In this document: in pieces, positions 1-64,000 of the stretch
Layout of the letters: every line of letters starts with the position of its first letter
How positions within the stretch are numbered: position 1 is the first letter of the stretch
From: Escherichia coli
GTDB taxonomy: Bacteria; Pseudomonadota; Gammaproteobacteria; Enterobacterales; Enterobacteriaceae
Reading direction: 5' to 3' (one strand)
Assembly: GCF_017348835.2 (NCBI RefSeq)
Contig: NZ_CP071375.1
Length of the DNA: 64,000 nucleotides
The notes under the pieces: model-generated
Told to the model about the DNA's origin: nothing
Seen by the model: the letters and a program-made list of their open reading frames with translations, nothing else
The model's database searches: none
Made by a program: the position numbers and the translations under genes

Positions 1-370
1 GCTGGATGCACTGGAGCAGGCGTTGTGGGCCCGTCGGCCGTCCGGCACAATCCATCACAGTGATAAAGGTTCTCAGTATGTATCGCTGGCCTACACGCAG
101 CGGCTTAAGGAAGCCGGATTACTGGCATCAACAGGGAGTACTGGCGACTCGTATGACAACGCGATGGCTGAGAGCATCAATGGTCTTTACAAAGCGGAGG
201 TAATACACCGTAAGAGCTGGAAAAACCGTGCAGAAGTGGAACTGGCCACACTAACGTGGGTGGACTGGTATAACAATCGACGATTGCTGGAAAGGCTGGG
301 CCATATTCCTCCGGCAGAAGCAGAAAAAGCTTATTATGCTTCCATCGGAAATAATGATCTGGCAGCCTGA
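1..370 (+). CDS. IS3-family transposase OrfB, C-terminal portion (5' end lies outside the window)
   Basis: Translation of ORF 23-370 shows IS3-family integrase-core C-terminal features; the reading frame is open to the window start. Confidence 0.85.
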   Translation, partial: LDALEQALWARRPSGTIHHSDKGSQYVSLAYTQRLKEAGLLASTGSTGDSYDNAMAESINGLYKAEVIHRKSWKNRAEVELATLTWVDWYNNRRLLERLGHIPPAEAEKAYYASIGNNDLAA

Positions 371-412
371 GTTCACAGATAAAACACTCTCCAGGAAACC
401 CGGGGCGGTTCA
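1..412 (+). mobile_element. Right-end portion of an IS3-family insertion sequence (IS629/IS1203-like); the window starts inside the element
   Basis: ORF 23-370 is the C-terminal part of an IS3-family OrfB transposase (YDNAMAESINGLYKAEV motif region). The sequence after its stop (c. 371-412) is the reverse complement of a TGAACCGCCCCGGGTTTCCTGGAGA-type terminal inverted repeat. Element identity below family level is from memory. Confidence 0.8.
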
Positions 413-1119
413 AAATGGTGAACTTGTCCTCGATAACAGACCACCACCCCTTCTGCACCTTTAGTCACCAACAGCATGGCGATCTCATACTCTTTTGCCA
501 GGGCGCATATATCCCGATCGTTCTGTGTTTTTCCACTGATAAGTCGCCATTCTTCTTCCGAGAGCTTGACGACATCCGCCAGTTGTAGCGCCTGCCGCAA
601 ACACAAGCGGAGCAAATGCTCGTCTTGCCATAGATCTTCACGAATATTGGGATCGAAGCTGACAAAACCTCCGGCATGCCGGATCGCCGTCATCGCAGTA
701 AATGCGCTGGTACGCGAAGGCTCGGCAGACAACGCAATTGAACAGAGATGTAACCATTCGCCATGTCGCCAGCAGGGCAAGTCTGTCGTCTCTAAAAAAA
801 GATCGGCACTGGGGCGAACCATAAACGTAAATGAACGTTCCCCTTGATCGTTCAGATCGACAAGCACCGTGGATGTCCGGTGCCATTCATCTTGCTTCAG
901 ATACGTGATATCGACTCCCTCAGTTAGCAGAGTTCTTTGCATTAACGCACCAAAAGGATCATCACCGACCCGACCTATAAACCCACTTATTCCGCCTAAT
1001 CTGGCGATTCCCACCGCAACGTTAGCTGGCGCGCCGCCAGGACAAGGCAGTAGGCGCCCGTCTGATTCTGGCAAGAGATCTACTACCGCATCCCCTAAAA
1101 CCCATACTTTGGCTGACAT
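413..1119 (-). pseudogene. cscK: cscK fructokinase (PfkB family), 3'-truncated by the IS insertion
   Basis: ORF 373-1119 begins MSAKVWVLGDAVVDLLPE, the N-terminus of csc-regulon fructokinase. The native sequence ends after ...GQVHHF (about codon 235) and the remaining residues are read from IS sequence; the C-terminal PfkB DTTGAGD-type motif is missing. Confidence 0.8.
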
Positions 1120-1334
1120 TTTTTTCCCTTAAATTCATCTGACTTACGCATAGTGATAAACCTCTTTTTCGCAAAATCGTCATGGATTTACTAAAACATG
1201 CATATTCGATCACAAAATGTCATGGTTAACGTTAACATTTGTGATATTCATCGCATTTATGAAAGTAAGGGACTTTATTTTTATAAAAGTTAACGTTAAC
1301 AATTCACCAAATTTGCTTAACCAGGATGATTAAA
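1120..1334. promoter_or_regulatory. Divergent cscK / cscA control region with two identical 12-bp palindromes GTTAACGTTAAC (c. 1225-1236 and 1289-1300) and TGTGA-containing CRP-like sequence
   Basis: Two perfect copies of the palindrome GTTAACGTTAAC about 64 bp apart in an AT-rich divergent intergenic region next to a LacI-family repressor gene; candidate CscR operators. Confidence 0.55.
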
Positions 1335-2768
1335 ATGACGCAATCTCGATTGCATGCGGCGCAAAACGCACTAGCAAAACTTCATGAGCACCGGGGTAAC
1401 ACTTTCTATCCCCATTTTCACCTCGCGCCTCCTGCCGGGTGGATGAACGATCCAAACGGCCTGATCTGGTTTAACGATCGTTATCACGCGTTTTATCAAC
1501 ATCACCCGATGAGCGAACACTGGGGGCCAATGCACTGGGGACATGCCACCAGCGACGATATGATCCACTGGCAGCATGAGCCTATTGCGCTAGCGCCAGG
1601 AGACGATAATGACAAAGACGGGTGTTTTTCAGGTAGTGCTGTCGATGACAATGGTGTCCTCTCACTTATCTACACCGGACACGTCTGGCTCGATGGTGCA
1701 GGTAATGACGATGCAATTCGCGAAGTACAATGTCTGGCTACCAGTCGGGATGGTATTCATTTCGAGAAACAGGGTGTGATCCTCACTCCACCAGAAGGAA
1801 TCATGCACTTCCGCGATCCTAAAGTGTGGCGTGAAGCCGACTCATGGTGGATGGTAGTCGGGGCGAAAGACCCAGGCAACACGGGGCAGATCCTGCTTTA
1901 TCGCGGCAGTTCATTACGTGAATGGACTTTCGATCGCGTACTGGCCCACGCTGATGCGGGTGAAAGCTATATGTGGGAATGTCCGGACTTTTTCAGCCTT
2001 GGCGATCAGCATTATCTGATGTTTTCCCCGCAGGGAATGAATGCCGAGGGATACAGTTACCGAAATCGCTTTCAAAGTGGCGTAATACCCGGAATGTGGT
2101 CGCCAGGACGACTTTTTGCACAATCCGGGCATTTTACTGAACTTGATAACGGGCATGACTTTTATGCACCACAAAGCTTTGTAGCGAAGGATGGTCGGCG
2201 TATTGTTATCGGCTGGATGGATATGTGGGAATCGCCAATGCCCTCAAAACGTGAAGGCTGGGCAGGCTGCATGACGCTGGCGCGCGAGCTATCAGAGAGC
2301 AATGGCAAACTCCTACAACGCCCGGTACACGAAGCTGAGTCGTTACGCCAGCAGCATCAATCTATCTCTCCCCGCACAATCAGCAATAAATATGTTTTGC
2401 AGGAAAACGCGCAAGCAGTTGAGATTCAGTTGCAGTGGGCGCTGAAGAACAGTGATGCCGAACATTACGGATTACAGCTCGGCACTGGAATGCGGCTGTA
2501 TATTGATAACCAATCTGAGCGACTTGTTTTGTGGCGGTATTACCCACACGAGAATTTAGACGGCTACCGTAGTATTCCCCTCCCGCAGGGTGAGACGCTC
2601 GCCCTAAGGATATTTATCGATACATCATCCGTGGAAGTATTTATTAACGACGGGGAAGCGGTGATGAGTAGTCGAATCTATCCGCAGCCAGAAGAACGGG
2701 AACTGTCGCTTTATGCCTCCCACGGAGTGGCTGTGGTGCAACATGGAGCACTCTGGCAACTGGGTTAG
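1335..2768 (+). CDS. cscA: Sucrose-6-phosphate hydrolase / invertase (GH32)
   Basis: ORF 1326-2768. WMNDPNGL GH32 motif near the N-terminus. Start moved to the second ATG (MTQSRLH...) which has AGGA 8 nt upstream, giving 477 aa. Confidence 0.9.
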   Translation: MTQSRLHAAQNALAKLHEHRGNTFYPHFHLAPPAGWMNDPNGLIWFNDRYHAFYQHHPMSEHWGPMHWGHATSDDMIHWQHEPIALAPGDDNDKDGCFSGSAVDDNGVLSLIYTGHVWLDGAGNDDAIREVQCLATSRDGIHFEKQGVILTPPEGIMHFRDPKVWREADSWWMVVGAKDPGNTGQILLYRGSSLREWTFDRVLAHADAGESYMWECPDFFSLGDQHYLMFSPQGMNAEGYSYRNRFQSGVIPGMWSPGRLFAQSGHFTELDNGHDFYAPQSFVAKDGRRIVIGWMDMWESPMPSKREGWAGCMTLARELSESNGKLLQRPVHEAESLRQQHQSISPRTISNKYVLQENAQAVEIQLQWALKNSDAEHYGLQLGTGMRLYIDNQSERLVLWRYYPHENLDGYRSIPLPQGETLALRIFIDTSSVEVFINDGEAVMSSRIYPQPEERELSLYASHGVAVVQHGALWQLG

Positions 2769-2775
2769 CATAATA

Positions 2776-3771
2776 TCAGGTGGAACAACGGATCAACAGC
2801 GGGCAAGGGATCCGCGTCACACTTCCCCCTTCACGACCTTCAATAATATGCAATGCAGCTTCCCGCCCGATAATGTCATGTGGAAGCTGAATTGTGGTCA
2901 GCGGCGGTAAAAACAGATGCCCGACGCCAACCAGATTATCAAAGCCCATTACGGCGACATCCTGCGGGATACGTACCCCCTTCGCCAGGAGAACCTGATA
3001 AGCCACAAAGGCTGCGCGATCGTTACCACATATCAGAACATCAAAATCTGGTTTGCCCGATTTGAAGTGGTCATTGAGTAAACTTGCGAGATCGGTGTAG
3101 TGATCATCACCTGTTGCCATGTGAAATTGTTTCACCTCAGCCAGATCTCGTCCAGCATCACGCCAGGCCTGCTCAAATCCCTGCCGACGATACCCTGTTA
3201 CCAACGCACTTTCCGGTAGCCAGAAGCATAACGGTTGACGATAGCCCGCCGCGAGCAAATGCTGTGTTGATTCATATTGTGCAGTGTAATCATCAGGGAT
3301 ATAACTGGGTAACGCTGGGTCATCCGCCACACAGTTCGCCAATACAATATTTTCACCATACAGAGACTCAGGCAGCGTGATATGTCGCAGCCCCATTGTA
3401 GTATAGATAATGCCATCCGGACGGTGGGCAAGCAGCTGACGTGCCGCGCGGGCAGCGTCATCTTCAGAAAAAATATTGATTAAAAAACTATTCCAGCCGA
3501 ACTCGCTGGCGGTTTGCTCAATGGCAAGCAGAATATCAACAGAGAAAGGAGTGGTAGCAGTGTCCTGCGCCAGCACGGCGAGAGTCGACGGCTTACGTCC
3601 TTGAGCGCGCATCTTACGGGCGGAAAGATCAGGAACATAATTCAGGGTCTGGATTGCCTGCAATACGCGGTCACGCGTTGCAGGACGCACAGATTCTGCA
3701 TTATGCATCACCCGGGAGACTGTCATCATCGACACTCCCGCCAGGCGTGCGACATCCTTTAATGAAGCCAT
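2776..3771 (-). CDS. cscR: LacI-family sucrose operon repressor
   Basis: ORF 2776-3957 trimmed to the internal ATG giving MASLKDVARLAGVSMMTVSRV (LacI-type HTH) and a 331-aa product; convergent with cscA. Confidence 0.88.
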   Translation of the reverse strand: MASLKDVARLAGVSMMTVSRVMHNAESVRPATRDRVLQAIQTLNYVPDLSARKMRAQGRKPSTLAVLAQDTATTPFSVDILLAIEQTASEFGWNSFLINIFSEDDAARAARQLLAHRPDGIIYTTMGLRHITLPESLYGENIVLANCVADDPALPSYIPDDYTAQYESTQHLLAAGYRQPLCFWLPESALVTGYRRQGFEQAWRDAGRDLAEVKQFHMATGDDHYTDLASLLNDHFKSGKPDFDVLICGNDRAAFVAYQVLLAKGVRIPQDVAVMGFDNLVGVGHLFLPPLTTIQLPHDIIGREAALHIIEGREGGSVTRIPCPLLIRCST

Positions 3772-4001
3772 ACCCAAGCCGTTTGTCGTAAAACGGGCAC
3801 TGTAGCAGAAACAGACGTCACTGGCGAGATCCAACGCCCTATCACCTGACACGGCAATACAATAAAAAATAACAATAATTCCCGGCCAATTGTCCCCAAT
3901 TCCGCCTCTGTTCTCGCCAACGAGTAACCATATAGGCAAGTAAGTAAAACATGCCAACTGGCATCGCCAACCTGGAGAAGAAAATATAAATATGGATCAT
4001 T

Positions 4002-4220
4002 GTGCTGCCGCTGTATCCCGACATCAGCCCGGAAATTATTGCGATTGCTATCGGTTCAGGTGCAATTGGCTGCACTATCGTTACGGACTCGCTTTTCTGG
4101 CTGGTGAAGCAATATTGCGGCGCTACGCTCAATGAAACATTTAAATACTATACGACAGCGACATTTATCGCTTCAGTCGTCGCTCTGGCGGGCACATTCC
4201 TGCTGTCATTTATCATCTAA
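4002..4220 (+). pseudogene. dsdX: 3' remnant of dsdX (D-serine/gluconate-family permease), C-terminal ~72 codons only
   Basis: ORF 4002-4220 encodes a hydrophobic C-terminal segment ending ...[12 protein letters not shown], immediately upstream of dsdA as in the dsdXA operon; no N-terminal part and no dsdC are present. Confidence 0.75.
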
Positions 4221-4237
4221 GCGCAAAGAGACGTACT

Positions 4238-5566
4238 ATGGAAAACGCTAAAATGAACTCGCTCATCGCCCAGTATCCGTTGGTAAAGGATCTGGTTGCT
4301 CTTAAAGAAACCACCTGGTTTAATCCTGGCACGACCTCATTGGCTGAAGGTTTACCTTATGTTGGCCTGACCGAACAGGATGTTCAGGACGCCCATGCGC
4401 GCTTATCCCGTTTTGCACCCTATCTGACAAAAGCATTTCCTGAAACTGCTGCCACTGGGGGGATTATTGAATCAGAACTGGTTGCCATTCCGGCTATGCA
4501 AAAACGGCTGGAAAAGGAATATCAACAACCGATCAGCGGGCAACTGTTACTGAAAAAAGATAGCCATTTGCCCATTTCCGGCTCCATAAAAGCACGCGGC
4601 GGGATTTATGAAGTCCTGGCACACGCAGAAAAACTGGCTCTGGAAGCGGGGTTGCTGACGCTTGATGATGACTACAGCAAACTGCTTTCTCCGGAGTTTA
4701 AACAGTTCTTTAGCCAATACAGCATTGCTGTGGGCTCAACCGGAAATCTGGGGTTATCAATCGGCATTATGAGCGCCCGCATTGGCTTTAAGGTGACAGT
4801 GCATATGTCTGCTGATGCCCGGGCATGGAAAAAAGCGAAACTGCGCAGCCATGGCGTTACGGTCGTGGAATATGAGCAAGATTATGGTGTTGCCGTCGAG
4901 GAAGGACGTAGAGCAGCGCAGTCTGACCCGAACTGTTTCTTTATTGATGACGAAAATTCCCGCACGTTGTTCCTTGGGTATTCCGTCGCTGGCCAGCGTC
5001 TTAAAGCGCAATTTGCCGAGCAAGGTCGTATTGTCGATGCTGATAACCCTCTGTTTGTCTATCTGCCGTGTGGTGTTGGCGGTGGTCCTGGTGGCGTCGC
5101 ATTCGGGCTTAAACTGGCGTTTGGCGATCATGTTCACTGCTTTTTTGCCGAACCAACGCACTCCCCTTGTATGCTGTTAGGCGTCCATACAGGATTACAC
5201 GATCAGATTTCTGTTCAGGATATTGGTATCGACAACCTTACCGCAGCGGATGGCCTTGCAGTTGGTCGCGCATCAGGCTTTGTCGGGCGGGCAATGGAGC
5301 GTCTACTGGATGGCTTCTATACCCTTAGCGATCAAACCATGTATAACATGCTTGGCTGGCTGGCGCAGGAAGAAGGCATTCGTCTTGAACCTTCGGCACT
5401 GGCGGGTATGGCCGGGCCTCAGCGCGTGTGCGCATCAGTAAGTTACCAACAGATGCACGGTTGCAGCGCAGAACAACTGCGTAATGCCACTCATCTGGTG
5501 TGGGCGACGGGAGGTGGAATGGTGCCGGAAGAAGAGATGGAGCAATATCTGGCAAAAGGCCGCTAA
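4238..5566 (+). CDS. dsdA: D-serine dehydratase (PLP-dependent)
   Basis: 442-aa ORF starting [15 protein letters not shown] with a PLP-lysine region (SGSIKARGG); matches DsdA length and sequence. Confidence 0.95.
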
Positions 5567-5673
5567 TTAATTTTCAATTCAGCATCGCCATCCTTTCCCT
5601 GGATGAGCGATGCTGCCGATGGCGCAGACTTAAGATCCCCGGTCTTACCCGCTATAACCCCCTGCTTTTACCA

Positions 5674-7212
5674 TCACCCAACGCCTTTCGCTGTAAACGG
5701 CGGTTTCGCAAACCAAACCAAAACCGTAAGTAAGATAAAAGCAATAGCCGCCATACGGAAAATCTCATTTGCAGAAATAGAAAGTGACTGCTGGGTTATT
5801 TCATTATTAATTTCATTAAGAACTCCTGAAAGCGAACCATAGTATTTATCCATAATTTGTGACGATGAATTAAACACGGGGTTAAATTGATCGATGGTTG
5901 CTGTCAACTGACTATGGTGTAACGATTCGCGTCGTCCCCACAGCGTCATTGTCAACGACGTACCAACTGATCCTGACAAGGTACGAAAAAAATTACTCAT
6001 ACTCGAGGCATTGGCAAATTTATTATCTGGCAACCCTGAAAACGAAATCGTTGTTAAGGGTAAAAAGAAACAGGCAACGGCGAATCCCTGGAAAAACTGT
6101 GGCAAAATGATGCCTGTAAAATCAATCGTTGGCATAAATGTCACAGAACGCCAGTAATAGCAAACCGCATACATCAAAAAACTAAATGTCACTAACAACC
6201 GCATGTCTATTTTGTTGCCATAACGTCCTATCAAAGGTGAAATTAATAGTGGCATGATGCCGATGGGCGCATAAGCAAGCCCAGCCCAAATCGCATTATA
6301 CCCCATTGTTTCCTGGAGGAACTGCGGCATAAGGACTATCGCTCCAGAGTAAAATAAATACGCGCATGTGATACTCACAATACCAATGGTGAAATTACGG
6401 GACTTAAACAAACTGAGATCAAGAATCGGGTTCTCTGAGGTTGACTCCCAAATGACTAAAGAGATCAGAGAAATAACTGATACTACTGTTAATATTATTA
6501 TTGTACTCGAGTTGAACCAATCCAGATCGCGCCCTTTATCAAGCATAATTTGCAAGCCACCAACACCAAGCACTAACAGGGTCAGTCCTGGTAGATTCAT
6601 TTTGACCGGTGAAGTCTCAGTTTCTCTTCCTTTAAGTAAGGTTAAGCATAATGTCAGGACGATAACCCCCATAGGGACATTGATTAAAAATATCCAACCC
6701 CAGCTAAAGTTATCACAAATATAACCGCCCAATATCGGCCCACATATCGGAGCGATAATCACGGTCATTGACCATAATGCCAGAGCAAATGTTCTTTTTT
6801 CTGGTGGATAATTCCTTAATAATAAACTCTGTGACAGTGGAATTAACGGCCCTGCCATTAACCCCTGAACGACTCTAAAAAATATCAGCACATCAAGATT
6901 GGTCGATAAACTACACATTAAGGAAGACAGCGAAAAAAAAGTGACTGAAAGTAAAAATAACCTTAATTCGCCTATTCTTTGTGCCAGCCTGCCAGTAACA
7001 GGGATCGCAATGGCATTTGCTACGCCAAACGAGGTGATAACCCAGGTACCTTCGTCTGTTGATGCTCCCAGAAAGCCAGATATTGTCGGTATTGCGACGT
7101 TAGAAATAGTGGAATCCAACATTTGCATAAATGTCGCTAATGACAATGCAATAGTGACGCACCATAACGTCCCACCGGTTAATGGTGCCGGAGTTGATTT
7201 AGTGATTGCCAT
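5674..7212 (-). CDS. emrY: MFS multidrug efflux permease (EmrB paralogue)
   Basis: 512-aa polytopic membrane ORF; operon partner of emrK, with stop/start overlap at 7212. Confidence 0.93.
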   Translation of the reverse strand: MAITKSTPAPLTGGTLWCVTIALSLATFMQMLDSTISNVAIPTISGFLGASTDEGTWVITSFGVANAIAIPVTGRLAQRIGELRLFLLSVTFFSLSSLMCSLSTNLDVLIFFRVVQGLMAGPLIPLSQSLLLRNYPPEKRTFALALWSMTVIIAPICGPILGGYICDNFSWGWIFLINVPMGVIVLTLCLTLLKGRETETSPVKMNLPGLTLLVLGVGGLQIMLDKGRDLDWFNSSTIIILTVVSVISLISLVIWESTSENPILDLSLFKSRNFTIGIVSITCAYLFYSGAIVLMPQFLQETMGYNAIWAGLAYAPIGIMPLLISPLIGRYGNKIDMRLLVTFSFLMYAVCYYWRSVTFMPTIDFTGIILPQFFQGFAVACFFLPLTTISFSGLPDNKFANASSMSNFFRTLSGSVGTSLTMTLWGRRESLHHSQLTATIDQFNPVFNSSSQIMDKYYGSLSGVLNEINNEITQQSLSISANEIFRMAAIAFILLTVLVWFAKPPFTAKGVG

Positions 7213-8375
7213 TAAAGTTGTCCATTATGCGAAATAATGTTGCTAATTTCTTTTTCTATCGGACTGGTATCGATAACTAAAGCCTTACTGGTATAAGCAG
7301 GCATGGAGGTCACGGTTGAAGCCAGATCAGGCATCTCAGCAATGTCTTCGTTCCTGGTATCAATAGTTGCAGTCATCGATAAACCAATGCGCAAGGGGTG
7401 TTCCATGAGTTCTTTTGGATCCAGAGAAACTTCAACCGGTACACGCTGAACGATTTTGATCCAGTTCCCTGTCGCATTTTGTGCAGGTAATAAGGAGAAC
7501 GCATTGCCGGTTCCCATATTGATCCCTGTCACCCGACCATGAAACACAACATTTTCACCATAAAGATCGCTGATAATATTGACCGATTGACCAATCCGTA
7601 CATCCGTGAGTTGTGTTTCTTTAAAGTTGGCATTAACCCACATTTGACGTGCCGGTACGACAGCCATTAACGATTGTCCGGGGCTCACTGTTTCGCCGAC
7701 CTGAACACTTCTCTGGGCAATATAGCCGGTAACCGGACTCTTAATATCCGTACGTTTAAGCGCCAACCAGGCTTCTTTAGTTGCATCCGCCGCTTCAACG
7801 ACTTGTGGCTGACGGTTTAATGGTGTGTTCATTACTAAAGCTTTATTCGCTTTATAAGCCTGGATAGCGGCATTCAATGCCGCTTTGCTACTTATTAACG
7901 TATCTTTGGTATGCTCCAGCGTTTCTTTTGAAATAACCCCCTGCTTCGCTAACGGCACTCGACGGTTATAATCTTCTAAAGATTGTTGATACTGAATACG
8001 CGCTGAAGCGACTTCGGCACTGTATTGTTTATCCTGTAAGTATAGTTTATTCGTTTGCCGAACAATATTTGCCAGATTATTTTTAGCTTTATTGAGTGCG
8101 ATAGTGGCATCAGTTTTATCCAGTGAAACTAAAATGTCACCTTGTCGAACGTAGTTCGTATCTTTATGATTAACTACAGTGACACTACCTGAGACTTGTG
8201 CAGAAATTGGATCTGCATTCCCCGTGACATAGGCGTCATCTGTACTAATCATGTCTTCTAATTCCATTGACCAATAGGCATAGGCACCTGAAAACGCAAT
8301 AAATAAAACTACCGCCAATAAAGAAAAGTATTTTCTTCTGTTAGAATGTTTTTTATTTGAATTAATCTGTTCCAC
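7212..8375 (-). CDS. emrK: Multidrug efflux membrane fusion protein (EmrA paralogue)
   Basis: 387-aa ORF with an N-terminal TM anchor and HlyD-like coiled-coil/lipoyl region; divergent from evgA. Confidence 0.93.
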   Translation of the reverse strand: MEQINSNKKHSNRRKYFSLLAVVLFIAFSGAYAYWSMELEDMISTDDAYVTGNADPISAQVSGSVTVVNHKDTNYVRQGDILVSLDKTDATIALNKAKNNLANIVRQTNKLYLQDKQYSAEVASARIQYQQSLEDYNRRVPLAKQGVISKETLEHTKDTLISSKAALNAAIQAYKANKALVMNTPLNRQPQVVEAADATKEAWLALKRTDIKSPVTGYIAQRSVQVGETVSPGQSLMAVVPARQMWVNANFKETQLTDVRIGQSVNIISDLYGENVVFHGRVTGINMGTGNAFSLLPAQNATGNWIKIVQRVPVEVSLDPKELMEHPLRIGLSMTATIDTRNEDIAEMPDLASTVTSMPAYTSKALVIDTSPIEKEISNIISHNGQL

Positions 8376-8548
8376 TTTTATCTCTCATTTCGCATAGATG
8401 AAATTTATGAATTGAATGAAAAGAGTATTCATTCTTCATATCAAACACAGTGCATGTGTTGCACATTATCCCAGGAACGTTGGAGGCCTAATTTAAATGA
8501 GGTGCAAAAAAAACAACAGAGGACTAAACCGTGGCTTTTGCAATACAA

Positions 8549-8566
8549 TTCTTACGCCTGTAGGAT
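8549..8566. promoter_or_regulatory. EvgA-box-like inverted repeat in the emrK-evgA divergent region (TTCTTACGCCTGTAGGAT)
   Basis: Matches the EvgA consensus (18-bp inverted repeat of TTCYTACA) at 7/8 plus 7/8 positions. Confidence 0.5.
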
Positions 8567-8790
8567 TAGTGAGAAGACTTATAGTGCTAATGTGAAACTA
8601 TAAATCATCGGTACAATCCCTGATTTTATTGTTGACATTTCATATATGCCGACTATTTATATGGTATACTTGTCGAATTATCTTAAAGGAAGCTCAAATT
8701 TTCTTATTTTTATTGAGAAAATGAGATGATGCCTTATGTCTGTATTACTACAGGGAGAAGGGAGATGCTTCATTGCAAAGGGAATAATCT

Positions 8791-9405
8791 ATGAACGCAA
8801 TAATTATTGATGACCATCCTCTTGCTATCGCAGCAATTCGTAATTTATTGATCAAAAACGATATTGAAATCTTAGCAGAGTTGACTGAAGGCGGAAGTGC
8901 CGTTCAGCGGGTGGAAACACTTAAGCCTGATATCGTCATCATTGATGTCGATATCCCCGGAGTTAACGGTATCCAGGTGTTAGAAACGCTGAGGAAGCGC
9001 CAATATAGCGGAATTATTATTATCGTCTCCGCTAAAAATGACCATTTTTACGGGAAACATTGTGCTGATGCTGGCGCTAATGGTTTCGTGAGTAAAAAAG
9101 AAGGCATGAACAATATCATTGCGGCTATTGAAGCTGCAAAAAATGGCTACTGCTATTTCCCCTTCTCTCTCAACCGGTTTGTTGGAAGTTTAACGTCCGA
9201 CCAGCAAAAACTCGACTCCTTATCGAAACAAGAAATTAGTGTCATGCGCTATATTCTTGATGGCAAGGATAATAATGACATTGCTGAAAAAATGTTCATC
9301 AGCAACAAAACTGTCAGCACTTATAAAAGTCGCCTGATGGAAAAATTAGAATGTAAATCACTGATGGATCTTTACACATTCGCACAACGTAACAAAATCG
9401 GCTAA
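8791..9405 (+). CDS. evgA: Response regulator (NarL/FixJ family), acid and drug resistance regulator
   Basis: 204-aa ORF with receiver domain and C-terminal LuxR-type HTH; followed by evgS 4 nt downstream. Confidence 0.95.
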   Translation: MNAIIIDDHPLAIAAIRNLLIKNDIEILAELTEGGSAVQRVETLKPDIVIIDVDIPGVNGIQVLETLRKRQYSGIIIIVSAKNDHFYGKHCADAGANGFVSKKEGMNNIIAAIEAAKNGYCYFPFSLNRFVGSLTSDQQKLDSLSKQEISVMRYILDGKDNNDIAEKMFISNKTVSTYKSRLMEKLECKSLMDLYTFAQRNKIG

Positions 9406-9409
9406 CCAC

Positions 9410-12400
9410 ATGAAGTTTTTACCCTATATTTTTCTTCTCTGTTGTGGTCTTTGGTCGACCATAAGTTTCGCAGACGAAGATTACATCGAATATCGTGGCA
9501 TCAGTAGTAACAACCGTGTCACACTTGATCCACTACGTCTGAGCAACAAGGAATTACGTTGGTTAGCGAGCAAAAAAAATCTTGTGATTGCAGTACACAA
9601 GTCCCAAACGGCTACGTTGTTGCATACCGATTCGCAGCAACGGGTTCGTGGTATTAATGCTGATTATTTAAATCTTTTAAAAAGAGCGTTAAATATCAAA
9701 CTAACACTCCGGGAATACGCCGATCATCAAAAAGCAATGGACGCGCTGGAAGAAGGTGAAGTCGATATAGTGTTATCACATTTAGTTGCTTCGCCGCCTC
9801 TTAATGATGACATTGCTGCAACCAAACCACTGATAATTACCTTTCCGGCGCTCGTCACCACCCTTCACGATTCAATGCGACCGCTTACCTCATCAAAACC
9901 AGTAAATATTGCTCGAGTAGCAAATTATCCCCCTGACGAGGTAATTCATCAATCATTTCCAAAAGCAACAATTATCTCTTTTACAAATTTATATCAGGCA
10001 TTAGCATCCGTCTCAGCCGGACAGAATGATTACTTTATTGGTAGTAACATCATTACCAGCAGTATGATTTCCCGCTATTTCACTCACTCCTTAAATGTAG
10101 TGAAATATTATAACTCACCGCGTCAATATAATTTTTTCTTGACCAGAAAAGAATCTGTCGTTCTTAATGAAGTACTCAATCGATTTGTTGATGCTTTGAC
10201 AAATGAAGTTCGCTATGAAGTATCACAAAATTGGCTTGATACAGGAAACCTGGCCTTTCTGAACAAACCATTAGAACTCACTGAACATGAAAAACAATGG
10301 ATTAAGCAGCATCCCGATTTAAAGGTGCTGGAAAATCCTTACTCCCCTCCCTATTCTATGACGGATGAAAATGGCTCGGTTCGGGGCGTTATGGGGGATA
10401 TTCTTAATATTATTACTTTGCAAACAGGTTTAAATTTTTCTCCGATCACCGTTTCACACAATATCCATGCTGGAACACAGCTGAATCCCGGCGGATGGGA
10501 TATATTACCCGGTGCTATTTATAGTGAAGATAGAGAAAATAATGTTTTATTTGCTGAAGCCTTCATAACAACGCCTTACGTTTTTGTCATGCAAAAAGCG
10601 CCTGACAGTGAACAAACATTAAAAAAAGGAATGAAAGTTGCCATTCCATATTATTATGAGCTGCATTCGCAATTAAAAGAGATGTATCCGGAGGTAGAGT
10701 GGATAAAAGTCGATAACGCCAGCGCTGCATTTCACAAGGTCAAGGAAGGTGAACTTGATGCTCTGGTCGCGACACAGTTAAATTCGCGTTACATGATCGA
10801 CCATTACTATCCTAATGAACTGTATCATTTTCTTATTCCCGGCGTTCCGAATGCATCGCTTTCGTTCGCTTTTCCTCGCGGAGAACCGGAACTTAAGGAT
10901 ATTATTAATAAAGCACTGAATGCAATCCCCCCAAGCGAAGTTCTGCGCCTGACCGAAAAATGGATTAAAATGCCCAATGTGACCATTGACACATGGGACC
11001 TCTATAGCGAGCAATTTTATATTGTTACGACATTATCCGTTTTATTAGTTGGCAGTAGCCTTTTATGGGGATTCTACCTGTTACGCTCAGTTCGTCGTCG
11101 TAAAGTCATTCAGGGTGATTTAGAAAACCAAATATCATTCCGGAAAGCGCTCTCGGACTCCTTACCGAATCCAACTTATGTTGTAAACTGGCAAGGTAAT
11201 GTCATTAGTCACAATAGTGCATTTGAACATTATTTCACTGCTGATTACTACAAAAATGCAATGTTACCATTAGAAAACAGTGACTCACCCTTTAAAGATG
11301 TTTTTTCTAATGCGCATGAAGTCACAGCAGAAACGAAAGAAAATCGAACAATATACACACAGGTATTTGAAATTGATAATGGCATCGAGAAAAGATGCAT
11401 TAATCACTGGCATACATTATGCAATCTGCCAGCCAGCGATCATGCTGTTTATATTTGTGGTTGGCAAGATATTACCGAGACGCGTGATTTAATTCATGCA
11501 CTCGAAGTAGAGAGAAATAAAGCGATCAATGCAACTGTCGCAAAAAGTCAGTTTCTGGCAACAATGAGTCACGAAATAAGAACACCAATAAGCTCCATTA
11601 TGGGCTTCCTGGAACTTCTGTCGGGTTCTGGTCTTAGCAAGGAGCAACGGGTGGAGGCGATTTCACTTGCCTACACCACCGGACAATCACTCCTCGGCTT
11701 AATTGGTGAAATCCTTGATGTCGACAAAATTGAATCGGGTAACTATCAACTTCAACCACAATGGGTCGATATCCCTACTTTAGTCCAGAACACTTGTTAC
11801 TCTTTCGGTGCGATTGCTGCAAGCAAATCGATCGCATTAAGTTGCAGCAGTACGTTTCCTGAACATTACCTGGTTAAGATCGACCCTCAGGCGTTTAAGC
11901 AGGTCTTATCAAATTTACTGAGTAATGCTCTCAAATTTACCACCGAGGGGGCAGTAAAAATTACGACCTCCCTGGTTCACATTGATGACAACCACGCTGT
12001 AATCAAAATGACGATTATGGATTCTGGAAGTGGATTATCGCAGGAAGAACAACAACAACTGTTTAAACGCTATAGCCAAACAAGTGCAGGTCGTCAGCAA
12101 ACAGGTTCTGGTTTAGGCTTAATGATCTGCAAAGAATTAATTAAAAACATGCAGGGTGATTTGTCATTAGAAAGTCATCCAGGCATAGGAACAACATTTA
12201 CGATCACAATCCCGGTAGAAATTATCCAACAAGTGGCGACTGTCGAGGCAAAAGCAGAACAACCCATCACACTACCTGAAAAGTTGAGCATATTAATCGC
12301 GGATGATCATCCGACCAACAGGCTATTACTCAAACGCCAGCTAAATCTATTAGGATATGATGTTGATGAAGCCACTGATGGTGTGCAAGCGCTACACAAA

Positions 12401-13003
12401 GTCAGTATGCAACATTATGATCTGCTTATTACTGACGTTAATATGCCGAATATGGATGGTTTTGAGTTGACTCGCAAACTCCGTGAGCAAAATTCTTCCT
12501 TACCCATCTGGGGGCTTACAGCCAACGCACAGGCTAACGAACGTGAAAAAGGGTTAAATTGCGGCATGAACTTATGTTTGTTCAAACCGTTGACCCTGGA
12601 TGTACTGAAAACACATTTAAGTCAGTTACACCAGGTTGCGCATATTGCACCTCAGTATCGCCACCTTGATATCGAAGCCCTGAAAAATAATACGGCGAAC
12701 GATCTACAACTGATGCAGGAGATTCTCATGACTTTCCAGCATGAAACGCATAAAGATCTACCCGCTGCGTTTCATGCACTAGAAGCTGGCGATAACAGAA
12801 CTTTCCATCAATGTATTCATCGCATCCACGGTGCGGCTAACATCCTGAATTTGCAAAAGTTGATTAATATTAGCCATCAGTTAGAAATAACACCTGTTTC
12901 AGATGACAGTAAGCCTGAAATTCTTCAGTTGCTGAACTCTGTAAAAGAACACATTGCAGAGCTGGACCAGGAGATTGCTGTTTTCTGTCAACAAAATAAC
13001 TAA
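9410..13003 (+). CDS. evgS: Hybrid sensor histidine kinase (periplasmic binding domains, HisKA-HATPase, receiver, HPt)
   Basis: 1197-aa ORF with a signal sequence, two periplasmic solute-binding-like domains, MSHEIRTP H-box, receiver and HPt domains. Confidence 0.95.
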   Translation: MKFLPYIFLLCCGLWSTISFADEDYIEYRGISSNNRVTLDPLRLSNKELRWLASKKNLVIAVHKSQTATLLHTDSQQRVRGINADYLNLLKRALNIKLTLREYADHQKAMDALEEGEVDIVLSHLVASPPLNDDIAATKPLIITFPALVTTLHDSMRPLTSSKPVNIARVANYPPDEVIHQSFPKATIISFTNLYQALASVSAGQNDYFIGSNIITSSMISRYFTHSLNVVKYYNSPRQYNFFLTRKESVVLNEVLNRFVDALTNEVRYEVSQNWLDTGNLAFLNKPLELTEHEKQWIKQHPDLKVLENPYSPPYSMTDENGSVRGVMGDILNIITLQTGLNFSPITVSHNIHAGTQLNPGGWDILPGAIYSEDRENNVLFAEAFITTPYVFVMQKAPDSEQTLKKGMKVAIPYYYELHSQLKEMYPEVEWIKVDNASAAFHKVKEGELDALVATQLNSRYMIDHYYPNELYHFLIPGVPNASLSFAFPRGEPELKDIINKALNAIPPSEVLRLTEKWIKMPNVTIDTWDLYSEQFYIVTTLSVLLVGSSLLWGFYLLRSVRRRKVIQGDLENQISFRKALSDSLPNPTYVVNWQGNVISHNSAFEHYFTADYYKNAMLPLENSDSPFKDVFSNAHEVTAETKENRTIYTQVFEIDNGIEKRCINHWHTLCNLPASDHAVYICGWQDITETRDLIHALEVERNKAINATVAKSQFLATMSHEIRTPISSIMGFLELLSGSGLSKEQRVEAISLAYTTGQSLLGLIGEILDVDKIESGNYQLQPQWVDIPTLVQNTCYSFGAIAASKSIALSCSSTFPEHYLVKIDPQAFKQVLSNLLSNALKFTTEGAVKITTSLVHIDDNHAVIKMTIMDSGSGLSQEEQQQLFKRYSQTSAGRQQTGSGLGLMICKELIKNMQGDLSLESHPGIGTTFTITIPVEIIQQVATVEAKAEQPITLPEKLSILIADDHPTNRLLLKRQLNLLGYDVDEATDGVQALHKVSMQHYDLLITDVNMPNMDGFELTRKLREQNSSLPIWGLTANAQANEREKGLNCGMNLCLFKPLTLDVLKTHLSQLHQVAHIAPQYRHLDIEALKNNTANDLQLMQEILMTFQHETHKDLPAAFHALEAGDNRTFHQCIHRIHGAANILNLQKLINISHQLEITPVSDDSKPEILQLLNSVKEHIAELDQEIAVFCQQNN

Positions 13004-13007
13004 ATAG

Positions 13008-13042
13008 TGGCTCCCACAATGTTCAAATGTGGGAGCTATTTA
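13008..13042. terminator. Bidirectional intrinsic terminator between convergent evgS and yfdE
   Basis: Stem GCTCCCACA ... TGTGGGAGC immediately after the evgS stop, followed by a T-rich run. Confidence 0.6.
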
Positions 13043-13058
13043 CCAGCACATCTTACAT

Positions 13059-14204
13059 TTATGATGAGAACTCCTGGCGAATTTGTTCCCCATGCTGGTC
13101 GAGCATTGCCGCTCCCGGCATAACATGCGGGTCCGCGCAGCCGCTGATTTTTATCGGATTACCTGGCATCATTATTCCTCCGGCTTCAATCAACATATTT
13201 CTCGCCTGAGTTTGTGGCAAATTAATGGCCTCAGCCACACTTAATAACGGCGCGACGGGCACACCAACTTCATGTATTTTGGCTAACCAAACTTCAGCTG
13301 CCTGCGTTTTTAACGTCCGCTCAATATATTGTTTAAGAATAGCCTGGTTTTGTACGCGTAAAATATTGCTGCTAAATCTGGGATCATTAACCAGTTCCGT
13401 AAGCTCCAGTGCCTGGCATAACGCAGAGAAAAGCTTGTCATTACCACAACAAATCGTAATCGGCTTATCCTGAGTATCGAAAACATCAAAAGGTGCCATG
13501 TAGGGGTGGCGATTTCCCAAACGTTGTGGTGACTTCCCAGTCGCGATATATGCCATCAGCCCGTGCTCCAGAAAACTCAGAGTAGCATCAAACATCGCTA
13601 TATCGACATGCGCCCCTCTCTGGCTCTTTTCGCGGCCATAAAGTGCACTCACTATTCCGCTGAATAAATAGACACCGCCGCATAGATCCGCAAGAGAGGT
13701 ACCAACACGCACTGGCGGAGCATCAGGGTACCCTGTTTCCATCATTATCCCGCTCATTGCCTGAATGATGGTATCGTAGGCAGGAGCATCTTTTAGCGGA
13801 CCGGTATGTCCGAAACCTGACGATGAAGCATATATGAGGCGCGGGTTGATTTCTTGTAACCTTTCCCATGAAAACCCTAGTTTTTCCATTGTACCTGGGC
13901 GAAAATTCTCAGCTAATACATCAGCTTGTTTAAGCATATTTATAAATATACTTTTATCGTGATCATTCTTTAAATCAAGAACCACACTCTCTTTGCCATG
14001 ATTAATAAAACTGTAATAGAGTGACTGTCCATCCACATAGGGACCAAATGTGCGGGTATCATCACCATGGCCCGGCGGCTCAACTTTAATTACCCTTGCG
14101 CCCATATTACAAAGAAGTTGAGTTCCGAAAGGTCCATTAAGGACATGTGTCATATCGATAACTAATAAGCCTTCAAACGGCCCTTTGCTTTCATTATTTG
14201 TCAT
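13059..14204 (-). CDS. yfdE: Acetyl-CoA:oxalate CoA-transferase (family III CoA-transferase)
   Basis: ORF 13059-14243 trimmed to the internal ATG (MTNNESKGPFEGLLVIDMTHVLNGP), 381 aa; CaiB/BaiF family signature. Confidence 0.9.
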   Translation of the reverse strand: MTNNESKGPFEGLLVIDMTHVLNGPFGTQLLCNMGARVIKVEPPGHGDDTRTFGPYVDGQSLYYSFINHGKESVVLDLKNDHDKSIFINMLKQADVLAENFRPGTMEKLGFSWERLQEINPRLIYASSSGFGHTGPLKDAPAYDTIIQAMSGIMMETGYPDAPPVRVGTSLADLCGGVYLFSGIVSALYGREKSQRGAHVDIAMFDATLSFLEHGLMAYIATGKSPQRLGNRHPYMAPFDVFDTQDKPITICCGNDKLFSALCQALELTELVNDPRFSSNILRVQNQAILKQYIERTLKTQAAEVWLAKIHEVGVPVAPLLSVAEAINLPQTQARNMLIEAGGIMMPGNPIKISGCADPHVMPGAAMLDQHGEQIRQEFSS

Positions 14205-14277
14205 TTGCTTATGCCTTGAAAAAAGCCGAAGGTGAAAAGACACTTCGGCATTTATGTAAAATCAATAACATGATTAA

Positions 14278-15222
14278 TTATGAAACCAGTCGACTGACAT
14301 AAATCCACAAGGGAGCCGTGACGACAAAGCCCAGTACGCTCACAGCCAATGACGCTGTACCAGTGCGGGTGTAGACATTAAACCGGCTGGCAATAATGAT
14401 TCCGGAGAATGCCGGCGGTAATGCGCCTGCCAGTACCATCATCTGCAAATGTTCGCGGTTCAAATGACATGCCATACCAACGAGAAGCAGCGCCAGTGGC
14501 ATCAGAATCAGCTTCAGGAAGGTGTTATAAGCAATTTCGGCACTGAACTCGAATTTATGTGCAGCCAGAGTCAACCCCGCAGCGAATACCGCTACCCCTG
14601 AGTTAGCCTTCGCAATCAGATTAAAGGTTGGGTCCCATGCTGCCGGAATTTTTACCCCAACCAACACCAGGATCGTTGCCAGAACAGGTGCCCATACAAC
14701 TGGCTCCTTTGCCGCAGAAATTAATGCGCTCAGATTACTATTCTTCTTACCATCCGCTCCTGAGGAAGGATTCAGCAAATACAGACCAATAGGAATAGTA
14801 ATTGCGTTAACAATAATAGAAATAATTGCTACCACTAAACCTGTTGATACGGAATCACCATAAATAGGATCGAGAACTGCAAACCCCAGGAATCCAATGG
14901 TAGGTGAACCTGCAATTAATGCACATACAGCTGCTTCTGCATGAGTACGTTTAAAAAATTTGTAGCAACCGAACCAGGAGAAAAAGAAACATCCGACAAT
15001 AACCACAAGTGATACAAGGGTCAGACGAGTGTCCGCAAAAATCATTTCCCTGTTTGCCCGGGTAATAGATACAAATAGAGCCGCAGGAAGCGCGTAGTTT
15101 AATACCAGTTTATTAAATGCCCGAGCTTGATCTTCTGAAAATGTTTCTCGTCTGCCGCTAAAATAACCCAACAGCATGATTACGATAATAGGCAATAAAT
15201 CGCCAATAAAAAATGTTAGCAT
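14278..15222 (-). CDS. yfdV: AEC-family transporter
   Basis: 314-aa polytopic membrane ORF located between yfdE and oxc. Confidence 0.9.
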
Positions 15223-15291
15223 AATAGTATTTCCGATAAGGGTCCCCTCACCATCGCATAATGAGTTGGCAAGAGGAGACGATGTCAGTAT

Positions 15292-16986
15292 TTAATTACC
15301 AGCGACTTGTTTTGGGTTCAGTTTGGTAATATGGCCACTTTCAGTTCCTGCTGCAGGGTCGATGACCATATTAATAATGGTCGGTTTGCGCGACTGAATA
15401 CCGGTGGTTAAAGCATGACGAAGTTCATCTGTCGTGGTGACGTTATAGCCAACGCCACGAAACGCATCCATTAATTTGTCATACCTTGCATGGTGCAACA
15501 GATCTGTTGGTGATGGTGCACCAGCGCCACTGAGATCAACACCGTCTCCTCTGTAGATGCCGCCATTATTAAAAATAACGATCGTTACCGGCAGGTTATA
15601 TCGACAAATCGTTTCAATTTCCATCCCACTGAAACCAAAAGCACTATCACCTTCAATGGCGACAACCGGAGAACCAGAAGTCACGCTAGCACCGATGGCA
15701 TAGCCCATACCGATGCCCATGACACCCCAGGTACCACAATCCAGACGACGACGTGGTTTATACATATCAATAATATTTCGTGCATTATCCAGGGTATTTG
15801 CCCCTTCATTAACTAAATAAATATCCTGGTTCTCGCGCAATACATCGCGCACAGCACTTAATGCATTAAAGTAATTTAATGGTTGGGTATCTGTACTTAA
15901 TTTTTCATGCATTTTTTGTGCATTTTGCTGCTTGTGGATATTTAAAATATCGCGCCATACCAGTGGAGTCGTAAATGTGTTTTGTTTCAGTTCTGCCAGC
16001 ATACCTTGCATACTGGATGCAATATCACCAACGACTGGCACAGCAATGGGGCGGTTGCTGTCAATTTCCTGCGGTTCAATATCCAGTTGAATAAACTGTG
16101 TATCTGCCGCCCATCCTTTTTTACCGTGTGCCAGTAACCAATTCAGTCGTGCACCAACAAGCATGACAACGTCAGCATTTGCCAGGGCAAACGAACGCGC
16201 AGCTGCCGCAGAAAGTGGATGCGTATCTTCGAGGATCCCTTTCGCCATAGACATTGGCAGGAATGGAATCTGGGCACTTTCAATAAATTCACGAAGCTGT
16301 TCATCAGCTTGTGAATACGCCGCGCCTTTGCCAAGGATAACTAATGGTCGTTCAGCTTTTGCTAAAAGCGAAATTGCGCTAGCGACTGACTTCGGGCATG
16401 GCAATAATGCTGGCGACGGATTTTCAACTTTTACAATCGTGGTTAACGCTTCGTCTTTTTCCATCGTCGCGGCCAGGACATTTGCTGGCAAATCAAGATA
16501 AACTCCGCCAGGGCGACCCGATATCGAGACCCGGATAGCGCGTGCCAATGCAATGCCAAGATCCTGCGGCTGATTAACGCGAAATGCTGCTTTGGCATAC
16601 GGTTTTGCCGCATTCATTTGGTCCAGCTCTTCATAATCACCTTGCTGTAGGTCGACGATCGCGCGGTCGCTGGAGCCGCTAATCATGATCATCGGAAAAC
16701 CATTTACCGTTGCGTTGGCCAATGCGGTCAAACCATTGAGGAATCCTGGCGCAGACACTGTCAGGCAGATCCCTGGTTTTTGGGTAAGAAAACCGCTTGC
16801 CGCAGCGGCATAGCCTGCCGACTGCTCATGACGAAAACCAATATAACGAATGCCTTCCGCCTGGGCATGGCGCGCCATATCCGTCACAGGAATACCTACA
16901 ACACCATAAATAGTGTCAATATTATTCTGTTTTAATGCTTCAACGATGATATGCATACCATCTGTCATTTGAAGTTGATCTGACAT
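15292..16986 (-). CDS. oxc: Oxalyl-CoA decarboxylase (ThDP-dependent)
   Basis: 564-aa ORF with ThDP-enzyme architecture. Confidence 0.93.
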   Translation of the reverse strand: MSDQLQMTDGMHIIVEALKQNNIDTIYGVVGIPVTDMARHAQAEGIRYIGFRHEQSAGYAAAASGFLTQKPGICLTVSAPGFLNGLTALANATVNGFPMIMISGSSDRAIVDLQQGDYEELDQMNAAKPYAKAAFRVNQPQDLGIALARAIRVSISGRPGGVYLDLPANVLAATMEKDEALTTIVKVENPSPALLPCPKSVASAISLLAKAERPLVILGKGAAYSQADEQLREFIESAQIPFLPMSMAKGILEDTHPLSAAAARSFALANADVVMLVGARLNWLLAHGKKGWAADTQFIQLDIEPQEIDSNRPIAVPVVGDIASSMQGMLAELKQNTFTTPLVWRDILNIHKQQNAQKMHEKLSTDTQPLNYFNALSAVRDVLRENQDIYLVNEGANTLDNARNIIDMYKPRRRLDCGTWGVMGIGMGYAIGASVTSGSPVVAIEGDSAFGFSGMEIETICRYNLPVTIVIFNNGGIYRGDGVDLSGAGAPSPTDLLHHARYDKLMDAFRGVGYNVTTTDELRHALTTGIQSRKPTIINMVIDPAAGTESGHITKLNPKQVAGN

Positions 16987-17039
16987 GATTAATAACCTCG
17001 AAATTTTTATAAATTGGGAGCCAGAAGCCCCCGTTAATA

Positions 17040-18290
17040 TCAGATGGCGTGGTTTTGCTTCATTGCAGCAATTTCATCGTCGCTATAACCCAGCTCCTGC
17101 AATACAGCAGCGGTATGTTCACCTAATAGCGGCGCAGCTTTAATATCTGGCGTAAAGGCAGAGAATTTCATTGGACAACCAACTGTCAGATATTTTCCAC
17201 GCAACGGTTGTTCCACTTCGACAACACTGCCACTTTGGCGTAAAGAGGGATCAAGTGAAATTTCTTTCATACTTAAAACCGGTGCACAAGGAATATCAAA
17301 CTGAGTCAAATAGGCCACCGCTTCATGTTTATCAATAGTGACAGTGTATTTTTCGATTTCAGCAAAAATATCGAAAATATGTGGCTGTCGGGCATGGGCT
17401 GTACTGTATGCCGGATCGGTAATCCAATCTGGTTTGCCGATGGCTTTACAGGTGTTTTCCCAGTTTTGCTCCTGAATAGTGAAATAAATATAGGCGTTAG
17501 GATCTGTTTCCCAGCCTTTACATTTCAGGATCCAGCCAGGCTGACCGCCACCACCCGCATTACCACCGCGGGGAACTGCATCACCAAATGTGCCATTCGG
17601 ATACTGCGGGTATTCTTCCAGATAACCCAATTTATCGAGACGCTGCTGGTCGCGTAATTTCACGCGGCAAAGGTTCAATACGGCATCCTGCATTGACATG
17701 GTGACTCGTTGCCCACGCCCCGTTTTTTCTCGATGCAGCAAAGCAGCAAGTAAACCGATCAGTAAATGCATTCCGGTGTTGCTGTCACCCAACGCTGCAG
17801 CGCTTACCAGCGGCGGACCGTCCCAAAAACCCGTAGTAGATGCCGCGCCACCCGCTGCCTGAGCAACGTTTTCATAGGCTTTTACATTCACATAAGGCGA
17901 ACACTCATCAAACCCTTTGATCGAACCAAAAATCAGACGTGGATTGATTTCTTGAATATGCTCCCAAGTGAAGCCCATATGATCAATGGCCCCTGGATGA
18001 AAGTTCTCGACTAAGATATCAGCTTCGCGGATCAGCTTTTCCATTACCTCTTTGCCTTCCGCTGTTTTGGTATTTAATTCAATAGAACGTTTGTTACTGT
18101 TAAGAATGGTGAAGTAAAGCGCATCGATATCAGGAATATCTCGCAGCTGGTGACGCGTTACGTCACCAACGCCGGGGCGTTCAATTTTAATGACGTCAGC
18201 GCCAAACCAGGCCAGCATTTGAGTACAAGATGGGCCAGATTGCACACCGGTGAAATCGAGAACTTTAATTCCTTGAAGTGGAGTTGACAT
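17040..18290 (-). CDS. frc: Formyl-CoA:oxalate CoA-transferase
   Basis: 416-aa ORF of family III CoA-transferase (paralogue of yfdE), starting [20 protein letters not shown]. Confidence 0.93.
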
Positions 18291-18540
18291 AGCAATACCT
18301 ATTAGTTAATTAAATATGTGTTAATTTAGCGTTTATTTAAGGCATAACGCCTCTATAAATAATCCGCAAAATATCGTCGTAGCTGCACTCGATATTTTCA
18401 CATTCCTGTATCAAGTACTGAAAATCATTTCATCGCTACTTCCAATTCCTTTCTGCATGGTAAGTAGTGAGGACGAAAAGAAGAATATGATAAATATTGG
18501 TTCGTGGTAATCAGAGAGAGTCGCGACATTTGTGATGTTA

Positions 18541-18558
18541 TTCTTACAACTGTAAGAA
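18541..18558. promoter_or_regulatory. Perfect EvgA-box-like palindrome TTCTTACAACTGTAAGAA upstream of frc
   Basis: 18-bp perfect inverted repeat matching TTCYTACA-N2-TGTARGAA, about 250 bp upstream of the frc start in the yfdX-frc intergenic region. Confidence 0.55.
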
Positions 18559-18801
18559 GCGCCGGTGATTTACAAGTAAGGGTATGATTACGCTTTTTAA
18601 AGCGTACCATAAAATATAACATATTAAATGATTTGTGATGACACGGGATTATTGCGGTTTACTTTGAGGAATATAAAATGCGAGTTTATAGAACCGCGAG
18701 CGCCAAATAATTTTATGACCACAACCTGTCGTATTGTGGTCATAAAAAATTGTCGGCTGGAGGGAGTTAAATCCTTTACCTCAATATACTGCCTGTCAGC
18801 A

Positions 18802-19437
18802 TTAGTTCACAAACAGTGCTTCGCTATCGACGATGATTCCATCTTCCGCACCTTTAAGCGCCAGGTTTGCCTCGTAGTATTGCTTTTTATCAAGCAGTTT
18901 CTGCGCATCAGCAAGTGCATTACGAGTCTGTTTAAGCGGCATCAGATATTGGTTTTCCATTACGCCAACACCGGCCAGGCGAAGCTCTTCCATTGCGCCC
19001 TTTTTATCCCCTTTCGCCATTTTTTCATTGGCAATTTTTATCGCGGCTTCTTTTTCGGGTGTTGCTACATAACTCTCAGAAATTCCGACAGATGCATTAA
19101 TGACAATATATTGGTCATCATTGAGATTGGTCTTTTTACCTGGCTTAGCGAACTTTGCCCATTCGGTACTGTCATCTGACAACAAAGCGGAAGCTTCATT
19201 GGTCAGTTCTTTTGCCTTTTCCGGATCGCCATGAAACAGAGCCAGGCGCGCTACCTGCACGTCACGCATCGCATATAAACCTTGTTCAGAGATACGCTCT
19301 GCTGCCGCTGCCGTTTTCTGGGTTTGCTGAACTTGCTGAGTTTGCTTTTGTGCCGCTACCGGAGCATTATCAGCAGCCCATACAGTTGAAGATGCCAGAA
19401 TTGCTGTGACCATCGTGGCCATAATTAAACGTTTCAT
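18802..19437 (-). CDS. yfdX: YfdX-family periplasmic protein (EvgA regulon)
   Basis: 211-aa ORF with a signal peptide ([21 protein letters not shown]). Confidence 0.9.
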
Positions 19438-19533
19438 ACTTACCTCATTCTTTAACAGTTTTAGAAAACGCCGCCATCATATTGGGTGAGCATGAAATGA
19501 GAAATCAGAGAGCAACGGTCATTTTGAAAGGGT

Positions 19534-19590
19534 TATCTTACAGTTGTAGTTATTATCGCAAGAAGTATTTTAGTCTTACAATTGTAGGAA
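19534..19590. promoter_or_regulatory. Two adjacent EvgA-box-like inverted repeats upstream of yfdX (ATCTTACAGTTGTAGTTA and GTCTTACAATTGTAGGAA)
   Basis: Both match the TTCYTACA-N2-TGTARGAA pattern (13-15 of 16 positions) and lie 100-150 bp upstream of the yfdX start. Confidence 0.5.
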
Positions 19591-19732
19591 TATGCTTCCT
19601 GTCACAGAGAACTATTCTTATGTACCACAAAGAGATGTCATTTATTATATCGATGTAAATATTGATTAATTATATGTAAATACAGCCATAACATCGTACA
19701 TTCTCAGTGAACCATTTTCAGGATAACTTTCT

Positions 19733-20008
19733 ATGAAAGTAAACTTAATACTTTTTAGCTTATTTTTATTGGTCTCTATTATGGCATGCAATGTTTTTGC
19801 ATTTTCCATTTCTGGTGGTGGAAGTGAGAGGAGCTATAAAGAGACGGAAAAAACATCAGCGATGACGACAACTCACTCTACAAAAATTCAGCCATCACAG
19901 GCAATTTTGTTTAAGATGAGAGAAGATGCGCCACCATTAAACCTCACAGAAGAAACCACGCCCCCTTTTCCGACAAAGGCGAATTATCTTATTCATCCTG
20001 TGCGATAG
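19733..20008 (+). CDS. ypdI: Small predicted lipoprotein
   Basis: 91-aa ORF with signal peptide and lipobox-like ...SIMAC; divergent from yfdX. Confidence 0.8.
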   Translation: MKVNLILFSLFLLVSIMACNVFAFSISGGGSERSYKETEKTSAMTTTHSTKIQPSQAILFKMREDAPPLNLTEETTPPFPTKANYLIHPVR

Positions 20009-20084
20009 CGTCTGTCACCTGGCAGGTGAACAATCATGTCTGATGCTGATGTGAACACCTGCCCAAATGAGCCATCCTGACCCA

Positions 20085-20327
20085 CTATCGCCTGCCATAC
20101 CCCACCATAAAGCGAATCATCAAGCCACAAGCCGGGGCAAGAAACATAAATATCCCCGTCACCAGTTCATTACCGCCAGTTAACCACATGGTGAAGTAAT
20201 AAATGAGTGCAGCGAGGATCACCATGCCGAAGAAAGAAGAGACCGCCGATACCACGTTCAGTACCTGACCGATGTATCCGCTTACGCAGACAATACACAG
20301 GGCGAGAAACATCCATAAATAAATCAT
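20085..20327 (-). CDS. yfdY: Small inner-membrane protein (DUF2545)
   Basis: 80-aa ORF with two hydrophobic helices. Confidence 0.8.
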   Translation of the reverse strand: MIYLWMFLALCIVCVSGYIGQVLNVVSAVSSFFGMVILAALIYYFTMWLTGGNELVTGIFMFLAPACGLMIRFMVGYGRR

Positions 20328-20679
20328 AGCTCAACCTCCTGCCGCGCTAAAAAACCTGTAACTTCAGTCACTTTAATAGTAAGACAATCCTTACCCTCTG
20401 GCAATTTTTGCTAAGCATCAATGAAAACAGCATGTTAAATGCAACACTATTGCATGCGGAAAATTTTTTACTTTGCACGATTAATAATCAGTAGCTGAAA
20501 GCAGTCAGCCAGTGATAAAGTAGAGCCACCGCATTCATGCTCCTCGTGGTTATGTCCTGACTAGTCTTTACACTCTTTACAGGAACCATTGTCGTACATG
20601 ATGGCCCAACCAATTGAGTGTACCGCTGTCGACATGGAATCTTCTGCGATACAACAATTCGTATCTACAGAAGGTAACT

Positions 20680-21600
20680 ATGTTTCCACAATGCAAATTT
20701 TCCCGCGAGTTTCTGCATCCTCGCTACTGGCTCACATGGTTTGGGCTTGGTGTACTCTGGCTTTGGGTACAGCTTCCTTATCCTGTTCTCTGCTTTCTCG
20801 GCACGCGTATTGGCGCAATGGCGCGACCATTCCTGAAACGGCGTGAATCTATCGCCCGTAAAAACCTGGAACTTTGCTTCCCGCAGCATTCTGCGGAAGA
20901 ACGCGAGAAGATGATTGCCGAAAACTTTCGTTCACTCGGCATGGCGCTGGTAGAAACCGGCATGGCGTGGTTCTGGCCCGACAGTCGCGTACGTAAATGG
21001 TTTGATGTTGAAGGGCTGGATAACCTTAAACGCGCACAAATGCAAAATCGCGGCGTAATGGTTGTCGGCGTCCATTTTATGTCGCTGGAACTGGGCGGCC
21101 GCGTGATGGGACTTTGTCAGCCAATGATGGCTACCTATCGTCCACATAATAATCAGCTGATGGAATGGGTGCAGACCCGTGGTCGCATGCGCTCTAACAA
21201 AGCGATGATCGGCAGAAATAATCTGCGCGGCATTGTCAGTGCACTGAAGAAAGGTGAAGCGGTATGGTTTGCTCCCGATCAGGATTATGGTCGTAAAGGC
21301 AGCTCCTTCGCGCCGTTCTTTGCGGTAGAAAATGTCGCCACAACCAATGGCACCTATGTTCTCTCCCGTCTCTCTGGCGCAGCCATGTTGACCGTAACGA
21401 TGGTAAGAAAAGCGGATTACAGCGGATATCGTTTGTTCATCACCCCAGAGATGGAAGGCTACCCGACAGATGAAAATCAAGCCGCTGCCTATATGAACAA
21501 GATTATCGAGAAAGAGATCATGCGCGCACCGGAGCAGTACCTCTGGATCCACCGTCGCTTTAAAACGCGCCCGGTGGGAGAATCGTCGTTATACATTTAA
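20680..21600 (+). CDS. lpxP: Lipid A palmitoleoyl-ACP acyltransferase (cold-induced LpxL paralogue)
   Basis: ORF 20614-21600 trimmed to the internal ATG (MFPQCKFSREFLHPRYWLTWFG), 306 aa; lauroyl/myristoyl acyltransferase family. Confidence 0.9.
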   Translation: MFPQCKFSREFLHPRYWLTWFGLGVLWLWVQLPYPVLCFLGTRIGAMARPFLKRRESIARKNLELCFPQHSAEEREKMIAENFRSLGMALVETGMAWFWPDSRVRKWFDVEGLDNLKRAQMQNRGVMVVGVHFMSLELGGRVMGLCQPMMATYRPHNNQLMEWVQTRGRMRSNKAMIGRNNLRGIVSALKKGEAVWFAPDQDYGRKGSSFAPFFAVENVATTNGTYVLSRLSGAAMLTVTMVRKADYSGYRLFITPEMEGYPTDENQAAAYMNKIIEKEIMRAPEQYLWIHRRFKTRPVGESSLYI

Positions 21601-21955
21601 CAAACTGCTCTGACTCTTTACCTCCTCACATAAGCCATAATAACCTCATGGTTTTTATGGCTTTTTTCTTAAGGTTTTTTCCTTCGCTGAATATCTAATT
21701 ATTACCGTCAGAAATTAAACTGTCGCCGATATGAGACACCTGTAAGTTACTAAAAGTAAATAAGAAAATGCCTCTTGTCTCGTTTCAGTTTTAGGCGTAC
21801 ATTAGCGCCGTCTCGAGCAGTTTAGCTCAGAATTCTGGGGTGATGCCCACGGTAAAATACAGGACTTTTAAGGTCGTTTTGCCCGGTGTCAACTCACTGT
21901 ATCAGGTGTAATGAAGTCATTCAGGCGTAACAGCAATTACGCGGAGAGATGTAAA

Positions 21956-22027
21956 GTGAAATATTTCTTTATGGGCATTTCTTTTATGGTCATCGTTTGG
22001 GCCGGTACTTTTGCCCTGATGATCTAA
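21956..22027 (+). CDS. ypdK: Small membrane protein (23 aa), missed by the 60-aa ORF cutoff
   Basis: GTG start preceded by GGAGA at about 8 nt; encodes MKYFFMGISFMVIVWAGTFALMI, a single predicted TM helix; followed by a terminator hairpin. Confidence 0.7.
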   Translation: MKYFFMGISFMVIVWAGTFALMI

Positions 22028-22035
22028 AAGCAAAC

Positions 22036-22066
22036 TGTGCAATGAAAAACAGGAGCCATCAGGCTC
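22036..22066. terminator. Bidirectional intrinsic terminator between ypdK and alaC
   Basis: Hairpin AACAGGAGCC-atca-GGCTCCTGTT flanked by A-run and T-run. Confidence 0.65.
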
Positions 22067-22091
22067 CTGTTTGCATTTCTGAGGTCGGTGT

Positions 22092-23330
22092 TTATTCCGC
22101 GTTTTCGTGAATATGTTTGCTGCTGGCGGGTAGTAAACCGTCGGCACGGAACATCGCTTTAATCCCACGAATCGCCTGACGAATACGGTCGCGGTTTTCA
22201 ATCAGTGCAAAGCGCACATGCGTATCACCATAGTCGCCAAAGCCGATCCCCGGCGAGACACAAACCTTCGCTTCGTTAAGTAATTTCTTGGCAAACTCCA
22301 GCGAGCCCATGGCAGCGTAAGGTTCAGGGATTTTCGCCCAGACATACATCGAAGCCTTCGGCATTTCGACCATCCAGCCCGCTTCATGCAGCCCTTTAAC
22401 CAATACATCACGGCGGCGTTTGTACTGTTCGGCAATGTCGCGCACGCACTGTTGATCGCCCTCGAGTGCCGCAATCGCCGCCACCTGCAACGGCGTAAAG
22501 GTGCCGTAATCGTGATAGCTTTTAATACGTGCCAGGACGCTGACCAGCGTTTTGTTGCCAACCATAAAGCCGATACGCCAGCCCGCCATGTTGTAGCTTT
22601 TCGACAGCGTAAAGAACTCGACCGCCACATCGCATGCACCCGGCACCTGCATGATTGACGGCGCTTTCCAGCCATCGTAGACGATATCGGCATAGGCCAG
22701 GTCATGGACCACCAGCACATCGTAGCGTTTCGCCAGCGCCACAACCTTTTCGAAGAACTCCAGTTCCACGCATTGCGCGGTTGGGTTCGACGGGAAGCCG
22801 AGGATCATCATCTTCGGTTTCGGATAACTTTCACGAATGGCGCGCTCCAGTTCGTTGAAGAAATCGACACCTTCCACCAGCGGCACTGAGCGTACCTGAG
22901 CCCCGGCAATCACCGCGCCGTAAATATGAATGGGGTAACTTGGATTCGGCACCAGCACTGTGTCACCGTGATCCAGTGTCGCCAGCATCAGATGCGCCAG
23001 GCCCTCTTTCGAACCAATAGTGACGATGGCTTCTGATTCCGGGTCGATTTCAACGTCGTAGCGATCCTGATACCAGCGGGAAATGGCGCGACGTAGCCGC
23101 GGAATACCGCGTGAAGTGGAGTAACCATGCGTGTCCGGGCGCTGGGCCACAGTACATAATTTTTCGACGATATGCGGCGGAGTCGCACCGTCCGGGTTAC
23201 CCATACTGAAATCGATAATATCTTCGCCGCGCCGACGCGCAGCCATTTTCAGTTCAGCGGTAATGTTAAAAACATAGGGCGGGAGACGATCAATGCGCGT
23301 AAAGCGACGTTCAGGGCGAGTGTCAGCCAT
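22092..23330 (-). CDS. alaC: Glutamate-pyruvate aminotransferase (PLP-dependent, class I)
   Basis: 412-aa ORF with aminotransferase class I signature (...[12 protein letters not shown]...). Confidence 0.93.
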
Positions 23331-23706
23331 AATTTCCTCAGATTAACGTTAGCGCCCGGACCGTCCGAGCGACGCTGCCACGATGGTGGCTGTTTTGAAA
23401 ATAGCCTGATTAATTTCTGTCTGTCCAGCGTTTTAGAACATTTTTATTAATGACGTTAAATGAGGAACTCTGCTTTAAAAACAGGAAATTTATCTGCGCT
23501 AACAAGAAAATTACCACTCATTTTATTAACATAATAATTTCAATAAATTTACTAACCAGAAGTGCATTATCAAGAGATGCATTGCTAATACACCATTTAT
23601 CTATCAATCCCATTTTAAAATTGTGGTTTTTCCTCAAAAACGGCCTGCTGGTCATCAGCCTTCAGGTTACCTATCATAGAGGTTTAATCCTTATTCAGAG
23701 TCACCC

Positions 23707-25404
23707 GTGCACGAAATATTCAACATGCTGCTGGCGGTCTTCGATCGGGCAGCGTTAATGCTTATCTGCCTGTTCTTTCTCATCCGTATCCGCCTGTTTC
23801 GCGAACTGTTGCACAAGTCGGCACACTCACCGAAAGAGTTGCTCGCCGTTACCGCCATTTTCTCGCTGTTCGCCCTGTTCAGCACCTGGTCCGGCGTTCC
23901 CGTAGAAGGCTCGCTGGTGAACGTACGTATTATCGCGGTGATGTCCGGCGGGATTCTGTTTGGCCCGTGGGTGGGCATCATTACCGGCGTGATTGCGGGT
24001 ATTCATCGTTATTTAATTGATATCGGCGGCGTGACGGCGATCCCCTGCTTTATCACCAGCATTCTGGCTGGTTGTATATCGGGCTGGATCAACCTGAAAA
24101 TCCCCAAAGCACAGCGCTGGCGCGTCGGTATTCTCGGCGGCATGTTGTGTGAAACGTTGACCATGATTCTGGTGATTGTCTGGGCACCAACTACCGCGTT
24201 GGGGATCGATATCGTCTCTAAAATCGGGATTCCAATGATCCTCGGCAGCGTCTGTATCGGCTTTATTGTGCTTCTGGTGCAAAGCGTTGAGGGCGAAAAA
24301 GAGGCCAGCGCCGCGCGGCAGGCCAAGTTGGCGCTGGATATCGCCAACAAAACGCTACCTCTGTTTCGCCATGTCAATAGCGAGTCATTACGCAAAGTTT
24401 GTGAAATTATTCGCGATGACATTCACGCCGATGCGGTGGCGATTACCAATACCGATCATGTGCTGGCCTATGTTGGCGTGGGTGAACATAACTATCAGAA
24501 TGGCGATGACTTCATTAGCCCGACTACCCGTCAGGCGATGAATTACGGAAAAATCATCATTAAAAACAATGATGAAGCCCACCGCACACCAGAGATTCAT
24601 TCCATGCTGGTGATCCCATTGTGGGAGAAAGGCGTTGTGACCGGAACGCTGAAAATTTACTACTGCCACGCGCATCAGATAACCTCGTCATTACAGGAAA
24701 TGGCGGTTGGTCTGTCGCAAATCATCTCCACGCAACTGGAGGTTTCACGCGCCGAGCAGCTACGTGAAATGGCAAATAAGGCAGAGCTTCGCGCCCTGCA
24801 AAGCAAAATTAATCCCCATTTCCTGTTTAACGCTTTGAACGCTATTTCATCGTCGATCCGTCTGAATCCGGATACCGCTCGCCAGCTGATCTTTAATCTG
24901 TCGCGTTATCTGCGCTATAACATTGAATTAAAAGACGATGAGCAAATCGATATCAAAAAAGAGCTGTATCAAATTAAAGACTATATTGCCATTGAGCAGG
25001 CCCGCTTTGGCGACAAGCTGACGGTTATCTATGATATTGATGAAGAGGTGAATTGCTGCATTCCCAGCCTGCTGATCCAGCCGTTGGTGGAGAATGCCAT
25101 TGTCCACGGTATCCAGCCTTGCAAAGGTAAAGGCGTTGTCACCATCAGCGTTGCAGAGTGCGGCAATCGGGTACGCATTGCGGTGCGGGATACCGGGCAC
25201 GGCATCGATCCAAAGGTGATTGAGCGGGTCGAAGCGAATGAAATGCCGGGCAATAAAATTGGCCTGCTGAATGTTCATCATCGCGTGAAGTTATTGTATG
25301 GCGAGGGGCTGCATATCCGCCGCCTGGAACCAGGAACGGAAATTGCGTTTTACATTCCTAACCAACGCACCCCAGTCGCCTCACAGGCTACGTTATTGCT
25401 TTGA
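23707..25404 (+). CDS. ypdA: LytS-type sensor histidine kinase (pyruvate-responsive two-component sensor)
   Basis: 565-aa ORF with a 5TM-LytS N-terminal domain, GAF-like region and His-kinase/HATPase C-terminus. Confidence 0.92.
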
Positions 25405-25418
25405 GCCGGAGTGATATT

Positions 25419-26153
25419 GTGAAAGTCATCATTGTTGAAGACGAATTCCTGGCACAACAGGAACTGAGCTGGCTAATTAAAGAGCACAGCCAGATGGAGA
25501 TTGTCGGCACCTTTGACGACGGTCTGGACGTGTTGAAGTTTTTGCAGCATAACCGCGTCGACGCCATTTTTCTGGATATCAATATTCCGTCGCTGGATGG
25601 TGTGTTGCTGGCGCAAAACATCAGCCAGTTCGCCCATAAACCGTTTATTGTGTTCATCACCGCGTGGAAAGAACATGCGGTAGAAGCGTTTGAACTTGAG
25701 GCGTTTGACTACATTCTCAAACCGTATCAGGAGTCTCGCATTACCGGGATGCTGCAAAAACTGGAAGCGGCCTGGCAGCAACAGCAGACCAGCAGCACGC
25801 CTGCCGCGACGGTAACGCGTGAGAATGACACCATTAATCTGGTGAAAGATGAGCGAATAATCGTCACGCCAATTAACGATATCTATTACGCCGAAGCGCA
25901 CGAGAAAATGACCTTTGTCTATACGCGGCGTGAATCCTACGTAATGCCGATGAACATTACCGAATTTTGCAGCAAACTGCCGCCGTCGCATTTTTTCCGC
26001 TGCCATCGCTCATTTTGTGTCAATCTGAACAAAATCCGCGAAATCGAACCGTGGTTTAATAACACCTATATTCTGCGGCTGAAAGATCTGGATTTTGAAG
26101 TGCCAGTCAGCCGCAGCAAAGTAAAAGAATTTCGCCAGTTAATGCATCTTTAA
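25419..26153 (+). CDS. ypdB: LytTR-family response regulator
   Basis: ORF 25401-26153 (TTG in the track) trimmed to the GTG giving MKVIIVEDEF, with GGAG 8 nt upstream, 244 aa; receiver plus LytTR DNA-binding domain. Confidence 0.9.
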   Translation: MKVIIVEDEFLAQQELSWLIKEHSQMEIVGTFDDGLDVLKFLQHNRVDAIFLDINIPSLDGVLLAQNISQFAHKPFIVFITAWKEHAVEAFELEAFDYILKPYQESRITGMLQKLEAAWQQQQTSSTPAATVTRENDTINLVKDERIIVTPINDIYYAEAHEKMTFVYTRRESYVMPMNITEFCSKLPPSHFFRCHRSFCVNLNKIREIEPWFNNTYILRLKDLDFEVPVSRSKVKEFRQLMHL

Positions 26154-26165
26154 TCGGGAACTTTC

Positions 26166-27023
26166 ATGAAAGCACCAGGCTTGCCCGCCGATCAACAATT
26201 TTTCGCCGATCTGTTCAGCGGCCTGGTGCTTAACCCGCAACTACTGGGGCGCGTCTGTTTTGCCAGCCAGCCTGCCTCGTTGCCGGTGGGCAGTTTATGT
26301 ATTGATTTTCCCCGTCTGGATATCGTGCTGCGCGGCGAATACGGCAATCTGCTGGAAGCAAAGCAGCAACGTTTGGTGGAAGGAGAAATGCTGTTTATTC
26401 CGGCGCGCGCGGCTAATTTACCGGTCAACAACAAACCGGTGATGCTGTTAAGCCTGGTGTTCGCTCCGACCTGGCTTGGGTTATCGTTTTACGATAGCCG
26501 CACCACGTCGTTGTTGCATCCTGCTCGCCAGATCCAGCTTCCCAGCCTGCAACGCGGTGAAGGTGAAGCGATGCTTACCGCCCTCACCCATCTTAGCCGT
26601 TCGCCGCTGGAGCAAAATATCATTCAGCCGCTGGTGTTAAGTTTGCTGCATCTTTGCCGTAACGTGGTGAATATGCCGCCGGGCAATTCACAGCCGCGCG
26701 GCGATTTTCTCTATCACAGCATTTGTAACTGGGTTCAGGATAATTATGCCCAGCCGCTCACCCGCGAGAGCGTGGCGCAGTTTTTTAATATCACGCCCAA
26801 TCATCTGTCAAAACTGTTTGCTCAGCATGGAACGATGCGTTTTATCGAGTATGTGCGTTGGGTGCGAATGGCGAAGGCGAGGATGATTTTGCAGAAATAT
26901 CATCTGTCAATTCATGAAGTGGCACAGCGTTGCGGTTTTCCGGATAGCGACTATTTTTGTCGCGTTTTCCGGCGTCAGTTTGGTCTGACGCCGGGAGAGT
27001 ACAGCGCCCGTTTTCAGGGCTAA
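26166..27023 (+). CDS. ypdC: AraC-family transcriptional regulator
   Basis: 285-aa ORF with a C-terminal AraC-type HTH. Confidence 0.9.
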   Translation: MKAPGLPADQQFFADLFSGLVLNPQLLGRVCFASQPASLPVGSLCIDFPRLDIVLRGEYGNLLEAKQQRLVEGEMLFIPARAANLPVNNKPVMLLSLVFAPTWLGLSFYDSRTTSLLHPARQIQLPSLQRGEGEAMLTALTHLSRSPLEQNIIQPLVLSLLHLCRNVVNMPPGNSQPRGDFLYHSICNWVQDNYAQPLTRESVAQFFNITPNHLSKLFAQHGTMRFIEYVRWVRMAKARMILQKYHLSIHEVAQRCGFPDSDYFCRVFRRQFGLTPGEYSARFQG

Positions 27024-27025
27024 CG

Positions 27026-29521
27026 TCAGAAGGTTAATTCTGTTTCCAGCAGCGTCAGGATACTTTGTGCATCTTGCGCGGCAAACAACGACTGGCGGAA
27101 GTTTTTATTCACCAGTTTACGCGCCAGCTGCGAGAAGACTTTCACATGATTCATCCCTTCGTTAGCGCCCAGCGTCAGCATGATCACCAGTTCGACTTCG
27201 CCCATTTCTGACTGCCAGTCAACCGGTTTCACCAGCCGGGCAATGCTGATACTGGAATGACGGATCCACTGCGATTTGGTGTGCGGGATCGCCACGCCAA
27301 AACCAACGCCAGTGGTGACAATCTCTTCCCGCTGCCAGACATCCTCTTCCAGCTCGAACGGATGTTCAGTGCGCCCGTTAACGCCGAGGTTACCGCACAG
27401 GAACTGGATCGCCTGCTCTTTATTGCTAAAGGCCTGATCAACGAAGATATTCTCCAGCGCCAGCAGCGGGCGAACGTCTTCTTCCGGCGTAAAGGCGGTG
27501 AGTAACGCTTCAATTTCCTGCGCGCTGCGACATTCACACGCCTGACGTGCCAGTTCCCGACACGCCTCGCTATCCAGTTGACGAAGCTGGCTTTTCACCG
27601 CCGGAATGCGCGGGCTACTCATACTCAGCTCATCCAGGCCCAGCCCAAGCAGTAGCGGCAGGTAACGACTTTCGCCTCCCAGTTCACCGCAAATGCCTAC
27701 CCATTTGCCCCGCTGATGCGCAGTGGTAACTATTTGCTGCAACATGCGCAGGAACGATGGCGTAATCGGGTTATATAGCGGCGATACGCGCGGGTTATTA
27801 CGATCGACCGCATAAAGATACTGGGTCATATCGTTGGAGCCGATACTGAAGAAATCGACCTCATCGCAGAAGTGATCGATGATGTAGCACACCGACGGCA
27901 CTTCCACCATGATACCCAGCGTAATCGTCTCTGCATGACGCAGGCCATCGCGCTTAAGCTCAACGATCGCTTTTTGGATCTCGCCCTTCACCCATAAGAT
28001 CTGATCGAGGCTGTGGACCATCGGGATCATCAACTGGGCGTTGCCGAAACTGGCGGCGCGCAAAATGGCCCGCAGTTGAGTGCGGAACAGGCCAGCAAAT
28101 TCCGGGTAAATACGTACCGCGCGATAGCCGAGGAACGGGTTCTCTTCCTGGGGAATATTCAGATAAGGAATGCTTTTATCGCCTCCGATGTCCATTGTGC
28201 GGAAGATAATCGGCTTATCGCCCGCTGCCAGTAGCACCTGCTGGTAGGCTTCAAATTGCTCCTGCTCGTCCGGCGCGCTGTCGCGATCCATATAGAGCAT
28301 TTCGGTACGGAACAGCCCGACGCCTTCCGCGCCGTTGGCAAACGCGCCAGGCGCTTCCAGAGCGGTGCCAATATTCGCCGCGATATCAATACGCTTGTTA
28401 TCACGGGAATAAGCCAGCTGCGCGGCAGCCTGCGCCTGTTGTTTTTGGCGTTTATCCGCCAGCGTCTGCGCGACCTGATAATAACCGCTCACCGCGTCAT
28501 TCGGGTTAATCGCCAGCACGCCGCACTGGGCGTCAAGCACTGCAGGTTGCCCGGCATAACGGGCAATCGCATCCAGCGGCAGGCCGCTCAGTACCGGGAT
28601 CGCCGAGGCGCGGGCCAGAATCAGGGTATGCGAGGTGCGCCCGGTTTTCTCCAGAATCATGCCCGCAAGATTTTTCAAATCAAGGCTCAAAAACTGGCTT
28701 GGGGTTAAATCTTCAGCCACCAGAATGGTCGGTTTTTCAAGCACCAGATTGTTGCGCGGCTTCAGTTCCGGCCAGGTGATATGCAGCAACTGTTCGCTGA
28801 TATCGCGAATGTCGCTAACCCGCTCGCGCAGATAATCGCTGGCAGAAGCAGATAGTTTGGCGCAAACCTGCTCCATATTGCTGATGATCGCCGCCCCCAG
28901 CCCCTGATGCTGTTCTGTCATCAGGCGACGGATATTGCCCGCGAACTCATCATCCTGAATCAGCGACAAATGGGCGCTGAGGATAGTTTTGCTTTCGCCG
29001 TCACGCTCACGCAATTGCTGGTTCAGTTGCTCGGCAAGCGTTGCCAGGCTGTGCTCCAGCCGGGTGGAGTCTTGCGCACTGGCGGGGATTGCCCGATAAC
29101 TGTCGAGGCTGTCGCTTTGTAACAGGGTCAGCGTACCCACGCCGACGCCGCTTGCCAGCACATTGCCGTACAGTAAATCCGGGTTAAGGCGGCTTAATGA
29201 ACGCGGCAGCGGATGCGCCGTCAGTTCTGCCTGCGTTGGCTGAACGCTGTCGCTGTCAATAAAGCACACCTGGATGTACTCTTCCAGCACGCGCCGCGCC
29301 TGCTCTTCATCGCTGCCGCTAATGTTCAGGCTGCAACTGTCATTAAATAAGGTGCCGGTGCCAATCAGCGCCAGCGAGCTTTTGGCATCGGCCTTTGCGT
29401 TCTGGCGATGGTTGATGAAGGTGATTTCGCTTTGCCACTGGCTGCACTGTTCTTTAAGTTCCCACGCCGGACGGGCATGAAGACCGTTAGGCAAAGGACA
29501 GAGAAATTGAATCGTTAGCAT
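27026..29521 (-). CDS. fryA: PTS multiphosphoryl transfer protein (HPr-like, Enzyme I-like and EIIA-Fru-like domains)
   Basis: 831-aa ORF with HPr-like N-terminus, PEP-utilising enzyme core and a C-terminal EIIA domain. Confidence 0.92.
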   Translation of the reverse strand: MLTIQFLCPLPNGLHARPAWELKEQCSQWQSEITFINHRQNAKADAKSSLALIGTGTLFNDSCSLNISGSDEEQARRVLEEYIQVCFIDSDSVQPTQAELTAHPLPRSLSRLNPDLLYGNVLASGVGVGTLTLLQSDSLDSYRAIPASAQDSTRLEHSLATLAEQLNQQLRERDGESKTILSAHLSLIQDDEFAGNIRRLMTEQHQGLGAAIISNMEQVCAKLSASASDYLRERVSDIRDISEQLLHITWPELKPRNNLVLEKPTILVAEDLTPSQFLSLDLKNLAGMILEKTGRTSHTLILARASAIPVLSGLPLDAIARYAGQPAVLDAQCGVLAINPNDAVSGYYQVAQTLADKRQKQQAQAAAQLAYSRDNKRIDIAANIGTALEAPGAFANGAEGVGLFRTEMLYMDRDSAPDEQEQFEAYQQVLLAAGDKPIIFRTMDIGGDKSIPYLNIPQEENPFLGYRAVRIYPEFAGLFRTQLRAILRAASFGNAQLMIPMVHSLDQILWVKGEIQKAIVELKRDGLRHAETITLGIMVEVPSVCYIIDHFCDEVDFFSIGSNDMTQYLYAVDRNNPRVSPLYNPITPSFLRMLQQIVTTAHQRGKWVGICGELGGESRYLPLLLGLGLDELSMSSPRIPAVKSQLRQLDSEACRELARQACECRSAQEIEALLTAFTPEEDVRPLLALENIFVDQAFSNKEQAIQFLCGNLGVNGRTEHPFELEEDVWQREEIVTTGVGFGVAIPHTKSQWIRHSSISIARLVKPVDWQSEMGEVELVIMLTLGANEGMNHVKVFSQLARKLVNKNFRQSLFAAQDAQSILTLLETELTF

Positions 29522-29545
29522 AACCGCTCCGGGTTAATCAGGAGA

Positions 29546-30583
29546 TCATCTGAAATCCGTCAGTTGAACAACCGTCTCACGCGTAAGACGTTGAATCAGG
29601 GCAGATAAAAGTTGCTGCATCTGCAAAATGTCGCGGCAATCGGCAATCGATGCGGCGCAATGTCCATGGCGGGTTGCTGGCCCCATCACCACTGTGGGCA
29701 CGCCGGTGCCGGTTAAGTGCACCGCCCCGCCGTCCGTGCCGCCGTTGCTGAACATATCTGCCTGCAACGGCACGCCAATTTCTGCCGCCACGGTTTCGAC
29801 CCAGGCGGTAAGTTTTGGCGGCGCAATCAGCGACTTGTCGCTTAACACCAGCATCGGGCCGTTACCAATCTGGCGATGGTTAGCCGCGCCATAATCAAAG
29901 TTTTTCGCCCAGCAGGCGGTATCAAGCACAATGGCGACGTCCGGCGACACCGCGCGGGTGGCAGTTTGCCCGCCGCGTAATCCCACCTCTTCGCTGGAAC
30001 TTGCCACCAGCCACACTTCCGCAGGCAGTTCGGCGTCGTGCAGCTCACATAGTAACGTCACCAGCAGATAGCAACCAAGGCGGTCATCAAAGGCTTTCCC
30101 CATCACTCGCTGGTGGGGGAGAACCTGAAAAGTGGTATCGAACGTGACGCGATCGCCTGGACGAATTCCCGCCTGCATCACTTCGTCATACGAGCGCGCG
30201 CCAATATCCACGCGCATGGCGCTGACGTCATTCCCCTGCCGGTCGCCGTCAAGCAGGCCTGGAATTTTGCACTCTTCACGGGTGGTGATGCGCACCGGCT
30301 GCAGCTGGCGGGCAGCCATGCGCACGTTGCCAACCGGCAGCACATCAATTGCGCCTTCGCGGGAGATACTGCGCACCATAAATCCAACTTCGTCCATATG
30401 CGCACAGATCATCACTTTCGGACCTGTCGATTCATTGAGGCGGATCAGCACCGATCCCAGCCCATCAAATCGCACTTCTTTTTGCAGGCGATCCGCTTCT
30501 TCCAGCAGGATCTGCCGCACTTCCTGTTCCGAGGAGGCGATCGCATCTGCCTCGCTCAACGCTTTCAATAGCGATAAATCCAT
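29546..30583 (-). CDS. ypdE: M42-family aminopeptidase
   Basis: 345-aa ORF of the FrvX/M42 peptidase family. Confidence 0.9.
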
Positions 30584-31668
30584 TATGCCTCTCCCGTGAG
30601 CAACACTGTTTTCGGCATGGCGTAGAGCACTTCTGCGCCTTGCGGGGTGACCAGCACAACATCCTCGATGCGCACGCCCCCTTGCCCTGGCAAATAAATC
30701 CCCGGCTCCACGGTCAGTAACATGCCTGGCTGTAGCGTCGTGGTGTCCCGCGGTGAAAAGCGCGGATCTTCGTGTACTTCAATGCCGATAGCATGACCGG
30801 TGTTATGACCGAAATAGTCGCCATAACCGGCTTCTGTAATGACCCGGCGCGCGGCGTCGTCAACCTGCTGGCAGCGCACGCCGGGGCGAATTGCAGAGAT
30901 TGCTGCGAGCTGTGCCTGCAAAACAATCTGATAGACGTTAAACAGCGGATGAGATTCGGCGCTCACCCCTTCGCCATTCACCAGCAAGGTGCGCGTCATA
31001 TCAGAGCAGTAGCCCTGATACAGCGCACCGAAATCGAGAGTGACAAACTCGCCCGCTGCAACAATCTTGTCGCTGGCTTTGCCGTGCGGCAGCGCCCCAC
31101 GCCAGCCACTGGCGACAATGGTGTCAAAAGAGGCTTTTTCCGCGCCTTGCTGACGCATAAACCACTCCAGTTCAGCGGCTATCTCGCGCTCGCTCATCCC
31201 CGCCTGAATAAAGCGGCGAATATGCTCTGCACCGCGATCGGCAATCCCACAGGCAAGGCGGATTTTCTCCACCTCCTCTGGCGTTTTGATTTGCCGCAGC
31301 ACATCCGGCGTGGCGCTAACCAGTTTCGCATTGAGTTCAGACTGCCAGCGGTGCGCGGTTTCCCAACTCACCTGCTGGCCTTCAAAACCGAGCGTTTGCA
31401 ACTGCTCATCGGCAATGATTTGCCTGGCGATGGTTGTAAGCGTGTGCGTCGCGTCAAGCAAATGCAGCTGGTAACCTTGCGTGCGGGCTTCTACATCCGC
31501 GTAATAGCGCGAGTCCACCAGAATGTGCGCACTTTCACGGCTAATCAGCACATAGCCTGATCCGGTGGAGATCCCCAGATGCGGCTGTTTGTTCTGCCGT
31601 GAGGAGAGAAGCACCGCATCCAGTTGTTGCGCCTTAAGCCAGTCACGCAGCGAAGCGAGTAATGTCAT
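30583..31668 (-). CDS. ypdF: Xaa-Pro aminopeptidase (M24B)
   Basis: 361-aa ORF with M24 metal-ligand pattern; stop/start overlap with ypdE. Confidence 0.9.
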
Positions 31669-31682
31669 CTGGATTTTCCTTC

Positions 31683-32930
31683 TTACAGGCTATCGATTAA
31701 CAATTTGCCTTTACGGAACATCATCAGACGCAGGAACACCACCATCAGCGCAGTAATGACTGCCCCCAGCGCGATCCCCGCCATGTAGACGCCGAGGTTA
31801 GTGACCAGCGGCCATGCCCAGATAGCGGATTCCGGGAACCATTGCACTGCGCCCAGCCAGACAGCGGCGGTTGAGCCGACAATCGCGCCGACCATATACG
31901 ACGGAATGGCGGTGATGGGGCTTTCCAGCGCAAACGGAATCGCACCCTCACTAATCCCCATAAACGCCAGGAACATGGCGGTCTTACCCTGCGGATAAAG
32001 TTGAGCGTTGAACAGGCGTTTGCCGGTTAAACGACGGTCGATAATGGTCGCCAGCCCCAGACCAATCGGCGGAATAACGATTGCGATAGAACGTGCGGTG
32101 ACCGGTAATACGTGGTCAGTGGTAAAGCTGAAGGCAACGAAACCTGCGGCTTTGTTGATCGGGCCACCAAGGTCGATTGCTGTCGCCGCGGCGATCCCCA
32201 TCGCATACATTAGCGCGCCCTTCTCACCTGCGGCAGTCAGCACGGTACGGATACCACCGTTGATCCAGCCGCCAAAGGGGGTGATCACGTAGTACATCGC
32301 CAGCATGACAAAAATGGCGGAAAGAATCGGGAGCAAAAATGTGGTTTTGAACGCTAACAGGAAATCCGGTAACTGGATTTTCTGGTTCATCCATTTCACA
32401 AGGTAACCGGCAACGATAGAAATAATCAGCGCACCAATGAAGGTGGACGGCACCGGCGAAGAGGTCGCCCATTGCATAGTGCTGGGATCGAAGTTCAGCA
32501 GTTGCGTCGGCTGGGTAGACATCAAGCCGCCGATAAAACCAGCCGGAAACGCCAGTTTGCCACCGATAGAGTTCGCCACAAAAGCAGCAAACATCGGAAT
32601 GGCAAAACCAAACAACACGCCGCCGAAGGACTGCGACAACCAGGCAAATTTCAGTAAGGAGAGGTCGAAACCGGAGAATTTCCCGCTATTAAGAGCATCC
32701 ATGATGCCGATATCAGCAGGAATTTTAAGCCAGCTATAAGCAATCAGCTGGCTGAAAGCGAGGATCACACCGCCCATAATTAAGGTCGGCACCATGCGTG
32801 AAATCCCTGACATCACATGCTGCGGGAGTTCACCCCAGAAGCTGCTTTTAGAGGCCTGCGGATTCTTAACTGCCGCTGCCGCACCGGATGCGCCAGGCAC
32901 AACGGTTGCACTGCGTTTTTTAATGGCCAT
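31683..32930 (-). CDS. fryC: PTS fructose-like EIIC permease
   Basis: 415-aa polytopic membrane ORF of the PTS EIIC fructose family. Confidence 0.92.
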
Positions 32931-32951
32931 AACAATTATCCCTGTCGAATA

Positions 32952-33278
32952 TTACTGTTGTTCAGAGGCAATCATCTCTTCGATTTCTTTGATGATGCCC
33001 GCAGCGTTTTTAATTGCGTCCTGCAAAGTGATTTCATAAACGTCGCGTGATTCGAAACGTTCGTTATCTTCCGGGGTAACTGCCACGGAGTGGATGATGA
33101 TGGTCGCTTCGGCGATATCCTGCGCCGTCAGGCGATTCTGGATACCGTCCGCGCCCTGGGTTTCAATTTTCACTTCATAACCGGCTTCTACCGCCGCTTC
33201 TTCCAGCGCCTGAGCGGCCATAAAAGTGTGAGCCAGGCCCATTGGGCAGGCACATAATGCAATCAGTTTCTTACTCAT
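32952..33278 (-). CDS. fryB: PTS fructose-like EIIB component
   Basis: ORF 32952-33329 trimmed to the internal ATG (MSKKLIALCACPMGLAHTFMAA), 108 aa; EIIB-Fru phosphocysteine motif CACPMG. Confidence 0.9.
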   Translation of the reverse strand: MSKKLIALCACPMGLAHTFMAAQALEEAAVEAGYEVKIETQGADGIQNRLTAQDIAEATIIIHSVAVTPEDNERFESRDVYEITLQDAIKNAAGIIKEIEEMIASEQQ

Positions 33279-33496
33279 CGTTAATTCCTCGTTCAGTGAT
33301 AGTTGACGAGTGAAATTATGAACGTGCAAAACAAATCGCCGTTACCAGACAAATAATGCATTTACTGGAGAATTAATCCCGCTGTACGGAAGTGTGACGC
33401 AGGTCGGCCTTGTGAGGGGACACAAAGAAAAATTGAATTAACTGTATGATTTAAAAGATTATCGGGAGAGTTACCTCCCGATATAACAGGAAGGAT

Positions 33497-34462
33497 TTAC
33501 AGAATGTGACCTAAGGTCTGGCGTAAATGTGCACCGGAACCGAGAAGACCCGGATTGTCATGGACGATGAGATACACCGGAATATCATGGACATATTCTT
33601 TAAAGCGCCCTTTATCTTCAAATGCGGCACGGAAACCAGAGGCTTTGAAGAACTCAAGGAAGCGCGGCACGATACCGCCCGCAATAAACACGCCCCCAAA
33701 TGTCCCGAGATTGAGCGCCAGATTGCCGCCAAAACGGCCCATAATGACGCAAAACAGCGACAACGCACGGCGGCAATCGGTGCAGCTGTCAGCCAGCGCG
33801 CGTTCGGTAATATCTTTTGGCTTGAGATTTTCTGGCAGGCGGTTGTCAGCTTTCACAATTGCGCGATACAAATTCACCAGCCCAGGGCCAGAAAGCACGC
33901 GTTCCGCCGAAACATGGCCAATTTCCGCACGCAATATTTCGAGGATAATGGCCTCTTCTTCACTATTCGGCGCAAAATCAACGTGACCGCCTTCGCCCGG
34001 CAAGCTTACCCAACGCTTATCGACATGGACCAGATGCGCAACCCCAAGCCCCGTTCCGGCACCGTAAACCGCAATAGGTTTACCTTCTACCGGTTCTGCG
34101 CCACCAAACTGAATCAGATGCTCTTTTTTCAGCATCGGAATCGCCATCGATACAGCGGTAAAATCGTTAATAATTTCCAGATGGCTAAAACCGAGATTCT
34201 TTTTCATTTCGGCAATTGAGAACGCCCAGGTATGGTTGGTCATTGCCACCCAGTCTCCGGTAATCGGGCAAGCGATGGCAATACAGCCGTCTTTCACCTC
34301 GACCTTATGTTCTTCAAGATAAACGCGAATGACCGCTTCGAGGCTGGGGTAATCAAGCCCTGAATAGGTCTTAGCCTGAGAGATTTCACCACTGGCAATA
34401 TCACACAGAGCAAGACGTGCGTTGGTGCCGCCCACATCACCGACTAATGCATACTTTGTCAT
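33497..34462 (-). CDS. glk: Glucokinase
   Basis: 321-aa ORF starting [20 protein letters not shown] (ROK-like ATP-binding motif). Confidence 0.95.
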
Positions 34463-34665
34463 TCTTCAACTGCTCCGCTAAAGTCAAAATAATTCTTTCT
34501 CACACTGTAAATACCTGGGGGCATAACAACAACGCCGGAAAGGCAGGCTCCCTGTAAATATCGATCTGGGTCACACAATTACTTTATCGTTTCAGCACCA
34601 ATTGCAGCGATGCCTTTTTGCAAGCTGGGCAAACTAAGTATCTGACCCCGCATAAGGAATAGAAC

Positions 34666-35922
34666 ATGCTCCATCCGCGAGCCAGAACCATGTTGTTATT
34701 ATCGCTCCCCGCCGTGGCAATTGGGATTGCGTCCAGTCTTATTCTGATTGTGGTGATGAAAATCGCCTCGGCATTACAGAATTTGCTCTGGCAACGACTG
34801 CCGGGAACTCTGGGGATAGCCCAGGATTCACCTCTCTGGATCATCGGTGTATTAACGTTAACGGGTATTGCAGTGGGGTTGGTTATCCGTTTCAGCCAGG
34901 GTCATGCCGGACCAGACCCCGCCTGTGAACCGCTGATCGGCGCACCGGTTCCGCCCTCTGCGCTACCAGGACTTATCGTAGCATTAATTCTCGGTCTTGC
35001 TGGCGGCGTCAGCCTGGGGCCGGAACATCCGATCATGACCGTCAATATCGCCCTTGCGGTTGCCATTGGCGCTCGTCTGTTACCGCGCGTCAACCGAATG
35101 GAGTGGACTATTTTAGCCTCTGCCGGAACCATCGGCGCGCTGTTTGGTACACCTGTTGCGGCGGCGTTGATATTTTCGCAAACCTTAAATGGCAGTAGTG
35201 AAGTTCCGCTATGGGATCGTCTTTTTGCGCCGTTAATGGCGGCAGCAGCTGGTGCACTTACTACCGGATTATTTTTCCATCCCCATTTTTCACTGCCCAT
35301 TGCGCATTACGGACAGATGGAAATGACCGATATTCTCAGCGGTGCAATTGTCGCGGCGATTGCCATCGCAGCAGGGATGGTCGCCGTATGGTGCTTACCA
35401 CGGTTGCACGCGATGATGCATCAAATGAAAAATCCGGTGCTCGTGCTGGGTATTGGCGGATTTATTCTCGGTATTCTGGGGGTTATTGGTGGACCAGTTT
35501 CGCTGTTTAAAGGACTGGATGAGATGCAGCAGATGGTGGCAAATCAGGCTTTCAGCACCAGCGATTACTTTTTACTGGCGGTGATTAAACTTACCGCCCT
35601 GGTCGTTGCTGCCGCCAGTGGCTTTCGCGGTGGACGAATTTTCCCGGCAGTGTTCGTCGGCGTGGCATTAGGGTTGATGCTGCATGAGCACGTCCCCGCC
35701 GTTCCAGCGGCAATAACCGTTTCCTGCGCTATTCTCGGCATCGTGCTGGTGGTAACACGCGATGGCTGGTTAAGTCTTTTTATGGCGGCAGTCGTTGTAC
35801 CCAATACCACATTGCTACCGCTGCTCTGTATCGTCATGCTTCCGGCATGGCTGTTATTAGCAGGTAAGCCGATGATGATGGTCAATCGTCCGAAGCAACA
35901 GCCACCCCACGATAACGTTTAA
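34666..35922 (+). CDS. yfeO: ClC-like ion channel family membrane protein
   Basis: 418-aa polytopic membrane ORF. Confidence 0.9.
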
Positions 35923-36036
35923 CAAAAAATGCTCTCCTTTATGATTTAAGAGTTATGGCGATGATACGGGGCTTTACCTCCCCGTAATATTGCGTTAACA
36001 GGCCGCTGACGGCTTCGATCGTGAAGGAGAATAACA

Positions 36037-36363
36037 ATGTTCAGGTCACTGTTTCTGGCGGCCGCCCTGATGGCATTTACCCCGCTTGCAGCAAACGCAG
36101 GTGAAATCACCCTACTGCCATCAATCAAATTACAAATTGGCGATCGCGATCATTACGGTAATTACTGGGACGGTGGTCACTGGCGAGATCGTGATTACTG
36201 GCATCGCAATTATGAGTGGCGCAAAAACCGCTGGTGGCGTCATGATAATGGCTATCATCGTGGCTGGGATAAGCGTAAAGCGTATGAGCGTGGCTATCGT
36301 GAAGGCTGGCGCGATCGTGACGATCATCGCGGAAAAGGCCGCGGACATGGGCACCGCCATTAA
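36037..36363 (+). CDS. ypeC: Secreted basic His/Arg/Trp-rich small protein (DUF2502)
   Basis: 108-aa ORF with a signal peptide followed by highly repetitive R/H/W/D-rich sequence. Confidence 0.85.
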
Positions 36364-36388
36364 ACACATTTGCCAATGGAGCACAAGG

Positions 36389-36500
<112 letters not shown>

Positions 36501-36503
36501 CAA

Positions 36504-37751
<1,248 letters not shown>

Positions 37752-37754
37752 CTA

Positions 37755-37815
37755 AAACATAGCCTTTGCTATGTTTCATGCTATGCCAAACGAGAATGAT
37801 TATCAAATTCATTTA
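37755..37815. promoter_or_regulatory. mntH promoter region: MntR-box palindrome AAACATAGC-CTTT-GCTATGTTT (c. 37755-37776) and Fur-box-like GAATGATTATCAAATTCATT (c. 37793-37815)
   Basis: Perfect 9-bp-arm inverted repeat immediately upstream of the mntH start, plus an adjacent AT-rich GATAAT-type Fur-like sequence; mntH is known to be MntR- and Fur-regulated. Confidence 0.7.
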
Positions 37816-38077
37816 AATGGGTTGTGGTGATTTCTCTGATAGACCAGGATTATGACTACGAAAAGATTGATGACTTGAATGTTATGGTTATGTTTAATGT
37901 TAGCACATTTACATAACTTTCAGCTTCCATACACAACATAGCAGAAATGTATGACAGCTCACTATTTTTGAAGCTTGTCACAGGACGTCATTATAGTGTG
38001 TGTCAGATCTCGTTTTCCTTAACCATGTTACATAGAATGTGCACGGAAATTTAACCTGCCTCATATTTGGAGCAAAT

Positions 38078-39280
38078 ATGGACCGCGTCCTTCATTTTGT
38101 ACTGGCACTTGCCGTTGTTGCGATTCTCGCACTGCTGGTAAGCAGCGACCGCAAAAAAATTCGTATCCGTTATGTTATTCAACTGCTTGTTATCGAAGTG
38201 TTACTGGCGTGGTTCTTCCTGAACTCCGACGTTGGTTTAGGCTTCGTGAAAGGCTTCTCCGAAATGTTCGAAAAACTGCTCGGATTTGCCAACGAAGGGA
38301 CTAACTTCGTCTTTGGTAGCATGAATGATCAAGGCCTGGCATTCTTCTTCCTGAAAGTGCTGTGCCCAATCGTCTTTATCTCTGCACTGATCGGTATTCT
38401 CCAGCACATTCGCGTGTTGCCGGTGATTATCCGCGCAATTGGTTTCCTGCTCTCCAAAGTCAACGGCATGGGCAAACTGGAATCCTTTAACGCCGTCAGC
38501 TCTCTGATTCTGGGTCAGTCTGAAAACTTTATTGCCTATAAAGATATCCTCGGCAAAATCTCCCGCAATCGTATGTACACCATGGCAGCAACGGCGATGT
38601 CCACCGTATCTATGTCCATCGTTGGTGCATACATGACCATGCTGGAGCCGAAATATGTCGTTGCGGCGCTGGTACTGAACATGTTCAGCACCTTTATCGT
38701 GCTGTCGCTGATCAACCCTTACCGTGTTGATGCCAGTGAAGAAAACATTCAGATGTCCAACCTGCACGAAGGTCAGAGCTTCTTCGAAATGCTGGGTGAA
38801 TACATTCTGGCAGGTTTCAAAGTTGCCATTATCGTTGCCGCGATGCTGATCGGCTTTATCGCCCTGATCGCCGCGTTGAACGCACTGTTTGCCACCGTGA
38901 CTGGCTGGTTTGGCTACAGCATCTCCTTCCAGGGCATCCTGGGCTACATCTTCTATCCGATTGCATGGGTGATGGGTGTTCCGTCCAGCGAAGCACTGCA
39001 AGTGGGCAGTATCATGGCGACCAAACTGGTTTCCAACGAGTTCGTTGCGATGATGGATCTGCAGAAAATTGCTTCCACGCTCTCTCCGCGTGCTGAAGGC
39101 ATCATCTCTGTGTTCCTGGTTTCCTTCGCTAACTTCTCTTCAATCGGGATTATCGCAGGTGCAGTTAAGGGTCTGAATGAAGAGCAAGGTAACGTGGTTT
39201 CTCGCTTCGGTCTGAAACTGGTTTACGGCTCTACCCTGGTGAGTGTGCTGTCTGCGTCAATCGCAGCACTGGTGCTGTAA
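38078..39280 (+). CDS. nupC: Nucleoside:H+ symporter (CNT family)
   Basis: ORF 38039-39280 trimmed to the internal ATG ([20 protein letters not shown]), 400 aa. Confidence 0.93.
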
Positions 39281-39290
39281 GACCATACAT

Positions 39291-39322
39291 AAAAAAGCCG
39301 GGGATAATTCCCCGGTTTTTTT
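39291..39322. terminator. Bidirectional intrinsic terminator between nupC and pdeA
   Basis: AAAAAAGCCGGGGATAATTCCCCGGTTTTTTT hairpin with flanking A/T runs. Confidence 0.8.
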
Positions 39323-39329
39323 ACGCCTG

Positions 39330-41519
39330 TTAATCAGCTAATGGCTGCGGGCGACCAATCAAATACCCTTGCAGATATTGCACCCCGAGCTTATGCAATA
39401 ACGCCTGCTGCTGTTGCGTCTCGACAAACTCCGCAACCACACTCAATGACTTCGCTTTCGCCAGATCGGTAATTGATCTCACAATCATCGCATCCAGCGT
39501 ATTCGTGACGATATCTTTCACAAAGACACCATCAATTTTGATGATATCAGCCTGCAAACGCTTTAACCGTTCGTAGTTGGCATAGCCGGTGCCAAAGTCA
39601 TCAATCGCAATCCGGAAGCCAAACTTATGCAGTTGCTCGATGTTGTACATGCTGCTTTCTGCGTTAGAAAACGCCTGCTCCTCGGTGATCTCAAGAATGA
39701 CCGCCTGCGGGGAGATGTGATAACGCTTAAACAGACGAATAATCCGCCCGGCAATATTCTTTTGTAGCAGCGTGAGCGGCATTAAATTAACTGAAAAGCG
39801 CGGGCCTTTTTTGTCGCAAGGGTGTGTTGCCAGCCACTTCAACAAGGATTCCAGCACTTGCAAATCAAAACGCGCGCTAAGGTTAAACTGAGCAATAAGG
39901 GGCAGAAACTTATCCCGGGTCATAATGCCGCCGTCATACTTCAGTCGCGCGAGGATCTCATCATAACCTTCACCCTCTTTGTTGCGAATTGGCTGGGCGT
40001 AGAGCAGCAAATCACCCTGATCTAACGCCGTGCGAATGGTATTCAGCAATAGCACTTGTTTAGTGGTCTGCCCGGAAACCATCTCCTCTCTGCTATCCAG
40101 CGCCAGCACATGATGATGTGCGCAGGATTGCTCCGCCAGCCAGCTTAACTGCCCCAACAAGGGTTGCAGGGTTTCCTGATTTCCATCAAAACGCCCCCAG
40201 GCAGCACCATAGCCCATATCCAGCCCGGTATTGTTCCAGTGAATTTGCCGACTATTCAGGATGTTAACCATATGCTGGAGTCGCCCTTCCGTTTCCGGCC
40301 CGCTCAGCACTAACAGCAGTTCACTACCCGGCAATTGATACAACTTTTCGTTTTCCTGCATCAACGGCAGCAGCGTACGGTAAATTGATCGGATACAGTG
40401 AACGCGCATCATTAACCCGTAATGACGACTCATAAACTCAAGATTATCAATGCGCAGGCAGCAAAAACTCTTGCCCGCCTCTTGCTCCGGCGCTTGTTCC
40501 AACGCACGAAAATTGGGTAGGAGCGTTAACGGATCGGTCAGCGCCTGCAAATGCCAGCGTCGATTAAGCCATTCACTGCGATGATAAATGCGCACCATAT
40601 AGAGCAGGCAAACGCTAAAGGAAATCAGCACCGCAAGAATAAATGCCAGCGAATATTCGGTTTCCACCCCTTGCAAAAAGTTCTGGTTGTAATTCAGCAG
40701 GCAAAGCGTTGAAACAGCCCAGGTGAGATTTAAAAACGGATAGCGAAGCTTACCGACCCCGAGGGTAAAGATGATGAAGAAAACGGGTACCAGGTAACCG
40801 GCAATAAAGTCGTTTTCATAAGGTGTGCACAACAGAAGTAGCAGCACGCTTAACGCTGCCAGCCAGCTTAAGGTAAATGCGCGTTTCTCTTTGCCCAACG
40901 ACGGAGCGATATCCCTGCGCCACAATATCTGCGCAAAGTGGGGACTTACAATCATGCGAGTGAGATAGTAGAAAAGCATGTTGTAAATCAGCACAGCGGT
41001 GAAAAGGCTTAGTAAATCAACAACCGTGAAAATGGCATCCGCATCGCCGAAAAAGGTGGATATCTTTAGCGGGAAATCAAAGAAGCTCCCCACAAAATAC
41101 ATGCTGCATTTGATGCCGATCGGCGTCACCAAACCAAGCCAGAACAGACGTTGCCAGACATATCGGCTGGTCAATCCATAACGCCAACGCGTCCCCAGCT
41201 GCCAGCGTAATATTGCGCAGGCACACAACACGACAAACGTCTGGCTGCCGAGCATGACCGCAGTCTGTAAAAAAGAGAGATGAAAGTTCCACAGATTGGT
41301 GCAAAACATCCCGCATAAAACGGGAACGACACCGCGCCAGCCAAAGATAAACAAGATTGACAGCATTACGCACAGTGGCATCCACGCCAGAAAGATATAA
41401 CTGGAATGGATAATGGCAAGTGGCGAAATAAAACGGGATAGCTGAATAAGTACCACGGTGAGCGTAAACGCTAGTGTGAATATCTTGATATTTTTTATCA
41501 GGTTATGCTCCACAAACAT
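39330..41519 (-). CDS. pdeA: Membrane-anchored c-di-GMP phosphodiesterase (MASE1-GGDEF-EAL)
   Basis: ORF 39330-41579 trimmed to the internal ATG (MFVEHNLIKNIKIF), 729 aa; N-terminal multi-TM sensor domain, degenerate GGDEF and EAL domain. Confidence 0.9.
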   Translation of the reverse strand: MFVEHNLIKNIKIFTLAFTLTVVLIQLSRFISPLAIIHSSYIFLAWMPLCVMLSILFIFGWRGVVPVLCGMFCTNLWNFHLSFLQTAVMLGSQTFVVLCACAILRWQLGTRWRYGLTSRYVWQRLFWLGLVTPIGIKCSMYFVGSFFDFPLKISTFFGDADAIFTVVDLLSLFTAVLIYNMLFYYLTRMIVSPHFAQILWRRDIAPSLGKEKRAFTLSWLAALSVLLLLLCTPYENDFIAGYLVPVFFIIFTLGVGKLRYPFLNLTWAVSTLCLLNYNQNFLQGVETEYSLAFILAVLISFSVCLLYMVRIYHRSEWLNRRWHLQALTDPLTLLPNFRALEQAPEQEAGKSFCCLRIDNLEFMSRHYGLMMRVHCIRSIYRTLLPLMQENEKLYQLPGSELLLVLSGPETEGRLQHMVNILNSRQIHWNNTGLDMGYGAAWGRFDGNQETLQPLLGQLSWLAEQSCAHHHVLALDSREEMVSGQTTKQVLLLNTIRTALDQGDLLLYAQPIRNKEGEGYDEILARLKYDGGIMTRDKFLPLIAQFNLSARFDLQVLESLLKWLATHPCDKKGPRFSVNLMPLTLLQKNIAGRIIRLFKRYHISPQAVILEITEEQAFSNAESSMYNIEQLHKFGFRIAIDDFGTGYANYERLKRLQADIIKIDGVFVKDIVTNTLDAMIVRSITDLAKAKSLSVVAEFVETQQQQALLHKLGVQYLQGYLIGRPQPLAD

Positions 41520-41726
41520 GAGTACACTACTCTCACTGATCGGGGTTTTCAGGCACACAAATAATAAGTTTATTCGCATCGCGAAGCAAACAGGGGCCAG
41601 CCTGTTGCCGATTTTTCATCCAATGATGCTTTCACCAGGCGGCACTAACCCGGACGTAGACTGTATTACAAAAGCGGCAAAAAGCAGAGACAAAAAACCC
41701 CCGCTTTGCAGCGAGGGTTGGAAATT

Positions 41727-41802
<76 letters not shown>

Positions 41803-41841
41803 ACGATGCGTTTACGTACCAAATTTGCTGGGTGCAAAATT

Positions 41842-41917
<76 letters not shown>

Positions 41918-41949
41918 GTCACGTAAAGCTTGTCGAGTTGACGGGCGGC

Positions 41950-41978
41950 ATCATATGAATTCCGCCCGAATGTGTCAA
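41950..41978 (-). promoter_or_regulatory. Stable-RNA-type sigma-70 promoter for the tRNA-Ala pair (TTGACA-17-TATGAT, GC-rich discriminator)
   Basis: Minus strand reads TTGACAcattcgggcggaattcaTATGATgccgcccg; consensus -35, 17-bp spacer and GC-rich discriminator typical of stringently controlled promoters. Confidence 0.65.
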
Positions 41979-42152
41979 CGGCAAATTGCAACGTGTAGTT
42001 TCAATCGCTGAAAAATCAGGCAAATGAACAATTTTGGAAAACCGCTCGCATTCAGTAGTTATTCATGTCACGGTTTCCTGTAAAGTGGTGCTATAAAATG
42101 AACTACTAATAGACCCACATACATTCAGGGAATTGTTATGTTCAAGGAGAGG

Positions 42153-42497
42153 ATGACACCAGATGAACTTGCCAGACTGACCGGCTATAGCCGCCAGACC
42201 ATTAATAAATGGGTACGCAAGGAAGGCTGGACGACGTCACCAAAACCAGGCGTCCAGGGTGGCAAAGCCCGACTGGTTCACGTCAATGAACAGGTTCGTG
42301 AATATATTCGTAATGCTGAACGTCCAGAAGGTCAGGGAGAAGCGCCTGCCCTTTCTGGTGATGCGCCGCTTGAAGTATTGCTGGTGACACTGGCGAAAGA
42401 GATGACGCCAGTTGAACAAAAACAGTTTACATCCTTGCTTCTGCGGGAAGGGATTATCGGATTGTTACAACGCTTAGGGATTCGCGATAGCAAATAA
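42153..42497 (+). CDS. yfeC: Small putative DNA-binding protein (DUF1323, HTH)
   Basis: ORF 42138-42497 trimmed to MTPDELARLTGYSRQTINKWV, 114 aa; paralogous to the adjacent yfeD. Confidence 0.85.
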   Translation: MTPDELARLTGYSRQTINKWVRKEGWTTSPKPGVQGGKARLVHVNEQVREYIRNAERPEGQGEAPALSGDAPLEVLLVTLAKEMTPVEQKQFTSLLLREGIIGLLQRLGIRDSK

Positions 42498-42498
42498 T

Positions 42499-42891
42499 AT
42501 GAAAAGATTACGCAACAAAATGACCACCGAAGAACTGGCTGAATGCCTCGGTGTGGCTAAACAAACTGTTAACCGTTGGATCAGAGAAAAAGGCTGGAAA
42601 ACGGAAAAATTTCCCGGCGTGAAAGGCGGTCGTGCCAGACTTATTCTGGTCGATACGCAAGTTTGCGAGTTTATTCAGAACACGCCAGCCTTCCATAACA
42701 CACCGATGCTTCTGGAAGCCGAAGAACCCCTTGCCGAATACGCACCGGGGATTCGCACTCCTGCTTATCGACAAATCATAAGCGCAATAGACAACATGAC
42801 TCACAGTGAGCAGGAAAAAGTTGCGCAATTTTTGTCACGCGAAGGAATTCGTAATTTCCTGGCTCGTCTCGACATAAATGAATCAGCATAA
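42499..42891 (+). CDS. yfeD: Small putative DNA-binding protein (DUF1323, HTH)
   Basis: 130-aa ORF (MKRLRNKMTTEELAECLGVAKQTVNRWIREKGW...); clear paralogue of yfeC. Confidence 0.85.
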   Translation: MKRLRNKMTTEELAECLGVAKQTVNRWIREKGWKTEKFPGVKGGRARLILVDTQVCEFIQNTPAFHNTPMLLEAEEPLAEYAPGIRTPAYRQIISAIDNMTHSEQEKVAQFLSREGIRNFLARLDINESA

Positions 42892-42894
42892 ATA

Positions 42895-42933
42895 AAAAAC
42901 GGCAGGGGTTTCTCTCCTGCCGTTTGTCTTTTA
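42895..42933. terminator. Bidirectional intrinsic terminator between yfeD and gltX
   Basis: AAAAAACGGCAGG-ggtttctctc-CCTGCCGTTTGTCTTTT hairpin. Confidence 0.75.
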
Positions 42934-42941
42934 TGCGCTAA

Positions 42942-44357
42942 TTACTGCTGATTTTCGCGTTCAGCAATAAAAGCCAGCGCTTTGTTGATACGCTCAATGC
43001 TACGTGTCTTACCGATCGCGTGAACGGTAACATCCAGTGCTGGAGACTGCCCCGCACCGGTTACGGCGACACGCAGCGGCATACCAACTTTACCCATACC
43101 CACTTCCAGCTCATCCGCCGTCGCCTGAATAGCGTGATGAACGTTTTCAGCGGTCCAGTCAGTAATCGCGGCCAGTTTGTCACGAACCACTTCCAGCGGC
43201 TGACGCGCTACCGGACGCAGATGTTTTTTCGCGGCGTCGGCATCGAACTCTGCAAAATCTTCGTAGAAATAACGGCAGCTCTGTGCCATCTCTTTCAGCG
43301 TCTTGCAGCGTTCGCCCAGCAGTTTCACCAGATCAGCCAGCTGCGGGCCGTTACGGGTATCGATATTTTCCTGCTCAATGTGCCACTGTAAGTGAGTAGC
43401 AACATACTCCGGCGGCAGCGCGTTAATGTAGTGATGGTTCAGCCACAGCAGCTTGTCGGTGTTGAACGCACTGGCAGATTTGCTGACGGCATTCAGGGTG
43501 AAGTATTTGATCATCTCTTCACGAGTGAAGATTTCCTGATCGCCGTGGGACCAGCCCAGACGCACCAGATAGTTCAGCAGTGCTTCTGGCAAATAACCGT
43601 CGTCACGATACTGCATTACGCTGACCGCCCCGTGACGTTTGGACAGTTTTTTACCGTCATCGCCGTTGATCATAGAAACGTGCGCGTAAACCGGCACCGG
43701 CGCTTTCAGGGCCTTAAGAATGTTGATCTGGCGTGGCGTGTTGTTGATATGGTCTTCGCCACGGATAACGTGGGTGATTTCCATATCCCAGTCATCGACA
43801 ACCACACAGAAGTTATAGGTTGGGGAACCATCGGTACGGCGGATAATAAGATCGTCCAGTTCCTGGTTGCTGAACTCGATCGGACCACGGATCTGATCGT
43901 CAAAAACAACAGAACCTTCCTGCGGGTTAGCAAAACGTACGACACACGGCTCATCATCAGCGTGATGCTCATGACTGTGGCGGCAGCGACCGTCATAACG
44001 CGGCTTCTCACCTTTCGCCATTTGCTCTTCGCGCAGCGCTTCCAGGCGCTCTTTAGAGCAATAGCATTTATAAGCTGTGCCCTCTTCCAGCATCTGATCG
44101 ATCACCGCGTTGTAGCGATCAAAACGTTTGGTCTGGAAGTACGGACCTTCATCCCACTCCAGGCTCAGCCAGTTCATGCCATCCATAATGGCTTCGATAG
44201 CTTCCGGCGTGGAACGCTCAAGATCGGTGTCTTCAATACGCAGCACGAACTCACCGCCGTGATTACGTGCAAAAAGCCAGGAGTAAAGAGCAGTACGCGC
44301 GCCGCCAACGTGCAGATAGCCTGTTGGGCTTGGCGCGAAGCGAGTTTTGATTTTCAT
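42942..44357 (-). CDS. gltX: Glutamyl-tRNA synthetase
   Basis: 471-aa ORF with class I aaRS HIGH (…[13 protein letters not shown]…) and KMSKS (KLSKR) motifs. Confidence 0.95.
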
Positions 44358-44570
44358 GAAATGGCCTTACGTTTAGAAAGATGCCGACAACCGGCAAATC
44401 CTGGAAAAATTGAGTGGGCGATATTCTATCACTCCCGCCTGATTCCTCAATGTAGTTCGGGTTGCAACCTTACGCATTATTGTTTTCGTTGACAAATTGC
44501 GCAACACGGTCTGTTTTGCGATCATCTTGCTTAAATTTACGACGAACGAACAATTTCTTTAGAAAATGCG

Positions 44571-44598
44571 TTGACTCATTTTGAACTCTCCCTATAAT
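44571..44598 (+). promoter_or_regulatory. Promoter of the valU-valX-valY-lysV tRNA operon (TTGACT-16-TATAAT, GC-rich discriminator)
   Basis: cgTTGACTcattttgaactctcccTATAATgcgactccac about 20 bp upstream of the first tRNA, with an AT-rich upstream region. Confidence 0.7.
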
Positions 44599-44615
44599 GC
44601 GACTCCACACAGCGG

Positions 44616-44691
44616 GGGTGATTAGCTCAGCTGGGAGAGCACCTCCCTTACAAGGAGGGGGTCGGCGGTTCGATCCCGTCATCACCCACCA
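44616..44691 (+). tRNA. valU: tRNA-Val (UAC)
   Basis: GGGTGATTAGCTCAGCTGGGAGAGCACCTCCCTTACAAGGAGGGGGTCGGCGGTTCGATCCCGTCATCACCCACCA. Confidence 0.95.
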
Positions 44692-44735
44692 ACTACTTTA
44701 TGTAGTCTCCGCCGTGTAGCAAGAAATTGAGAAGT

Positions 44736-44811
44736 GGGTGATTAGCTCAGCTGGGAGAGCACCTCCCTTACAAGGAGGGGGTCGGCGGTTCGATCCCGTC
44801 ATCACCCACCA
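44736..44811 (+). tRNA. valX: tRNA-Val (UAC), copy 2
   Basis: Identical 76-nt repeat of valU. Confidence 0.95.
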
Positions 44812-44857
44812 CTTTCTCACCAGCTAAATTTCTTGTAAAAATGTGAAGTACCGAAGT

Positions 44858-44933
44858 GGGTGATTAGCTCAGCTGGGAGAGCACCTCCCTTACAAGGAGG
44901 GGGTCGGCGGTTCGATCCCGTCATCACCCACCA
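44858..44933 (+). tRNA. valY: tRNA-Val (UAC), copy 3
   Basis: Identical 76-nt repeat of valU. Confidence 0.95.
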
Positions 44934-44937
44934 CTTC

Positions 44938-45013
44938 GGGTCGTTAGCTCAGTTGGTAGAGCAGTTGACTTTTAATCAATTGGTCGCAGGTTCGAATCCT
45001 GCACGACCCACCA
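44938..45013 (+). tRNA. lysV: tRNA-Lys (UUU)
   Basis: GGGTCGTTAGCTCAGTTGGTAGAGCAGTTGACTTTTAATCAATTGGTCGCAGGTTCGAATCCTGCACGACCCACCA. Confidence 0.95.
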
Positions 45014-45016
45014 ATG

Positions 45017-45045
45017 TAAAAAAGCGCCCTAAAGGCGCTTTTTTG
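45017..45045 (+). terminator. Intrinsic terminator of the tRNA operon
   Basis: AAAAAGCGCC-ctaaa-GGCGCTTTTTTG hairpin directly after lysV. Confidence 0.85.
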
Positions 45046-45077
45046 CTATCTGCGATTTGTAAGATTGATTTTTCTTC

Positions 45078-45104
45078 TCAAGTTCCTTGTTCTTCTACCG
45101 ATAT
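45078..45104 (+). promoter_or_regulatory. Candidate sigma-28 (FliA)-type promoter upstream of the FlxA-like ORF (TCAAGTTC-N11-ACCGATAT)
   Basis: Matches the class 3 flagellar promoter consensus TAAAGTTT-N11-GCCGATAA at 6/8 plus 6/8 positions with exact 11-bp spacing, about 30 bp upstream of the ATG. Confidence 0.45.
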
Positions 45105-45132
45105 TACCTCGTACAGTGACGAGGACTGAACA

Positions 45133-45474
45133 ATGGCCACTATCTCTTCAACTTCAATTCCTTCCATACAAACACAGAGTAGTAACAGGGCATCACAAGG
45201 TAGCGATGTTGCTTCACAAATCGCGCGGATAAGTCAGCAAATCATCAAACTCACTCAACAAATTAAAGAGATTGTAGACACTAGCGGCAGTGCTGAAGAC
45301 AAGCAAAAACAGGCCGAATTGATTCAACAGCAAATCACCCTACTGGAAACACAACTGGCGCAGTTGCAGAGACAGCAGGCAGAAAAGGCGCAGGAGAAAG
45401 AGCAGCGTTTGTCTCTGAATGTATCCCTTCTAAATCCTGTTGAAAATACGACTCATATCGATATCTATATCTGA
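45133..45474 (+). CDS. Small coiled-coil protein, FlxA-like family (113 aa)
   Basis: ATG preceded by GAGGA at about 8 nt; Ser/Thr/Gln-rich N-terminus, central Q/K/E-rich heptad coiled coil (…[35 protein letters not shown]…) and C-terminal …THIDIYI, resembling FlxA-type proteins. The 3' end overlaps the yfeR stop by 10 nt. Family assignment is from memory. Confidence 0.6.
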
Positions 45475-46391
45475 TACAACGGATCCCCTTCCCGCCCAGC
45501 CATTAGCGTATTGCCCTGGTCTCGTACCACGTCCCATAACGCTTCAGCGGCGGTGGAAAGTGAACGGTTTTTCCTGCGCACCAGCATCAACTGGCGTTCC
45601 ACCACCGGCGTAATGCGCTTTACCACCAGTGGGCTACCTTCAGGCAATGGTAGCGCCAGTGCGGGAAGAATACTGATGCCGATGCCTGCGGCTACCATCG
45701 GGAACAGCGTCGCCGGATGTCCAATCTCCTGCACAATATTCGCCTGAATACCATTGCGCGCCAGCGCTGCGTCAATCAGCGGTCGGCTGCCTGACGCGTA
45801 ATCCTGCAACACCAATTTCGCTCCCTGTAATGCCTGCCAGGGTACATAATCTTCCACGGCCAAAGCGCTATCGCGATGGCAAAGCAGAAAGAAAGGCTCG
45901 GAAAGAATCGCTTCACATTGCAGATCGCCCACTGGGCCTGGATCTATGACGATGCCAAAGTCGACATCTCCCTGGCGAATACTTTCAATCACCCACTGCT
46001 GCGGACGATCGTGCAGGACAAACTGAATATCTGGATAGCGGCGATGGCTTTCAGCAATGCATTGCGGAATAAGATGCGCGGAAATGGTCTGGCTGGCAGC
46101 GACCCGAACTTTTCCGCTCAGTTGTTGCCCCATACGCCCGGTATCGCGCAACGTGCTGTTAAGTTCATCCAGCAGTCGCTCAAGACGCAAAGCCAACTGC
46201 TGCCCTGCATCTGTAAGTACCACTTCACGCGTGGTTCTGTCCAGCAGGCGAACACCTGTATGATTTTCCAGCTCCTTCACACTGTGACTTACTGCCGACT
46301 GGCTCAGGCCGATACGCTCTCCTGCACGACTAAAACTTTTCTCCTGCGCTACTGTGACGAAAACCTTTAACTGTTTTAAAGAATAATTCAT
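45465..46391 (-). CDS. yfeR: LysR-family transcriptional regulator
   Basis: 308-aa ORF with an N-terminal LysR HTH ([38 protein letters not shown]); divergent from yfeH. Confidence 0.92.
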
Positions 46392-46480
46392 CTGTTTTCT
46401 TCATGAATGGATGCAATAAATCAATTTTATTTCTCAAACTGGAAGAAGCACAATAGAACCATCGATCATCTGGAGTCTTT

Positions 46481-47479
46481 ATGAAACTTTTTCGTATCCT
46501 CGATCCTTTCACCTTAACCCTGATCACGGTGGTGTTGCTGGCCTCTTTCTTTCCGGCCAGAGGCGATTTCGTCCCCTTCTTTGAAAATCTGACCACCGCA
46601 GCTATTGCCCTGCTGTTCTTTATGCACGGCGCGAAGTTGTCGCGTGAGGCGATTATTGCTGGCGGTGGTCACTGGCGACTGCATTTGTGGGTAATGTGCA
46701 GCACCTTCGTGCTGTTTCCGATTCTGGGTGTACTGTTTGCCTGGTGGAAACCGGTAAATGTCGACCCGATGCTCTACTCCGGTTTTCTCTACTTGTGCAT
46801 TCTCCCGGCTACCGTGCAGTCTGCAATCGCCTTCACGTCAATGGCGGGCGGTAACGTCGCGGCGGCGGTTTGTTCTGCGTCGGCATCCAGCCTGCTGGGG
46901 ATTTTCCTTTCACCATTGCTGGTTGGCCTGGTGATGAATGTTCACGGTGCAGGGGGCAGCCTTGAGCAGGTCGGTAAAATTATGCTGCAACTGTTGCTGC
47001 CGTTTGTGTTGGGGCATCTTTCCCGGCCGTGGATTGGTGACTGGGTGTCGCGCAATAAAAAATGGATTGCGAAAACTGACCAGACGTCCATTCTGTTGGT
47101 GGTTTATACAGCGTTCAGCGAAGCCGTCGTTAATGGTATCTGGCATAAAGTTGGCTGGGGATCATTGCTGTTTATCGTGGTGGTCAGCTGCGTTCTTCTG
47201 GCTATCGTGATTGTAGTTAACGTCTTTATGGCACGCCGACTAGGCTTCAATAAAGCAGATGAAATTACTATCGTCTTTTGTGGTTCGAAAAAGAGTCTGG
47301 CAAATGGCATCCCGATGGCAAACATTCTGTTCCCCACATCGGTGATCGGTATGATGGTGCTGCCCCTGATGATTTTCCATCAGATCCAATTGATGGTCTG
47401 TGCGGTGCTGGCGCGGCGATACAAACGCCAGACCGAACAGTTACAGGCACAGCAGGAAAGCAGCACCGATAAAGCTTAA
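46481..47479 (+). CDS. yfeH: Bile acid:sodium symporter (BASS)-family membrane protein
   Basis: 332-aa polytopic membrane ORF. Confidence 0.9.
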   Translation: MKLFRILDPFTLTLITVVLLASFFPARGDFVPFFENLTTAAIALLFFMHGAKLSREAIIAGGGHWRLHLWVMCSTFVLFPILGVLFAWWKPVNVDPMLYSGFLYLCILPATVQSAIAFTSMAGGNVAAAVCSASASSLLGIFLSPLLVGLVMNVHGAGGSLEQVGKIMLQLLLPFVLGHLSRPWIGDWVSRNKKWIAKTDQTSILLVVYTAFSEAVVNGIWHKVGWGSLLFIVVVSCVLLAIVIVVNVFMARRLGFNKADEITIVFCGSKKSLANGIPMANILFPTSVIGMMVLPLMIFHQIQLMVCAVLARRYKRQTEQLQAQQESSTDKA

Positions 47480-47694
47480 AGCGGACGCTTCAGGGGCTGG
47501 ACCAGTTGCGTCAGCCCCTCGGTTTTAATCAGCAGCGTGATTTGCATTAGCTCACCGAGCTTCCCTGCCGGGAACTCATCTTTGCGGGCAAACCACAGCA
47601 GATACTCCTCCGGCAGGTCGATTAAGCGACGCCCTTTGTATTTGCCAAACGGCATTATCGTATTGGCTATTTCAATCAGCTGCTCTTTTTCCAT
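47476..47694 (-). CDS. ypeB: DUF3820-family small protein
   Basis: ORF 47476-47787 trimmed to the internal ATG (MEKEQLIEIANTIMPFGKYKG), 72 aa; lies immediately downstream of ligA in the same orientation. Confidence 0.8.
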   Translation of the reverse strand: MEKEQLIEIANTIMPFGKYKGRRLIDLPEEYLLWFARKDEFPAGKLGELMQITLLIKTEGLTQLVQPLKRPL

Positions 47695-47695
47695 C

Positions 47696-49720
<2,025 letters not shown>

Positions 49721-49781
49721 TCAATGCTAAAAACCCCCGACAAGCGGGGGTTCGAAGAGGAGTTAATTTGCCTTAAGTGTA

Positions 49782-50780
49782 TCAGGCGTTGGCGTCTTTG
49801 ACTTCGCGGATGATGTCCTGGTACTCGCGCAATTTCTGCGGAGTCATCATACGGCGCTGATCGTCAAGCACGACACCGCCCACTTCATCGGCAATATGCT
49901 GCGCAGATTGCAGCATCAGCTTGAAGTTCTGCAGCTCGTCACCGTAAGACGGTACCTGCATAAAGATAGTGACACCCGGAGTAGTGAAATCCTTCATTTC
50001 AGGATCAAAGGTTCCCGGTTTCACCATATTCGCCAGGCTGAATAACGCCGGGCCGCTGCCATCCGGGCTAAGATGACGATGGTAAATATTCATATCGCCA
50101 AAAATGAAGCCCGCTTGTTGAATGCTGTTAAGAAGCAGTTCACCGTTTAGCTCGCTACCGTGATGCGCCGCGACGTTCATGATAATCACCGCTTCTTTGC
50201 GCTTCGGTTTATCCATAACTGGAGCCGGTTCCGCTACAGGCTCAGGCTGTGGTGCCGCTACGGGTTCTGCAGGCTGGAAAGCCTGTTGTGCCGGTTGCGG
50301 TGCTGAATGCACTGGCTGCGGCGCTGGCGCGACCTGTGGCGAAACTGGCTGCTGCAACGGCTGTTCAGGCTGCGGCTGATAGGCAGGCTGCTGCACGGGT
50401 TGCTGCACCGGCTGCGCTGGACGCGGAGCATGTTGCGGCGGTACCTGCGCTTCAGGCGGCTGCTGGACCGGTTGACGCGGCTGCGCAGACGCATAAGGCG
50501 GTTGGTACTGGTGTTGCGGCGACGGACGAGCAGCCTCATGCTCCTGGGCATTAGCCGGGGCATGATTCACGCGGTGAACACGAACCTCACCAACGCCCTC
50601 ATCATCTTCGACATCCTCGTCATAAGAATCGTCGTCACGTTTTGACTTCATTCGTTTTAATGGCCGATCGCGGAACATAGAAGATCGTTCTTTACGGCTG
50701 GTCCAGAAACCATGTACCAGTAAAGCGATTATGGCGATCGCGCCAACAATGATTAATATCAGACGCAAATCCTGCATCAT
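49782..50780 (-). CDS. zipA: Cell division protein ZipA (FtsZ membrane anchor)
   Basis: ORF 49782-50831 trimmed to the internal ATG ([26 protein letters not shown]), about 332 aa; N-terminal TM, long P/Q-rich linker and C-terminal FtsZ-binding domain. Confidence 0.92.
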
Positions 50781-51009
50781 TATATTCTCTGTTGTTCTAA
50801 CACCTTGCCACCACGGCAAACATTTACTCACTAAGAGTATTTGCCGATTACCTCAAGTGCAAGTGCACTATTAACTTTCACAGCACAAAGATAGATGAAA
50901 TCGTGCTTTTTGCTGTTTTTTCGAACATATCCTAACTGTCCATTGCGCAATTACCCGGTAAAATACGCACAATTTTCCTGGGATTGGTCAAAAGGAGCTC
51001 ATCCTGATT

Positions 51010-51771
51010 ATGGTTTCATCATTCACATCTGCCCCACGCAGCGGTTTTTACTATTTTGCGCAAGGCTGGAAGCTCGTCTCGCAACCTGGGATTCGGCGTT
51101 TCGTTATTTTACCGCTGCTGGTCAATATTTTGTTGATGGGGGGCGCATTCTGGTGGCTCTTTACGCAACTCGATGTCTGGATCCCGACTCTCATGAGTTA
51201 TGTTCCGGACTGGTTACAATGGCTGAGCTATCTGTTGTGGCCTCTGGCTGTCATCTCTGTGCTGTTAGTGTTTGGCTATTTCTTCTCCACGATTGCTAAC
51301 TGGATTGCCGCTCCGTTTAACGGTTTATTGGCTGAACAACTGGAAGCACGATTGACTGGCGCTACACCGCCAGATACCGGGATTTTCGGTATCATGAAAG
51401 ATGTGCCGCGAATCATGAAACGCGAATGGCAAAAATTTGCCTGGTATCTGCCGCGCGCAATTGTATTACTAATTCTTTACTTCATCCCTGGTATTGGGCA
51501 AACCGTCGCGCCGGTACTGTGGTTCCTGTTTAGCGCCTGGATGTTAGCCATCCAGTATTGCGATTACCCCTTCGATAACCACAAAGTGCCGTTTAAAGAG
51601 ATGCGCACCGCCCTGCGCACACGCAAAATCACCAATATGCAGTTTGGTGCTTTAACCAGCCTGTTTACGATGATCCCGCTGCTTAATCTGTTCATCATGC
51701 CCGTTGCCGTTTGTGGCGCGACGGCGATGTGGGTCGATTGCTATCGCGATAAACACGCGATGTGGCGGTAA
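51010..51771 (+). CDS. cysZ: Sulfate transporter CysZ
   Basis: 253-aa membrane ORF starting [20 protein letters not shown]. Confidence 0.93.
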
Positions 51772-51955
51772 CAATCTACCGGTTATTTTGTAAACCGTTT
51801 GTGTGAAACAGGGGTGGCTTATGCCGCCCCTTATTCCATCTTGCATGTCATTATTTCCCTTCTGTATATAGATATGCTAAATCCTTACTTCCGCATATTC
51901 TCTGAGCGGGTATGCTACCTGTTGTATCCCAATTTCATACAGTTAAGGACAGGCC

Positions 51956-52927
51956 ATGAGTAAGATTTTTGAAGATAACTCGCTGACTATCGGTCACACG
52001 CCGCTGGTTCGCCTGAATCGCATCGGTAACGGACGCATTCTGGCGAAGGTGGAATCTCGTAACCCCAGCTTCAGCGTTAAGTGCCGTATCGGTGCCAACA
52101 TGATTTGGGATGCCGAAAAGCGCGGCGTGCTGAAACCAGGCGTTGAACTGGTTGAACCGACCAGCGGTAATACCGGGATTGCACTGGCCTATGTAGCTGC
52201 CGCTCGCGGTTACAAACTCACCCTGACCATGCCAGAAACCATGAGTATTGAACGCCGCAAGCTGCTGAAAGCGTTAGGTGCAAACCTGGTGCTGACCGAA
52301 GGTGCTAAAGGCATGAAAGGCGCAATCCAAAAAGCAGAAGAAATTGTCGCCAGCAATCCAGAGAAATACCTGCTGCTGCAACAATTCAGCAATCCGGCAA
52401 ACCCTGAAATTCACGAAAAAACCACCGGTCCGGAGATCTGGGAAGATACCGACGGTCAGGTTGATGTATTTATTGCTGGCGTTGGGACTGGCGGTACGCT
52501 GACCGGCGTCAGCCGCTACATTAAAGGCACCAAAGGCAAGACCGATCTTATCTCTGTCGCCGTTGAGCCAACCGATTCTCCAGTTATCGCCCAGGCGCTG
52601 GCAGGTGAAGAGATTAAACCTGGCCCGCATAAAATTCAGGGTATTGGCGCTGGTTTTATCCCGGCTAACCTCGATCTCAAGCTGATCGATAAAGTCATTG
52701 GCATTACCAATGAAGAAGCCATTTCTACCGCGCGTCGTCTGATGGAAGAAGAAGGTATTCTTGCAGGTATCTCTTCTGGAGCAGCTGTTGCTGCGGCGTT
52801 GAAACTACAAGAAGATGAAAGCTTTACCAACAAGAATATTGTGGTTATTCTACCGTCATCGGGTGAGCGTTATTTAAGCACCGCATTGTTTGCCGATCTC
52901 TTCACTGAGAAAGAACTGCAACAGTAA
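51956..52927 (+). CDS. cysK: Cysteine synthase A (O-acetylserine sulfhydrylase A)
   Basis: 323-aa ORF with the PLP-lysine region (…[11 protein letters not shown]…). Confidence 0.95.
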
Positions 52928-52950
52928 TGCCAGCTTGTTAAAAATGCGTA

Positions 52951-52978
52951 AAAAAGCACCTTTTTAGGTGCTTTTTTG
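52951..52978 (+). terminator. Intrinsic terminator after cysK
   Basis: AAAAAGCACC-ttttta-GGTGCTTTTTTG hairpin. Confidence 0.85.
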
Positions 52979-53046
52979 TGGCCTGCTTCAAACTTTCGCC
53001 CCTCCTGGCATTGATTCAGCCTGTCGGAACTGGTATTTAACCAGAC

Positions 53047-53072
53047 TAATTATTTTGATGCGCGAAATTAAT
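53047..53072. promoter_or_regulatory. ptsH upstream promoter region with Mlc/NagC-type AT-rich palindrome (TAATTATTTTGATGCGCGAAATTAAT)
   Basis: Imperfect TTATTTT…AAATTAA inverted repeat about 250 bp upstream of ptsH; resembles the reported Mlc operator at ptsH P0 (from memory). Confidence 0.45.
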
Positions 53073-53310
53073 CGTTACAGGAAAAGCCAAAGCTGAATCG
53101 ATTTTATGATTTGGTTCAATTCTTCCTTTAGCGGCATAATGTTTAATGACGTACGAAACGTCAGCGGTCAACACCCGCCAGCAATGGACTGTATTGCGCT
53201 CTTCGTGCGTCGCGTCTGTTAAAAACTGGCGCTAACAATACAGGCTAAAGTCGAACCGCCAGGCTAGACTTTAGTTCCACAACACTAAACCTATAAGTTG
53301 GGGAAATACA

Positions 53311-53568
53311 ATGTTCCAGCAAGAAGTTACCATTACCGCTCCGAACGGTCTGCACACCCGCCCTGCTGCCCAGTTTGTAAAAGAAGCTAAGGGCTTCACT
53401 TCTGAAATTACTGTGACTTCCAACGGCAAAAGCGCCAGCGCGAAAAGCCTGTTTAAACTGCAGACTCTGGGCCTGACTCAAGGTACCGTTGTGACTATCT
53501 CCGCAGAAGGCGAAGACGAGCAGAAAGCGGTTGAACATCTGGTTAAACTGATGGCGGAACTCGAGTAA
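53311..53568 (+). CDS. ptsH: Phosphocarrier protein HPr
   Basis: 85-aa ORF starting [23 protein letters not shown] (His15 region). Confidence 0.97.
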
Positions 53569-53612
53569 TTTCCCGGGTTCTTTTAAAAATCAGTCACAAG
53601 TAAGGTAGGGTT

Positions 53613-55340
53613 ATGATTTCAGGCATTTTAGCATCCCCGGGTATCGCTTTCGGTAAAGCTCTGCTTCTGAAAGAAGACGAAATTGTCATTGACCGGAAAA
53701 AAATTTCTGCCGACCAGGTTGATCAGGAAGTTGAACGTTTTCTGAGCGGTCGTGCCAAGGCATCAGCCCAGCTGGAAACGATCAAAACGAAAGCTGGTGA
53801 AACGTTCGGTGAAGAAAAAGAAGCCATCTTTGAAGGGCATATTATGCTGCTCGAAGATGAGGAGCTGGAGCAGGAAATCATAGCCCTGATTAAAGATAAG
53901 CACATGACAGCTGACGCAGCTGCTCATGAAGTTATCGAAGGTCAGGCTTCTGCCCTGGAAGAGCTGGATGATGAATACCTGAAAGAACGTGCGGCTGACG
54001 TACGTGATATCGGTAAGCGCCTGCTGCGCAACATCCTGGGCCTGAAGATTATCGACCTGAGCGCCATTCAGGATGAAGTCATTCTGGTTGCCGCTGACCT
54101 GACGCCGTCCGAAACCGCACAGCTGAACCTGAAGAAGGTGCTGGGTTTCATCACCGACGCGGGTGGCCGTACTTCCCACACCTCTATCATGGCGCGTTCT
54201 CTGGAACTACCTGCTATCGTGGGTACCGGTAGCGTCACCTCTCAGGTGAAAAATGACGACTATCTGATTCTGGATGCCGTAAATAATCAGGTTTACGTCA
54301 ATCCAACCAACGAAGTTATTGATAAAATGCGCGCTGTTCAGGAGCAAGTGGCTTCTGAAAAAGCAGAGCTTGCTAAACTGAAAGATCTGCCAGCTATTAC
54401 GCTGGACGGTCACCAGGTAGAAGTATGCGCTAACATTGGTACGGTTCGTGACGTTGAAGGTGCAGAGCGTAACGGCGCTGAAGGCGTTGGTCTGTATCGT
54501 ACTGAGTTCCTGTTCATGGACCGCGACGCGCTGCCCACTGAAGAAGAACAGTTTGCTGCTTACAAAGCAGTGGCTGAAGCGTGTGGCTCGCAGGCGGTTA
54601 TCGTTCGTACCATGGACATCGGCGGCGACAAAGAGCTGCCATACATGAACTTCCCGAAAGAAGAGAACCCGTTCCTCGGCTGGCGCGCTATCCGTATCGC
54701 AATGGATCGTAAAGAGATCCTGCGCGATCAGCTCCGCGCTATCCTGCGTGCCTCGGCTTTCGGTAAATTGCGCATTATGTTCCCGATGATCATCTCTGTT
54801 GAAGAAGTGCGTGCACTGCGCAAAGAGATCGAAATCTACAAACAGGAACTGCGCGACGAAGGTAAAGCGTTTGACGAGTCAATTGAAATCGGCGTAATGG
54901 TGGAAACACCGGCTGCCGCAACAATTGCACGTCATTTAGCCAAAGAAGTTGATTTCTTTAGTATCGGCACCAATGATTTAACGCAGTACACTCTGGCAGT
55001 TGACCGTGGTAATGATATGATTTCACACCTTTACCAGCCAATGTCACCGTCCGTGCTGAACTTGATCAAGCAAGTTATTGATGCTTCTCATGCTGAAGGC
55101 AAATGGACTGGCATGTGTGGTGAGCTTGCTGGCGATGAACGTGCTACACTTCTGTTGCTGGGGATGGGTCTGGACGAATTCTCTATGAGCGCCATTTCTA
55201 TCCCGCGCATTAAGAAGATTATCCGTAACACGAACTTCGAAGATGCGAAGGTGTTAGCAGAGCAGGCTCTTGCTCAACCGACAACGGACGAGTTAATGAC
55301 GCTGGTTAACAAGTTCATTGAAGAAAAAACAATCTGCTAA
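53613..55340 (+). CDS. ptsI: PTS Enzyme I
   Basis: 575-aa ORF with phosphohistidine region (…[15 protein letters not shown]…). Confidence 0.97.
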
Positions 55341-55380
55341 TCCACGAGATGCGGCCCAATTTACTGCTTAGGAGAAGATC

Positions 55381-55890
55381 ATGGGTTTGTTCGATAAACT
55401 GAAATCTCTGGTTTCCGACGACAAGAAGGATACCGGAACTATTGAGATCATTGCTCCGCTCTCTGGCGAGATCGTCAATATCGAAGACGTGCCGGATGTC
55501 GTTTTTGCGGAAAAAATCGTTGGTGATGGTATTGCTATCAAACCAACGGGTAACAAAATGGTCGCGCCTGTAGACGGTACCATTGGTAAAATCTTTGAAA
55601 CCAACCACGCATTCTCTATCGAATCTGATAGCGGCGTTGAACTGTTCGTCCACTTCGGTATCGACACCGTTGAACTGAAAGGCGAAGGCTTCAAGCGTAT
55701 TGCTGAAGAAGGTCAGCGCGTGAAAGTTGGCGATACTGTCATTGAATTTGATCTGCCGCTGCTGGAAGAGAAAGCCAAGTCTACCCTGACTCCGGTTGTT
55801 ATCTCCAACATGGACGAAATCAAAGAACTGATCAAACTGTCCGGTAGCGTAACCGTGGGTGAAACCCCGGTTATCCGCATCAAGAAGTAA
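55381..55890 (+). CDS. crr: Glucose-specific PTS EIIA
   Basis: 169-aa ORF starting [39 protein letters not shown]. Confidence 0.97.
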
Positions 55891-55904
55891 TTCTTGCCGC
55901 AGTG

Positions 55905-55936
55905 AAAAATGGCGCCCATCGGCGCCATTTTTTTAT
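55905..55936. terminator. Bidirectional intrinsic terminator between crr and pdxK
   Basis: AAAAATGGCGCC-catc-GGCGCCATTTTTTT hairpin; overlaps the pdxK stop. Confidence 0.85.
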
Positions 55937-56784
55937 GCTTCCGCCAGCGGCGGCAAAATCAATTCATCGCTCTCATGCTGCTGGGTGTAGCGCATCACTT
56001 CCAGTACGCGCAACCCCGCTCGGTGCACTGCATCGGTTAACGCCTTCCCTTTCAGCAAACCACTGATAAGCTGAGCACAAAACAGGTCGCCAGTCCCTTT
56101 CAGGTCGGTTTTTACCCGTGAATGGGAAATGACATTCACGCTGTCGGCAGTGACCACCACCACCTGCATCTCCTGATTTTCTTCATTACCGGAGGCGCTG
56201 GTAATCACCACCCATTTTAATGTGTCTGAAAGCAGACTTTTTGCGGCAGCAATGGCACTGTCGAGATCGCGGCAATTTTTACCGGTCAGGATTTCCAGCT
56301 CAAAGATATTGGGGGTAATTCCCTGCGCTAGTGGCAGTAAATATTGTCGATACGCCTCGGGAAGGTCAGGTTTGACATAAATTCCGCTATCAATATCGCC
56401 AATCACCGGATCGACCATGATCAATAGGTCAGGATGGTCTTTGCGTAGCGCAGTCAGCCACTCGGCAAGGATTTTGATTTGCGATGCCGTTCCCATATAG
56501 CCCGTGGTTACAGCTCGAAGTTGGCGCAGCGCATCACGCTCCTGAAGCGCACGCAAATAGCCGCTAAACCATTCGTCCGGAATCGCACCACCGTAGAAAG
56601 TGTCATAATGCGGCGTATTGCTCAGCAATACCGTCGGCACGGCAAAGACATTCAGACCGTTCTGTTTGATAGCAGGCACCGCAATGCTGTTGCCTACGCT
56701 GCCGTACACTACCTGCGACTGCACGGCGACGATATCCGCCTGCAGTGCCCTGCTCTTATCGTTAAACAACAACAAACTACTCAT
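55933..56784 (-). CDS. pdxK: Pyridoxal/pyridoxine/pyridoxamine kinase
   Basis: 283-aa ORF of the PfkB-like pyridoxal kinase family. Confidence 0.93.
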
Positions 56785-56797
56785 TTAATTTTTTCTC

Positions 56798-56863
<66 letters not shown>

Positions 56864-56888
56864 CACAAAACAAGGATAAGGTAATTCA

Positions 56889-57257
56889 ATGAAGAAAATC
56901 ATTTGTCTGGTCATTACACTACTAATGACACTCCCCGCTTACGCGAAGTTAACTGCCCATGAAGAAGCCCGCATCAACGCCATGCTGGAGGGATTAGCAC
57001 AGAAAAAGGATTTGATATTTGTGCGCAACGGTGATGAACATACCTGCGATGAAGCGGTTTCTCATCTGCGTCTGAAGCTCGGCAATACCCGTAACCGCAT
57101 TAACACTGCCGAGCAGTTTATTGATAAGGTTGCTTCGTCATCATCGATTACCGGGAAGCCGTATATCGTGAAGATGCCCGGTAAGAGCGATGAGAATGCA
57201 CAGCCTTTTTTACATGCGTTAATTGCGCAGACGGATAAAACGGTGCCTGCGCAATAA
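56889..57257 (+). CDS. yfeK: Small secreted protein of unknown function
   Basis: 122-aa ORF with signal peptide ([19 protein letters not shown]). Confidence 0.85.
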
Positions 57258-57259
57258 TC

Positions 57260-58171
57260 TTAAATCCCCGCCCCCTGACTAAAATGCTCTTCCCCAAACA
57301 CCCCGGTGGAAAGGTAGCGATCGCCACGATCGCAGATGATCGCTACCACCACCGCACCAGGGTTAGCTTTTGCCACCCGCAGTGCTCCAGCAACCGCGCC
57401 GCCGGAGCTGACGCCACAGAATATTCCTTCCCGCACTGCCAGTTCGCGCATGGTGTTTTCCGCATCGCGCTGATGAATATCCAGCACCTCATCCATCAGC
57501 GAAGCGTTGAAAATCCCCGGCAGATATTCCGCAGGCCAGCGGCGAATGCCGGGAATGCTGCTGCCCTCTTCCGGTTGCAGGCCGACAATGGTCACCGGTT
57601 TGGATTGTTCGCGCATAAAGCGTGACACGCCGGTGATAGTGCCGGTTGTTCCCATGCTGGAGACAAAATGGGTAATGCGCCCGCCAGTTTGCTGCCAGAT
57701 TTCCGGCCCGGTAGTGGTGTAATGGGCGTAAGGGTTATCGGGATTATTGAACTGATCGAGCAGCTTTCCTTCACCACGATTCGCCATCTCCAGCGCCAGA
57801 TCGCGCGCACCTTCCATGCCCTGCTCTTTGGTGACAAGAATCAGTTCCGCACCATAAGCACGCATCGCCGCACGGCGTTCCTGGCTCATGTTGTCGGGCA
57901 TCAGCAATTTCATGCGATAGCCTTTAAGCGCGGCAATCATTGCCAGCGCAATGCCGGTGTTACCACTGGTGGCTTCGATTAACACATCACCCGGTTTAAT
58001 TTCCCCGCGCTTTTCCGCCTCGACGATCATCGAAAGCGCCGCACGATCTTTTACCGAACCTGCCGGGTTATTGCCTTCCAGTTTCAACCACACTTCACTG
58101 CCGTTATTCGGCCCCATTCGCTGCAACTTCACCAGAGGTGTATTGCCAATTGTTTGTTCTAATGTACTCAC
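57260..58171 (-). CDS. cysM: Cysteine synthase B (O-acetylserine sulfhydrylase B)
   Basis: ORF 57260-58249 trimmed to the GTG giving (M)STLEQTIGNTPLVKLQRM, 303 aa; PLP-lysine region (…NPAGSVKDRAA…). Confidence 0.93.
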   Translation of the reverse strand: MSTLEQTIGNTPLVKLQRMGPNNGSEVWLKLEGNNPAGSVKDRAALSMIVEAEKRGEIKPGDVLIEATSGNTGIALAMIAALKGYRMKLLMPDNMSQERRAAMRAYGAELILVTKEQGMEGARDLALEMANRGEGKLLDQFNNPDNPYAHYTTTGPEIWQQTGGRITHFVSSMGTTGTITGVSRFMREQSKPVTIVGLQPEEGSSIPGIRRWPAEYLPGIFNASLMDEVLDIHQRDAENTMRELAVREGIFCGVSSGGAVAGALRVAKANPGAVVVAIICDRGDRYLSTGVFGEEHFSQGAGI

Positions 58172-58179
58172 GATCTCTA

Positions 58180-58245
58180 TCCATACGTGGTGTTGCCTGA
58201 TGCGACGCTTGCGCGTCTTATCAGGCCTACAGGTTACAAACCTTG
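58180..58245. repeat. REP element between cysA and cysM
   Basis: GCCTGATGCGACGCTTGCGCGTCTTATCAGGCCTAC palindromic unit. Confidence 0.8.
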
Positions 58246-58304
58246 CCATTAAAAAGCCCGGATCGCGGGAAGCGCCTCCGGGCGTTTAACATTCACTCAA
58301 CCTA

Positions 58305-59402
58305 TCAGGCGCTTTGTGCGAGAGCAAGTTCCTCATCTCGGGTTTCGATACGCTCGTCGCCGTTATACAGCCGCGCATGTTGCAGACCAACGAATAAACG
58401 CTCGCCACGCTGCGGGGCATCGTCGCCATGCATCACGACCGTCAGCGGTTCGTTGTACCACCCCAGCGGCTGCACCACTAATTGGGTGTAGTGACCTTTC
58501 GGGCTGGCTTCCAGTACCTGTACCGGCAGCGGCGAATCGAGGCTGGTACGGCGGCTGATATCCACTTCCCAAGGGCGCAGGAAGAGATCCACCGGCCCCT
58601 GATATGCAGGTGTGTAGCCCAGCGGCCAGCGATGCGCGCCAACATGGAACTGCCCGCCGCGAATGGTTCCCTGCAGGCGGTTCACTTCGCCCATAAATTC
58701 GAGCACAAAACGGGTCGCCGGTTCGCGCCATACCTGATCCGGCGCGTCAGCCTGTTCAATATTGCCCTGGCTCATCACAACTACACGATCAGCTACTTCG
58801 GTCGCTTCTTCCTGATCGTGGGTCACAAAAACGCTGGTGAATTTTAGTTCTTCATGGAGTTGACGCAGCCAGCGACGCAGCTCTTTACGCACCTGCGCAT
58901 CCAGCGCGCCAAACGGTTCATCAAGCAGCAGAATTTGCGGTTCCACAGCCAGCGCGCGCGCCAGCGCCACGCGCTGTTTCTGGCCGCCGGAAAGCTGCGC
59001 CGGATAACGATCCGCCAGATGGGCAAGCTGGACCATTTCCAGCAATTTTGTCACTTTCGCTTTGATGGCTGCGGCATTCGGGCGCTCGCGACGCGGCAGC
59101 ACCGTCAGGCCAAAAGCGATATTGTCGAACACCGTCATATGGCGGAACAGCGCGTAATGCTGGAACACGAAACCGACTTTACGATCACGTGCGTGCAGGC
59201 GGCTCACGTCGGTGCCGTGGAAGCGAATATGCCCGCTGGTTTGATGCTCCAGCCCGGCGATAATGCGCAGCAGCGTGGTTTTCCCGGAACCGGACGGCCC
59301 CAGCAACGCGACCATCTGACCTGAAGGAATATCCAGTGAGATATCGTTCAGCACCTGGGTGCGACCAAAAGACTTCTTAATATTGGCAATCTCAATGCTC
59401 AT
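58305..59402 (-). CDS. cysA: Sulfate/thiosulfate ABC transporter ATP-binding protein
   Basis: 365-aa ORF with Walker A (GPSGSGKTT), ABC signature ([14 protein letters not shown]) and Walker B. Confidence 0.95.
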
Positions 59403-60267
59403 GATGCTCCTCCTGCTGCGCGCGTTTTTCCTGATTCTCCAGACGCCACTGCAACATACTCTTTAAAAACAGGGTGATAATCGCCATCAGCGTCAACAGC
59501 GCGGCGGCGGTAAAGGAGCCGACGGTGTTGTAGTCCTGCTCCAGCAATTCAATCTGTAACGGCAGCGAAAGTGTTTCGCCGCGAATCGAGCCGGAAACCA
59601 CCGACACCGCGCCAAACTCGCCAATCGCGCGGGCGTTGGTCAGCACTACGCCATAAAGCAGCGCCCAGCGGATGTTCGGCAATGTGACACGGCGGAACAT
59701 CTGCCAGCCAGACGCGCCAAGCAAAATCGCCGCTTCGTCTTCCTGGCTGCCCTGGCTTAACATCACCGGCACCAGCTCGCGCACCACAAACGGACATGTC
59801 ACAAAGATGGTGACCAGCACCATTCCCGGCCAGGAGAACATAATTTGCAGATTATGTTCATCCAGCCAGCCGCCGAGCGGGCCGTTAGAGCCGTAGAACA
59901 GCAGATACACCAGACCGGCAACCACCGGCGATACGGCAAACGGAATGTCCAGTAGCGTCAGCAGTAACTGGCGTCCAGGGAAGTTAAAGCGCGTCACCAG
60001 CCAGGCCAGCAGAATGCCGAACACCAGGTTTACCGGTACGGCAATCAGCGCGATCATCACCGTCAGCCAGATGGCGTGCAGCATATCCGGATCGGCCAGA
60101 TTCTGTAAAACCGGCATCAGCCCTTTGCTGAACGCCTGTACGAAGATATAAATCATCGGCACCAGCAGGATGAACGCCGATACCAGCATCCCGATGCCAA
60201 TCAGAAACCATTTGCCCCAGTTAATCGGGCGCGCGTCATAACGCTTCAATTGGGTAACTTCCGCCAT
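59392..60267 (-). CDS. cysW: Sulfate/thiosulfate ABC transporter permease
   Basis: 291-aa permease ORF; overlaps cysA by 11 nt. Confidence 0.95.
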
Positions 60268-61100
60268 TAATGACCTACCACACGCCGACCAAAGCGACTT
60301 TGCAGAGTGTTAATTGAGAACAGCAGCAGCAGAGATGCCGCGAGGATCACCGAAGCAATCGCGCTCGCTGCCGGGTAATCAAACTCCTGCAAGCGCACAA
60401 AAATCATCAGCGACGTCACTTCCGTCTTCCAGGCGATGTTCCCGGCGATAAATATCACCGCGCCAAACTCACCAAGACTACGGGTAAACGACAACGCCAC
60501 GCCCGCCACCAGCGCCGGAGAAAGTTCCGGCAGCACCACTTTGCAGAAACTCTGCCAGCGCGTTGCACCAAGCGTTTCCGCCGCTTCTTCATATTCCGGG
60601 CCTAACTCTTCCAGCACCGGCTGCACGGTACGCACCACAAACGGAATGCTGGTAAAGGCCATCGCCACCGCAATCCCAAGCCAGGTGTAGGTGACTTTGA
60701 TATCAAACTTCGCCAGCCATTCACCGTAAAAACCGTTCACGGAAAAGAGCGAGGCCAGCGTTAAACCGGCGACTGCCGTTGGCAGCGCAAAGGGTAAATC
60801 CATCAGCGCATCAAGCAGCGTGCGGCCAGGGAAGCGATAACGAGTTAAGATCCACGCCATCAGCAGGCCGAAAACGCCGTTAAAAATCGATGCCACAAAC
60901 GCCGACAGCAGCGTCACTTTGTAGGCTGCGACCACCTGCGGGTTGGTGATCACCTCCCAGTACTGCGCCCAGCTCATCTGGGCCAGCTGCATCACCAGCG
61001 CGGAGAGTGGCAGGAGCAAAATCAGGCAAACAAACAGCAGACTGGTGCCGAGGCTTAAGGTAAAGCCCGGCAGCACGCGTCTTGATGAAACTGCAAACAT
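60267..61100 (-). CDS. cysU: Sulfate/thiosulfate ABC transporter permease
   Basis: 277-aa permease ORF; stop/start overlaps with cysW and cysP. Confidence 0.95.
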   Translation of the reverse strand: MFAVSSRRVLPGFTLSLGTSLLFVCLILLLPLSALVMQLAQMSWAQYWEVITNPQVVAAYKVTLLSAFVASIFNGVFGLLMAWILTRYRFPGRTLLDALMDLPFALPTAVAGLTLASLFSVNGFYGEWLAKFDIKVTYTWLGIAVAMAFTSIPFVVRTVQPVLEELGPEYEEAAETLGATRWQSFCKVVLPELSPALVAGVALSFTRSLGEFGAVIFIAGNIAWKTEVTSLMIFVRLQEFDYPAASAIASVILAASLLLLFSINTLQSRFGRRVVGH

Positions 61101-62116
61101 CAGTTACGCCCCGCCGCTAACAGCTTGTCTAACTCGCCGCCGCTGGTGAAGTGGGTTTTCATCACTTCCGGCCAGGAGCCAAATTTGTCTTCCACGCGGA
61201 ACAGTTCGGTCTGCGGGAATTTATCTTTCAGTTTGTCCATGACTTCCGGGTTATTTACGCGGTAGTAATAGTCGGTGATGATGGTCTGCGCCTGCGGGCT
61301 GTAGAGCCAGTTCAGGTAGGCTTTTGCTGCTTTTTCCGTACCGTTGGCCTGCACGTTTTTATCGACCCACGCCACCGGGAATTCCGCCAGAATGTTGGTT
61401 TTCGGAATCACCACTTCAAAGCCCTGCGCTTCATACTGTTTGCGGATGTTGTTCACTTCCGACTCGAAGCTGATCAGCACATCGCCCAGGCCGCGCTCGG
61501 CAAAAGTGGTGGTCGCGCCACGACCGCCAGTATCGAACACTTCAACGTTTTTCAGGAACTGGGTCATAAACTGTTCGGTTTTGGCTTTGTCGCCACCGTC
61601 AGCTTTATCCGCTGCGCCCCATGCCGCCAGATAGGTATAACGCGCGTTACCCGACGTTTTCGGGTTCGGGAAAATCAGCTTCACGTCGGAGCGCACCAGG
61701 TCGTTCCAGTCGTGGATATTCTTCGGGTTGCCCTTACGCACCAGGAAGCCCATGGTGGAGTAGAACGGCGAGCTATTATTCGGCAGGCGCGACTGCCAGT
61801 CCGCCGGGATAAGCTTGCCTTTATCGTGCAGAATTTGTACGTCGGTCACCTGGTTATAAGTGACAACGTCGGCTTTTAAGCCCTGCAAAATTGCCAGCGC
61901 CTGTTTTGATGACCCGGCATGAGATTGTTTTATCGTCAGTTTGTCGCCGCCGTTATCTTTGGCCCATTGTTGCTCAAACGGCGGGTTCAGGGCGGCAAAC
62001 AGCTCGCGGGAGACGTCATAAGAACTGTTCAGCAGTTCCGTTGCCTGTACATGGCCCGCCAGCAGCAGAGAAGCGACCAGCGCGAGTGAGTTCTTTTTCA
62101 GTAAGTTAACGGCCAT
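61100..62116 (-). CDS. cysP: Thiosulfate-binding periplasmic protein
   Basis: 338-aa ORF with a signal peptide; first gene of the cysPUWAM operon. Confidence 0.95.
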
Positions 62117-62273
62117 TGCGCACCCTTATAAATTTAATGACTTTCTAATAGCCATCATATTTATAACGGACGTGAAAGGAGTAACGGTTTTATATACCGT
62201 TTGGTGATTTGGAAGTTGAAAAGGGAATAAGACGAAATCCTCCCCACACATGCAGGGAGGAAACAGAGGTGAA

Positions 62274-63065
62274 TCAGATGCCGACGCTAACCGTCTCCGG
62301 CAGTGTGCTGCCGCCATCAATCACATTCTGTGTACCGGTTAAATAACTTGATTCATCCGATGCGAGGAAGGCTGCCAGTTCGCCGACTTCCAGCGGATCG
62401 GCGAGGCGACGCAGCGGGATTGCTTTTGCCATTTCAGTCAGCACCGATTCTGGATCTTCCGGGTTCGACTGGCGGGCAATGCTTTCCGCCATTGGCGTGC
62501 GAACGTATCCCGGGCAGATGGCGTTAACGCGAATACCAGACTGCGCGTACTCCACCGCCAGCGATTTAGTCAGGCCAACAATCGCCGCTTTCGTTAAGGC
62601 ATACGCCGTTTCACCCGGATCGGCCACCATATCGCCAGTGACTGAAGACATCATCACAATGCGACCATCTTTGCGGGCAATCATCTCCGGCAACACCGCC
62701 TTCGTGACGTTCCATACGCCTTTAATATTGATATCAATATGGAAATCGCGATCGTCATCGCTCATATCGAGGAAACTGCCCAGACGACAAACGCCTGCGT
62801 TATTCACCAGGATATCAATGCGCCCTTCTTTTTCCTTCGCGCGTTTGATAGCTGCGGCTACCGACGCCGGGTCACGCACATCGGCGACAACCGCCGTACA
62901 GCGATGACCACGACCACACAGTTCGTCCGCCAGCTTTTCGATCTCAGGGGAGATATCCAGCAAGATTAGGTTTGCGCCATGACGCGCAAAAGTTCTGGCA
63001 ATTCCTTCGCCAATTCCCTGCAATGCGCCCGTAATCAGTGCTGTCTTGCCCGTGAGTTTACCCAT
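62274..63065 (-). CDS. ucpA: Short-chain dehydrogenase/reductase
   Basis: ORF 62274-63131 trimmed to the internal ATG (MGKLTGKTALITGALQGIGEGIA; Rossmann TGxxxGIG), 263 aa. Confidence 0.9.
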   Translation of the reverse strand: MGKLTGKTALITGALQGIGEGIARTFARHGANLILLDISPEIEKLADELCGRGHRCTAVVADVRDPASVAAAIKRAKEKEGRIDILVNNAGVCRLGSFLDMSDDDRDFHIDINIKGVWNVTKAVLPEMIARKDGRIVMMSSVTGDMVADPGETAYALTKAAIVGLTKSLAVEYAQSGIRVNAICPGYVRTPMAESIARQSNPEDPESVLTEMAKAIPLRRLADPLEVGELAAFLASDESSYLTGTQNVIDGGSTLPETVSVGI

Positions 63066-63193
63066 TTTAATGCTCTCCTTGTTAATACAGAGCGTTACAC
63101 TCCATTCCCTCTGAAAATACAGGATAAACAAAATATTGCTGCGGATCAGCTCACTAATTCAGGAAAATCTCAATCCAGTCGCTGCTTTATGCA

Positions 63194-64000
63194 TCATTTC
63201 AGGCGTTGTGTTAGCTCACTGCTGCGCTGAATCATTTTCAATGACTCCACATCATTGAGTTGCACAAGACCAACAAACAGTAAATCGGTAACAGAATTTT
63301 GCGCCGTGCGGGTAGACATCGACGAGCTACGCCATTCGGTTTCACCGGAAACGGTATCGAGCGTGAAATGCGCCAGCCGCCGCAGCGGAGAGTCAGCCAG
63401 AGAAGTAATGGCAATCACCGTTGCCCCCTGCTTTCGTGCCGCTTCTGCGCACAAGACAATCTCTTTTTTACTGCCGCTGTAAGAGATAGCGATTTGTACA
63501 TCGCCTTTTTTCAACGCCTGGGAAACGGTAGCTTGTACGTGCGTGTCGGCTTCGCAGGCCACGCGATAGCCAATTTTCATCAGTTTGAACGACAGATCGC
63601 GCCCCACCAGCGCCGATCCGCCCAGGCCCGTTATCTGGATAAACGGTGCTTTACTGATGACCTCAATGATTTTTTGCATCCGCGCGTAGTCGAACAACGC
63701 ACAGGTTTGATCCAGCGCCAGCTCTTTTTCGCGATTCAATTTGCGGGCAATCACTTCCAGCGAATCATCACTGGTAATCGAACTGTGCAGGTGCAGCGCC
63801 GTGGCATTCGTTTTCTCCCGGCTGGCACTGTATTCGCCAATTAACGCCATACGCAATTCAGTAAATCCTTGCGCGCCGAGCTTCTGGGCAAATTTCACAA
63901 TACTCGACTGGCTGATGCCGAGCTGTTTCGCCATCTTGCGCGAAGAGACGGATTTCAGCTCACTCACGTTGGCCCGCAGAAAGTCAGCAATTTTTTGCTC
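63194..64000 (-). CDS. murR: RpiR/SIS-family regulator MurR, partial (N-terminus lies beyond the window end)
   Basis: ORF 63194-63967 with SIS domain and part of the HTH (…[25 protein letters not shown]…); the frame remains open to the window end. Confidence 0.85.

Follow-up and report, generated by a model that had tools for sequence, protein, structure and literature searches.

The left end of the window (by which we mean the whole 64,000-nt stretch of DNA that was analysed) carries one end of an IS element, genes of the csc sucrose regulon and what is left of the dsd D-serine locus. The features, with positions counted from the first base of the window, are as follows.

1..412, plus strand: right end of an IS629/IS1203-type element of the IS3 family, corresponding to IS nt 899-1310 of 1310 bp (NCBIfam NF033516; full copy in PE164)
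413..415, no strand: right copy of the target-site duplication AAA (cscK nt 705-707), from the junction compared with the uninterrupted F2_81 allele
413..1119, minus strand: cscK (fructokinase) 5′ fragment, native residues 1-236; RefSeq pseudogene, ‘missing C-terminus’
1120..1334, no strand: divergent cscKB / cscA control region with two 12-bp palindromes, GTTAACGTTAAC
1335..2768, plus strand: cscA, GH32 sucrose hydrolase (invertase), 477 aa, intact (TIGR01322, RefSeq)
2776..3771, minus strand: cscR, LacI-family csc repressor, 331 aa, intact (LacI-family profile matches, RefSeq)
3772..4002, no strand: sequence upstream of cscR and right boundary of the csc island (blastn against K-12 dsdC-dsdX-dsdA; K-12 homology resumes at 4003)
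4003..4220, plus strand: dsdX 3′ remnant, last 72 codons, from dsdX nt 1121; pseudogene (K-12 alignment; RefSeq ‘missing N-terminus’)
4238..5566, plus strand: dsdA, D-serine ammonia-lyase, 442 aa, intact (TIGR02035, 810 bits)

Positions 1-4300 are 100% identical to the public complete genome PE164, and a chance match is therefore ruled out for the csc, IS and dsd features. Over the whole window 63,998 of 64,000 bases match, the two substitutions lying far from the csc locus. The structure to the left of position 1 was read from the PE164 record, with its 2 mismatches in 64,000 to the window; given this identity, we strongly infer that the cscK remnant and cscB also lie upstream in the genome from which the window comes. 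PE164 is a T3SS-positive aEPEC/ExPEC hybrid (PMC12233904). The strain is a LEE-positive pig isolate of type O108:H9. Its annotation gives, in order, cscB, a cscK 3′ pseudogene, an IS3-family transposase and a cscK 5′ pseudogene, with a tRNA-Arg gene ∼440 bp past cscB, which sets the island at the argW-dsdA site. Nucleotide identity to characterised E. coli genes is at least 98% for every gene of the locus. F2_81 has an IS-free copy of the island that is 100% identical, and this uninterrupted allele fixes both the precise insertion point and the AAA duplication.

Translation of window positions 2-370 (plus strand) yields the C-terminal 108 residues of a transposase, covering positions 262-369 of the 369 in the NF033516 profile (E 3.5e-37), and bases 368-370 are the orfB stop codon. 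The right inverted repeat, of 25 bp, occupies 388-412 and ends in CA, the terminus being ...CCGGGGCGGTTCA at 412; a search of the whole window finds this IS end once, at 1..412. The complete element in PE164 (L001 11103-12412) is 1310 bp long and has both orfA and orfB open. Its left inverted repeat is TGAACCGCCCCGGAAATCCTGGAGA, to which the right one is an imperfect complement (22 of 25 positions match; TG...CA ends). RefSeq annotates a programmed frameshift and an AL1L pseudoknot, in keeping with the IS3-family DDE transposase, whose two overlapping frames are joined by a −1 frameshift, and names the element ‘IS3 family transposase’ only, not IS1203. The length of 1310 bp, the imperfect 25-bp repeats, the orfA/orfB frameshift and the 3-bp duplication are all those of IS629/IS1203, the IS that dominates in E. 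coli O157:H7. Compared with the copy labelled IS1203 by RefSeq in O157:H7 NE92 (96.1% nucleotide identity, 51 substitutions), the PE164 element is a slightly divergent isoform.

The initial annotation had left the exact junction and target-site duplication to be placed by alignment to an uninterrupted csc region. Against F2_81 the duplication proves to be AAA at cscK nt 705-707, its left copy, at L001 11100-11102 of PE164, falling outside the window. Target duplications of 3-4 bp have been reported for IS629 (PMC3271280). We also considered whether the IS targets sequence resembling its inverted repeat, since TGAAC lies at a distance of 6 nt from where the IS inserted in PE164; a five-base similarity is too weak, and the idea was rejected.

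The ORF at 373-1119 (minus strand, 248 aa) matches intact CscK for 236 residues, up to ...GQVHHF. The remaining 12 residues read EPPRVSWRVFYL where the native protein has AGMSVNCVDSTGAGD, and the stop codon lies inside the IS at 373-375; this protein comparison confirms the residues past HHF as IS-derived and excludes native CscK sequence there. The truncated protein lacks the C-terminal 68 residues, among them the GAGD motif (residues 248-251), the catalytic motif of PfkB kinases. Against the NCBIfam fructokinase model NF006957 it covers profile positions 2-239 of 302 and scores 397.8, below the cutoff of 450 for a functional cscK. From these features we infer that CscK is null. No intact cscK makes up for the loss elsewhere on the PE164 chromosome, as a search with a chimeric query found no second csc copy there, the single matching place being the csc anchor.

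The window by itself is compatible with a simple insertion or with a deletion or rearrangement whose breakpoint is the IS, the rest of cscK and cscB being gone. The latter type is known: in 2014C-3011, SMN013SH2, SMN152SH1 and OkiPb01679, cscK nt 700 is joined to a truncated IS629-type element, beyond which comes prophage DNA and no cscB. Extension upstream, which the initial annotation had named as the way to tell the two apart, was provided by the PE164 record. There the IS is complete, AAA stands at both of its ends, and cscK continues exactly, straight after the IS, as a 216-nt 3′ remnant followed by intact cscB. The IS in cscK is thus a simple insertion in PE164, and we consider it extremely unlikely that the locus is a deletion breakpoint.

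Simple insertion also has to be weighed against faulty assembly, in which an IS copy would have been wrongly put in cscK. The right end of the IS has ∼31 further matches on the PE164 chromosome and more copies on the plasmid, and repeats present in some 30 genomic copies are a classic source of misassembly. However, a perfect 3-bp duplication with both flanks colinear with the uninterrupted allele is the mark of true transposition; the window and the RefSeq record share the same right-hand junction, and equivalent insertions with duplications of their own are found in independently assembled genomes. We give an artefact practically no credence.

Left of the window, PE164 carries an intact gene for the sucrose:H+ symporter, cscB. 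Its 415-aa product is the same as in F2_81, with no internal stops in the frame, but the IS cuts the gene off from its promoter. Neither cscB nor cscA is dispensable, and cscK and cscB form one operon in which cscB comes second (PMC3938415). Of the deletion or polar effects on an ‘upstream’ cscB that had been suspected, the deletion is refuted by the intact gene, and the placement has to be reversed, as cscB is transcriptionally downstream of cscK; the polar effect survives as a prediction. In the proposed mechanism cscB would now stand behind ∼1.5 kb of untranslated RNA, made up of antisense IS and the cscK remnant, and its expression is probably poor through transcriptional polarity. Some expression could come from read-through of the IS, or from an unrecognised promoter, either at the left end of the IS or within the 71-bp cscK-cscB spacer. 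A promoter and terminator scan of the IS/csc junctions returned no promoter-like site, in a scan that also missed the known csc promoters.

Since CscB is essential for csc-dependent growth and cscB is probably under-expressed, growth on sucrose is predicted to be very slow or absent, a deficit that would likely stem mainly from polarity on cscB and less from the loss of fructokinase. A cscK knock-out of strain W secretes fructose, and strains with a frameshift in cscK ferment sucrose after reversion of cscB; by analogy, fructokinase loss by itself appears to be of small consequence, the serious risk being polarity on cscB. Isolates with csc but without scr show only slow growth on sucrose (PMC11251922). 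A chimeric-query search of the PE164 chromosome, with a floor of ∼65-70% identity, found no scrA-type sucrose PTS gene, and the annotation of plasmid pPE164 contains no dsdC, dsdX, csc or scr gene.

The remainder of the regulon is well preserved. CscA scores 477.4 bits with TIGR01322 (cutoff 356.4) and differs from the O157:H7 protein at 5 residues, CscR from its O157:H7 counterpart at 1. The two copies of GTTAACGTTAAC, at 1225-1236 and 1289-1300, are exact matches (0 expected by chance) and are predicted CscR operators; they were proposed as such by Jahreis 2002, as that work is described in PMC11251922 and PMC3938415. The csc regulons of EC3132, W and EDL933 have the same genes in the same order and orientation (cscB/cscK divergent from cscA, cscR convergent on cscA), the same two palindromes, the same site and the same truncated dsdX beside intact dsdA. 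At the nucleotide level cscK is 98-99% identical to the copies of O157:H7, KO11FL (a W derivative) and ATCC 8739. What sets the window apart from these classical regulons is that its cscK is split by the IS at nt 705-707.

IS insertions into csc are not confined to this strain. In Shigella and some STEC, ISs interrupt cscK or cscB and leave cscA and cscR intact (PMC11251922). The insertion described here is an event independent of the Shigella and STEC ones, which have other junctions and duplications; moreover, cscB is kept here and lost in the 2014C-3011 group. The exact cscK::IS junction occurs in 1 of 5,426 complete genomes, and cscK is disrupted in 23 of the 2,662 genomes that carry it. 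At least four other independent IS629-type insertions, each with its own junction and duplication, were found at the csc locus, and O157:H7 cattle isolates and the SMN/2014C strains have insertions of this type 5-80 bp from that of PE164. Of the five independent insertions, four are packed into 83 bp of cscK (nt 625-707), and the fifth lies in the control region between cscK and cscA; two pairs of sites are ≤7 bp apart. IS629 has been reported to have no sequence-specific target. That csc, above all cscK nt 625-707, is a regional hot spot for the IS629 family, or that silencing of cscKB is recurrently selected in LEE-positive or Shiga-toxin E. coli, strikes us as unlikely, if worth naming.

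In all five insertions the transposase gene points toward cscA and dsdA, a count made with a similarity tool that joins same-strand pieces only, so that insertions in the opposite orientation would not rank at the top. We rejected the orientation bias as a real effect: it is partly a matter of ascertainment, and a uniform orientation in four cases out of four falls short of significance.

The five insertions and their shared orientation would fit an adaptive rewiring, in which transcription from the IS alters expression of cscA, cscB or dsdA, or cscKB silencing is selected in attaching-effacing and Shiga-toxin lineages. Read-through from cscAp can indeed switch on silent dsdA once cscR is deleted (PMC7486766). 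Here, however, the repressor is intact, as are its two predicted operators, and cscR, on the opposite strand, still separates cscA from dsdA. The orientation argument is weakened as described above, the junction scan, for what it could detect, gave no outward promoter, and the low number of genomes with disrupted cscK speaks against strong selection for silencing it. We regard such rewiring as very unlikely.

At the other end of the island, the dsdX remnant has neither start codon nor promoter of its own, and the NF007395 DsdX profile covers only positions 374-445 of 445, short of a full-length dsdX. No gene for the LysR-type activator DsdC was found in the 64-kb window, either among the gene calls or by blastn against the K-12 region. 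The initial annotation had allowed that dsdC or dsdX might be present at another location; neither is, by a megablast search of the PE164 chromosome with a chimeric query for dsdC and the 5′ part of dsdX (floor ∼85% nucleotide identity) and by annotation for pPE164. The neighbouring DsdA differs from K-12 DsdA at 7 residues.

In EDL933, likewise, csc stands in place of dsdC and dsdX is truncated, and the dsd system is non-functional without DsdC (PMC7486766). D-serine is toxic and is imported by CycA, reportedly by SstT too (PMC7486766). Because CycA (and reportedly SstT) still imports D-serine, strains without dsdC are sensitive to D-serine and not just non-utilising. By this analogy the loss of DsdX would not abolish D-serine uptake, as the CycA route remains; without DsdC, dsdA would stay silent while CycA brings D-serine in, and the strain, like EHEC, is likely to be sensitive to D-serine without being able to use it. 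The genotype (dsdC absent, dsdX truncated, LEE-positive) is that of EHEC with silent dsdA, with no structural difference. Intact dsdCXA is rare (5.7%) among LEE carriers (PMC7486766), a rarity that the dsdC-less genotype of LEE-positive PE164 fits.

Profiles, annotation and alignment all bear out the picture first drawn from the sequence: a csc island beside dsdA, the inverted repeat of an IS3-family element interrupting cscK, dsdC gone and dsdX truncated. We therefore hold with high confidence to a joint reading in which a recent, simple insertion of an IS629/IS1203-type element in codon 236 of cscK has struck a csc island that occupies the argW-dsdA site, replacing dsdC and dsdX codons 1-373, with cscB predicted to be poorly expressed and dsdA predicted to be silent. 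The island is the classical one (cscB-cscK / cscA / cscR) between argW and dsdA, which has displaced dsdC and the first 373 dsdX codons, and the strain that carries it with the IS in cscK is PE164 or one nearly identical to it.

A csc island in place of dsdC/dsdX beside dsdA is known, publicly annotated and biologically ordinary, and both the replacement and a silent dsdA without DsdC have already been published; the strain-specific part is the IS in cscK. The result is mainly a strain-level annotation, in which one porcine O108:H9 aEPEC/ExPEC hybrid lineage is predicted to be sucrose-negative or very slow on sucrose and D-serine-sensitive. That independent IS629-type insertions cluster in cscK in different lineages is a minor curiosity. 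The two predicted phenotypes could act as diagnostic markers, and the strain is a further case of what is already known as a rule for LEE-positive E. coli, the lack of a functional dsdCXA locus.

We read the first 6 kb of the window (1–6000) with its open reading frames (ORFs) and scanned it with NCBIfam profiles. The initial annotation had placed the csc sucrose genes at dsdA, with cscK cut by an IS3-family element and dsdC and dsdX lost; all of its coordinates and descriptions proved correct.

Features at the start of the window
2–370, + strand: IS3-family transposase, C-terminal 108 residues (NF033516, profile positions 262–369 of 369)
388–412, + strand: 25-bp terminal inverted repeat, ending in GGTTCA
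413–1119, − strand: cscK 5′ fragment within ORF 373–1119 (fructokinase NF006957, only profile positions 2–239 of 302)
1335–2768, + strand: cscA
2776–3771, − strand: cscR
4002–4220, + strand: dsdX remnant, a 72-codon ORF (DsdX profile positions 374–445 of 445)
4238–5566, + strand: dsdA, full length

The cscK–cscA spacer contains two exact copies of GTTAACGTTAAC (1225–1236 and 1289–1300), which have been proposed to serve as CscR operators (PMC3938415, PMC11251922).

Of 5,426 complete E. coli genomes searched by megablast with window 1–4300, one matched at 100%: strain PE164 (chromosome NZ_CP114128.1), an O108:H9, T3SS-positive aEPEC/ExPEC hybrid (PMC12233904) isolated from a pig. Over the entire 64 kb, 63,998 of 64,000 bases are identical; the two differences are at 22537 in alaC (A versus G) and at 39916 in pdeA (C versus G). 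The window may represent a sister isolate or a different version of the assembly. Elsewhere in the window, K-12 xapR-xapB-xapA-yfeN (4.4 kb, lysV to yfeR) is replaced by ∼0.4 kb with a small FlxA-like ORF (∼45060–45463), a common polymorphism found in 1,306 of the 5,426 genomes, and the nupC–pdeA spacer (∼39301–39312) is an empty site where K-12 has a copy of IS186C.

Outward from the window start, PE164 has the rest of the insertion sequence (IS; 1310 bp in all), a 216-nt cscK 3′ pseudogene and an intact cscB, followed by a DUF4942 remnant and tRNA-Arg (argW). The csc island of the Australian pig strain F2_81 is 100% identical but lacks the IS. A base-by-base comparison with this uninterrupted allele places the element at 11103–12412 of the PE164 chromosome locus (L001), flanked on either side by AAA; the target is cscK nt 705–707, and its right copy is window 413–415. 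The duplication and the exact continuation of the F2_81 allele on both sides therefore indicate simple transposition and exclude deletion, the alternative that the initial annotation had left to be decided by the upstream sequence. Given the near identity of the two sequences, we infer that the genome of the window has the same upstream structure. The argW site itself is variable even between these closely related strains: a lambdoid prophage (bet, exo, gam, kil, cIII, torI) lies just outside the csc island in F2_81 (L002, 1–6000), while PE164 has just the tRNA gene and then the DUF4942 remnant (L001, 9057–9500).

The element has TG...CA ends and imperfect 25-bp inverted repeats; orfA and orfB are both open, with a programmed frameshift in the RefSeq annotation. 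Its identity is 96.1% to an element of O157:H7 strain NE92 that RefSeq labels IS1203, and 98.6% to a copy from SMN197SH3; its 3-bp duplication fits the 3–4 bp reported for IS629 (PMC3271280). The right end has ∼31 further matches on the PE164 chromosome, and on the 41.7-kb plasmid pPE164 the same element splits umuC and is also found among disrupted tra genes (L009, 21078–22291 and 32224–33437). The element is therefore expanded in PE164 and looks active; since it is absent from cscK of F2_81, the insertion is recent. Many pPE164 genes are frameshifted, and the genome as a whole is IS-expanded.

The cscK gene is carried by 2,662 of the 5,426 genomes, near full length and in one piece in 2,639 and partial or split in 23; the exact junction described here occurs in PE164 only (1/5,426). 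RefSeq already labels both cscK halves of PE164 as pseudogenes with an IS3-family transposase between them, and a csc island at dsdA, mutually exclusive with D-serine use, as well as IS-disrupted csc loci of Shigella, have been published (PMC7486766, PMC11251922). The finding is therefore real but known in kind. At least four independent IS629/IS1203-type insertions in csc loci were found besides that of PE164:

Other IS insertions in the csc locus
cscK nt 625–628: IS629-type insertion, duplication CTTT, eight O157:H7 genomes
cscK nt 628–630: IS629-type insertion, duplication CTC, SMN197SH3
cscK nt 700: abutted by an IS right end, left side deleted into prophage, five genomes (2014C-3011, SMN013SH2, SMN152SH1, OkiPb01679, SMN197SH3)
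cscK–cscA spacer, equivalent of window 1158–1161: IS629-type insertion, duplication AAAC, CEC13091

In SMN197SH3, 74 bp of cscK are left before its second IS, and in the 2014C-3011 group cscB has been lost through an IS-mediated deletion. Four of the five events lie inside 83 bp of cscK and form two pairs of sites no more than 7 bp apart; by a rough estimate, four sites placed at random in 915 bp would form two pairs this close with a probability of ∼1e-3. The transposase gene points toward cscA in all the insertions, a shared orientation that is partly an artefact of the search. The clustering hints at a regional insertion preference, with selection a less likely cause; this has to be weighed against the overall rarity of cscK disruption (23/2,662), the reported lack of a sequence-specific target for IS629 (PMC3271280) and the partly artefactual orientation. 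We regard the clustering as a minor curiosity.

The truncated CscK consists of 236 native and 12 IS-encoded residues and lacks residues 237–304, among them GAGD (248–251). In the PfkB/ribokinase family the catalytic aspartate and the anion hole belong to this motif, and a protein without it is expected to be inactive. By itself, the loss of fructokinase should cost little, because strain W secretes fructose when cscK is knocked out, a sucrose-positive phenotype is possible with cscA alone (maximal growth rate needs all three genes), and CC119 STEC regain fermentation when a cscB frameshift reverts, despite a persisting cscK frameshift (PMC10132054). The insertion leaves cscA, cscR and the two operators intact, and CscB is identical to that of F2_81. 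Csc-dependent growth requires cscB and cscA, and cscB shares an operon with cscK, which directly precedes it (PMC3938415). In PE164, cscB now follows the 1.3-kb IS in antisense, the 216-nt cscK remnant and a 71-bp spacer; this untranslated stretch would be expected to cause transcriptional polarity, probably a larger risk than the loss of fructokinase. A consensus promoter scan of the region registered no site, missing even the known csc promoters, and does not bear on this expectation. No scrA-type sucrose PTS gene was found on the chromosome or plasmid, and intact csc without scr supports slow growth at best (PMC11251922). For these reasons we predict that the strain is sucrose-negative or grows on sucrose very slowly.

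At the other end of the island, homology to K-12 resumes at dsdX nt 1121 (window 4003), leaving dsdC and dsdX codons 1–373 missing. A chimeric query that fused the PE164-specific csc segment with dsdC and the 5′ part of dsdX from K-12 matched one place on the PE164 chromosome, by its csc segment only, and the plasmid has no dsdC, dsdX or csc genes; thus, there is no second dsdCXA and no second csc copy. The genotype is exactly that published for EHEC, in which the csc island took the place of dsdC and truncated dsdX, and a dsd system lacking DsdC does not function (PMC7486766). Intact dsdCXA is present in only 5.7% of LEE-positive isolates (PMC7486766), and LEE-positive PE164 fits this scarcity. 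In 2014C-3011 dsdA is also annotated as frameshifted (L004, 7932 onward), so that both catabolic functions of the locus are decaying in that lineage, unlike in PE164 with its intact dsdA. EHEC dsdA can be reawakened by deletions permitting read-through from cscAp (PMC7486766). The initial annotation was right that dsdC and dsdX are gone, but its expectation of poor D-serine uptake needs to be replaced: in EHEC, D-serine is toxic and still imported, and tolerance mutants block uptake, with CycA among the implicated transporters (PMC7486766). By analogy, uptake via CycA is predicted to continue, making the strain sensitive. Overall, the initial observation is confirmed and its interpretation holds once two points are refined: the IS inserted without a deletion and left cscB intact, and the main risk to the strain would lie in polarity on cscB and sensitivity to D-serine rather than in lost uptake.

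Follow-up and report, generated by a model that had tools for sequence, protein, structure and literature searches.

Paired 12-bp palindromes in the csc control region of Escherichia coli: predicted CscR operators in a conserved module with CRP sites

The csc locus and its palindrome pair

The window—the whole 64-kb stretch of E. coli DNA that was analysed—begins inside an IS3-family element, the right end of which interrupts the fructokinase gene cscK (Table 1). The transposase end matches the NF033516 transpos_IS3 model (E 7.7e-34, profile positions 269-369 of 369), and the adjoining cscK fragment, which retains only the first ~240 codons, covers positions 2-239 of the 302 in NF006957 and scores below the cutoff of that model. 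In strain PE164, which is 100% identical, PGAP calls cscK “incomplete; missing C-terminus”, with an IS3 transposase adjoining. The preliminary description of this DNA had spoken of divergently transcribed cscK and cscA: the orientation of the two genes is as it said, but cscK is a pseudogene cut by the IS3-family element and not an intact gene. The same element cuts off cscB from its promoter in this strain. On the other side of the control region, cscA is followed by cscR, which lies 1.5 kb from the palindrome pair; proteins near-identical to CscR carry the Pfam domains PF00356, PF00532, and PF13377. The 246-bp control region itself is 100% identical to that of strain PE164. Of 5426 complete E. 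coli genomes, 2662 have it with an identity of at least 95%, in every case as part of the chromosome.

Table 1. Genes, predicted operators, and promoter features at the csc end of the window
Feature	Position	Strand	Basis
IS3-family element, right end, interrupting cscK	1-411	+	transposase C-terminus at 23-370
cscK (fructokinase), N-terminal fragment, pseudogene	412-1119	-	NF006957, E 3.5e-119
CRP-like site 2 (CRP2), weak, TGCATattcgaTCACA	1199-1214	.	3 mismatches in the window
O1, distal (cscK-side) predicted CscR operator core, GTTAACGTTAAC	1225-1236	.	exact match
CRP site 1 (CRP1), predicted, ATTTGTGATATTCATCGCATTT	1237-1258	.	1 mismatch to TGTGA-N6-TCACA
O2, proximal (cscA-side) predicted CscR operator core, GTTAACGTTAAC	1289-1300	.	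exact match
Candidate cscA -10 (TAACAA/AACAAT)	1297-1303	+	conservation; overlaps the right half of O2
cscA, sucrose hydrolase (GH32)	1335-2768	+	TIGR01322 scrB_fam, E 3.9e-143, above the curated cutoff; RefSeq cscA
cscR, LacI-family repressor, 331 aa	2776-3771	-	LacI-family models; RefSeq “sucrose operon repressor CscR”
dsdX remnant, dsdA, emrY	downstream of cscR		

The twin 12-bp palindromes that the preliminary description had placed at 1225-1300, about 64 bp apart, are exact copies of GTTAACGTTAAC, hereafter called O1 and O2, with start positions 64 bp apart and 52 bp in between. These are exactly two copies in the window, and no third exact copy exists in the 64 kb. The only copy with one mismatch, at 34851, which lies within a 418-aa open reading frame without any csc context, was taken as a chance occurrence. 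The 12-bp sequence is its own reverse complement and has the layout GTTAA-CG-TTAAC, a perfect even palindrome with CG at its centre; it can also be read as a tandem of the 6-bp palindrome GTTAAC. O2 ends 34 nt before the cscA ATG (1335), so that the centres of O2 and O1 are 40 bp and 104 bp upstream of this codon, respectively, and the distance from O1 to the cscK ATG (1119) is 105 nt.

How unusual is such a pair? Base composition predicts 0.004 exact copies of the sequence per 64 kb, and for the window taken alone the probability of two identical palindromes within 64 bp is ~3e-4. Perfect 12-bp palindromes as a class, on the other hand, are not enriched in the window (25 versus 19.6 +/- 4.2 in dinucleotide shuffles), and a duplicated palindrome appeared somewhere in 17 of 200 shuffles. 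The same window holds one such chance duplicate, TAACGATCGTTA, at 1472 and 15576. Because the number of palindromes is ordinary and chance duplicates occur, the statistics within the window are only moderately strong, and the decisive part is the comparison of sequences across species.

In the E. coli window, no csc-type operator with two or fewer mismatches was found 5′ of cscR (3772-4237), and there is therefore no sign of autoregulation in E. coli. The Klebsiella-type loci are different in this respect, as their operator pair lies between the regulator gene and the operon.

Conservation of the motif in loci with CscR relatives

A search at the protein level gave CscR relatives that are 52-79% identical, in many members of the Enterobacterales and in Orbaceae. 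Using a 25-sequence CscR alignment, we fetched 80 loci, one per species, each with a CscR relative at 52-96% identity and together amounting to 977 kb. These loci contain 93 exact copies of GTTAACGTTAAC, as compared to 0.063 expected, and at least one copy is present in 69 of the 80. All 93 copies are within csc promoter regions, with none elsewhere in the 977 kb. Moreover, in a comparison of the intergenic region of E. coli variants, a divergent E. coli, and C. amalonaticus, both palindromes are free of changes, and every substitution and indel falls outside them; in the present strain, two flank bases beside O1 differ (G1224 and T1219). The conservation in other csc loci, which had been proposed as a check on the operators, is thus borne out at both levels.

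When one mismatch is allowed, most of the loci have a pair. As located by tblastn with CscB, CscK, and CscA, the pair always directly precedes the GH32 hydrolase operon, and three gene orders occur. The first, cscR> <cscA [O O] cscK> cscB>, occurs in E. coli, C. amalonaticus, and Pluralibacter. The second, cscR> <cscA <MFS [O O], is found in Pectobacterium, Yersinia, Serratia, and Rahnella. The third, <cscA <MFS [O O] cscR>, characterizes Klebsiella oxytoca, Raoultella, Enterobacter, Erwinia, Pantoea, and Kosakonia, and in these Klebsiella-type loci the same paired motif stands directly 5′ of the regulator gene. The Providencia and Moellerella loci have a single site, so the pair is not obligatory. 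CscR-type loci in which a GH32 enzyme accompanies an MFS transporter that shares only 38-41% identity with CscB are widespread.

The spacing of the pairs is narrowly distributed. Among the 62 pairs from other species, the start-to-start distance is 64 bp in 41, 63 bp in seven, and 62 bp in two; the remaining values are 57 bp in eight (Gilliamella), 68-69 bp in three (Proteus), and 71 bp in one (Brenneria). Across species, the consensus widens to the 14-bp T-GTTAACGTTAAC-A, with weaker flanks beyond. In the Klebsiella/Enterobacter/Erwinia group, O2 has the form GTTAACGTTA(C/T)C.

The protein side is equally constant. The recognition-helix residues Val13, Ser14, Met16, Thr17, Ser19, and Arg20 of CscR are invariant in the 25 aligned sequences, down to 54% identity, and this invariant recognition helix matches the invariant operator. 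The motif tracks the cscR orthologues across more than ten genera and, at the level of sequence, is tied to CscR by a strong phylogenetic footprint.

CRP sites, module geometry, and the cscA promoter

The predicted 22-bp site CRP1 directly adjoins the O1 core. Its own core, TGTGA-N6-TCGCA (TGTGATATTCATCGCA; also written TGTGAtattcaTCGCA), spans 1240-1255 with its centre at 1247.5, and is 3 nt from O1. Matches of this grade number three in the 64 kb against 1.96 expected, which alone is not significant; the site recurs with zero to two mismatches in 51 of 63 modules from the surveyed loci. The second CRP-like site, CRP2, is weak in the window and near-consensus in Yersinia and Serratia. O1 lies between CRP1 and CRP2, whose centres are separated by 41 bp. 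A half-site-like TTAACA is conserved in the CRP1 spacer in most genera.

We aligned the 42 modules with 64-bp spacing without gaps and counted the gaps between the elements in all 63. CRP2 and O1 are separated by 10 nt in 52 of the 63 modules, and O1 and CRP1 by 3 nt in 51 of the 63 and by 4 nt in Gilliamella. The distance from CRP1 to O2 is 33 nt in 41 modules, 32 nt in seven, 31 nt in two, and 25 nt in nine, and the interval is barely conserved apart from a short CTTT. The most constant distance in the module is therefore that between O1 and CRP1, and not that between O1 and O2. The conserved unit is a rigid module of ~102 bp, composed of CRP2, 10 nt, O1, 3 nt, CRP1, 33 nt, and O2. Its spacing is near-constant in the Enterobacterales, with one shifted gap in the Orbaceae, regardless of the gene on the far side.

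Where does the cscA promoter lie within this module? A strict sigma-70 promoter scan of 1050-1400 returned no promoter, and the promoter elements were accordingly deduced from conservation. In a hexamer scan, the higher-scoring -10-like positions fall inside CRP1. TATAAA at 1282-1287 was dropped as a conserved -10, being non-conserved and TGCAAA in C. amalonaticus. The gene-nearest conserved -10-like hexamer, at 1297-1302, reads TAACAA in 21 of 41 modules, TACCAT in 13, and TATCAT in six. This candidate -10 is made up of the right half of O2 and the two positions that follow, and the bases right after O2 are conserved as CAAT or CCAT. In Klebsiella and Erwinia, O2 loses its symmetry exactly where the -10 improves, as GTTAACGTTA(C/T)C is followed by AT. 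If the conserved hexamer is the -10, then cscA transcription would start near 1309-1310, and CRP1 would be centred at about -61.5. A CRP site at -61.5 is in the classical class I position.

With the -10 in O2, at its right half, our placement departs from the published layout after Jahreis 2002. As described in PMC11251922, that layout has the -35 and -10 in the interval from O1 to O2, and O2 overlies the start site. Under either layout, the core promoter is covered by O2. The published -10 placement may need re-examination.

Predicted action of CscR and the alternatives

The operator pair itself was already described in 2002. In the account of Jahreis et al. (J Bacteriol 184:5307) contained in PMC11251922, a 12-bp inverted repeat, present twice in the cscA-cscK interval, is the putative CscR operator, one of the two repeats carries a derepressing up-mutation, and a Crp site is also described; PMC11251922 reports both a Crp-cAMP site and catabolite repression. 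A 2024 figure shows the operator repeats conserved in five species (PMC11251922). The operator mutation was recovered a second time, in E. coli W (PMC3938415). In that paper O1 is named the cscKB operator, and a cyaA mutant cannot use sucrose; Sabri 2013 (AEM 79:478), in what PMC3938415 relates of it, places two cAMP-Crp sites in the bidirectional promoter. In EHEC without cscR, cscA is up 58-fold, cscK 156-fold, and cscB 28-fold, and a cscAp-gfp fusion is higher in the EHEC cscR deletion strain (PMC7486766). A literature search for EMSA, footprint, or ChIP studies of CscR on these sequences found no report, and in the biosensor literature on enterobacterial CscR it yielded only a preprint on Pseudomonas protegens CscR, without details of the E. 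coli operators.

The form and location of the palindromes were compared with those of other LacI-family sites. Even palindromes with CG at the centre are a hallmark of this family, a central CG being seen for 1173 of 1303 LacI-family transcription factors surveyed, and the motifs are 16-22 nt long with conserved inverted repeats and mostly located 30-140 bp before the start codon (PMC4052901). The centres of O1 and O2 are both within this range upstream of the cscA ATG; at 12 bp, the perfect core falls short of the usual 16-22 nt. With the operator up-mutation and the derepression upon cscR deletion counted alongside the footprint, we consider it highly probable that the two palindromes are operators of the sucrose repressor CscR in a bidirectional cscA/cscKB control region. 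The proposal that they are candidate CscR operators is thereby upheld, by their co-occurrence with CscR, their CG-centred form, the invariant recognition helix, and the published genetics. As a finding it is correct and not new. The additions made here are modest: a footprint about ten times wider (~70 species), the CRP2-O1-CRP1-O2 geometry, and the possible re-placement of the -10.

How might CscR act on this module? One CscR dimer would occupy each 12-bp core (in most species T-GTTAACGTTAAC-A), with its two helix-turn-helix heads reading the GTTAA half-sites on either side of the central CG. CscR on O2 would block RNA polymerase at the cscA promoter, because O2 overlaps the -10-like hexamer and lies 34 nt before the ATG. 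CscR on O1 would repress the divergent cscKB promoter, and would probably also hinder the CRP-dependent activation from the CRP site 3 nt away. Sucrose or its product would then free CscR, and cAMP-CRP would be required for expression. Deduced parts of this scheme are the binding of a single dimer to each operator, the precise location of the promoter elements and of the transcript start, and the effect of O1 on CRP.

The closest known system is the csc regulon of E. coli EC3132 and W, with the same locus, the same two 12-bp repeats, and the same CRP sites; the regulatory DNA is alike, and the differences are that cscK is split here by the IS3-family element and that the two flank bases beside O1 are changed. 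The RegPrecise CscR regulog for Enterobacteriales (regulog 5497, reference KPN_03263), going by its entry in the supplement of Ravcheev et al. 2014 (PMC4052901), is a comparative-genomics motif for CscR-type sucrose-use regulators; it covers 3 of 12 genomes, as compared to the 80 species and the fixed CRP2-O1-CRP1-O2 geometry described here. ScrR of pUR400 and Klebsiella is another sucrose repressor of the LacI family, and its two short inverted repeats likewise bracket a promoter, that of scrY; the downstream repeat is on the start site and a CRP site is upstream (PMC11251922). ScrR nevertheless belongs to another orthologous group, as CscR matches the fructose/sucrose repressor model TIGR02417 with an E value of only 9e-12. 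The ScrR repeats are 14 bp long, have a different sequence, and adjoin the -35 and -10, and the inducers of ScrR are fructose and fructose-1-phosphate. The ScrR operators at scrY were reportedly described by Jahreis and Lengeler in 1993 and by Cowan et al. in 1991.

The presence of two operators raises the question of whether they are bridged. The preliminary description had pointed out that paired operators allow looping. In such a loop, a CscR tetramer or two interacting dimers would connect O1 and O2, with 64 bp keeping both on the same helix face. The 64-bp distance corresponds to ~6.1 helical turns, nine of the other-species pairs stay at 62-63 bp in addition to the 41 at 64 bp, and there are two perfect sites per promoter. 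LacI with O1/O2/O3 and GalR with OE/OI also use more than one operator per CRP-dependent promoter region, with operator spacings of 92 and 401 bp in lac and ~113 bp in gal. LacI, however, has a tetramerisation helix. CscR (331 aa) aligns to the LacI model NF007075 only to position 330 of 358, which is the C-terminus of CscR, and the tetramerisation helix is therefore absent; the Klebsiella homologue 6NDI (334 aa) is equally short. Furthermore, the spacings of 57, 68-69, and 71 bp are not whole turns away from 64 bp, and the phase would thus be broken in several lineages. The single site of Providencia also speaks against a loop, as do the co-operative spacings in the LacI family, which are typically 13, 22, and 32 bp (PMC4052901). 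Finally, the tightest distance is the 3 nt between O1 and CRP1, so the promoter architecture explains the spacing. The distance between O1 and O2 is constant because the CRP/promoter geometry is fixed; the 64-bp spacing reflects a rigid promoter module, and no LacI-type tetramer loop is implied. Looping is thus improbable and this part of the preliminary description is not supported, although by analogy with GalR a dimer-dimer interaction is possible.

The position of O1 beside CRP1 brings in another reading, in which CscR at O1 acts in a CytR-like manner, contacting or displacing CRP, so that repression would work mainly by cancelling its activation rather than by blocking polymerase. In the CytR-CRP complexes at the deoP2, cdd, and udp promoters, the site of the LacI-family repressor is between two CRP sites, and in more than 50 species O1 is similarly flanked by CRP-like sites at fixed distances, 10 nt on one side and 3 nt on the other. 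The 41 bp between the CRP centres around O1, the start of CRP1 directly after the O1 core, and the dependence of csc expression on cAMP (PMC3938415) are all consistent with such anti-activation. In contrast, the operators of CytR are weak and flexible and CytR needs contacts with CRP, whereas O1 is a perfect, high-information palindrome and CRP2 is degenerate in E. coli, with its three mismatches. The csc promoter also differs from the CytR promoters in having a second operator on the core promoter, which is enough for classical occlusion. The top NCBIfam match of CscR is to CytR, at 139 bits far below the cutoff of 436 bits, and is uninformative on function. We regard pure anti-activation as unlikely, and we give similarly little weight to a combined form, in which CscR at O1 would contact or compete with one or both CRP dimers while occlusion takes place at O2. 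The TTAACA in the CRP1 spacer and the -10-improving variants of O2 fit the CytR-like reading. If this reading is true, then TTAACA and the O2 variants could tune the competition between the repressor, CRP, and polymerase.

It is very unlikely that the palindromes serve another factor, such as Cra/FruR or a different LacI-family protein, or that they are HpaI-type duplicates without a regulatory role. A duplicated 12-bp palindrome is not rare by chance, as the shuffles of the window demonstrate, and the assignment to CscR is based on sequence and genetics. This explanation is nonetheless opposed by the persistence of the motif alongside cscR orthologues in more than ten genera with three gene orders, and by the large excess of exact copies, all of them in csc control regions. 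The deletion of cscR also derepresses both of the flanking transcription units (PMC7486766). Moreover, the half-site GTTAA-C differs at three positions from that of Cra. The consensus of the Cra half-site is TGAAA-C.

A role in the transcript, with the palindromes forming hairpins in the leader of cscA or cscK (an attenuator, a processing site, or a small RNA), is extremely improbable: O2 could be transcribed if the start lies 5′ of 1289, as the published annotation suggests, but a loopless 12-nt palindrome cannot make a stable hairpin, the leaders fold no better than shuffles (z 0.06 for 1280-1340 on the + strand and 0.58 for 1120-1245 on the - strand), the sole Rfam match reaches 14.7 bits against a gathering score of 60, a scan of 1050-1400 found no terminator-like site, and no pairing-preserving compensatory changes are seen, the sequence itself being invariant.

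Repression by CscR dimers at O1 and O2 is thus the preferred reading, and on this reading the CscR sites would set the sucrose threshold of the csc regulon. For industrial E. coli W on sucrose, the standard way to obtain growth at low sucrose is through mutations of the operator and of cscR. In EHEC, deletions can place the neighbouring dsdA under the cscA promoter, which CscR controls (PMC7486766). The wider footprint, which extends over ~70 species, upholds the assignment of the palindromes to CscR, and the module of CRP sites and operators explains their spacing without looping.

Geometry of the CRP/operator module

We compared the promoter regions of 80 loci with a CscR relative, one per species outside E. 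coli (L003-L082), with the csc control region of the window. The module comprises the weak CRP-like site CRP2, 10 nt, the predicted operator O1, 3 nt, the CRP site CRP1, 33 nt, and the second operator, O2 (window 1199-1300), and these distances are fixed in more than 50 species and under three gene orders. Its most rigid element is the 3-nt gap between O1 and CRP1. Variation is usually free in CRP-site spacers. The 6-nt spacer of CRP1 (equivalent to window 1245-1250) is TTAACA in 35 of the 41 modules outside E. coli (L005-L082) and thereby includes the operator half-site TTAAC, whereas the E. coli spacer is TATTCA or TTATCA.

Operator placement in other genera

In the Klebsiella-type loci (L040, L042 and L049-L082, from Klebsiella, Raoultella, Enterobacter, Erwinia, Pantoea and Kosakonia), the operator pair separates the regulator gene, which it precedes by about 150-215 bp, from the divergent MFS-GH32 operon, and this placement would allow autoregulation of the CscR-like regulator. 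The proximal operator in this group is asymmetric: it reads GTTAACGTTA(C/T)C, and with the next two bases, AT, this makes a better -10-like sequence (TACCAT or TATCAT). The Gilliamella loci (L041-L061) carry a pair at 57-bp spacing upstream of cscA, and additionally two overlapping sites with a 14-bp offset (TTTAACGTTAACATGTTAATGTTAAC, about 5820-5855) between cscB and cscR. Upstream of E. coli cscR, no csc-type operator was found at up to two mismatches (window 3772-4237). Next come a dsdX remnant and an intact dsdA; in EHEC, deletions at this place can bring dsdA under the CscR-controlled cscA promoter (PMC7486766).

State of the csc region in the window strain

The base immediately left of O1, at position 1224, is G in the window and A in all six other sequences of a seven-sequence alignment, and at position 1219 the window shares T only with an O157 strain, the remaining five having C. 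E. coli PE164, whose control region is 100% identical, has the window bases at both positions. Since an IS3-family element splits cscK, the cscKB operon of the window strain is probably non-functional, with its control region intact. The same IS3/cscK arrangement is annotated in PE164, where cscB is intact past the IS.

The window holds a second perfect 12-bp palindrome in two copies, TAACGATCGTTA; this duplication is consistent with chance, as duplicates arise in 17 of 200 shuffles. The operator-like match ATTAACGTTAAC is probably also due to chance.

Features of the csc region and other palindromic matches in the window
Feature	Position	Remark
IS3-family element, end part	1-411	splits cscK; window start falls within the element
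cscK part left by the element	412-1119	
TAACGATCGTTA, first copy	1472-1483	within cscA
TAACGATCGTTA, second copy	15576-15587	14 kb off
ATTAACGTTAAC	34851-34862	1 mismatch to the operator; inside a 418-aa ORF (34666..35922)

Spread of csc-like loci

In Serratia, Yersinia, Rahnella, Klebsiella oxytoca, Raoultella, Erwinia and Pantoea, it is common to find loci (L006-L082) that pair a CscR-like regulator with a GH32 hydrolase and with an MFS transporter of only 38-41% identity to CscB. Such loci, for which sucrose is a possible substrate, are spread more widely than has been reported for csc (PMC11251922).

Follow-up and report, generated by a model that had tools for sequence, protein, structure and literature searches.

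An EvgA box in the divergent emrK-evgA region of Escherichia coli as the probable operator of emrKY

The 18-bp imperfect inverted repeat TTCTTACGCCTGTAGGAT at positions 8549-8566 is very probably the EvgA operator of the emrK-evgA region, from which emrKY is activated. The sequence match, its significance, the conservation and the geometry shared with other EvgA promoters come from the present analysis; that emrK depends on EvgA and that EvgA directly binds the promoter region of emrKY is known from the literature. The initial annotation had described the box as consistent with a single site through which EvgA activates emrKY and also regulates its own operon. The first part stands, as emrK is EvgA-dependent and the orientation and geometry of the box agree with activation. 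The second part does not fit the distance, the orientation and the flat response of an evgA reporter, and we consider any measurable autoregulatory effect on evgAS to be rather unlikely.

The window, i.e. the whole 64-kb stretch of DNA analysed here, is E. coli chromosome. Positions 8300-8850 are matched in 5398 of 5426 complete E. coli genomes, where emrK and evgA are annotated. The emrK/emrY and evgA/evgS gene pairs are divergent, and the intergenic region between them (8376-8790) is 415 bp long with a GC content of 34%. The gene map agrees with the initial placement of the box between the divergent emrKY and evgAS operons. In K-12 MG1655 the emrK-evgA intergenic region has an equal length, and the MG1655 coordinate equals the window coordinate plus 2,474,964. 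The genes in the surroundings are the following.

5674-7212, minus strand: emrY, MFS permease of 512 aa (ORF map, annotated relative, Pfam)
7212-8375, minus strand: emrK, membrane-fusion adaptor of the HlyD type, 387 aa, GTG start (ORF map, K-12 annotation, Pfam)
8791-9405, plus strand: evgA, ATG at 8791, receiver domain (Response_reg) and LuxR/GerE helix-turn-helix (ORF map, annotated relative, Pfam)
9410-13003, plus strand: evgS, hybrid sensor kinase (ORF map and annotated relative)
13059-18290, minus strand: yfdE-yfdV-oxc-frc (ORF map and annotated relative)
18802-19437, minus strand: yfdX (ORF map and annotated relative)

A 63-aa ORF at 8412-8603 overlaps the box. It was treated as spurious: it is unannotated in K-12, and there are indels across it in divergent lineages. 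In strain XH990 (L001, 4914-6076), which matches the window at 100% over a 551-bp intergenic segment, emrK is annotated as a frameshifted pseudogene; unlike the XH990 copy, the emrK ORF of the window is intact.

The box and its two halves, none of which is assigned to a strand, are located as follows.

8549-8566 (MG1655 2,483,513-2,483,530): EvgA box (motif match, matrix, identity to K-12)
8549-8556: emrK-proximal half-site TTCTTACG, reading CGTAAGAA toward emrK; the stronger half, with its outer bases complete
8559-8566: emrK-distal half-site TGTAGGAT, which is ATCCTACA on the other strand

The consensus TTCYTACA-NN-TGTARGAA, taken from the EvgA literature as that of the EvgA box, was then re-derived empirically from five other sites. 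Compared with TTCYTACANNTGTARGAA, the box has two mismatches, a G at 8556 and a T at 8566, and agrees at 14 of the 16 specified positions. Both the location and the count of the initial annotation were therefore correct. The self-complementarity of the box is imperfect, with five of the eight arm positions complementary, i.e. the sequence resembles the family consensus and not itself. It lies upstream of emrK, 174 bp from the start codon. EvgA has Response_reg and GerE (LuxR HTH) domains, which fits the binding of a dimer to an inverted repeat. A full-text literature search for the box sequence and for the consensus strings gave nothing useful.

Further EvgA boxes were found in the window and, by a pattern search, in K-12.

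18541-18558: EvgA box TTCTTACAACTGTAAGAA upstream of frc/yfdW, no mismatches, a perfect palindrome, 259 bp upstream of the frc/yfdW start
19535-19552: EvgA box proximal to yfdX, three mismatches
19573-19590: EvgA box distal to yfdX, one mismatch
6072-6089 and 8731-8748 of the K-12 record (L002): boxes upstream of safA (one mismatch) and ydeP (two mismatches)

The two yfdX boxes form a tandem pair, 38 bp apart from centre to centre, in the yfdX-ypdI divergent region. EvgA boxes at ydeP, safA/b1500-ydeO, yfdX and frc/yfdW were reportedly described by Masuda and Church in 2003 and by Itou and co-workers in 2009. The emrK box presumably belongs to the same known set through the work of Kato and co-workers in 2000, and we take K-12 to be the strain of that original study. 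Binding of EvgA to inverted repeats at yfdX and yfdWUVE has been published (PMC3720670).

The match to the consensus is not due to chance. Allowing at most two mismatches, the analytic expectation is 0.057 matches in 64 kb and 0.0004 for the 415 bp between emrK and evgA. With at most three mismatches there are four matches in the window against 0.54 expected, and none of 100 shuffled sequences reached four. All four are upstream of EvgA-regulon operons, namely emrK/evgA, frc and, with two boxes, yfdX. In addition, we used a leave-one-out position weight matrix trained solely on the five other EvgA boxes (frc, the two at yfdX, safA and ydeP). The site at 8549-8566 obtains 18.85 bits and is the top non-training site of the window, the runner-up having 9.49 bits. 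A score of 18.85 bits is attained in just 2% of random first-order Markov sequences of 64 kb. Scanned with both consensus and matrix, the emrK-evgA intergenic region holds no other full EvgA box. Extra EvgA half-sites were also sought between the box and each promoter; the 11 loose matches obtained, against 9.6 expected, amount to no enrichment.

The specified positions of the box are under evolutionary constraint. The box is identical in K-12 MG1655, and among 5417 E. coli records the 30-mer at 8541-8570 is identical in 4890 (90%), with one mismatch in 526 and two in a single record. Only a handful of the 527 variant records was inspected: in four sampled records with one mismatch, three alter the central N positions (CC to CA at 8558) and one alters 8547, outside the box. 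Six diverse E. coli sequences have 25 variable positions in the 415 bp, none of which falls in the 37 bp of 8534-8570. Two divergent lineages were added, L003, an "E. coli" species-level representative, and L004, which is labelled Yersinia vastinensis and has an EvgA of 94% identity. Across the resulting eight sequences, no invariant block of the intergenic region is longer than 8542-8555, AATACAATTCTTAC, which contains the emrK-proximal half-site. The box is TTCTTACACCTGTAGGAA in L003, a perfect match, and TTCTTACACGTGTAGGCA in L004, with one mismatch. Both lineages retain TTCTTAC.C.TGTAGG, whereas the flanks have diverged. The changes inside the box are limited to 8556 (toward the consensus), the central N positions and the outer positions 8565 and 8566 of the emrK-distal half.

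L004 is NZ_CACVAF010000001.1, a 590-kb contig labelled Yersinia vastinensis IP38594, and its emrK-evgA locus could come from horizontal transfer or from a mislabelled record. The 398-bp contig L008 (NZ_JAEUAT010000078.1), from a Rhizobium cauense assembly, matches E. coli evgA with 100% identity and probably represents contamination. In an Enterobacter sp. MAG (L007, 1512-3615) an evgA-like gene with 68% identity is divergent from a HlyD-family efflux adaptor, and the short gap separating the two contains the box-like sequence TTCCTACGTCTGTAGTCC. This arrangement implies that the pairing of efflux adaptor and evgA, with a box in between, predates E. coli.

We then compared five promoters with their boxes oriented toward the target gene, emrK, frc and yfdX from the window and safA and ydeP from K-12. 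In all five the gene-proximal half is a complete (T/C)GTAAGA(A/T); in the distal half the two outer bases are degenerate. Each of the five also has a −10-like hexamer 53-54 nt past the end of the box: TAAATT at emrK, TATATT at safA, TAATTT at ydeP, TATTCT at frc and TATGAT at yfdX. Of the circular-shift controls, in which all offsets were searched as well, 0.15% have a higher summed −10 score than the one at this offset. The resulting p of about 0.0015 is optimistic, given that the promoters are only partly independent: in register, safA and ydeP share 61% identity, and frc also resembles yfdX. Over the 70 nt past the box, the emrK promoter has an in-register identity of 43% to safA and 40% to ydeP, compared with at most 37% in shifted registers. 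The emrK box is thus like the other E. coli EvgA boxes in its 18-bp TTCYTACA-N2-TGTARGAA pattern, in its stronger half being promoter-proximal and in the spacing to the −10-like hexamer. It differs from them in that its core is weakest at one position, the proximal half being CGTAAGAA instead of TGTAAGAA, and in being the only one of the set in a divergent region shared with the operon of the regulator itself.

The elements assigned to the emrK promoter are the following.

8490-8495, minus strand: predicted emrK −10 TAAATT, from the shared box-to-hexamer spacing
8519-8525, minus strand: AGTCCTC element, 24-30 nt past the box, corresponding to about −42 to −36 in the predicted promoter

With this −10, the emrK transcription start is predicted at about 8483 (MG1655 about 2,483,447), the box centre at about −74.5, and the −35 would be poor. 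The predicted layout is that of an activator-dependent promoter. The orientation of the box and its distance to the core promoter are like those at the other EvgA-activated promoters, where the emrK start is a predicted one and the promoters are partly paralogous. The AGTCCTC element is in register with AGTCCTA at safA and AGTCTTA at ydeP, with TC columns at offsets 26-27; more speculatively, it may be a secondary EvgA half-site. A tentative generalisation, drawn from these alignments, is an oriented EvgA promoter module in which an asymmetric box at about −74.5 is followed by a GTCYTA-like element (about −41 to −36) and by a weak −35; the module would be kept in register at emrK, safA and ydeP and in spacing at frc and yfdX. 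If such a module exists, further EvgA dimers would load cooperatively toward the −35, as BvgA does, the action would be strictly unidirectional toward emrK, and evgAS would be effectively constitutive.

No emrK start site is present in the SMRT-Cappable-seq supplement (PMC6131387), as expected for uninduced cells. A simple sigma-70/terminator scan of 8250-8850 called neither the emrK nor the evgA promoter, as their −10 elements fail its rules. Its sole promoter call (minus strand, 8652-8623) is implausible and was rejected. The same scan returned a small terminator-like hairpin, GTGCAACACATGCAC followed by TGTGTTTGAT, at 8450-8464 on the minus strand, within the predicted 5' leader of emrK. 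The 61% in-register identity between safA and ydeP extends across the 70 nt downstream of their EvgA boxes, which suggests that these two promoter regions are a duplicated module.

The box lies upstream of a promoter that depends on EvgA and EvgS, the dependence itself being taken from published data (PMC6393483, PMC5706723, PMC4283999). According to a passage in PMC8174306 that cites Kato 2000, EvgA binds the emrKY promoter region directly. PMC5706723, also citing Kato 2000, calls the emrK promoter "directly regulated by EvgA" and uses it as a reporter of EvgS activity. Deletion of evgA or evgS in Shigella abolishes both the expression of an emrK-gfp fusion and the emrK mRNA (PMC6393483). In an evgS-constitutive mutant emrK is induced by log2 5.03 (about 33-fold) and emrY by 3.64 (PMC4283999 Table S4). 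The strong induction of emrK via EvgA is shared with other genes of the regulon, as the same table gives log2 values of 8.37 for frc, 6.97 for yfdX and 6.02 for ydeP.

We propose the following mechanism. When mild acid and alkali metals activate EvgS, a dimer of EvgA~P, a NarL/LuxR-type regulator, very probably binds the box as a high-affinity operator and switches on the emrKY promoter, which is otherwise silent and lies on the minus strand at a distance of about 75 bp. The box points toward emrK, with the better half-site promoter-proximal as at safA, ydeP, frc and yfdX. Activation from about −74.5 probably involves either upstream contacts with RNA polymerase or extra EvgA bound more weakly in the stretch from the box to the −35, in a BvgA-like manner.

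EvgAS and BvgAS are homologous systems in which an unorthodox kinase is paired with a NarL/LuxR-type regulator. The BvgA heptads TTTCCTA have half-sites related to those of EvgA (TTCYTA). At fhaB-bvgAS of Bordetella, a far-upstream primary inverted repeat is located in a divergent region of about 400 bp between the target and the regulator operons, as at emrK-evgA. By analogy, the box may work like the primary BvgA site at fhaB, i.e. as a far-upstream inverted repeat for a NarL-family dimer. BvgA spreads cooperatively from its primary site toward the −35; unlike at fhaB, the secondary EvgA sites at emrK would consist of the candidate AGTCCTC element only. The bvgAS operon is clearly positively autoregulated, and in this respect evgAS differs, its promoter activity having no EvgS-dependent change in published data.

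On the evgA side of the region, the elements are the following.

8632-8637, plus strand: evgA −35 TTGACA (consensus), read from the sequence; kept in K-12 and L003, TTGATA in L004
8662-8670, plus strand: evgA extended −10 TGgTATACT, read from the sequence; serves the downstream start site and lies 6-7 nt upstream of 8676/8677
8665 and 8676, each +/-1, plus strand (MG1655 2483629 and 2483640): the two measured evgA transcription start sites (SMRT-Cappable-seq, PMC6131387 supplement)
8765-8794, plus strand: evgL, 9-aa leader ORF (MLHCKGNNL) overlapping the evgA ATG; K-12 annotation b4781

The annotated evgA 5'UTR begins at about window position 8667 (PMC11052181 Table S5), and the evgL start codon at +89 gives an evgA +1 at about 8677 (PMC11210196). 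The latter paper, in a passage citing Tanabe 1998, mentions σS and σ70 evgA promoters. The Cappable-seq supplement (PMC4782308) has zero entries near the locus.

Could the same box activate emrKY and also positively autoregulate evgAS? Such a shared, bidirectional operator appears doubtful to us, and the autoregulation claim is weak: three later data sets contradict it in magnitude, and the distance, the orientation and the promoter strength all speak against it. Measured from the two evgA start sites, the centre of the box lies at about −108 and −119, and no full box is nearer; this is far, yet not impossible with DNA bending or oligomerisation. Relative to evgA the box faces the opposite way compared with the five EvgA-activated promoters. 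With its consensus −35 and its extended −10, the evgA promoter looks activator-independent, and it is active without induction. A candidate for a downstream site, TTCTTA-N7-TGAGAA at 8701-8719 in the evgA leader, was rejected: the spacing is wrong, the CA/TG core is lacking and it is not conserved in L003 or L004.

In published reporter and array data, the evgAS promoter does not respond to activation of its own system. A pLUX-evgAp fusion, whose fragment may or may not include the box, gives 3.8-5.2 units under four constitutive EvgS alleles, compared with 4.0 ± 0.6 in the wild type, whereas the corresponding lux fusions rise from 0.0 to 6-43 for the safA promoter and from 0.0 to 10-91 for ydeP (PMC4283999 Table S3). 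Neither evgA nor evgS (b2369, b2370) is listed among the genes with more than 4-fold induction in the evgS-constitutive mutant (PMC4283999 Table S4), and the same authors describe the promoter of evgAS as "known not to be regulated by acid". Mild acid likewise gives no response of the evgA promoter in PMC11210196. In macrophages, Shigella induces emrK with evgA mRNA unchanged (PMC6393483).

Several observations nevertheless speak for a shared operator. EvgA "is reported to be autoregulatory" in a sentence of PMC11210196 that cites Tanabe 1998 and others. The intergenic region has no second full box, and the possibility that the pLUX-evgAp fragment lacks the box would leave room for an effect. 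Plasmid copies of evgAS flanked by IS1 lack emrK but keep the box within some 320 bp of upstream sequence. Five other Enterobacterales records (Klebsiella, Buttiauxella, Enterobacter, Hafnia) have their top matrix match at the locus upstream of the evgA homologue. There is no adjoining efflux gene in Buttiauxella (14.5 bits) or Hafnia (weak, 5-6 bits); the Klebsiella locus scores 14.5 bits. These evgA homologues of Hafnia, Klebsiella, Enterobacter and Buttiauxella have weak or half boxes of 5-14.5 bits, which are suggestive of autoregulation but not decisive. Finally, BvgA, the homologue of EvgA, autoregulates bvgAS from the fhaB-bvgA divergent region.

It is very improbable that the box belongs to another LuxR/NarL-family regulator, such as a UvrY/GacA-type protein, RcsB or GadE. 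The CTTAC/GTAAG half-site words do resemble those of UvrY/GacA and RcsB boxes. The UvrY/GacA box upstream of csrB-type sRNA genes is, like the EvgA box, an 18-bp palindrome with CTTACA/TGTAAG words for a NarL-family dimer. It differs in being TGTAAG-N6-CTTACA, with the half-sites in the opposite order, and in having an unrelated regulon. The present box has CTTAC-N4-GTAGG, and it is not of the UvrY/GacA or RcsB type, because both the order of the half-sites and their spacing differ. The identical arrangement is found at five other EvgA-regulon promoters, and EvgA is the sole regulator common to emrKY and ydeP in the EcoCyc entry as quoted in PMC8174306.

A chance resemblance with no regulatory role, for which one could invoke an AT-rich region where TTCTTA-like words are common and loose half-sites occur at background level, is effectively refuted by the low expectation in the intergenic region, the clear separation of the box from the rest of the window by the leave-one-out matrix, its invariance in E. 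coli, the retention of its core where the flanks diverged and the EvgA-dependence of emrK.

Assigning the box to EvgA as the operator of emrKY is not new in itself. The EvgA site at emrK is already known, because the box is identical to that of K-12 and EvgA binding at the emrKY promoter region was published in 2000. As a textbook-level operator in the best-studied bacterium, its confirmation changes little. The directional argument and the extended promoter module may be mildly new, although part of this is perhaps contained in Itou et al. 2009. In practice the site is of use as a positive control for a transcription factor site recognised from sequence alone; the consensus also finds the three other EvgA boxes of the window. 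A useful refinement is that geometry, orientation and reporter data together assign the box to emrKY, with no feedback loop on evgAS indicated. This bears on models of the EvgAS circuit, as models of auto-activating two-component systems sometimes include such a loop. The relevance of emrKY itself lies in bile-salt and drug efflux and in the survival of Shigella in macrophages.

Two further features of the evgA side were observed. A strongly conserved palindrome, CTGTATTACTACAG, is located at 8740-8753, just upstream of evgL, and is probably an RNA hairpin in the evgA leader. The evgL reading frame is translationally coupled to evgA (PMC11210196) and is reported to be repressed by CsrA.

Copies of the evgAS region also occur outside the chromosome. 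On the 117-kb E. coli plasmid pCFSAN061763 (L084, NZ_CP042900.1) evgAS is found at 5180-10886 between IS1 copies. The IS1 junction corresponds to about window position 8470, so that emrK is lost while the EvgA box and the evgA promoter are kept. Among the complete E. coli genomes, about 20 plasmid places match this region.

Follow-up and report, generated by a model that had tools for sequence, protein, structure and literature searches.

The closest described counterparts of the site analyzed here are the EvgA binding sites of Escherichia coli K-12. In 2003, Masuda and Church reportedly recognized, for seven operons that EvgA regulates directly, an 18-bp inverted repeat in six upstream regions, and gel shifts with EvgA are said to have been obtained on six such upstream regions. 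The box upstream of frc is the frc member of the EvgA regulon as laid out in that work, which comprises ydeP, safA(b1500)-ydeO, yegR, yfdX, frc(yfdW), and emrK/evgA. Set against these K-12 sites, the present locus has the same 18-mer and the same flanking genes, and its spacing from box to -10-like hexamer is that of the other five. Nothing of substance differs, and the frc box alone matches every specified position of the consensus.

Two related systems provide a broader frame. BvgA of Bordetella is a homologue of EvgA, and the promoters it activates, fhaB for example, reportedly pair a NarL/FixJ-type regulator with a high-affinity inverted repeat placed well upstream of the -35. An in-register TCnnATT element at frc (-41 to -34) would fit a BvgA-like cooperative extension from such a repeat toward the -35; however, the organism and the half-site sequence are different, and the proximal element of frc scores poorly as a half-site. 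The 7-2-7 sites of NarL and NarP, which belong to the same protein family, resemble the EvgA box in having two inverted half-sites around a 2-bp spacer. In contrast, the EvgA half-sites span 8 bp, are of a different sequence, and answer to acid rather than to nitrate or nitrite.

The EvgA-bound repeat upstream of frc has already been published, and an EvgA-dependent frc promoter is the published view, in which yfdX and yfdWUVE are listed as two separate units that are induced and have a repeat each (PMC3720670). In an evgS-constitutive mutant, frc (yfdW) displays the highest fold increase, and the group of genes induced most strongly in evgS-constitutive strains includes both frc/yfdW and oxc/yfdU; EvgA sites were found in that study at already known EvgA-regulated genes only (PMC4283999). 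Increases of 4.3-4.9 log2 under acid stress are listed for yfdX, frc, yfdV, and oxc (PMC10746267). A search of full-text literature for the literal sequence of the box yielded nothing useful.

Here, we consider the frc box within a 64,000-nucleotide stretch of E. coli DNA, the window. The box is real and functional and, as a textbook member of the EvgA regulon, already known. We assign a probability of about 0.9 to the reading that it is a high-affinity EvgA dimer site, which activates a promoter belonging to frc-oxc-yfdV-yfdE itself when EvgS is activated. A sequence-only reading of the window had proposed just such an internal EvgA-dependent promoter in addition to that of yfdX, and this proposal is supported by the published view, by conservation, by a hairpin behind yfdX, by the spacing to a -10-like hexamer, and by the induction data. 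The box ties the acid sensor EvgS/EvgA directly to the adjoining genes for proton-consuming oxalyl-CoA decarboxylation, which contribute to oxalate-induced acid tolerance. Both this interpretation and the EvgA gel shift that had been suggested as a check are in the literature. Since the link between EvgA and frc was published in 2002-2003 and has been carried in later papers, confirming it adds no new biology. What is mildly new is the invariance of the site at population scale, a specific prediction of promoter and start, and the fixed geometry of EvgA-box promoters, an architecture that may have gone undescribed so far.

The EvgA box and its genomic setting

The locus runs in the order emrY, emrK, evgA, evgS, yfdE, yfdV, oxc, frc, yfdX, and ypdI (Table 1), and the unit attributed to the box, frc-oxc-yfdV-yfdE, spans 13059-18290 on the minus strand. 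Over 24,511 positions the window differs from E. coli PE164 at one, with the same gene annotation, and the yfdX-frc spacers of the two strains are 100% identical. Upstream of evgA, the 9-codon evgL frame (K-12 b4781) is present at 8765-8794, its stop overlapping the evgA start (ATGA). Elsewhere in the window, and unrelated to the box, tRNA gene clusters occupy 41730-41917 and 44616-45010, comprising two minus-strand and four plus-strand genes.

Table 1. Coordinates of the EvgA boxes, genes, and predicted transcription signals in the window.
Feature	Position	Strand	Remarks
EvgA box, divergent emrK/evgA promoters	8549-8566	.	2 mismatches
evgA	8791-9405	plus	cognate regulator; intact, no internal stops
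evgS	9410-13003	plus	cognate regulator gene; intact, no internal stops
yfdE	13059-14204	minus	intact
yfdV	14278-15222	minus	intact
oxc	15292-16986	minus	intact
frc	17040-18290	minus	intact
Predicted frc 5' leader	18291-18475	minus	~185 nt; start placed at ~18475 from the predicted -10
Predicted -10, TATTCT	18487-18482	minus	54-59 nt after box
Predicted -35, TTACCA	18510-18505	minus	4/6 matches to TTGACA; 17 bp upstream of predicted -10
Conserved promoter-proximal element, TCTGATT	18509-18515	minus	26-32 nt after box; overlaps start of predicted -35
EvgA box, TTCTTACAACTGTAAGAA	18541-18558	minus, towards frc	0 mismatches to TTCYTACANNTGTARGAA
Terminator-like hairpin	18711-18747	minus	directly 3' of yfdX; 15-pair stem, then UUAUUUGG
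yfdX	18802-19437	minus	upstream gene with its own EvgA-dependent promoter
Two EvgA boxes 5' of yfdX	19535-19590	minus	distal 19573-19590 (1 mismatch); proximal 19535-19552 (3 mismatches)

The box lies inside the 511-bp spacer between yfdX and frc, 250 nt 5' of the frc ATG, which is where the sequence-only reading had located it. Read toward frc, it is TTCTTACA-GT-TGTAAGAA, with the half-site TTCTTACA at 18551-18558 and again, inverted, at 18541-18548; the arms are complementary at 8/8 positions across a 2-bp gap. This layout fits the consensus form TTCYTACA-NN-TGTARGAA, and all 16 specified positions match, so that the claimed agreement with inverted TTCYTACA half-sites holds in full. The accompanying description of a perfect 18-bp palindrome needs qualifying. 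The inverted repeat is indeed perfect (8+2+8), but a strict palindrome would equal its own reverse complement, and the 18-mer does not: its central AC becomes GT on the opposite strand. In K-12 MG1655, an identical 18-mer occupies NC_000913.3 2,493,506-2,493,523.

A probable yfdX terminator and a predicted frc promoter

Directly behind yfdX, the minus strand can form a stable hairpin (-25.4 kcal/mol, z = -6.6). One A:T pair of its stem has become G:C in strain 702/18, a compensatory change, and its U-tract is imperfect. The hairpin is probably the yfdX terminator, and from its sequence and position it would separate yfdX from the frc transcription unit, although read-through from yfdX into that unit is possible. 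With EvgA boxes of its own and a hairpin at its end, yfdX would leave the oxalate genes as a separate EvgA-controlled unit.

A consensus scan for sigma-70 promoters returned no site just downstream of the box, where the predicted hexamers match at 8/12 positions and fall below the threshold, as expected for an activator-dependent promoter. Given that null result, the promoter was predicted by comparison with other EvgA targets. Across 8 aligned Escherichia sequences, TTACC of the -35 and the whole -10 hexamer are invariant, and the 5' part of the 17-bp spacer between them is free to vary. In K-12 coordinates the predicted frc start falls at NC_000913.3 ~2,493,440. No mapped frc transcription start is given in the reviews and CsrA papers checked, and for this reason the exact position of the promoter is a prediction.

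The box-anchored comparison used six K-12 promoters. A scan of K-12 recovered six box regions (emrK/evgA, frc, yfdX, safA, ydeP, and yegR), among which the frc box is the sole perfect one, the others having 1-3 mismatches. MAFFT misregistered the upstream regions of frc and yfdX, and the promoters of frc, safA, ydeP, yegR, and emrK, together with that of the proximal yfdX box, were instead anchored on their boxes. In all six, a TAnnnT hexamer starts 53 or 54 nt after the box (TATTCT, TATGAT, TATATT, TAATTT, TATTAT, and TAAATT); in 5000 circular shifts, the best count never rose above 4. The distance from box centre to -10 hexamer is accordingly narrow across EvgA-box promoters, at 62.5-63.5 bp, which corresponds to a box centre at about -74.5. 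Further columns are invariant after the box, namely CA at +9/+10, TC at +26/+27, and T at +31. Five of the six promoters also agree on A at +30, and five on T at +32. The six are only partly independent: shared sequence extends past the box in two pairs, frc with yfdX and safA with ydeP, and each pair may thus derive from a duplicated promoter.

These columns outline a promoter-proximal element, TCTGATT at frc (18515-18509), that starts 42 bp after the first half-site; the TCnnATT element, at -41 to -34, is four helical turns from that half-site. The summed half-site score peaks at offset 25, and one of 3000 circular-shift controls reached this peak. TCTGATT could represent a third, weak half-site for EvgA. 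Because the half-site scores are low in absolute terms, its role is put forward as a suggestion, and a polymerase contact made through it is speculative for the same reason. The rigid common architecture raises the idea that EvgA acts from one face of the helix and reaches the -35 through this weak proximal half-site, in the manner of BvgA; we hold that idea tentatively and consider it rather unlikely.

The tandem boxes of yfdX add an observation of their own. They lie 38 bp apart from centre to centre (window 19535-19590; K-12 L082:14501-14556), and it is the poor, proximal box that holds the common register, the good, distal one being out of register. A 22-nt gap separates the proximal box from CTCTCTGATT, as at frc, and the -10 TATGAT stands at +54.

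Taken together with the literature, from which EvgA binding and EvgA/EvgS-dependent induction are drawn, a sequence of events can be proposed. Mild acid would activate EvgS, and EvgA, a NarL/FixJ-type response regulator encoded 9 kb away in the window, would in its phosphorylated, dimeric form bind the two inverted half-sites. Bound EvgA would then turn on a weak minus-strand promoter of the sigma-70 type some 60 bp downstream. If the predicted hexamers are used and transcription starts near 18475, the box centre would sit near -74.5, and the transcript would consist of a leader of ~185 nt followed by frc-oxc-yfdV-yfdE, whose products would run the proton-consuming oxalyl-CoA decarboxylation cycle. 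Contact with RNA polymerase might be made with the alpha C-terminal domain from -74.5; alternatively, by analogy with BvgA, cooperative extension to the weak half-site at -41 to -34 might carry EvgA closer. The hexamers, the start site, and the contact between EvgA and polymerase are all predicted from the DNA.

Several candidate features of the spacer were considered and rejected. Compared with a divergent Escherichia genome (SCPM-O-B-8794), 18411-18481 is 90% identical and 18291-18410 is 78% identical, and the more conserved first ~70 nt of the predicted leader contain a 15-codon ORF (18458-18411). This ORF was discarded, as was a 65-aa ORF running across the box (18425-18622, minus strand): both lack a Shine-Dalgarno sequence, both have lost the stop, and changes in both, counted against the divergent Escherichia, are mostly non-synonymous. 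A structured leader RNA was likewise set aside, since no Rfam family matched in the yfdX-frc spacer and the fold of the predicted leader improves just slightly on those of its shuffles (z-score -2.2).

The alternative that fares best is a single operon, in which frc-oxc-yfdV-yfdE would be carried only on mRNA from the yfdX promoter and the internal box would bind EvgA without initiation. Such a box might loop to the yfdX boxes 1 kb away, or might oppose silencing of AT-rich DNA, and the G+C content of the spacer (36%) would suit the latter. The cluster is often named the 'yfdXWUVE operon', and because several papers still use that name, co-transcription from the yfdX promoter deserves consideration as a possibility. 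The similar acid induction of yfdX and frc and the weakness of the hexamers downstream of the box point the same way. We nevertheless judge this reading improbable: the stretch from yfdX to the box contains a hairpin of -25.4 kcal/mol with a U-rich tail, five other EvgA-box promoters place a -10-like hexamer at the same distance from their boxes, and the literature treats yfdX and yfdWUVE as two induced units with a repeat each.

The symmetric box and the opposite strand

A symmetric site need not act in one direction only. Like the emrK/evgA box, the frc box could also drive a plus-strand transcript, which would here be antisense to yfdX, and in the window strain a plus-strand TAAAAT does start 52 nt after the box. 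However, the same hexamer is TAAAAC in K-12 and four other aligned genomes and is hence not conserved, and the plus-strand side has neither the common CA (+9/10) nor TC..ATT (+26-32). Of the whole spacer, moreover, this flank is conserved the least: 27% of the positions vary in the 152 bp upstream of the box, as against 21% overall in the same 8 sequences. An antisense promoter was rejected because its sole -10 candidate is not conserved, and we see very little chance that one operates beside the predicted frc promoter.

The emrK/evgA box itself reads ATCCTACAGGCGTAAGAA toward emrK in the window strain and in K-12, with 2 mismatches. In the divergent Escherichia (L002:19729-19746) it is a perfect consensus, TTCCTACAGGTGTAAGAA.

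Specificity and conservation of the box

The symmetry of the box is by itself unremarkable and proves little, for the window holds three perfect 8-2-8 inverted repeats where about one is expected (64000 x 0.25^8). Its match to the EvgA consensus is another matter. With the consensus fixed beforehand and then scanned over the 64-kb window, the frc box is the single perfect match to TTCYTACANNTGTARGAA, against an expectation of ~6.3e-5. Relaxing the scan to at most 3 mismatches gives 4 matches where 0.54 are expected, a number that no shuffle out of 100 attained. All four sit in three intergenic regions around evgAS: between emrK and evgA, between yfdX and frc, and upstream of yfdX. The match is far beyond chance.

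The site is also held almost without exception across the species. The 30-mer formed by the box and the next 12 bp has a match of 28 or more exact bases in 5403 of 5426 complete E. coli genomes, and the yfdX-frc spacer is present in 5410 of them, mostly at 95-99% identity to the window; 16 to 23 genomes are without the spacer or without the box. Relative to K-12, the spacer of the window differs at few positions, all of them outside the box. The 8 aligned Escherichia sequences vary at one of the 18 box positions, 18549, which belongs to the 2-bp gap. A more distant comparison is with SCPM-O-B-8794, a divergent Escherichia deposited as E. coli, which has the same gene order and an EvgS of 91% identity: there the spacer is 83% identical, both half-sites are unchanged, and the only difference within the box is GT to GC.

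At 18589-18606, with 31 bp between it and the EvgA box on the upstream side, stands a second perfect 8-2-8 inverted repeat, TACGCTTT-TT-AAAGCGTA. Among the 7 other aligned genomes deposited as E. coli, 6 keep it intact; S65EC, 21368, and the divergent Escherichia carry altered versions, in which one G:C to A:T double change preserves part of the stem.

Could the box serve a different protein? Acid-network regulators of the LuxR/NarL type other than EvgA (GadE, RcsB, or NarL/NarP, for example) likewise recognize short inverted repeats and take part in acid resistance, and one of them might be the main binder. Against this stand the match at all 16 specified positions of the EvgA consensus, the coincidence of the remaining boxes in the window and in K-12 with exactly the published EvgA targets, and the assignment of binding to EvgA in the literature; we regard the idea as effectively excluded. 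Still less credible, and effectively excluded too, is a functionless palindrome arisen by chance in AT-rich intergenic DNA, for although perfect 8-2-8 repeats turn up about once per 64 kb and another lies 31 bp away, only 6e-5 perfect consensus matches are expected and the box is kept in 5403 genomes and in the divergent Escherichia, while the neighboring repeat decays.

In the loci compared, the distribution of the EvgA box follows that of its regulator: half-sites are intact where evgAS is present, and the box is absent where evgAS is not nearby. Providencia stuartii and Moellerella wisconsensis have frc loci with no box, no yfdX, and no evgAS nearby. These loci come from a genome scan based on Frc, which gave one Escherichia locus among the matches listed. 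The next closest Frc after Escherichia among the matches listed is that of Morganellaceae, at 86% identity, in a cluster that reads frc-oxc-yfdV-frc2, without yfdX, yfdE, or evgAS. The second frc copy of Providencia matches in pieces and may be disrupted.

Within E. coli itself, strain 1218KP (NZ_CM173878.1) offers a natural exception. An IS1 element lies 118 bp upstream of its frc, the frc-adjacent 57 bp of the spacer are left, and unrelated genes take the place of the EvgA box and yfdX. With both replaced, 1218KP is expected to have no EvgA control over frc.

Follow-up and report, generated by a model that had tools for sequence, protein, structure and literature searches.

Two inverted repeats that resemble the binding box of the response regulator EvgA lie close together between the divergent genes yfdX and ypdI of E. 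coli. This raises the question of whether both repeats act together on yfdX or whether each of them serves one of the two divergent promoters. We analysed the repeats within the 64-kb window (the whole stretch of DNA studied, 64,000 nucleotides), using gene names from the RefSeq annotation of a genome that is identical across the 295-bp intergenic query. The genes and repeats considered in this work are located as follows:

8791-9405, plus strand: evgA, which with evgS forms the cognate two-component system
9410-13003, plus strand: evgS; the evgA-evgS pair (8791..13003) lies within the window, approximately 10 kb from the twin boxes
17040-18290, minus strand: frc
18802..19437, minus strand: yfdX (ATG at 19437), a gene already known to be induced by EvgA
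19535..19552, no strand assigned: EvgA box site 1, ATCTTACAGTTGTAGTTA, 3 mismatches to TTCYTACANNTGTARGAA
19553..19572, no strand assigned: inter-box spacer, 20 bp
19573..19590, no strand assigned: EvgA box site 2, GTCTTACAATTGTAGGAA, 1 mismatch to TTCYTACANNTGTARGAA
19733..20008, plus strand: ypdI (ATG at 19733), a small lipoprotein gene tied to colanic acid synthesis and divergent from yfdX

The yfdX-ypdI intergenic region measures 295 bp. Both repeats are identical in K-12 MG1655, and E. coli O157:H7 genomes show 100% identity over the intergenic region. The genes yfdY and lpxP are also among the neighbours, and no Rfam family matched in 18200-20700. Passages of PMC3720670 that cite Masuda and Church 2003 give the direct EvgA regulon as emrKY, evgAS, ydeP, safA-ydeO, yegR, yfdX and frc-oxc-yfdVE. 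The same passages describe yfdX as an EvgA-activated gene with an inverted repeat upstream, and place inverted repeats upstream of both yfdX and yfdW (frc). What is central to the finding was thus known already, and the twin boxes are an ordinary extension of the known EvgA regulon.

Both repeats match the EvgA box in sequence

The window was scanned with TTCYTACANNTGTARGAA, allowing up to 3 mismatches, and the result was compared with that of shuffled sequence. Four matches were found in 64 kb, compared to 0.54 expected (none of 100 shuffles gave four), and all of them fall in promoter regions of the EvgA regulon. Besides sites 1 and 2, these were the emrK/evgA site (8549-8566, 2 mismatches) and, upstream of frc, a box without any mismatch (18541-18558). 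Simple arithmetic from the scan rate gives a probability of about 1e-3 for a second match within some 60 bp of site 2 by chance. Applied to K-12, the scan detected one box each (1 to 2 mismatches) in front of safA, ydeP and yegR. Together, these single boxes and the window matches indicate that the motif marks the known EvgA regulon cleanly. Accepted K-12 EvgA sites carry 0 to 2 mismatches. Among the EvgA regulon promoter regions examined, two boxes were found only at yfdX/ypdI.

The initial annotation had called the repeats EvgA-box-like and placed them about 20 bp apart in the divergent region. The mismatch counts and the scan bear this out; the gap is exactly 20 bp (38 bp from centre to centre), and the start given there, 19534, was one base early. 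Measured from the ATG codons, the boxes span 98-153 bp upstream for yfdX and 143-198 bp upstream for ypdI. Both of them retain the core TCTTACA-NN-TGTAG, and this 14-nt core repeat is the sole repeat detected between the two box units. The mismatches of site 1 include C3 and G16, both invariant in the other six boxes. The better half-site of site 1 (TGTAAGAT, on the minus strand) points to yfdX, and the perfect half-site of site 2 (TGTAGGAA) points to ypdI. At the level of sequence, both repeats are conserved EvgA binding-site motifs, and sites 1 and 2 share every such property of the EvgA operator family.

An extended tandem duplication was considered and rejected. The likeness between the repeats is limited to the 18-bp box (14/18 positions; 13/14 in the core), and the 20 bp after site 1 match the 20 bp after site 2 at 3/20 positions (manual count). 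The 20-bp gap was also inspected for a hidden third box; this idea was rejected, since the best register reaches approximately 7/16 specified positions. A full-text literature search for the box sequences returned no paper containing them, and a search for the phrase "EvgA box" returned none.

Each box shows the EvgA promoter layout towards one gene

We aligned five EvgA promoters (emrK, frc, safA, ydeP and yegR) on their box and oriented them towards the gene. A common layout emerged: TGTARGAA, the better half-site, faces the promoter, followed by T26-C27..A30-T31-T32 and by a -10 hexamer starting at +53/+54. This layout was derived here from the five promoters and is not a published criterion. 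If transcription is assumed to start 7 nt past the -10 hexamer, the box centre lies near -74.5. The corresponding elements between yfdX and ypdI are as follows:

19476..19481, minus strand: predicted yfdX -10, TATGAT, 54-59 nt after site 1; putative start at about 19469
19498..19509, minus strand: conserved TCTGATTTCTCA, carrying TC..ATT at 26-33 nt from site 1, and a weak -35, TTCTCA
19616..19621, plus strand: TCTTAT motif, 26-31 nt after site 2, resembling an EvgA half-site; counterpart of the motif near -40
19643..19648, plus strand: predicted ypdI -10, TATTAT, 53-58 nt after site 2; putative start at about 19655

Counting from site 1 towards yfdX, TCTGATTT is found at +26 and TATGAT at +54, and a promoter scan reports the same hexamer. 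The sequence TCTGATTTCTCA is invariant in Escherichia and is present in the Buttiauxella and Yersinia yfdX promoters. The -10, -35 and +1 positions at yfdX and ypdI are all predictions, and the supplements of Kim 2012 contain no start site for either gene. Tested against the fixed geometry, site 1 fits towards yfdX and site 2 towards ypdI, while the cross assignments do not fit.

We scored the same layout using a weight matrix covering positions +20 to +62 and built on five sequences only. The score was 2.07 for ypdI from site 2 (top 0.08% of window positions) and -0.64 for yfdX from site 1 (top 0.28%). The cross assignments, yfdX from site 2 and ypdI from site 1, scored at background (-25 and -20), as did the evgA and yegS directions (range -18 to -25, crosses included). 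Leave-one-out scores were weak (frc, p ~0.16; yegR, ~0.05), and the ypdI score was equally good at an offset of -6. The matrix result is supportive of, and not decisive for, the assignment of one box to each predicted promoter.

The motif near -40 reads TCYTAT or TCTGAT, in parallel with the half-site variants TCYTAC and TCTGAC. It is present in 5/5 known promoters, in yfdX (19504-19509), in ypdI (19616-19621) and in Buttiauxella yfdX/hdeD, and at +26 to +32 its distance from the distal half-site is 42 bp (four helical turns). Likeness and placement suggest that EvgA may make an additional contact by the -35 region.

The layout fits only the pairing of site 1 with yfdX and of site 2 with ypdI, and one box per divergent promoter, rather than two boxes cooperating on yfdX, is therefore the most likely arrangement. 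We hold with moderate confidence that the region comprises two back-to-back EvgA-dependent promoters with weak -35 elements, each with its own box at about -74.5. EvgA is a NarL/FixJ-type response regulator that EvgS activates at mildly acidic pH, and each box would bind a dimer of phosphorylated EvgA, its better half-site facing its own promoter. From site 1, the proposed yfdX promoter would have the box centre at about -74.5, TCTGAT near -40, TATGAT at 19481-19476 and a start near 19469; from site 2, the proposed ypdI promoter would have the centre at about -74.5, TCTTAT near -40, TATTAT at 19643-19648 and a start near 19655. EvgA at about -74.5 would probably recruit or stabilise RNA polymerase, possibly helped by a second EvgA contact at the motif near -40. 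In this model the occupation of the boxes by EvgA, the two start sites and the way in which EvgA activates are inferred. Site 2, the better match to the consensus, may be the site that the literature assigns to yfdX.

The frc box TTCTTACAACTGTAAGAA (18541-18558) is located in the 511-bp yfdX-frc intergenic region and shows the layout of yfdX site 1, with CTCTCTGATT at 23-32 nt and TATTCT at +54. This implies a separate, predicted EvgA-dependent frc promoter inside a unit often drawn as a single yfdXWUVE operon.

Twin boxes in Buttiauxella and Yersinia

A YfdX scan using one genome per species returned 9 loci, including Buttiauxella and Yersinia; apart from L010, a separate Escherichia genome, no other Escherichia species was among them. 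In Buttiauxella, yfdX is divergent from an hdeD-like gene (DUF308) that adjoins hdeA/B and glutamate decarboxylase, and the yfdX loci are flanked by an EvgS orthologue (42-52% identity). Twin boxes of the TCTGACA type are present, 20 bp apart. Scored with the matrix trained on E. coli, the yfdX-side box reached 0.3 to 4.1 towards yfdX and the hdeD-side box 0.2 to 10.2 towards hdeD, the cross assignments giving background scores. With respect to the conserved CTCTGATTT, the strong Buttiauxella yfdX box occupies exactly the position of E. coli site 1. Buttiauxella is thus, judged by its predicted elements, an independent replication of the twin-box design with one box per promoter.

The Buttiauxella noackiae EvgS orthologue (L014, 3698-6583) aligns to E. 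coli EvgS residues 122-585 and 694-1159, skipping residues 586-693 (cytoplasmic linker/PAS), and its gene adjoins yfdX and the gad/hdeAB/hdeD cluster.

Yersinia vastinensis has no ypdI, and arsB and arsC are found upstream of yfdX instead. Its site 1 keeps the core (ATCTGACAGCTGTAGTTA), and its site 2 has two core substitutions (GTCTTATACCGGTAAGAA). The yfdX-frc segment of this genome (L011), with 84% protein identity to E. coli and EvgA-type boxes, lies directly downstream of arsB/arsC, which suggests horizontal transfer of part of the island. A further locus (L018), a 241-bp scaffold assigned to Limosilactobacillus vaginalis, encodes the C-terminal 54 residues of YfdX, 100% identical to those of the E. 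coli protein; the scaffold probably reflects contamination of that assembly with E. coli DNA.

Box spacing and copy number

The unit of 38 bp, consisting of one box and the spacer, differs in copy number among E. coli genomes, some of which give a 333-bp match instead of the 295-bp match. In strain Ec1119 there are three boxes, spaced by 38 bp. The middle one joins the left part of site 2 to the right part of site 1, a hybrid that unequal recombination inside the shared core would be expected to produce. Three or more boxes are present in 414 of 5,426 complete E. coli genomes (junction-specific query fully covered). Strain IBS28 has four boxes, so that at least 1 genome carries the four-box allele; in a BLAST query with four repeat units, whose pieces were joined, this strain was again the best match. 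In one genome, A10, a one-box allele with a single hybrid box was found in a 257-bp intergenic region. The native flanks of the outermost boxes are retained in every allele, and the distance to each proposed promoter is consequently unchanged; in the one-box allele the lone palindrome is equidistant from both. Because the boxes share the 14-nt core, unequal recombination between them could add or remove 38-bp units and generate the one-, two-, three- and four-box alleles. A more speculative and rather doubtful extension is that the 38-bp unit, in 1 to 4 copies, is an evolvable dial for the strength, or the independence, of the yfdX/ypdI response to EvgA; all EvgA promoters might moreover use a so far overlooked third half-site near -40.

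The initial annotation had read the tandem sites as cooperative EvgA binding upstream of yfdX. On that reading both boxes would serve yfdX, two EvgA dimers binding cooperatively in tandem, and ypdI would be a passenger of the activating region. Relatives of EvgA such as BvgA do bind promoters as dimer arrays. Every Escherichia sequence examined has both boxes at a constant 38-bp spacing, and so does Yersinia, although ypdI is missing there; the Yersinia case also counts against the proposal of one box per promoter. However, 38 bp corresponds to approximately 3.6 helical turns, so that the two dimers would be out of phase and would not share a face of the DNA. Nothing box-like is seen in the 20-bp gap, where variability is the highest of the region. 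A single box is present at each of the other five EvgA promoters, and alleles with one to four boxes exist naturally. Moreover, the yfdX-type layout is absent downstream of site 2 and present in the ypdI direction. The sites are not contiguous or in helical phase, as those of a BvgA-like array would be. The cooperative interpretation is accordingly unlikely to be correct.

Conservation of the two sites

We aligned seven Escherichia sequences, comprising divergent E. coli lineages and L010, and eight when Yersinia was included. In the seven Escherichia sequences, 1/28 half-site positions of the two boxes were variable, compared to 3/4 positions of the central dinucleotides and 8/20 positions of the inter-box spacer; within the spacer, 19562-19568 was hypervariable among E. 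coli lineages. The half-sites were also less variable than the local neighbourhood (1/28 vs. 14/48; Fisher p = 0.005). None of the 30 positions in the predicted promoter elements varied. Variation where the consensus is free and none where it is fixed is the pattern expected of two functional operators, and argues against site 1 being a relic. Sites 1 and 2 both look to be under selection.

These data bear on the possibility that only site 2 is functional, for yfdX and perhaps ypdI, and that site 1 is a duplicate undergoing decay, without any role. In favour of this, site 1 has 3 mismatches, C3 and G16 among them. But the half-site core of site 1 is invariant across E. coli lineages while the neighbouring bases vary, and relative to TCTGATTT and the -10 it is placed exactly like the frc box and like the only strong box of yfdX in Buttiauxella. 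The number of mismatches is comparable to that in ydeP and emrK (2 each), and most of them fall in the half away from the promoter; safA, ydeP and emrK are likewise degenerate in that half. We regard a functional role for site 2 alone as quite improbable.

The sequence ATTATCGCAA on the minus strand (TTGCGATAAT, 19552-19561) resembles an extended -10, TGcGATAAT, and is located 18 bp downstream of TTGTAA inside site 2. Transcription of yfdX from a promoter embedded in the repeats (TTGTAA in site 2, 18-bp spacer, TGcGATAAT at 19560-19552 on the minus strand), with EvgA bound near -35/+1 and not at -74.5, is very improbable: a promoter scan does report it with its extended -10, and ATTATCGCAA, which adjoins site 1, is invariant in 8/8 sequences including Yersinia, but the -35 part is not conserved in Yersinia, the arrangement was seen at no other EvgA promoter examined, and the start would lie inside site 1, so that bound EvgA would hinder transcription rather than activate it.

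Expression of ypdI and yfdX

Published transcriptomes give information on ypdI, which according to the initial annotation could be co-regulated. In an iModulon analysis (PMC10833566, supplementary file 2), ypdI (b2376) is included in the EvgA-labelled list together with yfdX, frc, oxc, yfdV, yfdE, emrKY, yegR, ydeO and ydeP. Its RNA abundance was approximately 1.1 rpkm at pH 7.6, 11 at pH 5.8 and 2.9 at pH 4.4, a rise of about 10-fold at pH 5.8, and emrK showed a matching profile (approximately 2.5, 24 and 3.6 rpkm respectively); ypdI ribosome occupancy did not rise (PMC10746267, Table S3). Exposure to glutathione increased ypdI 5.5-fold, together with yfdX (9.8-fold), yegR (11.9-fold) and ydeO (5.3-fold) (PMC5811628). 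Published data also indicate that acid strongly induces yfdX. Co-regulation of ypdI with the EvgA regulon is thus supported by three published transcriptome sets, in agreement with the earlier proposal. In the accessible literature ypdI was found as an iModulon member only and not as a named EvgA target. The low absolute amount of ypdI RNA and the flat ribosome occupancy mean that its induction could be a weak by-product of EvgA acting at yfdX.

Relation to known systems

The twin boxes share with the 18-bp EvgA box the consensus TTCYTACA-N2-TGTARGAA, the distance from box to -10 and a regulator gene 10 kb away. They differ from the rest of the regulon in that two boxes occur only at yfdX/ypdI among the regions examined, the second box apparently serving the ypdI promoter. 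The emrK/evgA region is the closest parallel, with an EvgA box between two divergent operons that are both EvgA-controlled; by contrast, it has one box (8549-8566), and the typical layout is seen towards emrK only, the evgA direction scoring at background.

At the Bordetella pertussis fhaB and ptx promoters, several BvgA dimers cover the DNA that extends from a primary inverted repeat to the -35; the dimers abut with a periodicity of about 22 bp and bind cooperatively. EvgA belongs to the same regulator family, and the likeness extends to a TTTCCTA-like heptad half-site, an upstream primary inverted repeat and a possible extra contact near -35. Unlike at the BvgA promoters, the boxes have here a spacing of 38 bp, no site can be recognised in the gap, and they appear to serve two different promoters. 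The EvgA core TCYTACA-NN-TGTARGA also has the geometry of NarL 7-2-7 sites, in which inverted heptamers 2 bp apart are bound by a dimer with a GerE/LuxR-type helix-turn-helix. The half-site sequence and the regulator are different, and NarL sites occur at many promoter positions whereas EvgA boxes apparently keep one fixed distance.

The gain over previous work is incremental, because the EvgA regulator, the motif and the yfdX target were already known. Four points may be new: site 1 is assigned to yfdX and site 2 to a ypdI promoter, the boxes follow a rule of fixed distances, Buttiauxella shares the twin-box design, and the 38-bp unit is a variable-number repeat. If the proposal of one box per promoter is true, the weaker box, and not the near-consensus one, would be the activator site of yfdX, and ypdI would be a direct EvgA target with its own promoter. 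A lipoprotein with an implied part in the production of colanic acid would then be linked to acid sensing by EvgS. A simple rule to predict EvgA-dependent promoters would follow from the fixed distances between box, near -40 motif and -10, and the natural alleles with one to four boxes would be ready material on the effect of site number at divergent promoters.

Further sequence features of the intergenic region

A 21-nt tandem direct repeat (ATTTATTATATCGATGTAAAT / ATTGATTAATTATATGTAAAT) with an overlapping imperfect palindrome is present at 19638-19681 and covers the predicted ypdI -10 and start site. It could be an operator for another regulator. The right half of site 2 is overlapped by another inverted repeat, AGGAA-N5-TTCCT (19586-19600). 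It was considered as an RcsB-type box and rejected, since its spacing does not agree with the RcsB consensus. All E. coli strains compared have the same arms, which are altered in L010.

Follow-up and report, generated by a model that had tools for sequence, protein, structure and literature searches.

The yfdY-lpxP interval of Escherichia coli: a divergent control region with the published cold-switch leader of lpxP and a probable second promoter

In the cold, LpxP replaces laurate by palmitoleate on lipid A, so that the outer membrane stays fluid. The gene is preceded in Escherichia coli by a long intergenic interval, and the question raised by this locus is how much of that interval is lpxP leader and whether the leader takes part in cold control. 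We addressed it in a 64,000-nt stretch of E. coli DNA (contig NZ_CP071375.1; hereafter the window) which, over positions 20000-21000, is 100% identical to strain PE164 and 97.8% identical to K-12. Inspection of the letters alone (the sequence-only reading) had put about 350 bp between yfdY and the lpxP start and had seen there a long 5' region; by annotation the distance is 352 bp (20328-20679), the same as in K-12 (2495293-2495644). Because yfdY (minus strand) and lpxP (plus strand) form a divergent pair, according to both the ORF list and the RefSeq annotation, the gap contains a shared promoter region and cannot all be lpxP leader. Very probably, the interval is a divergent control region in which 20528-20679 is the leader published as a cold switch, with a hairpin that we equate with its alternative form and a probable second promoter.

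Transcription starts and promoters between yfdY and lpxP

The transcription start sites (TSS) were taken from Kim et al. 2012 (supplementary file 2, PMC3415461), whose printed upstream 50-mers were matched to the window sequence. The lpxP start (2493515, plus strand, 101 reads, 5'UTR of 152 nt) falls on A20528, which corresponds to 2495493 in K-12 U00096.3. The yfdY start (2493356, minus strand, 5'UTR of 42 nt) falls on 20369, its upstream 50-mer being the reverse complement of 20369-20419 with one mismatch. Within the gap, only the 152 nt from 20528 to 20679 are lpxP leader, and the remainder consists of the yfdY leader and two promoters. The long 5' region of the sequence-only reading, which was silent on the divergent arrangement, is therefore real, with a start mapped well away from the ATG, but it takes up less than half of the 352 bp.

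The features of the interval are collected in Table 1. The -10 element of the yfdY promoter ends 7 nt before the mapped start of that gene. On the other side, we assign to lpxP an extended -10 promoter (P1) composed of a -35-like CTGAAA (20495-20500), a TG (20513-14) and the -10 hexamer TAAAGT (20516-21), i.e. TGaTAAAGT; at the same columns Citrobacter and Salmonella have CTGACA ... TGgTACATT. A sigma-S/sigma-70 ChIP peak in published data (2493450-2493549, equivalent to 20463-20562 of the window) spans P1.

A few side observations concern this promoter region. An extended -10 of the form TGnTAnAnT (TGATAAAGT, TGGTACATT, TGCTACATT, TGCTATATT) recurs upstream of the lpxP leaders of many genera (window 20513-20521; loci L006-L014, L015-L027, L036, L049 and L055), in flanking sequence that cannot be aligned. 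In E. coli strain XH987, a urine isolate (NZ_CP102675.1; L083:3021-4249), an IS3-family element sits between the -35 and the -10 of P1, at about 20508 of the window; this insertion should uncouple the lpxP leader from its native promoter. Lastly, a perfect palindrome, ATGCAA-N5-TTGCAT, is present at 20439-20455 between the yfdY and lpxP promoters; it is not kept within E. coli, since K-12 has AATGCAAGACTGTTGTGT there.

In the mechanical list of open reading frames, lpxP runs 22 codons further upstream, from an in-frame TTG at 20614. This extension (20614-20679) is almost certainly not translated: the stretch is the RNA switch considered below, and the ATG at 20680 has a Shine-Dalgarno (SD) sequence.

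Table 1. Coordinates, in the window, of the features of the yfdY-lpxP region
Feature	Position	Strand	Basis and remarks
yfdY CDS	20085-20327	-	ORF list; RefSeq annotation of PE164 and K-12
yfdY 5'UTR, 42 nt	20328-20369	-	Kim 2012 TSS; fold unremarkable (z = +0.33)
yfdY sigma-70-type promoter, TTGCCA-17-TACTAT	20376-20404	-	Promoter scan
Promoter and spacer DNA			Invariant columns: 81% in Escherichia; 13-19% with E. albertii and nine Citrobacter
lpxP promoter P1, extended -10	20495-20521	+	6 nt upstream of TSS A20528
lpxP 5'UTR from P1, 152 nt	20528-20679	+	Kim 2012 TSS; published thermometer
Leader 5' domain (invariance)	20528-20611		Invariant columns: 95% in Escherichia; 62% with E. albertii and nine Citrobacter
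Leader 5' domain (extent of conservation)	20531-20612	+	Conserved only in Escherichia, Citrobacter and Salmonella
Candidate sigma-E promoter P2, GGAACCA-N16-CCCAA	20582-20609	+	Motif; predicted TSS at ~20615-20617
Leader core switch	20612-20679		Invariant columns: 98.5% in Escherichia; 46% with E. albertii and nine Citrobacter
Alternative hairpin, candidate SLalt	20619-20653	+	Best local fold with SD and AUG barred from pairing
SL hairpin	20631-20684	+	Masks SD GAAGG (20670-74) and start codon AUG (20680-82)
Anti-SD strand AUCUUCUG	20639-20646	+	Common to SL and the alternative hairpin
lpxP CDS	20680-21600	+	306 aa, Kdo2-lipid IVA palmitoleoyltransferase; ORF list; RefSeq annotation of both strains
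First 60 nt of lpxP CDS			Invariant columns: 93% in Escherichia; 70% with E. albertii and nine Citrobacter

Mutually exclusive hairpins in the lpxP leader

The lpxP 5'UTR has been described as an on-off cold switch (PMC13271884, Nat Biotechnol 2025; preprint bioRxiv 10.1101/2024.09.16.613214). Placed under an IPTG-driven promoter, the leader blocked expression at 37°C and permitted it at 10°C; deletion of the UTR abolished control, and the leader blocked LpxP synthesis in the PURE system too. At 37°C there was one dominant conformation, a stem-loop (SL) masking the ribosome-binding site (RBS) together with the AUG. Two approximately equimolar conformations were present in cells at 10°C, the second being a register-shifted form, SLalt, with RBS and AUG free, and stabilisation of SLalt gave constitutive expression, also in the PURE system. 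Both hairpins were reported to have covariation support, with covariance-model homologues in other Gram-negatives including Salmonella, and the leader was proposed as a synthetic-biology part. The leader element is therefore already published and mechanistically characterised: the sequence-only reading, in proposing a structured leader with post-transcriptional control in the cold, had guessed right, and the guess is not new.

Our fold predictions are in keeping with a structured leader. The leader plus the first 21 nt of the coding sequence (20528-20700) gave a minimum free energy (MFE) of -44.1 kcal/mol (z = -2.75 versus shuffles), and the SL hairpin taken alone gave -20.1 kcal/mol (z = -4.82; 0/200 shuffles as good). 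Its helices are 20631-37/20678-84, in which GACAUGG pairs with CUAUGUU and covers the AUG, 20639-46/20668-75, in which the anti-SD strand pairs in the MFE structure with CAGAAGGU and covers the SD, and 20648-52/20661-65. The alternative hairpin, weak in E. coli (-6.2 kcal/mol, z = +0.36), has as its arms GUACCGC (20620-26) and GCGAUAC (20646-52), which oppose C and A as a mismatch at their centre; there are two inner pairs as well (G20631-C20641 and A20632-U20640). Since the anti-SD and GCGAUAC, which make up the 5' strand of SL, are also the 3' strand of the alternative hairpin, the two are mutually exclusive. We infer that the alternative hairpin is the published SLalt and that the predicted SL is the published SL, each being matched by the verbal description in PMC13271884 only. 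An extension of SLalt by AAUUG/CAAUU (20612-16/20655-59) was rejected as specific to E. coli, being broken in E. albertii and Citrobacter.

In the mechanism that we propose, the last ~55 nt of the leader would fold at equilibrium into SL, with the anti-SD paired to the SD and GACAUGG to the AUG region, so that ribosomes could not load; in the cold, SLalt would take over the 5' strand of SL as its own 3' strand and free the RBS and AUG. SL being ~14 kcal/mol more stable than SLalt, the cold state must be maintained either kinetically or by a chaperone. The rival to this is a self-contained RNA thermometer of the classic kind, with a balance between SL and SLalt that follows temperature by itself, as proposed for cspA. 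The length of the 5'UTR is near that of cspA (152 versus 159 nt), and PMC13271884 groups lpxP with the cspG, cspI and cpxP thermometers. In the predicted equilibrium, however, whether the transcript begins at 20528 or at 20616, SL is at least 98% populated at 10, 25, 37 and 42°C and the alternative hairpin is ~0 populated at these temperatures, which would explain why temperature alone is insufficient. In the same published work the RNA showed no refolding in vitro between 37 and 10°C, CspC and CspE bound the UTR, and a cspE knockout lost ~50% of cold expression. We regard a self-contained thermometer as very unlikely and retain the chaperone-assisted or kinetically maintained switch.

When the window is aligned with other Escherichia, Citrobacter and Salmonella, conservation begins abruptly at ~20531. 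Judging from the proportions of invariant columns (Table 1), the transcribed leader is under about the same constraint as coding sequence, and the promoter and spacer DNA is not. In Escherichia, Citrobacter and Salmonella the E. coli SL is 87% paired, the figure for slid controls being 34-49%, and no compensatory changes in SL were found among these closest relatives. In the C. freundii group the SD, CAGGUG, lacks complementarity to the local UCUUC strand; details of the switch therefore differ between clades.

The 5' domain of the leader is a separate matter. In its RNAalifold consensus, GUGGU/UCCUG (20546-59) pairs with CAGGAACCAU (20580-89), and in that of the whole leader the preferred long-range pairing joins the SD/AUG region to the 5' CAUG/CCU, so that pairing between the 5' end and the SD/AUG may contribute too. 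The alignment held zero compensatory changes for the consensus pairs of the 5' domain, and a sequence-only search with the leader (nhmmer) gave matches confined to Escherichia, Citrobacter and Salmonella. One helix of the E. coli MFE structure, ACACUCU/UGAGUGU, was set aside: it is mostly conserved, but in the three variant sequences the pairing is broken and not compensated, and it is absent from the RNAalifold choice.

To look beyond the closest relatives, 80 lpxP loci were retrieved from other Enterobacterales, and 81 leaders were examined. The module GUANCGC - loop - GCGNUAC - ~25-30 nt - start codon is found in 70 of them. In these 70 loci there is virtually no change in the six outer pairs of the stem (20620-20626/20646-20652 in the window); at the central position the opposed bases vary freely and almost always form a mismatch (C/A, C/U, A/C, U/C, G/G and others). 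Such conservation of the outer stem, beyond what pairing needs, might point to recognition of its sequence or to dual constraints on pairing. The loop between the arms ranges from 5 to 36 nt and, in most classes, ends in a pyrimidine-rich anti-SD. A covariance model built on the short-loop class (R1) has 20615-20691 as its sole match in the window; at default filters it misses most of the long-loop and Enterobacter versions.

Pairing of the anti-SD with the SD was assessed in 30 non-redundant genera by an own-versus-other comparison. The 12 nt located 5' of GCGNUAC pair better with the SD region of their own leader (-5.77 kcal/mol) than with those of other species (-4.23 ± 0.32 kcal/mol; 1/20000 permutations), and a flanking control had no such preference. 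For the long-loop class (n = 25), the SL helix was taken over from the Klebsiella fold; it is 81% paired with 5 compensatory pairs, and its covariation score is 0.168 versus 0.123 ± 0.010 (reached by 0/500 shuffles; slid controls at most 0.11). Unbiased RNAalifold folding gives the alternative hairpin as the consensus of each of the two loop-length classes (96.7% and 89.6% paired). On alignment A4, which gives the latter value, it has 3 compensatory pairs, and its inner pairs covary (0.199 versus 0.135 ± 0.015; 0/500 shuffles). The outer stem gives no covariation signal because its sequence never varies. Similarly, the own-versus-other comparison was negative for the inner SLalt pairing of the long-loop class (-3.11 versus -3.44) because those bases are conserved. 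In alignment A3, columns 38 and 41 pair with different partners in SL and in the alternative hairpin, and both partnerships change together; this is the signature expected of a switch.

Enterobacter, Lelliottia and Silvania (L015-L027 and L043) are variants on this theme. TTG appears to be the start codon of their lpxP orthologues (ATTTTGTCTCAA), and the GUANCGC/GCGNUAC hairpin is minimal and lies ~30-75 nt upstream of the start. As its loop is only 5-7 nt, it cannot accommodate the anti-SD; the SD, UAGG, pairs instead with a CUAU just before the start codon.

Conservation of the leader could also be due to DNA-level elements only, i.e. an embedded sigma-E promoter and sites for regulators, the hairpins being incidental. 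A sigma-E-like motif at 20582-20609 is positionally conserved, and the outer stem of SLalt and much of the 5' domain are invariant, without covariation. Yet conservation persists downstream of any predicted TSS (20612-20679), and the variation in arm-to-arm loop length fits an RNA stem and not a fixed-spacing dimeric DNA-binding site. The anti-SD/SD and inner stems covary, and the mutants reported in PMC13271884 show that the structure is functional. We give the DNA-level explanation no better chance than the self-contained thermometer, i.e. a very small one.

Still less credence goes to the gap being a divergent promoter region only, with an lpxP start near the ATG and a cold induction that is purely transcriptional. 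Divergent genes do require promoters in part of the gap, and sigma-S and RpoH ChIP/SELEX peaks fall within it. The mapped start 152 nt upstream and the far stronger conservation of the transcribed part than of the promoter DNA speak against such a reading, as does cold-only translation conferred by the 5'UTR alone with an IPTG-driven promoter and in the PURE system, as reported in PMC13271884; between them, the TSS map and these published UTR-swap experiments already refute it. Least credible of all is control, through translational coupling or attenuation, by a short leader uORF (AUG 20537, MLLVVMS*, end 20560): although this 7-codon in-frame ORF begins 9 nt from the TSS within a conserved stretch, it has no SD, two Citrobacter sequences have ATA in place of its ATG, and in another sequence the ATG is replaced and the frame shifted, so that the peptide is not conserved though the nucleotides are. 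The RNA switch thus remains the preferred reading of 20528-20679.

A candidate sigma-E promoter inside the leader

Sigma-E promoters have a consensus of the GGAACTT-N16-TCTGA type. The candidate in the leader (P2, Table 1) has in E. coli a weakly matching -10, CCCAA, for which relatives and other genera have CCTAA, TCTAA, TCAAA or TCTGA. By itself the motif is near chance frequency (4 in the window versus 1.66 expected), and therefore only its positional conservation counts as evidence. In 32 of the 70 loci, the end of a motif nnAAYnn-N16-YCNRA lies 8-17 nt (mode 10) upstream of the GUANCGC arm. The spacers of these loci are unrelated, and the genera represented include Escherichia, Citrobacter, Enterobacter, Lelliottia, Silvania, Klebsiella, Kluyvera and Buttiauxella. 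In published sigma-E studies lpxP (ddg) is a documented promoter of the sigma-E regulon and a ChIP target; ddg does not appear in the text of Rhodius 2006, and our search found no published TSS for the Klebsiella orthologue of lpxP. On this comparative evidence, P2 probably provides a second start and a ~63-nt leader which begins just upstream of the switch. PMC13271884 mentions neither sigma-E nor a promoter inside the leader, and the positionally conserved candidate directly upstream of the switch is what the present comparison would add to it. Between them, the mapped starts, the published RNA switch and two or three promoters account in full for the 352-bp interval.

One relative shows an insertion at this place. 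In Salmonella enterica subsp. diarizonae (L014:1236-1431) the lpxP leader carries ~195 nt which part the switch (AGAGTGTACCGC) from the sigma-E-like -10 element (GGCCTAAC), the core switch downstream being intact. The insertion has 23-nt terminal inverted repeats (78% complementary), and its core, GAGCTTACTCAAGTAAGTGATTCAGGTGGGCG, resembles the ERIC/IRU repeat.

A further possibility is that the choice of promoter sets the default fold of the switch. In predicted folds of nascent transcripts, the alternative hairpin forms first when the transcript is short, and when it is long the alternative-hairpin region is paired with upstream sequence. The P1 transcript would thus have upstream partners (ACACUCU/UGAGUGU and UUAUGUC/GACAUGG) for the region of the SLalt 5' arm and would be locked in the OFF state until cold and CspE act. 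The sigma-E transcript, with a predicted start ~3 nt before GUACCGC, would form SLalt first during its synthesis and might be translated in envelope stress at 37°C. This scheme, drawn from fold models and absent from PMC13271884, seems doubtful to us, though less so than the alternatives dismissed above; if true, promoter choice would let a single RNA element receive both the cold and the envelope-stress input.

The lpxP leader among known thermosensors

An Rfam 15 scan of 19000-23000, with E up to 10, matched no family to the interval (20328-20700). Compared with the switch of PMC13271884, the element analysed here comes from the same locus of the same species, and identity of the leader among Escherichia is 95-98%. 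RBS and AUG are masked in the predicted SL as in the published one, the mutually exclusive, upstream-shifted hairpin covaries, and there is no known difference, the coordinates of SLalt being compared by description only.

The cspA-type cold box is UGACGUACAGA, near the 5' end of the leader. In the lpxP leader, the only counterpart found was TGTCGTACA at 20590-98, i.e. mid-leader. Homology was rejected after the cspA sequence was checked: the 9-mer is at chance level (41/100 shuffles) and its GUACA loop varies in Citrobacter. Another likeness, between CUCCUCGUGGU at 20541-20551 (CCCCUCGUGGU in Citrobacter) and CCCCUCGUAGU of the cspA 5'UTR (L084:157-167), amounts to 10 of 11 positions and, by a rough estimate for two 150-nt leaders, is not significant.

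The sequence-only reading had also likened lpxP to other cold-shock genes, and this holds in part. As in the cspA family (cspA, cspB, cspG and cspI), there is a 5'UTR of ~150-160 nt, an extended -10 (TGn) promoter and a pair of alternative folds which hide or expose the SD and AUG, an arrangement called analogous in PMC13271884. The likeness does not extend to refolding by temperature alone: unlike cspA, lpxP has none according to the same paper, is OFF at 37°C when cspA is not, and partly needs CspE. True on/off cold switches dependent on an RNA chaperone are rare, and the lpxP leader is one of them. With the zipper thermometers of the ROSE and fourU types it shares a hairpin that masks the Shine-Dalgarno sequence, but its logic is the opposite, since those thermometers melt and turn ON when warm.

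Follow-up and report, generated by a model that had tools for sequence, protein, structure and literature searches.

The characterized single-helix small membrane proteins of Escherichia coli act by binding larger membrane proteins. Among them, AcrZ, MgtS, MgrB, CydX, KdpF, and YohP share with YpdK, the subject of this study, the size class, the single hydrophobic helix, and, as predicted for YpdK, the inner-membrane location, and they are tabulated beside it (PMC10470546 Table S1). YpdK differs from them in that it shows no detectable sequence similarity to any and is essentially without a soluble tail. The gene is among the 18 small membrane proteins of Hemm et al. (2008), as cited in PMC3009722, and the literature that we searched assigns no function to its product and gave no partner or phenotype.

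Two described counterparts stand closer still. In Escherichia coli K-12 MG1655, ypdK is b4680 (YP_002791250.1, at 2,496,921–2,496,992), and its 23-aa sequence, 72-nt coding sequence, start, stop, and position between lpxP and alaC are all identical to those of our window, by which we mean the whole stretch of 64,000 nucleotides of E. coli contig NZ_CP071375.1 that was analyzed; a few bases of the surrounding intergenic DNA are not those of K-12, whereas the coding sequence has no differences. In Salmonella Typhimurium 14028s, the reading frame named "mia-59" (Baek et al. 2017, PMC5345727) encodes a protein identical to YpdK from the same GTG; its ribosome-binding site, given as "ggag, 9," and its flanks ddg and yfdZ (= lpxP and alaC) are as in the window, while its coding sequence carries four synonymous differences, and it was unannotated in the 14028s genome at that time.

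Identity of the Gene

The open reading frame considered here (Table 1) is very probably the known protein-coding gene ypdK. The same 72 bases carry this name in RefSeq, with the product "membrane protein YpdK" (WP_010723117.1), and the peptide matches the NCBIfam equivalog NF033437.1 "YpdK" end to end, residues 1–23 falling on profile positions 1–23 of 23, with 57.5 bits and E = 9.4e-16 at a curated cutoff of 30 bits; the name proposed for the frame in an earlier note, made from the sequence alone, was thus correct. A Pfam search with the YpdK peptide found no family. The RefSeq annotation and the K-12 alignment agree that the locus is that of b4680, between lpxP and alaC and convergent with alaC. 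The note had placed the gene between the same neighbors, in a gap that it put at 490 bp and that measures 491 bp, lpxP ending at 21600 and alaC, on the minus strand, at 22092. For lpxP itself, the mechanical ORF (20614–21600) starts with TTG at 20614 and has 328 aa, and RefSeq gives 306 aa from an ATG at 20680.

Within the species, the exact coding sequence is labeled ypdK in 5422 of 5426 complete E. coli genomes in RefSeq, and the 501 bases around it, which are 100% identical to those of strain XH990, are likewise found in 5422 of the 5426; with a median of one place per genome, ypdK is a single-copy core gene of E. coli. A tblastn search of plasmids with YpdK gave 14 matches, mostly to very large records resembling mislabeled chromosomes, which argues that the gene is not mobile. 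Departures from the common form were seen in individual strains: one (NZ_CP080066.1; WP_012767748.1) has G17S at an otherwise invariant glycine, and in O157:H7 strain SS17 (NZ_CP008805.1), where 71 of the 72 bases were matched, the annotation is shortened to 20 aa (63 nt with the stop). In one O26:H11 strain, a Stx2a prophage of 102.6 kb is reported to be inserted in the "mlaA-ypdK intergenic region" (PMC6667211), so the region near ypdK can be a phage integration site.

The gene is thus already known, and the finding of the note, although correct, is not new. With ypdK in the catalogues since 2008 and assigned by automatic annotation to almost all E. coli genomes, its recovery has little weight as a discovery; it does, however, provide a positive control for the scan, a genuine 23-codon gene under the ORF cutoff having been recovered from raw sequence. 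What our analyses add to prior knowledge is the breadth of the conservation, the invariant GTG, the shared terminator, and the apparently undescribed promoter and structured leader.

Table 1. Features at the ypdK locus, with positions counted from the first base of the window
Feature	Position	Strand	Details
Conserved upstream region, putative regulatory	21683..21770	+	conserved across Enterobacteriaceae whatever the upstream gene
lpxP intrinsic terminator	21632..21667	+	−17.2 kcal/mol, z = −4.8, then UUUUUUCUU
Predicted sigma-70 promoter	21775..21803	+	−35 TTGTCT 21775–80, 17-nt spacer, −10 TACATT 21798–803
Hairpin A, 5′-terminal	21811..21831	+	UCU.GAGC / GCUCAGA; per-sequence folds
Helix B, long-range	21837..21895	+	21837–21848 pairs with 21884–21895, variable central hairpin inside; RNAalifold
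Hairpin D	21925..21942	+	GCGUAA...UUACGC; abuts the Shine–Dalgarno sequence
Shine–Dalgarno sequence GGAG	21943..21946	+	9 nt 5′ of GTG
ypdK coding sequence	21956..22027	+	GTG start 21956–21958, 23 codons, TAA 22025–22027; one hydrophobic helix
Bidirectional intrinsic terminator	22047..22081	.	11-bp stem 22047–22057 / 22062–22072, A-run 5′, interrupted U-run 3′

Coding Signal and Translation

Short reading frames are common, and the mechanical ORF list has 71 entries of 20 aa or more that overlap the surrounding 4.5 kb. A 23-codon frame alone is therefore no more than chance would provide, and the frame might simply stand open in intergenic DNA that is conserved for the sake of a terminator or regulatory sites; it is conservation that raises the ypdK frame above chance. 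We gathered 80 species loci via the neighboring AlaC protein, the sample thus consisting of Enterobacterales that carry alaC, and found a ypdK ORF convergent with alaC in 75 of them. The genera include Escherichia, Citrobacter, Salmonella, Enterobacter, Kluyvera, and Kosakonia and, further, Buttiauxella, Cedecea, Pantoea, Erwinia, Mixta, and Serratia. Four loci lack the ORF (Erwinia endophytica, Symbiopectobacterium, Lonsdalea, and a record labeled Pseudomonas), and for one, the contig was too short to judge. Most of the orthologs (54 of 75) are 23 aa in length, and the other 21 have one extra C-terminal residue.

The variation among these orthologs has the three-base periodicity of a coding sequence, with column entropies of 0.58, 0.18, and 1.13 at the three codon positions. 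Residues M1, Y3, M6, G7, S9, G17, T18, and F19 are invariant despite the saturation of synonymous codons, and G7, S9, G17, and T18 are each encoded by four synonymous codons. The pairwise pN/pS is 0.27 in the ypdK frame and 1.1–2.2 in four other frames; for the antisense frame with mirrored wobble positions, the value is 0.45. The start codon is invariant, and the stop varies in sequence (TAA, TAG, or TGA) but not in position. This comparison of orthologs shows that in Enterobacteriaceae, Erwiniaceae, and Serratia alike, purifying selection acts on the 72-nt frame at the protein level, and the idea of a frame open by chance, to which we give practically no credence, is already refuted by the codon-level analysis. 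That GTG is the start codon in 75 of 75 species, though synonymous sites are near saturation (pS 0.61), suggests that a weak start, or else pairing of the RNA, has been selected for.

The Shine–Dalgarno sequence is conserved with it: GCGGAG is invariant across the Enterobacteriaceae alignment, and GGAG is also found in Erwiniaceae and Serratia. The GTG-initiated frame of 23 codons behind a ribosome-binding site, as described in the note, is in this respect confirmed, but the same frame is open farther upstream, and the mechanical ORF list gives 21911..22027 as one ORF. The true product could then be a 38-aa protein starting at ATG 21911 (MKSFRRNSNYAERCKVKYFF...), with the GTG an internal codon, and this extension is also open in a second Escherichia locus (L002). 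In most other genera, however, a stop codon shortly before the GTG, at a distance of one to a few codons, closes it, so that, judged from the alignment, the ATG-extended reading is not conserved. The conserved GGAG, moreover, serves the GTG and not ATG 21911, which is preceded only by an AGGUG ending 2 nt before it, and the 23-aa form is the one adopted in RefSeq, in NCBIfam, and in the Salmonella ribosome-profiling table. We regard the longer protein as very unlikely and take the product to be the 23-residue MKYFFMGISFMVIVWAGTFALMI, written with its start as V(M)KYFFMGISFMVIVWAGTFALMI.

Another possible start codon lies close to the GTG. In E. coli, positions 21949–21954 form a minimal ATG-TAA "start-stop" between the Shine–Dalgarno sequence and the GTG. 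The same ATG, which precedes the GTG by 7 nt, begins a reading out of frame in other Enterobacteriaceae; with this ATG only 2 nt after the GGAG and a pN/pS of 2.2 in its frame, it is probably unused, and the lack of stops in that frame is explained as a by-product of the NUN hydrophobic codons.

Data on ribosomes point in the same direction as the codon-level signal. In a table comparing several datasets, ypdK is entered under Ribo-RET (PMC12350097 Table S1), and the Salmonella ortholog mia-59 has ribosome densities of 55,537 RPKM in LB, 83,825 in RDM, 40,494 at low Mg, and 18,934 at low pH (PMC5345727 Table S10). The occupancy of ypdK by initiating and elongating ribosomes in E. coli and Salmonella has thus been shown in the literature. 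Among the checks that the earlier note had proposed, ribosome profiling, for which it gave retapamulin-type start-site mapping as an example, and conservation at the codon level have come out in favor of the gene: start-site mapping in E. coli, ribosome density in four growth conditions for the Salmonella ortholog, and codon-level conservation as the strong signal described above.

Terminators and Promoter

While alaC is the convergent neighbor of ypdK, the upstream neighbor changes between genera, and lpxP is found there only in Escherichia, Citrobacter, Salmonella, Enterobacter, and Lelliottia. Even the adjacency to alaC is not absolute, as judged from Serratia, where one locus (L077) has a 174-aa ORF between alaC and ypdK and two others (L070 and L081) have a similar distance between the two genes. 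The lpxP terminator in the window is predicted to separate ypdK from lpxP transcription.

Between the convergent genes, the hairpin AAACAGGAGCC-AUCA-GGCUCCUGUUU at 22047–22072 lies 19 nt from each of the two stop codons and folds at about −21 to −26 kcal/mol (z about −3.5, on both strands). In nearly all 75 loci, a GC-rich hairpin is found 15–25 nt past the ypdK stop, the stem sequences differing and the flanks being formed by A and U runs. As the U-run that follows the hairpin is better on the minus, or alaC, strand (UUUUUCAUU) than on the plus strand (UUUGCAUUUCU), we consider the terminator bidirectional and common to the two genes. The "clean terminator" that the note had assigned to ypdK is thus a real hairpin, but it does not belong to ypdK alone. 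A simple terminator scan missed it because the extension of the stem swallowed the A and U runs.

On the other side of the gene, we suggest that ypdK would be transcribed alone from a sigma-70 promoter of its own, with the start site at about 21808–21811, and that its mRNA of about 270–275 nt, with a leader of about 146 nt, would end at the terminator common with alaC. The strongest conserved block upstream is cTTGT-N17-gcGTAcATTAGCGCC, and a GC-rich discriminator, AGCGCC, directly follows the −10 element. TAnATT with TTGnnn or TTTATT 17 nt upstream is present in 72 of the 75 species; its median distance from the GTG, on the 5′ side, is 151 nt. A transcript overlapping ypdK in a tiling-array study has its 5′ edge 148 nt before the GTG, at about window position 21808 (PMC3009722 file S3); since the array is of low resolution, our estimate of the start site combines it with the conservation. 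A simple promoter scan skipped this promoter because only 8 of the 12 positions match. In many genera, a more proximal TATAAT-like block about 50 nt 5′ of the GTG, degenerate in E. coli (TGTATC), could form a second ypdK promoter.

Conservation extends beyond the promoter, and about 250 bp 5′ of the GTG are conserved despite the differing upstream gene. By its motifs, the segment at 21683–21770 looks like a putative binding site for a regulator: it contains GTCGC-type motifs (TTCGCT at 21683–88, TGTCGCC at 21721–27, and an inverted GAGACAC at 21733–39, replaced by CGACAC in other genera), together with the palindrome TTACT-AAA-AGTAA and, adjoining the −35 element, a tract rich in A. No regulator was identified for the motifs of this segment. 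An RcsB-box-like TAAGAAAATGCCTC adjoining the −35 was rejected as a candidate, its G and flanking bases not being conserved. The upstream region also overlaps a promoter-like match on the minus strand (GCGACA-17-AATAAT, 21726 to 21698), which points toward lpxP and has both hexamers on conserved bases; as the conservation ends about 15 nt downstream of its putative start, a conserved divergent RNA is unlikely.

Leader RNA

The predicted ypdK transcript, 21808–22082, exceeds shuffled sequences in its degree of structure (z = −3.95), and its leader (about 146–150 nt, window 21810–21955) is conserved in length. The position of hairpin A is filled in nearly all Enterobacteriaceae by stems whose sequences differ between genera, with a mean minimum free energy of −6.3 kcal/mol against −3.8 for shuffled sequences, figures that come from per-sequence folds and not from column-wise covariation counts. 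Helix B and hairpin D are likewise supported across Enterobacteriaceae. For the 10 pairs of helix B, 90.9% of the cells are paired against 83.6% in shuffled alignments (none of 500 reached the observed value) and 34 cells show double changes against 15.9; for the six pairs of hairpin D, the corresponding figures are 87.2% against 74.9% (again none of 500) and 34 against 12.5. While such shuffling may overstate the support for helices in related sequences, slid controls, which retain the relatedness, pair in at most 62% of cells for helix B and in 8–60% for hairpin D. Sequestration of the Shine–Dalgarno sequence by codons 3–6 was also considered and, although predicted at −7.5 kcal/mol in E. 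coli, was rejected as inconsistent across genera.

The leader region is single copy and without annotation in E. coli genomes, and an Rfam search over 21400–22300 with E values up to 1 returned only chance, subthreshold matches to the plastid psbJ 3′UTR and a snoRNA (E of at least 0.056). The conserved control region of ypdK, comprising the upstream DNA, the promoter, and the leader, appears to be undescribed so far. Given a transcript of about 275 nt that is so unusually structured, leader helices that are backed by covariation or per-species folds, and a leader length conserved at about 150 nt, one could suppose that the transcript acts mainly as an RNA, as a structured regulatory or dual-function sRNA, and that the ORF is secondary. 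We find this improbable. The strong protein-level selection on the ORF would be left unexplained by a role as RNA only, ribosomes occupy the ORF, the Rfam search found no match even at E up to 1, and no base-pairing target is known for the transcript, although it may still have a second role as an RNA beside its coding one. A leader attached to a protein-coding message remains the reading that we prefer.

Toxin loci are typically patchy in distribution and multicopy. In contrast, ypdK is single-copy, syntenic, and core in 5422 of 5426 E. coli genomes, and purifying selection has maintained it in three families, all of which counts against another way of reading the locus, as the gene of a type I toxin-like peptide (cf. 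Ibs, TisB, and DinQ) that is silenced by the leader and induced by DNA damage. The resemblance to such genes lies in the very short hydrophobic peptide, the long structured 5′ UTR, and the weak GTG start, and the tiling-array transcript overlapping ypdK does go up about twofold after UV (log2 1.06; PMC3009722 file S3). No LexA-box-like sequence that could explain the UV induction is visible at the promoter, however, and the Salmonella ortholog is well translated in ordinary media. Nor was a conserved antisense gene found, the sole promoter-like match on the minus strand lying 230 nt upstream and pointing away; no antisense promoter overlaps ypdK, and neither sign of an antisense RNA nor the patchy or multicopy spread by which type I toxin–antitoxin systems are recognized was seen. 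A toxin is, in our view, highly improbable.

Discussion

The features of the peptide are those expected of a membrane helix. The mean Kyte–Doolittle hydropathy of residues 4–23 is 2.15, K2 is the sole charged residue, and TMHMM gives one transmembrane segment, residues 4–21, in N-out/C-in orientation (PMC10470546 Table S1); the single hydrophobic helix described in the note is, at the level of prediction, borne out. The same source reports that HA-MBP-YpdK was uncleaved in a screen for RseP substrates, the topology there being predicted only (PMC10470546 Table S1). Our own reading, by the positive-inside rule, is that the topology is probably N-in/C-out: a basic residue, K2 or R2, is conserved near the N terminus, and E is the commonest extra residue at the C terminus (E in nine, K in four, and A in two of 40 unique protein sequences). 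This is countered by the TMHMM orientation and by the orthologs that end in K.

The 23-residue product, with its basic K2 followed by about 20 hydrophobic residues, would insert as a single inner-membrane helix. In the most speculative step of our proposal, this helix would serve as an accessory or regulatory subunit by packing against an inner-membrane protein that is larger and widely conserved, and the packing would use the conserved small, polar, and aromatic residues Y3, M6, G7, S9, W15, G17, T18, and F19. A single conserved face of the helix is not supported, as the conservation moment is 0.13 with a permutation p of 0.42; the conserved residues form two clusters at the helix ends. With two end clusters and no stripe, a helix enclosed by its partner or by an oligomer fits better than one docked from one side. 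A profile search of the PDB with YpdK gave one chance match, to a light-harvesting protein (E = 0.57).

The gene neighborhood of ypdK has no consistent membrane-protein neighbor. Its linkage to the sensor kinase YpdA raised that protein as a candidate partner, but the case is weakened, and YpdA is unlikely to be obligatory, by Salmonella arizonae, which retains ypdK and alaC without ypdA. The earlier note had remarked that small membrane proteins of this kind often modulate transporters or kinases, which would be a reasonable generality, and by analogy with the characterized examples, YpdK would most likely serve a larger inner-membrane protein as its accessory helix. A bolder combination, in which the leader would be a new cis-regulatory RNA that tunes the amount of a 23-residue protein, itself an unrecognized subunit of a core enterobacterial complex in the inner membrane, is a rather doubtful possibility. 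YpdK is nevertheless among the most conserved E. coli microproteins without an assigned function, and the eight invariant residues, the invariant GTG, and the leader structured across three enterobacterial families offer handles on its partner and its regulation.

At the gathering threshold, the Rfam scan of the whole window returned tRNAs only. Two tRNA-Ala(GGC) genes lie on the minus strand at 41727–41917, and a cluster of three tRNA-Val(TAC) genes and one tRNA-Lys(TTT) gene lies on the plus strand at 44616–45013.
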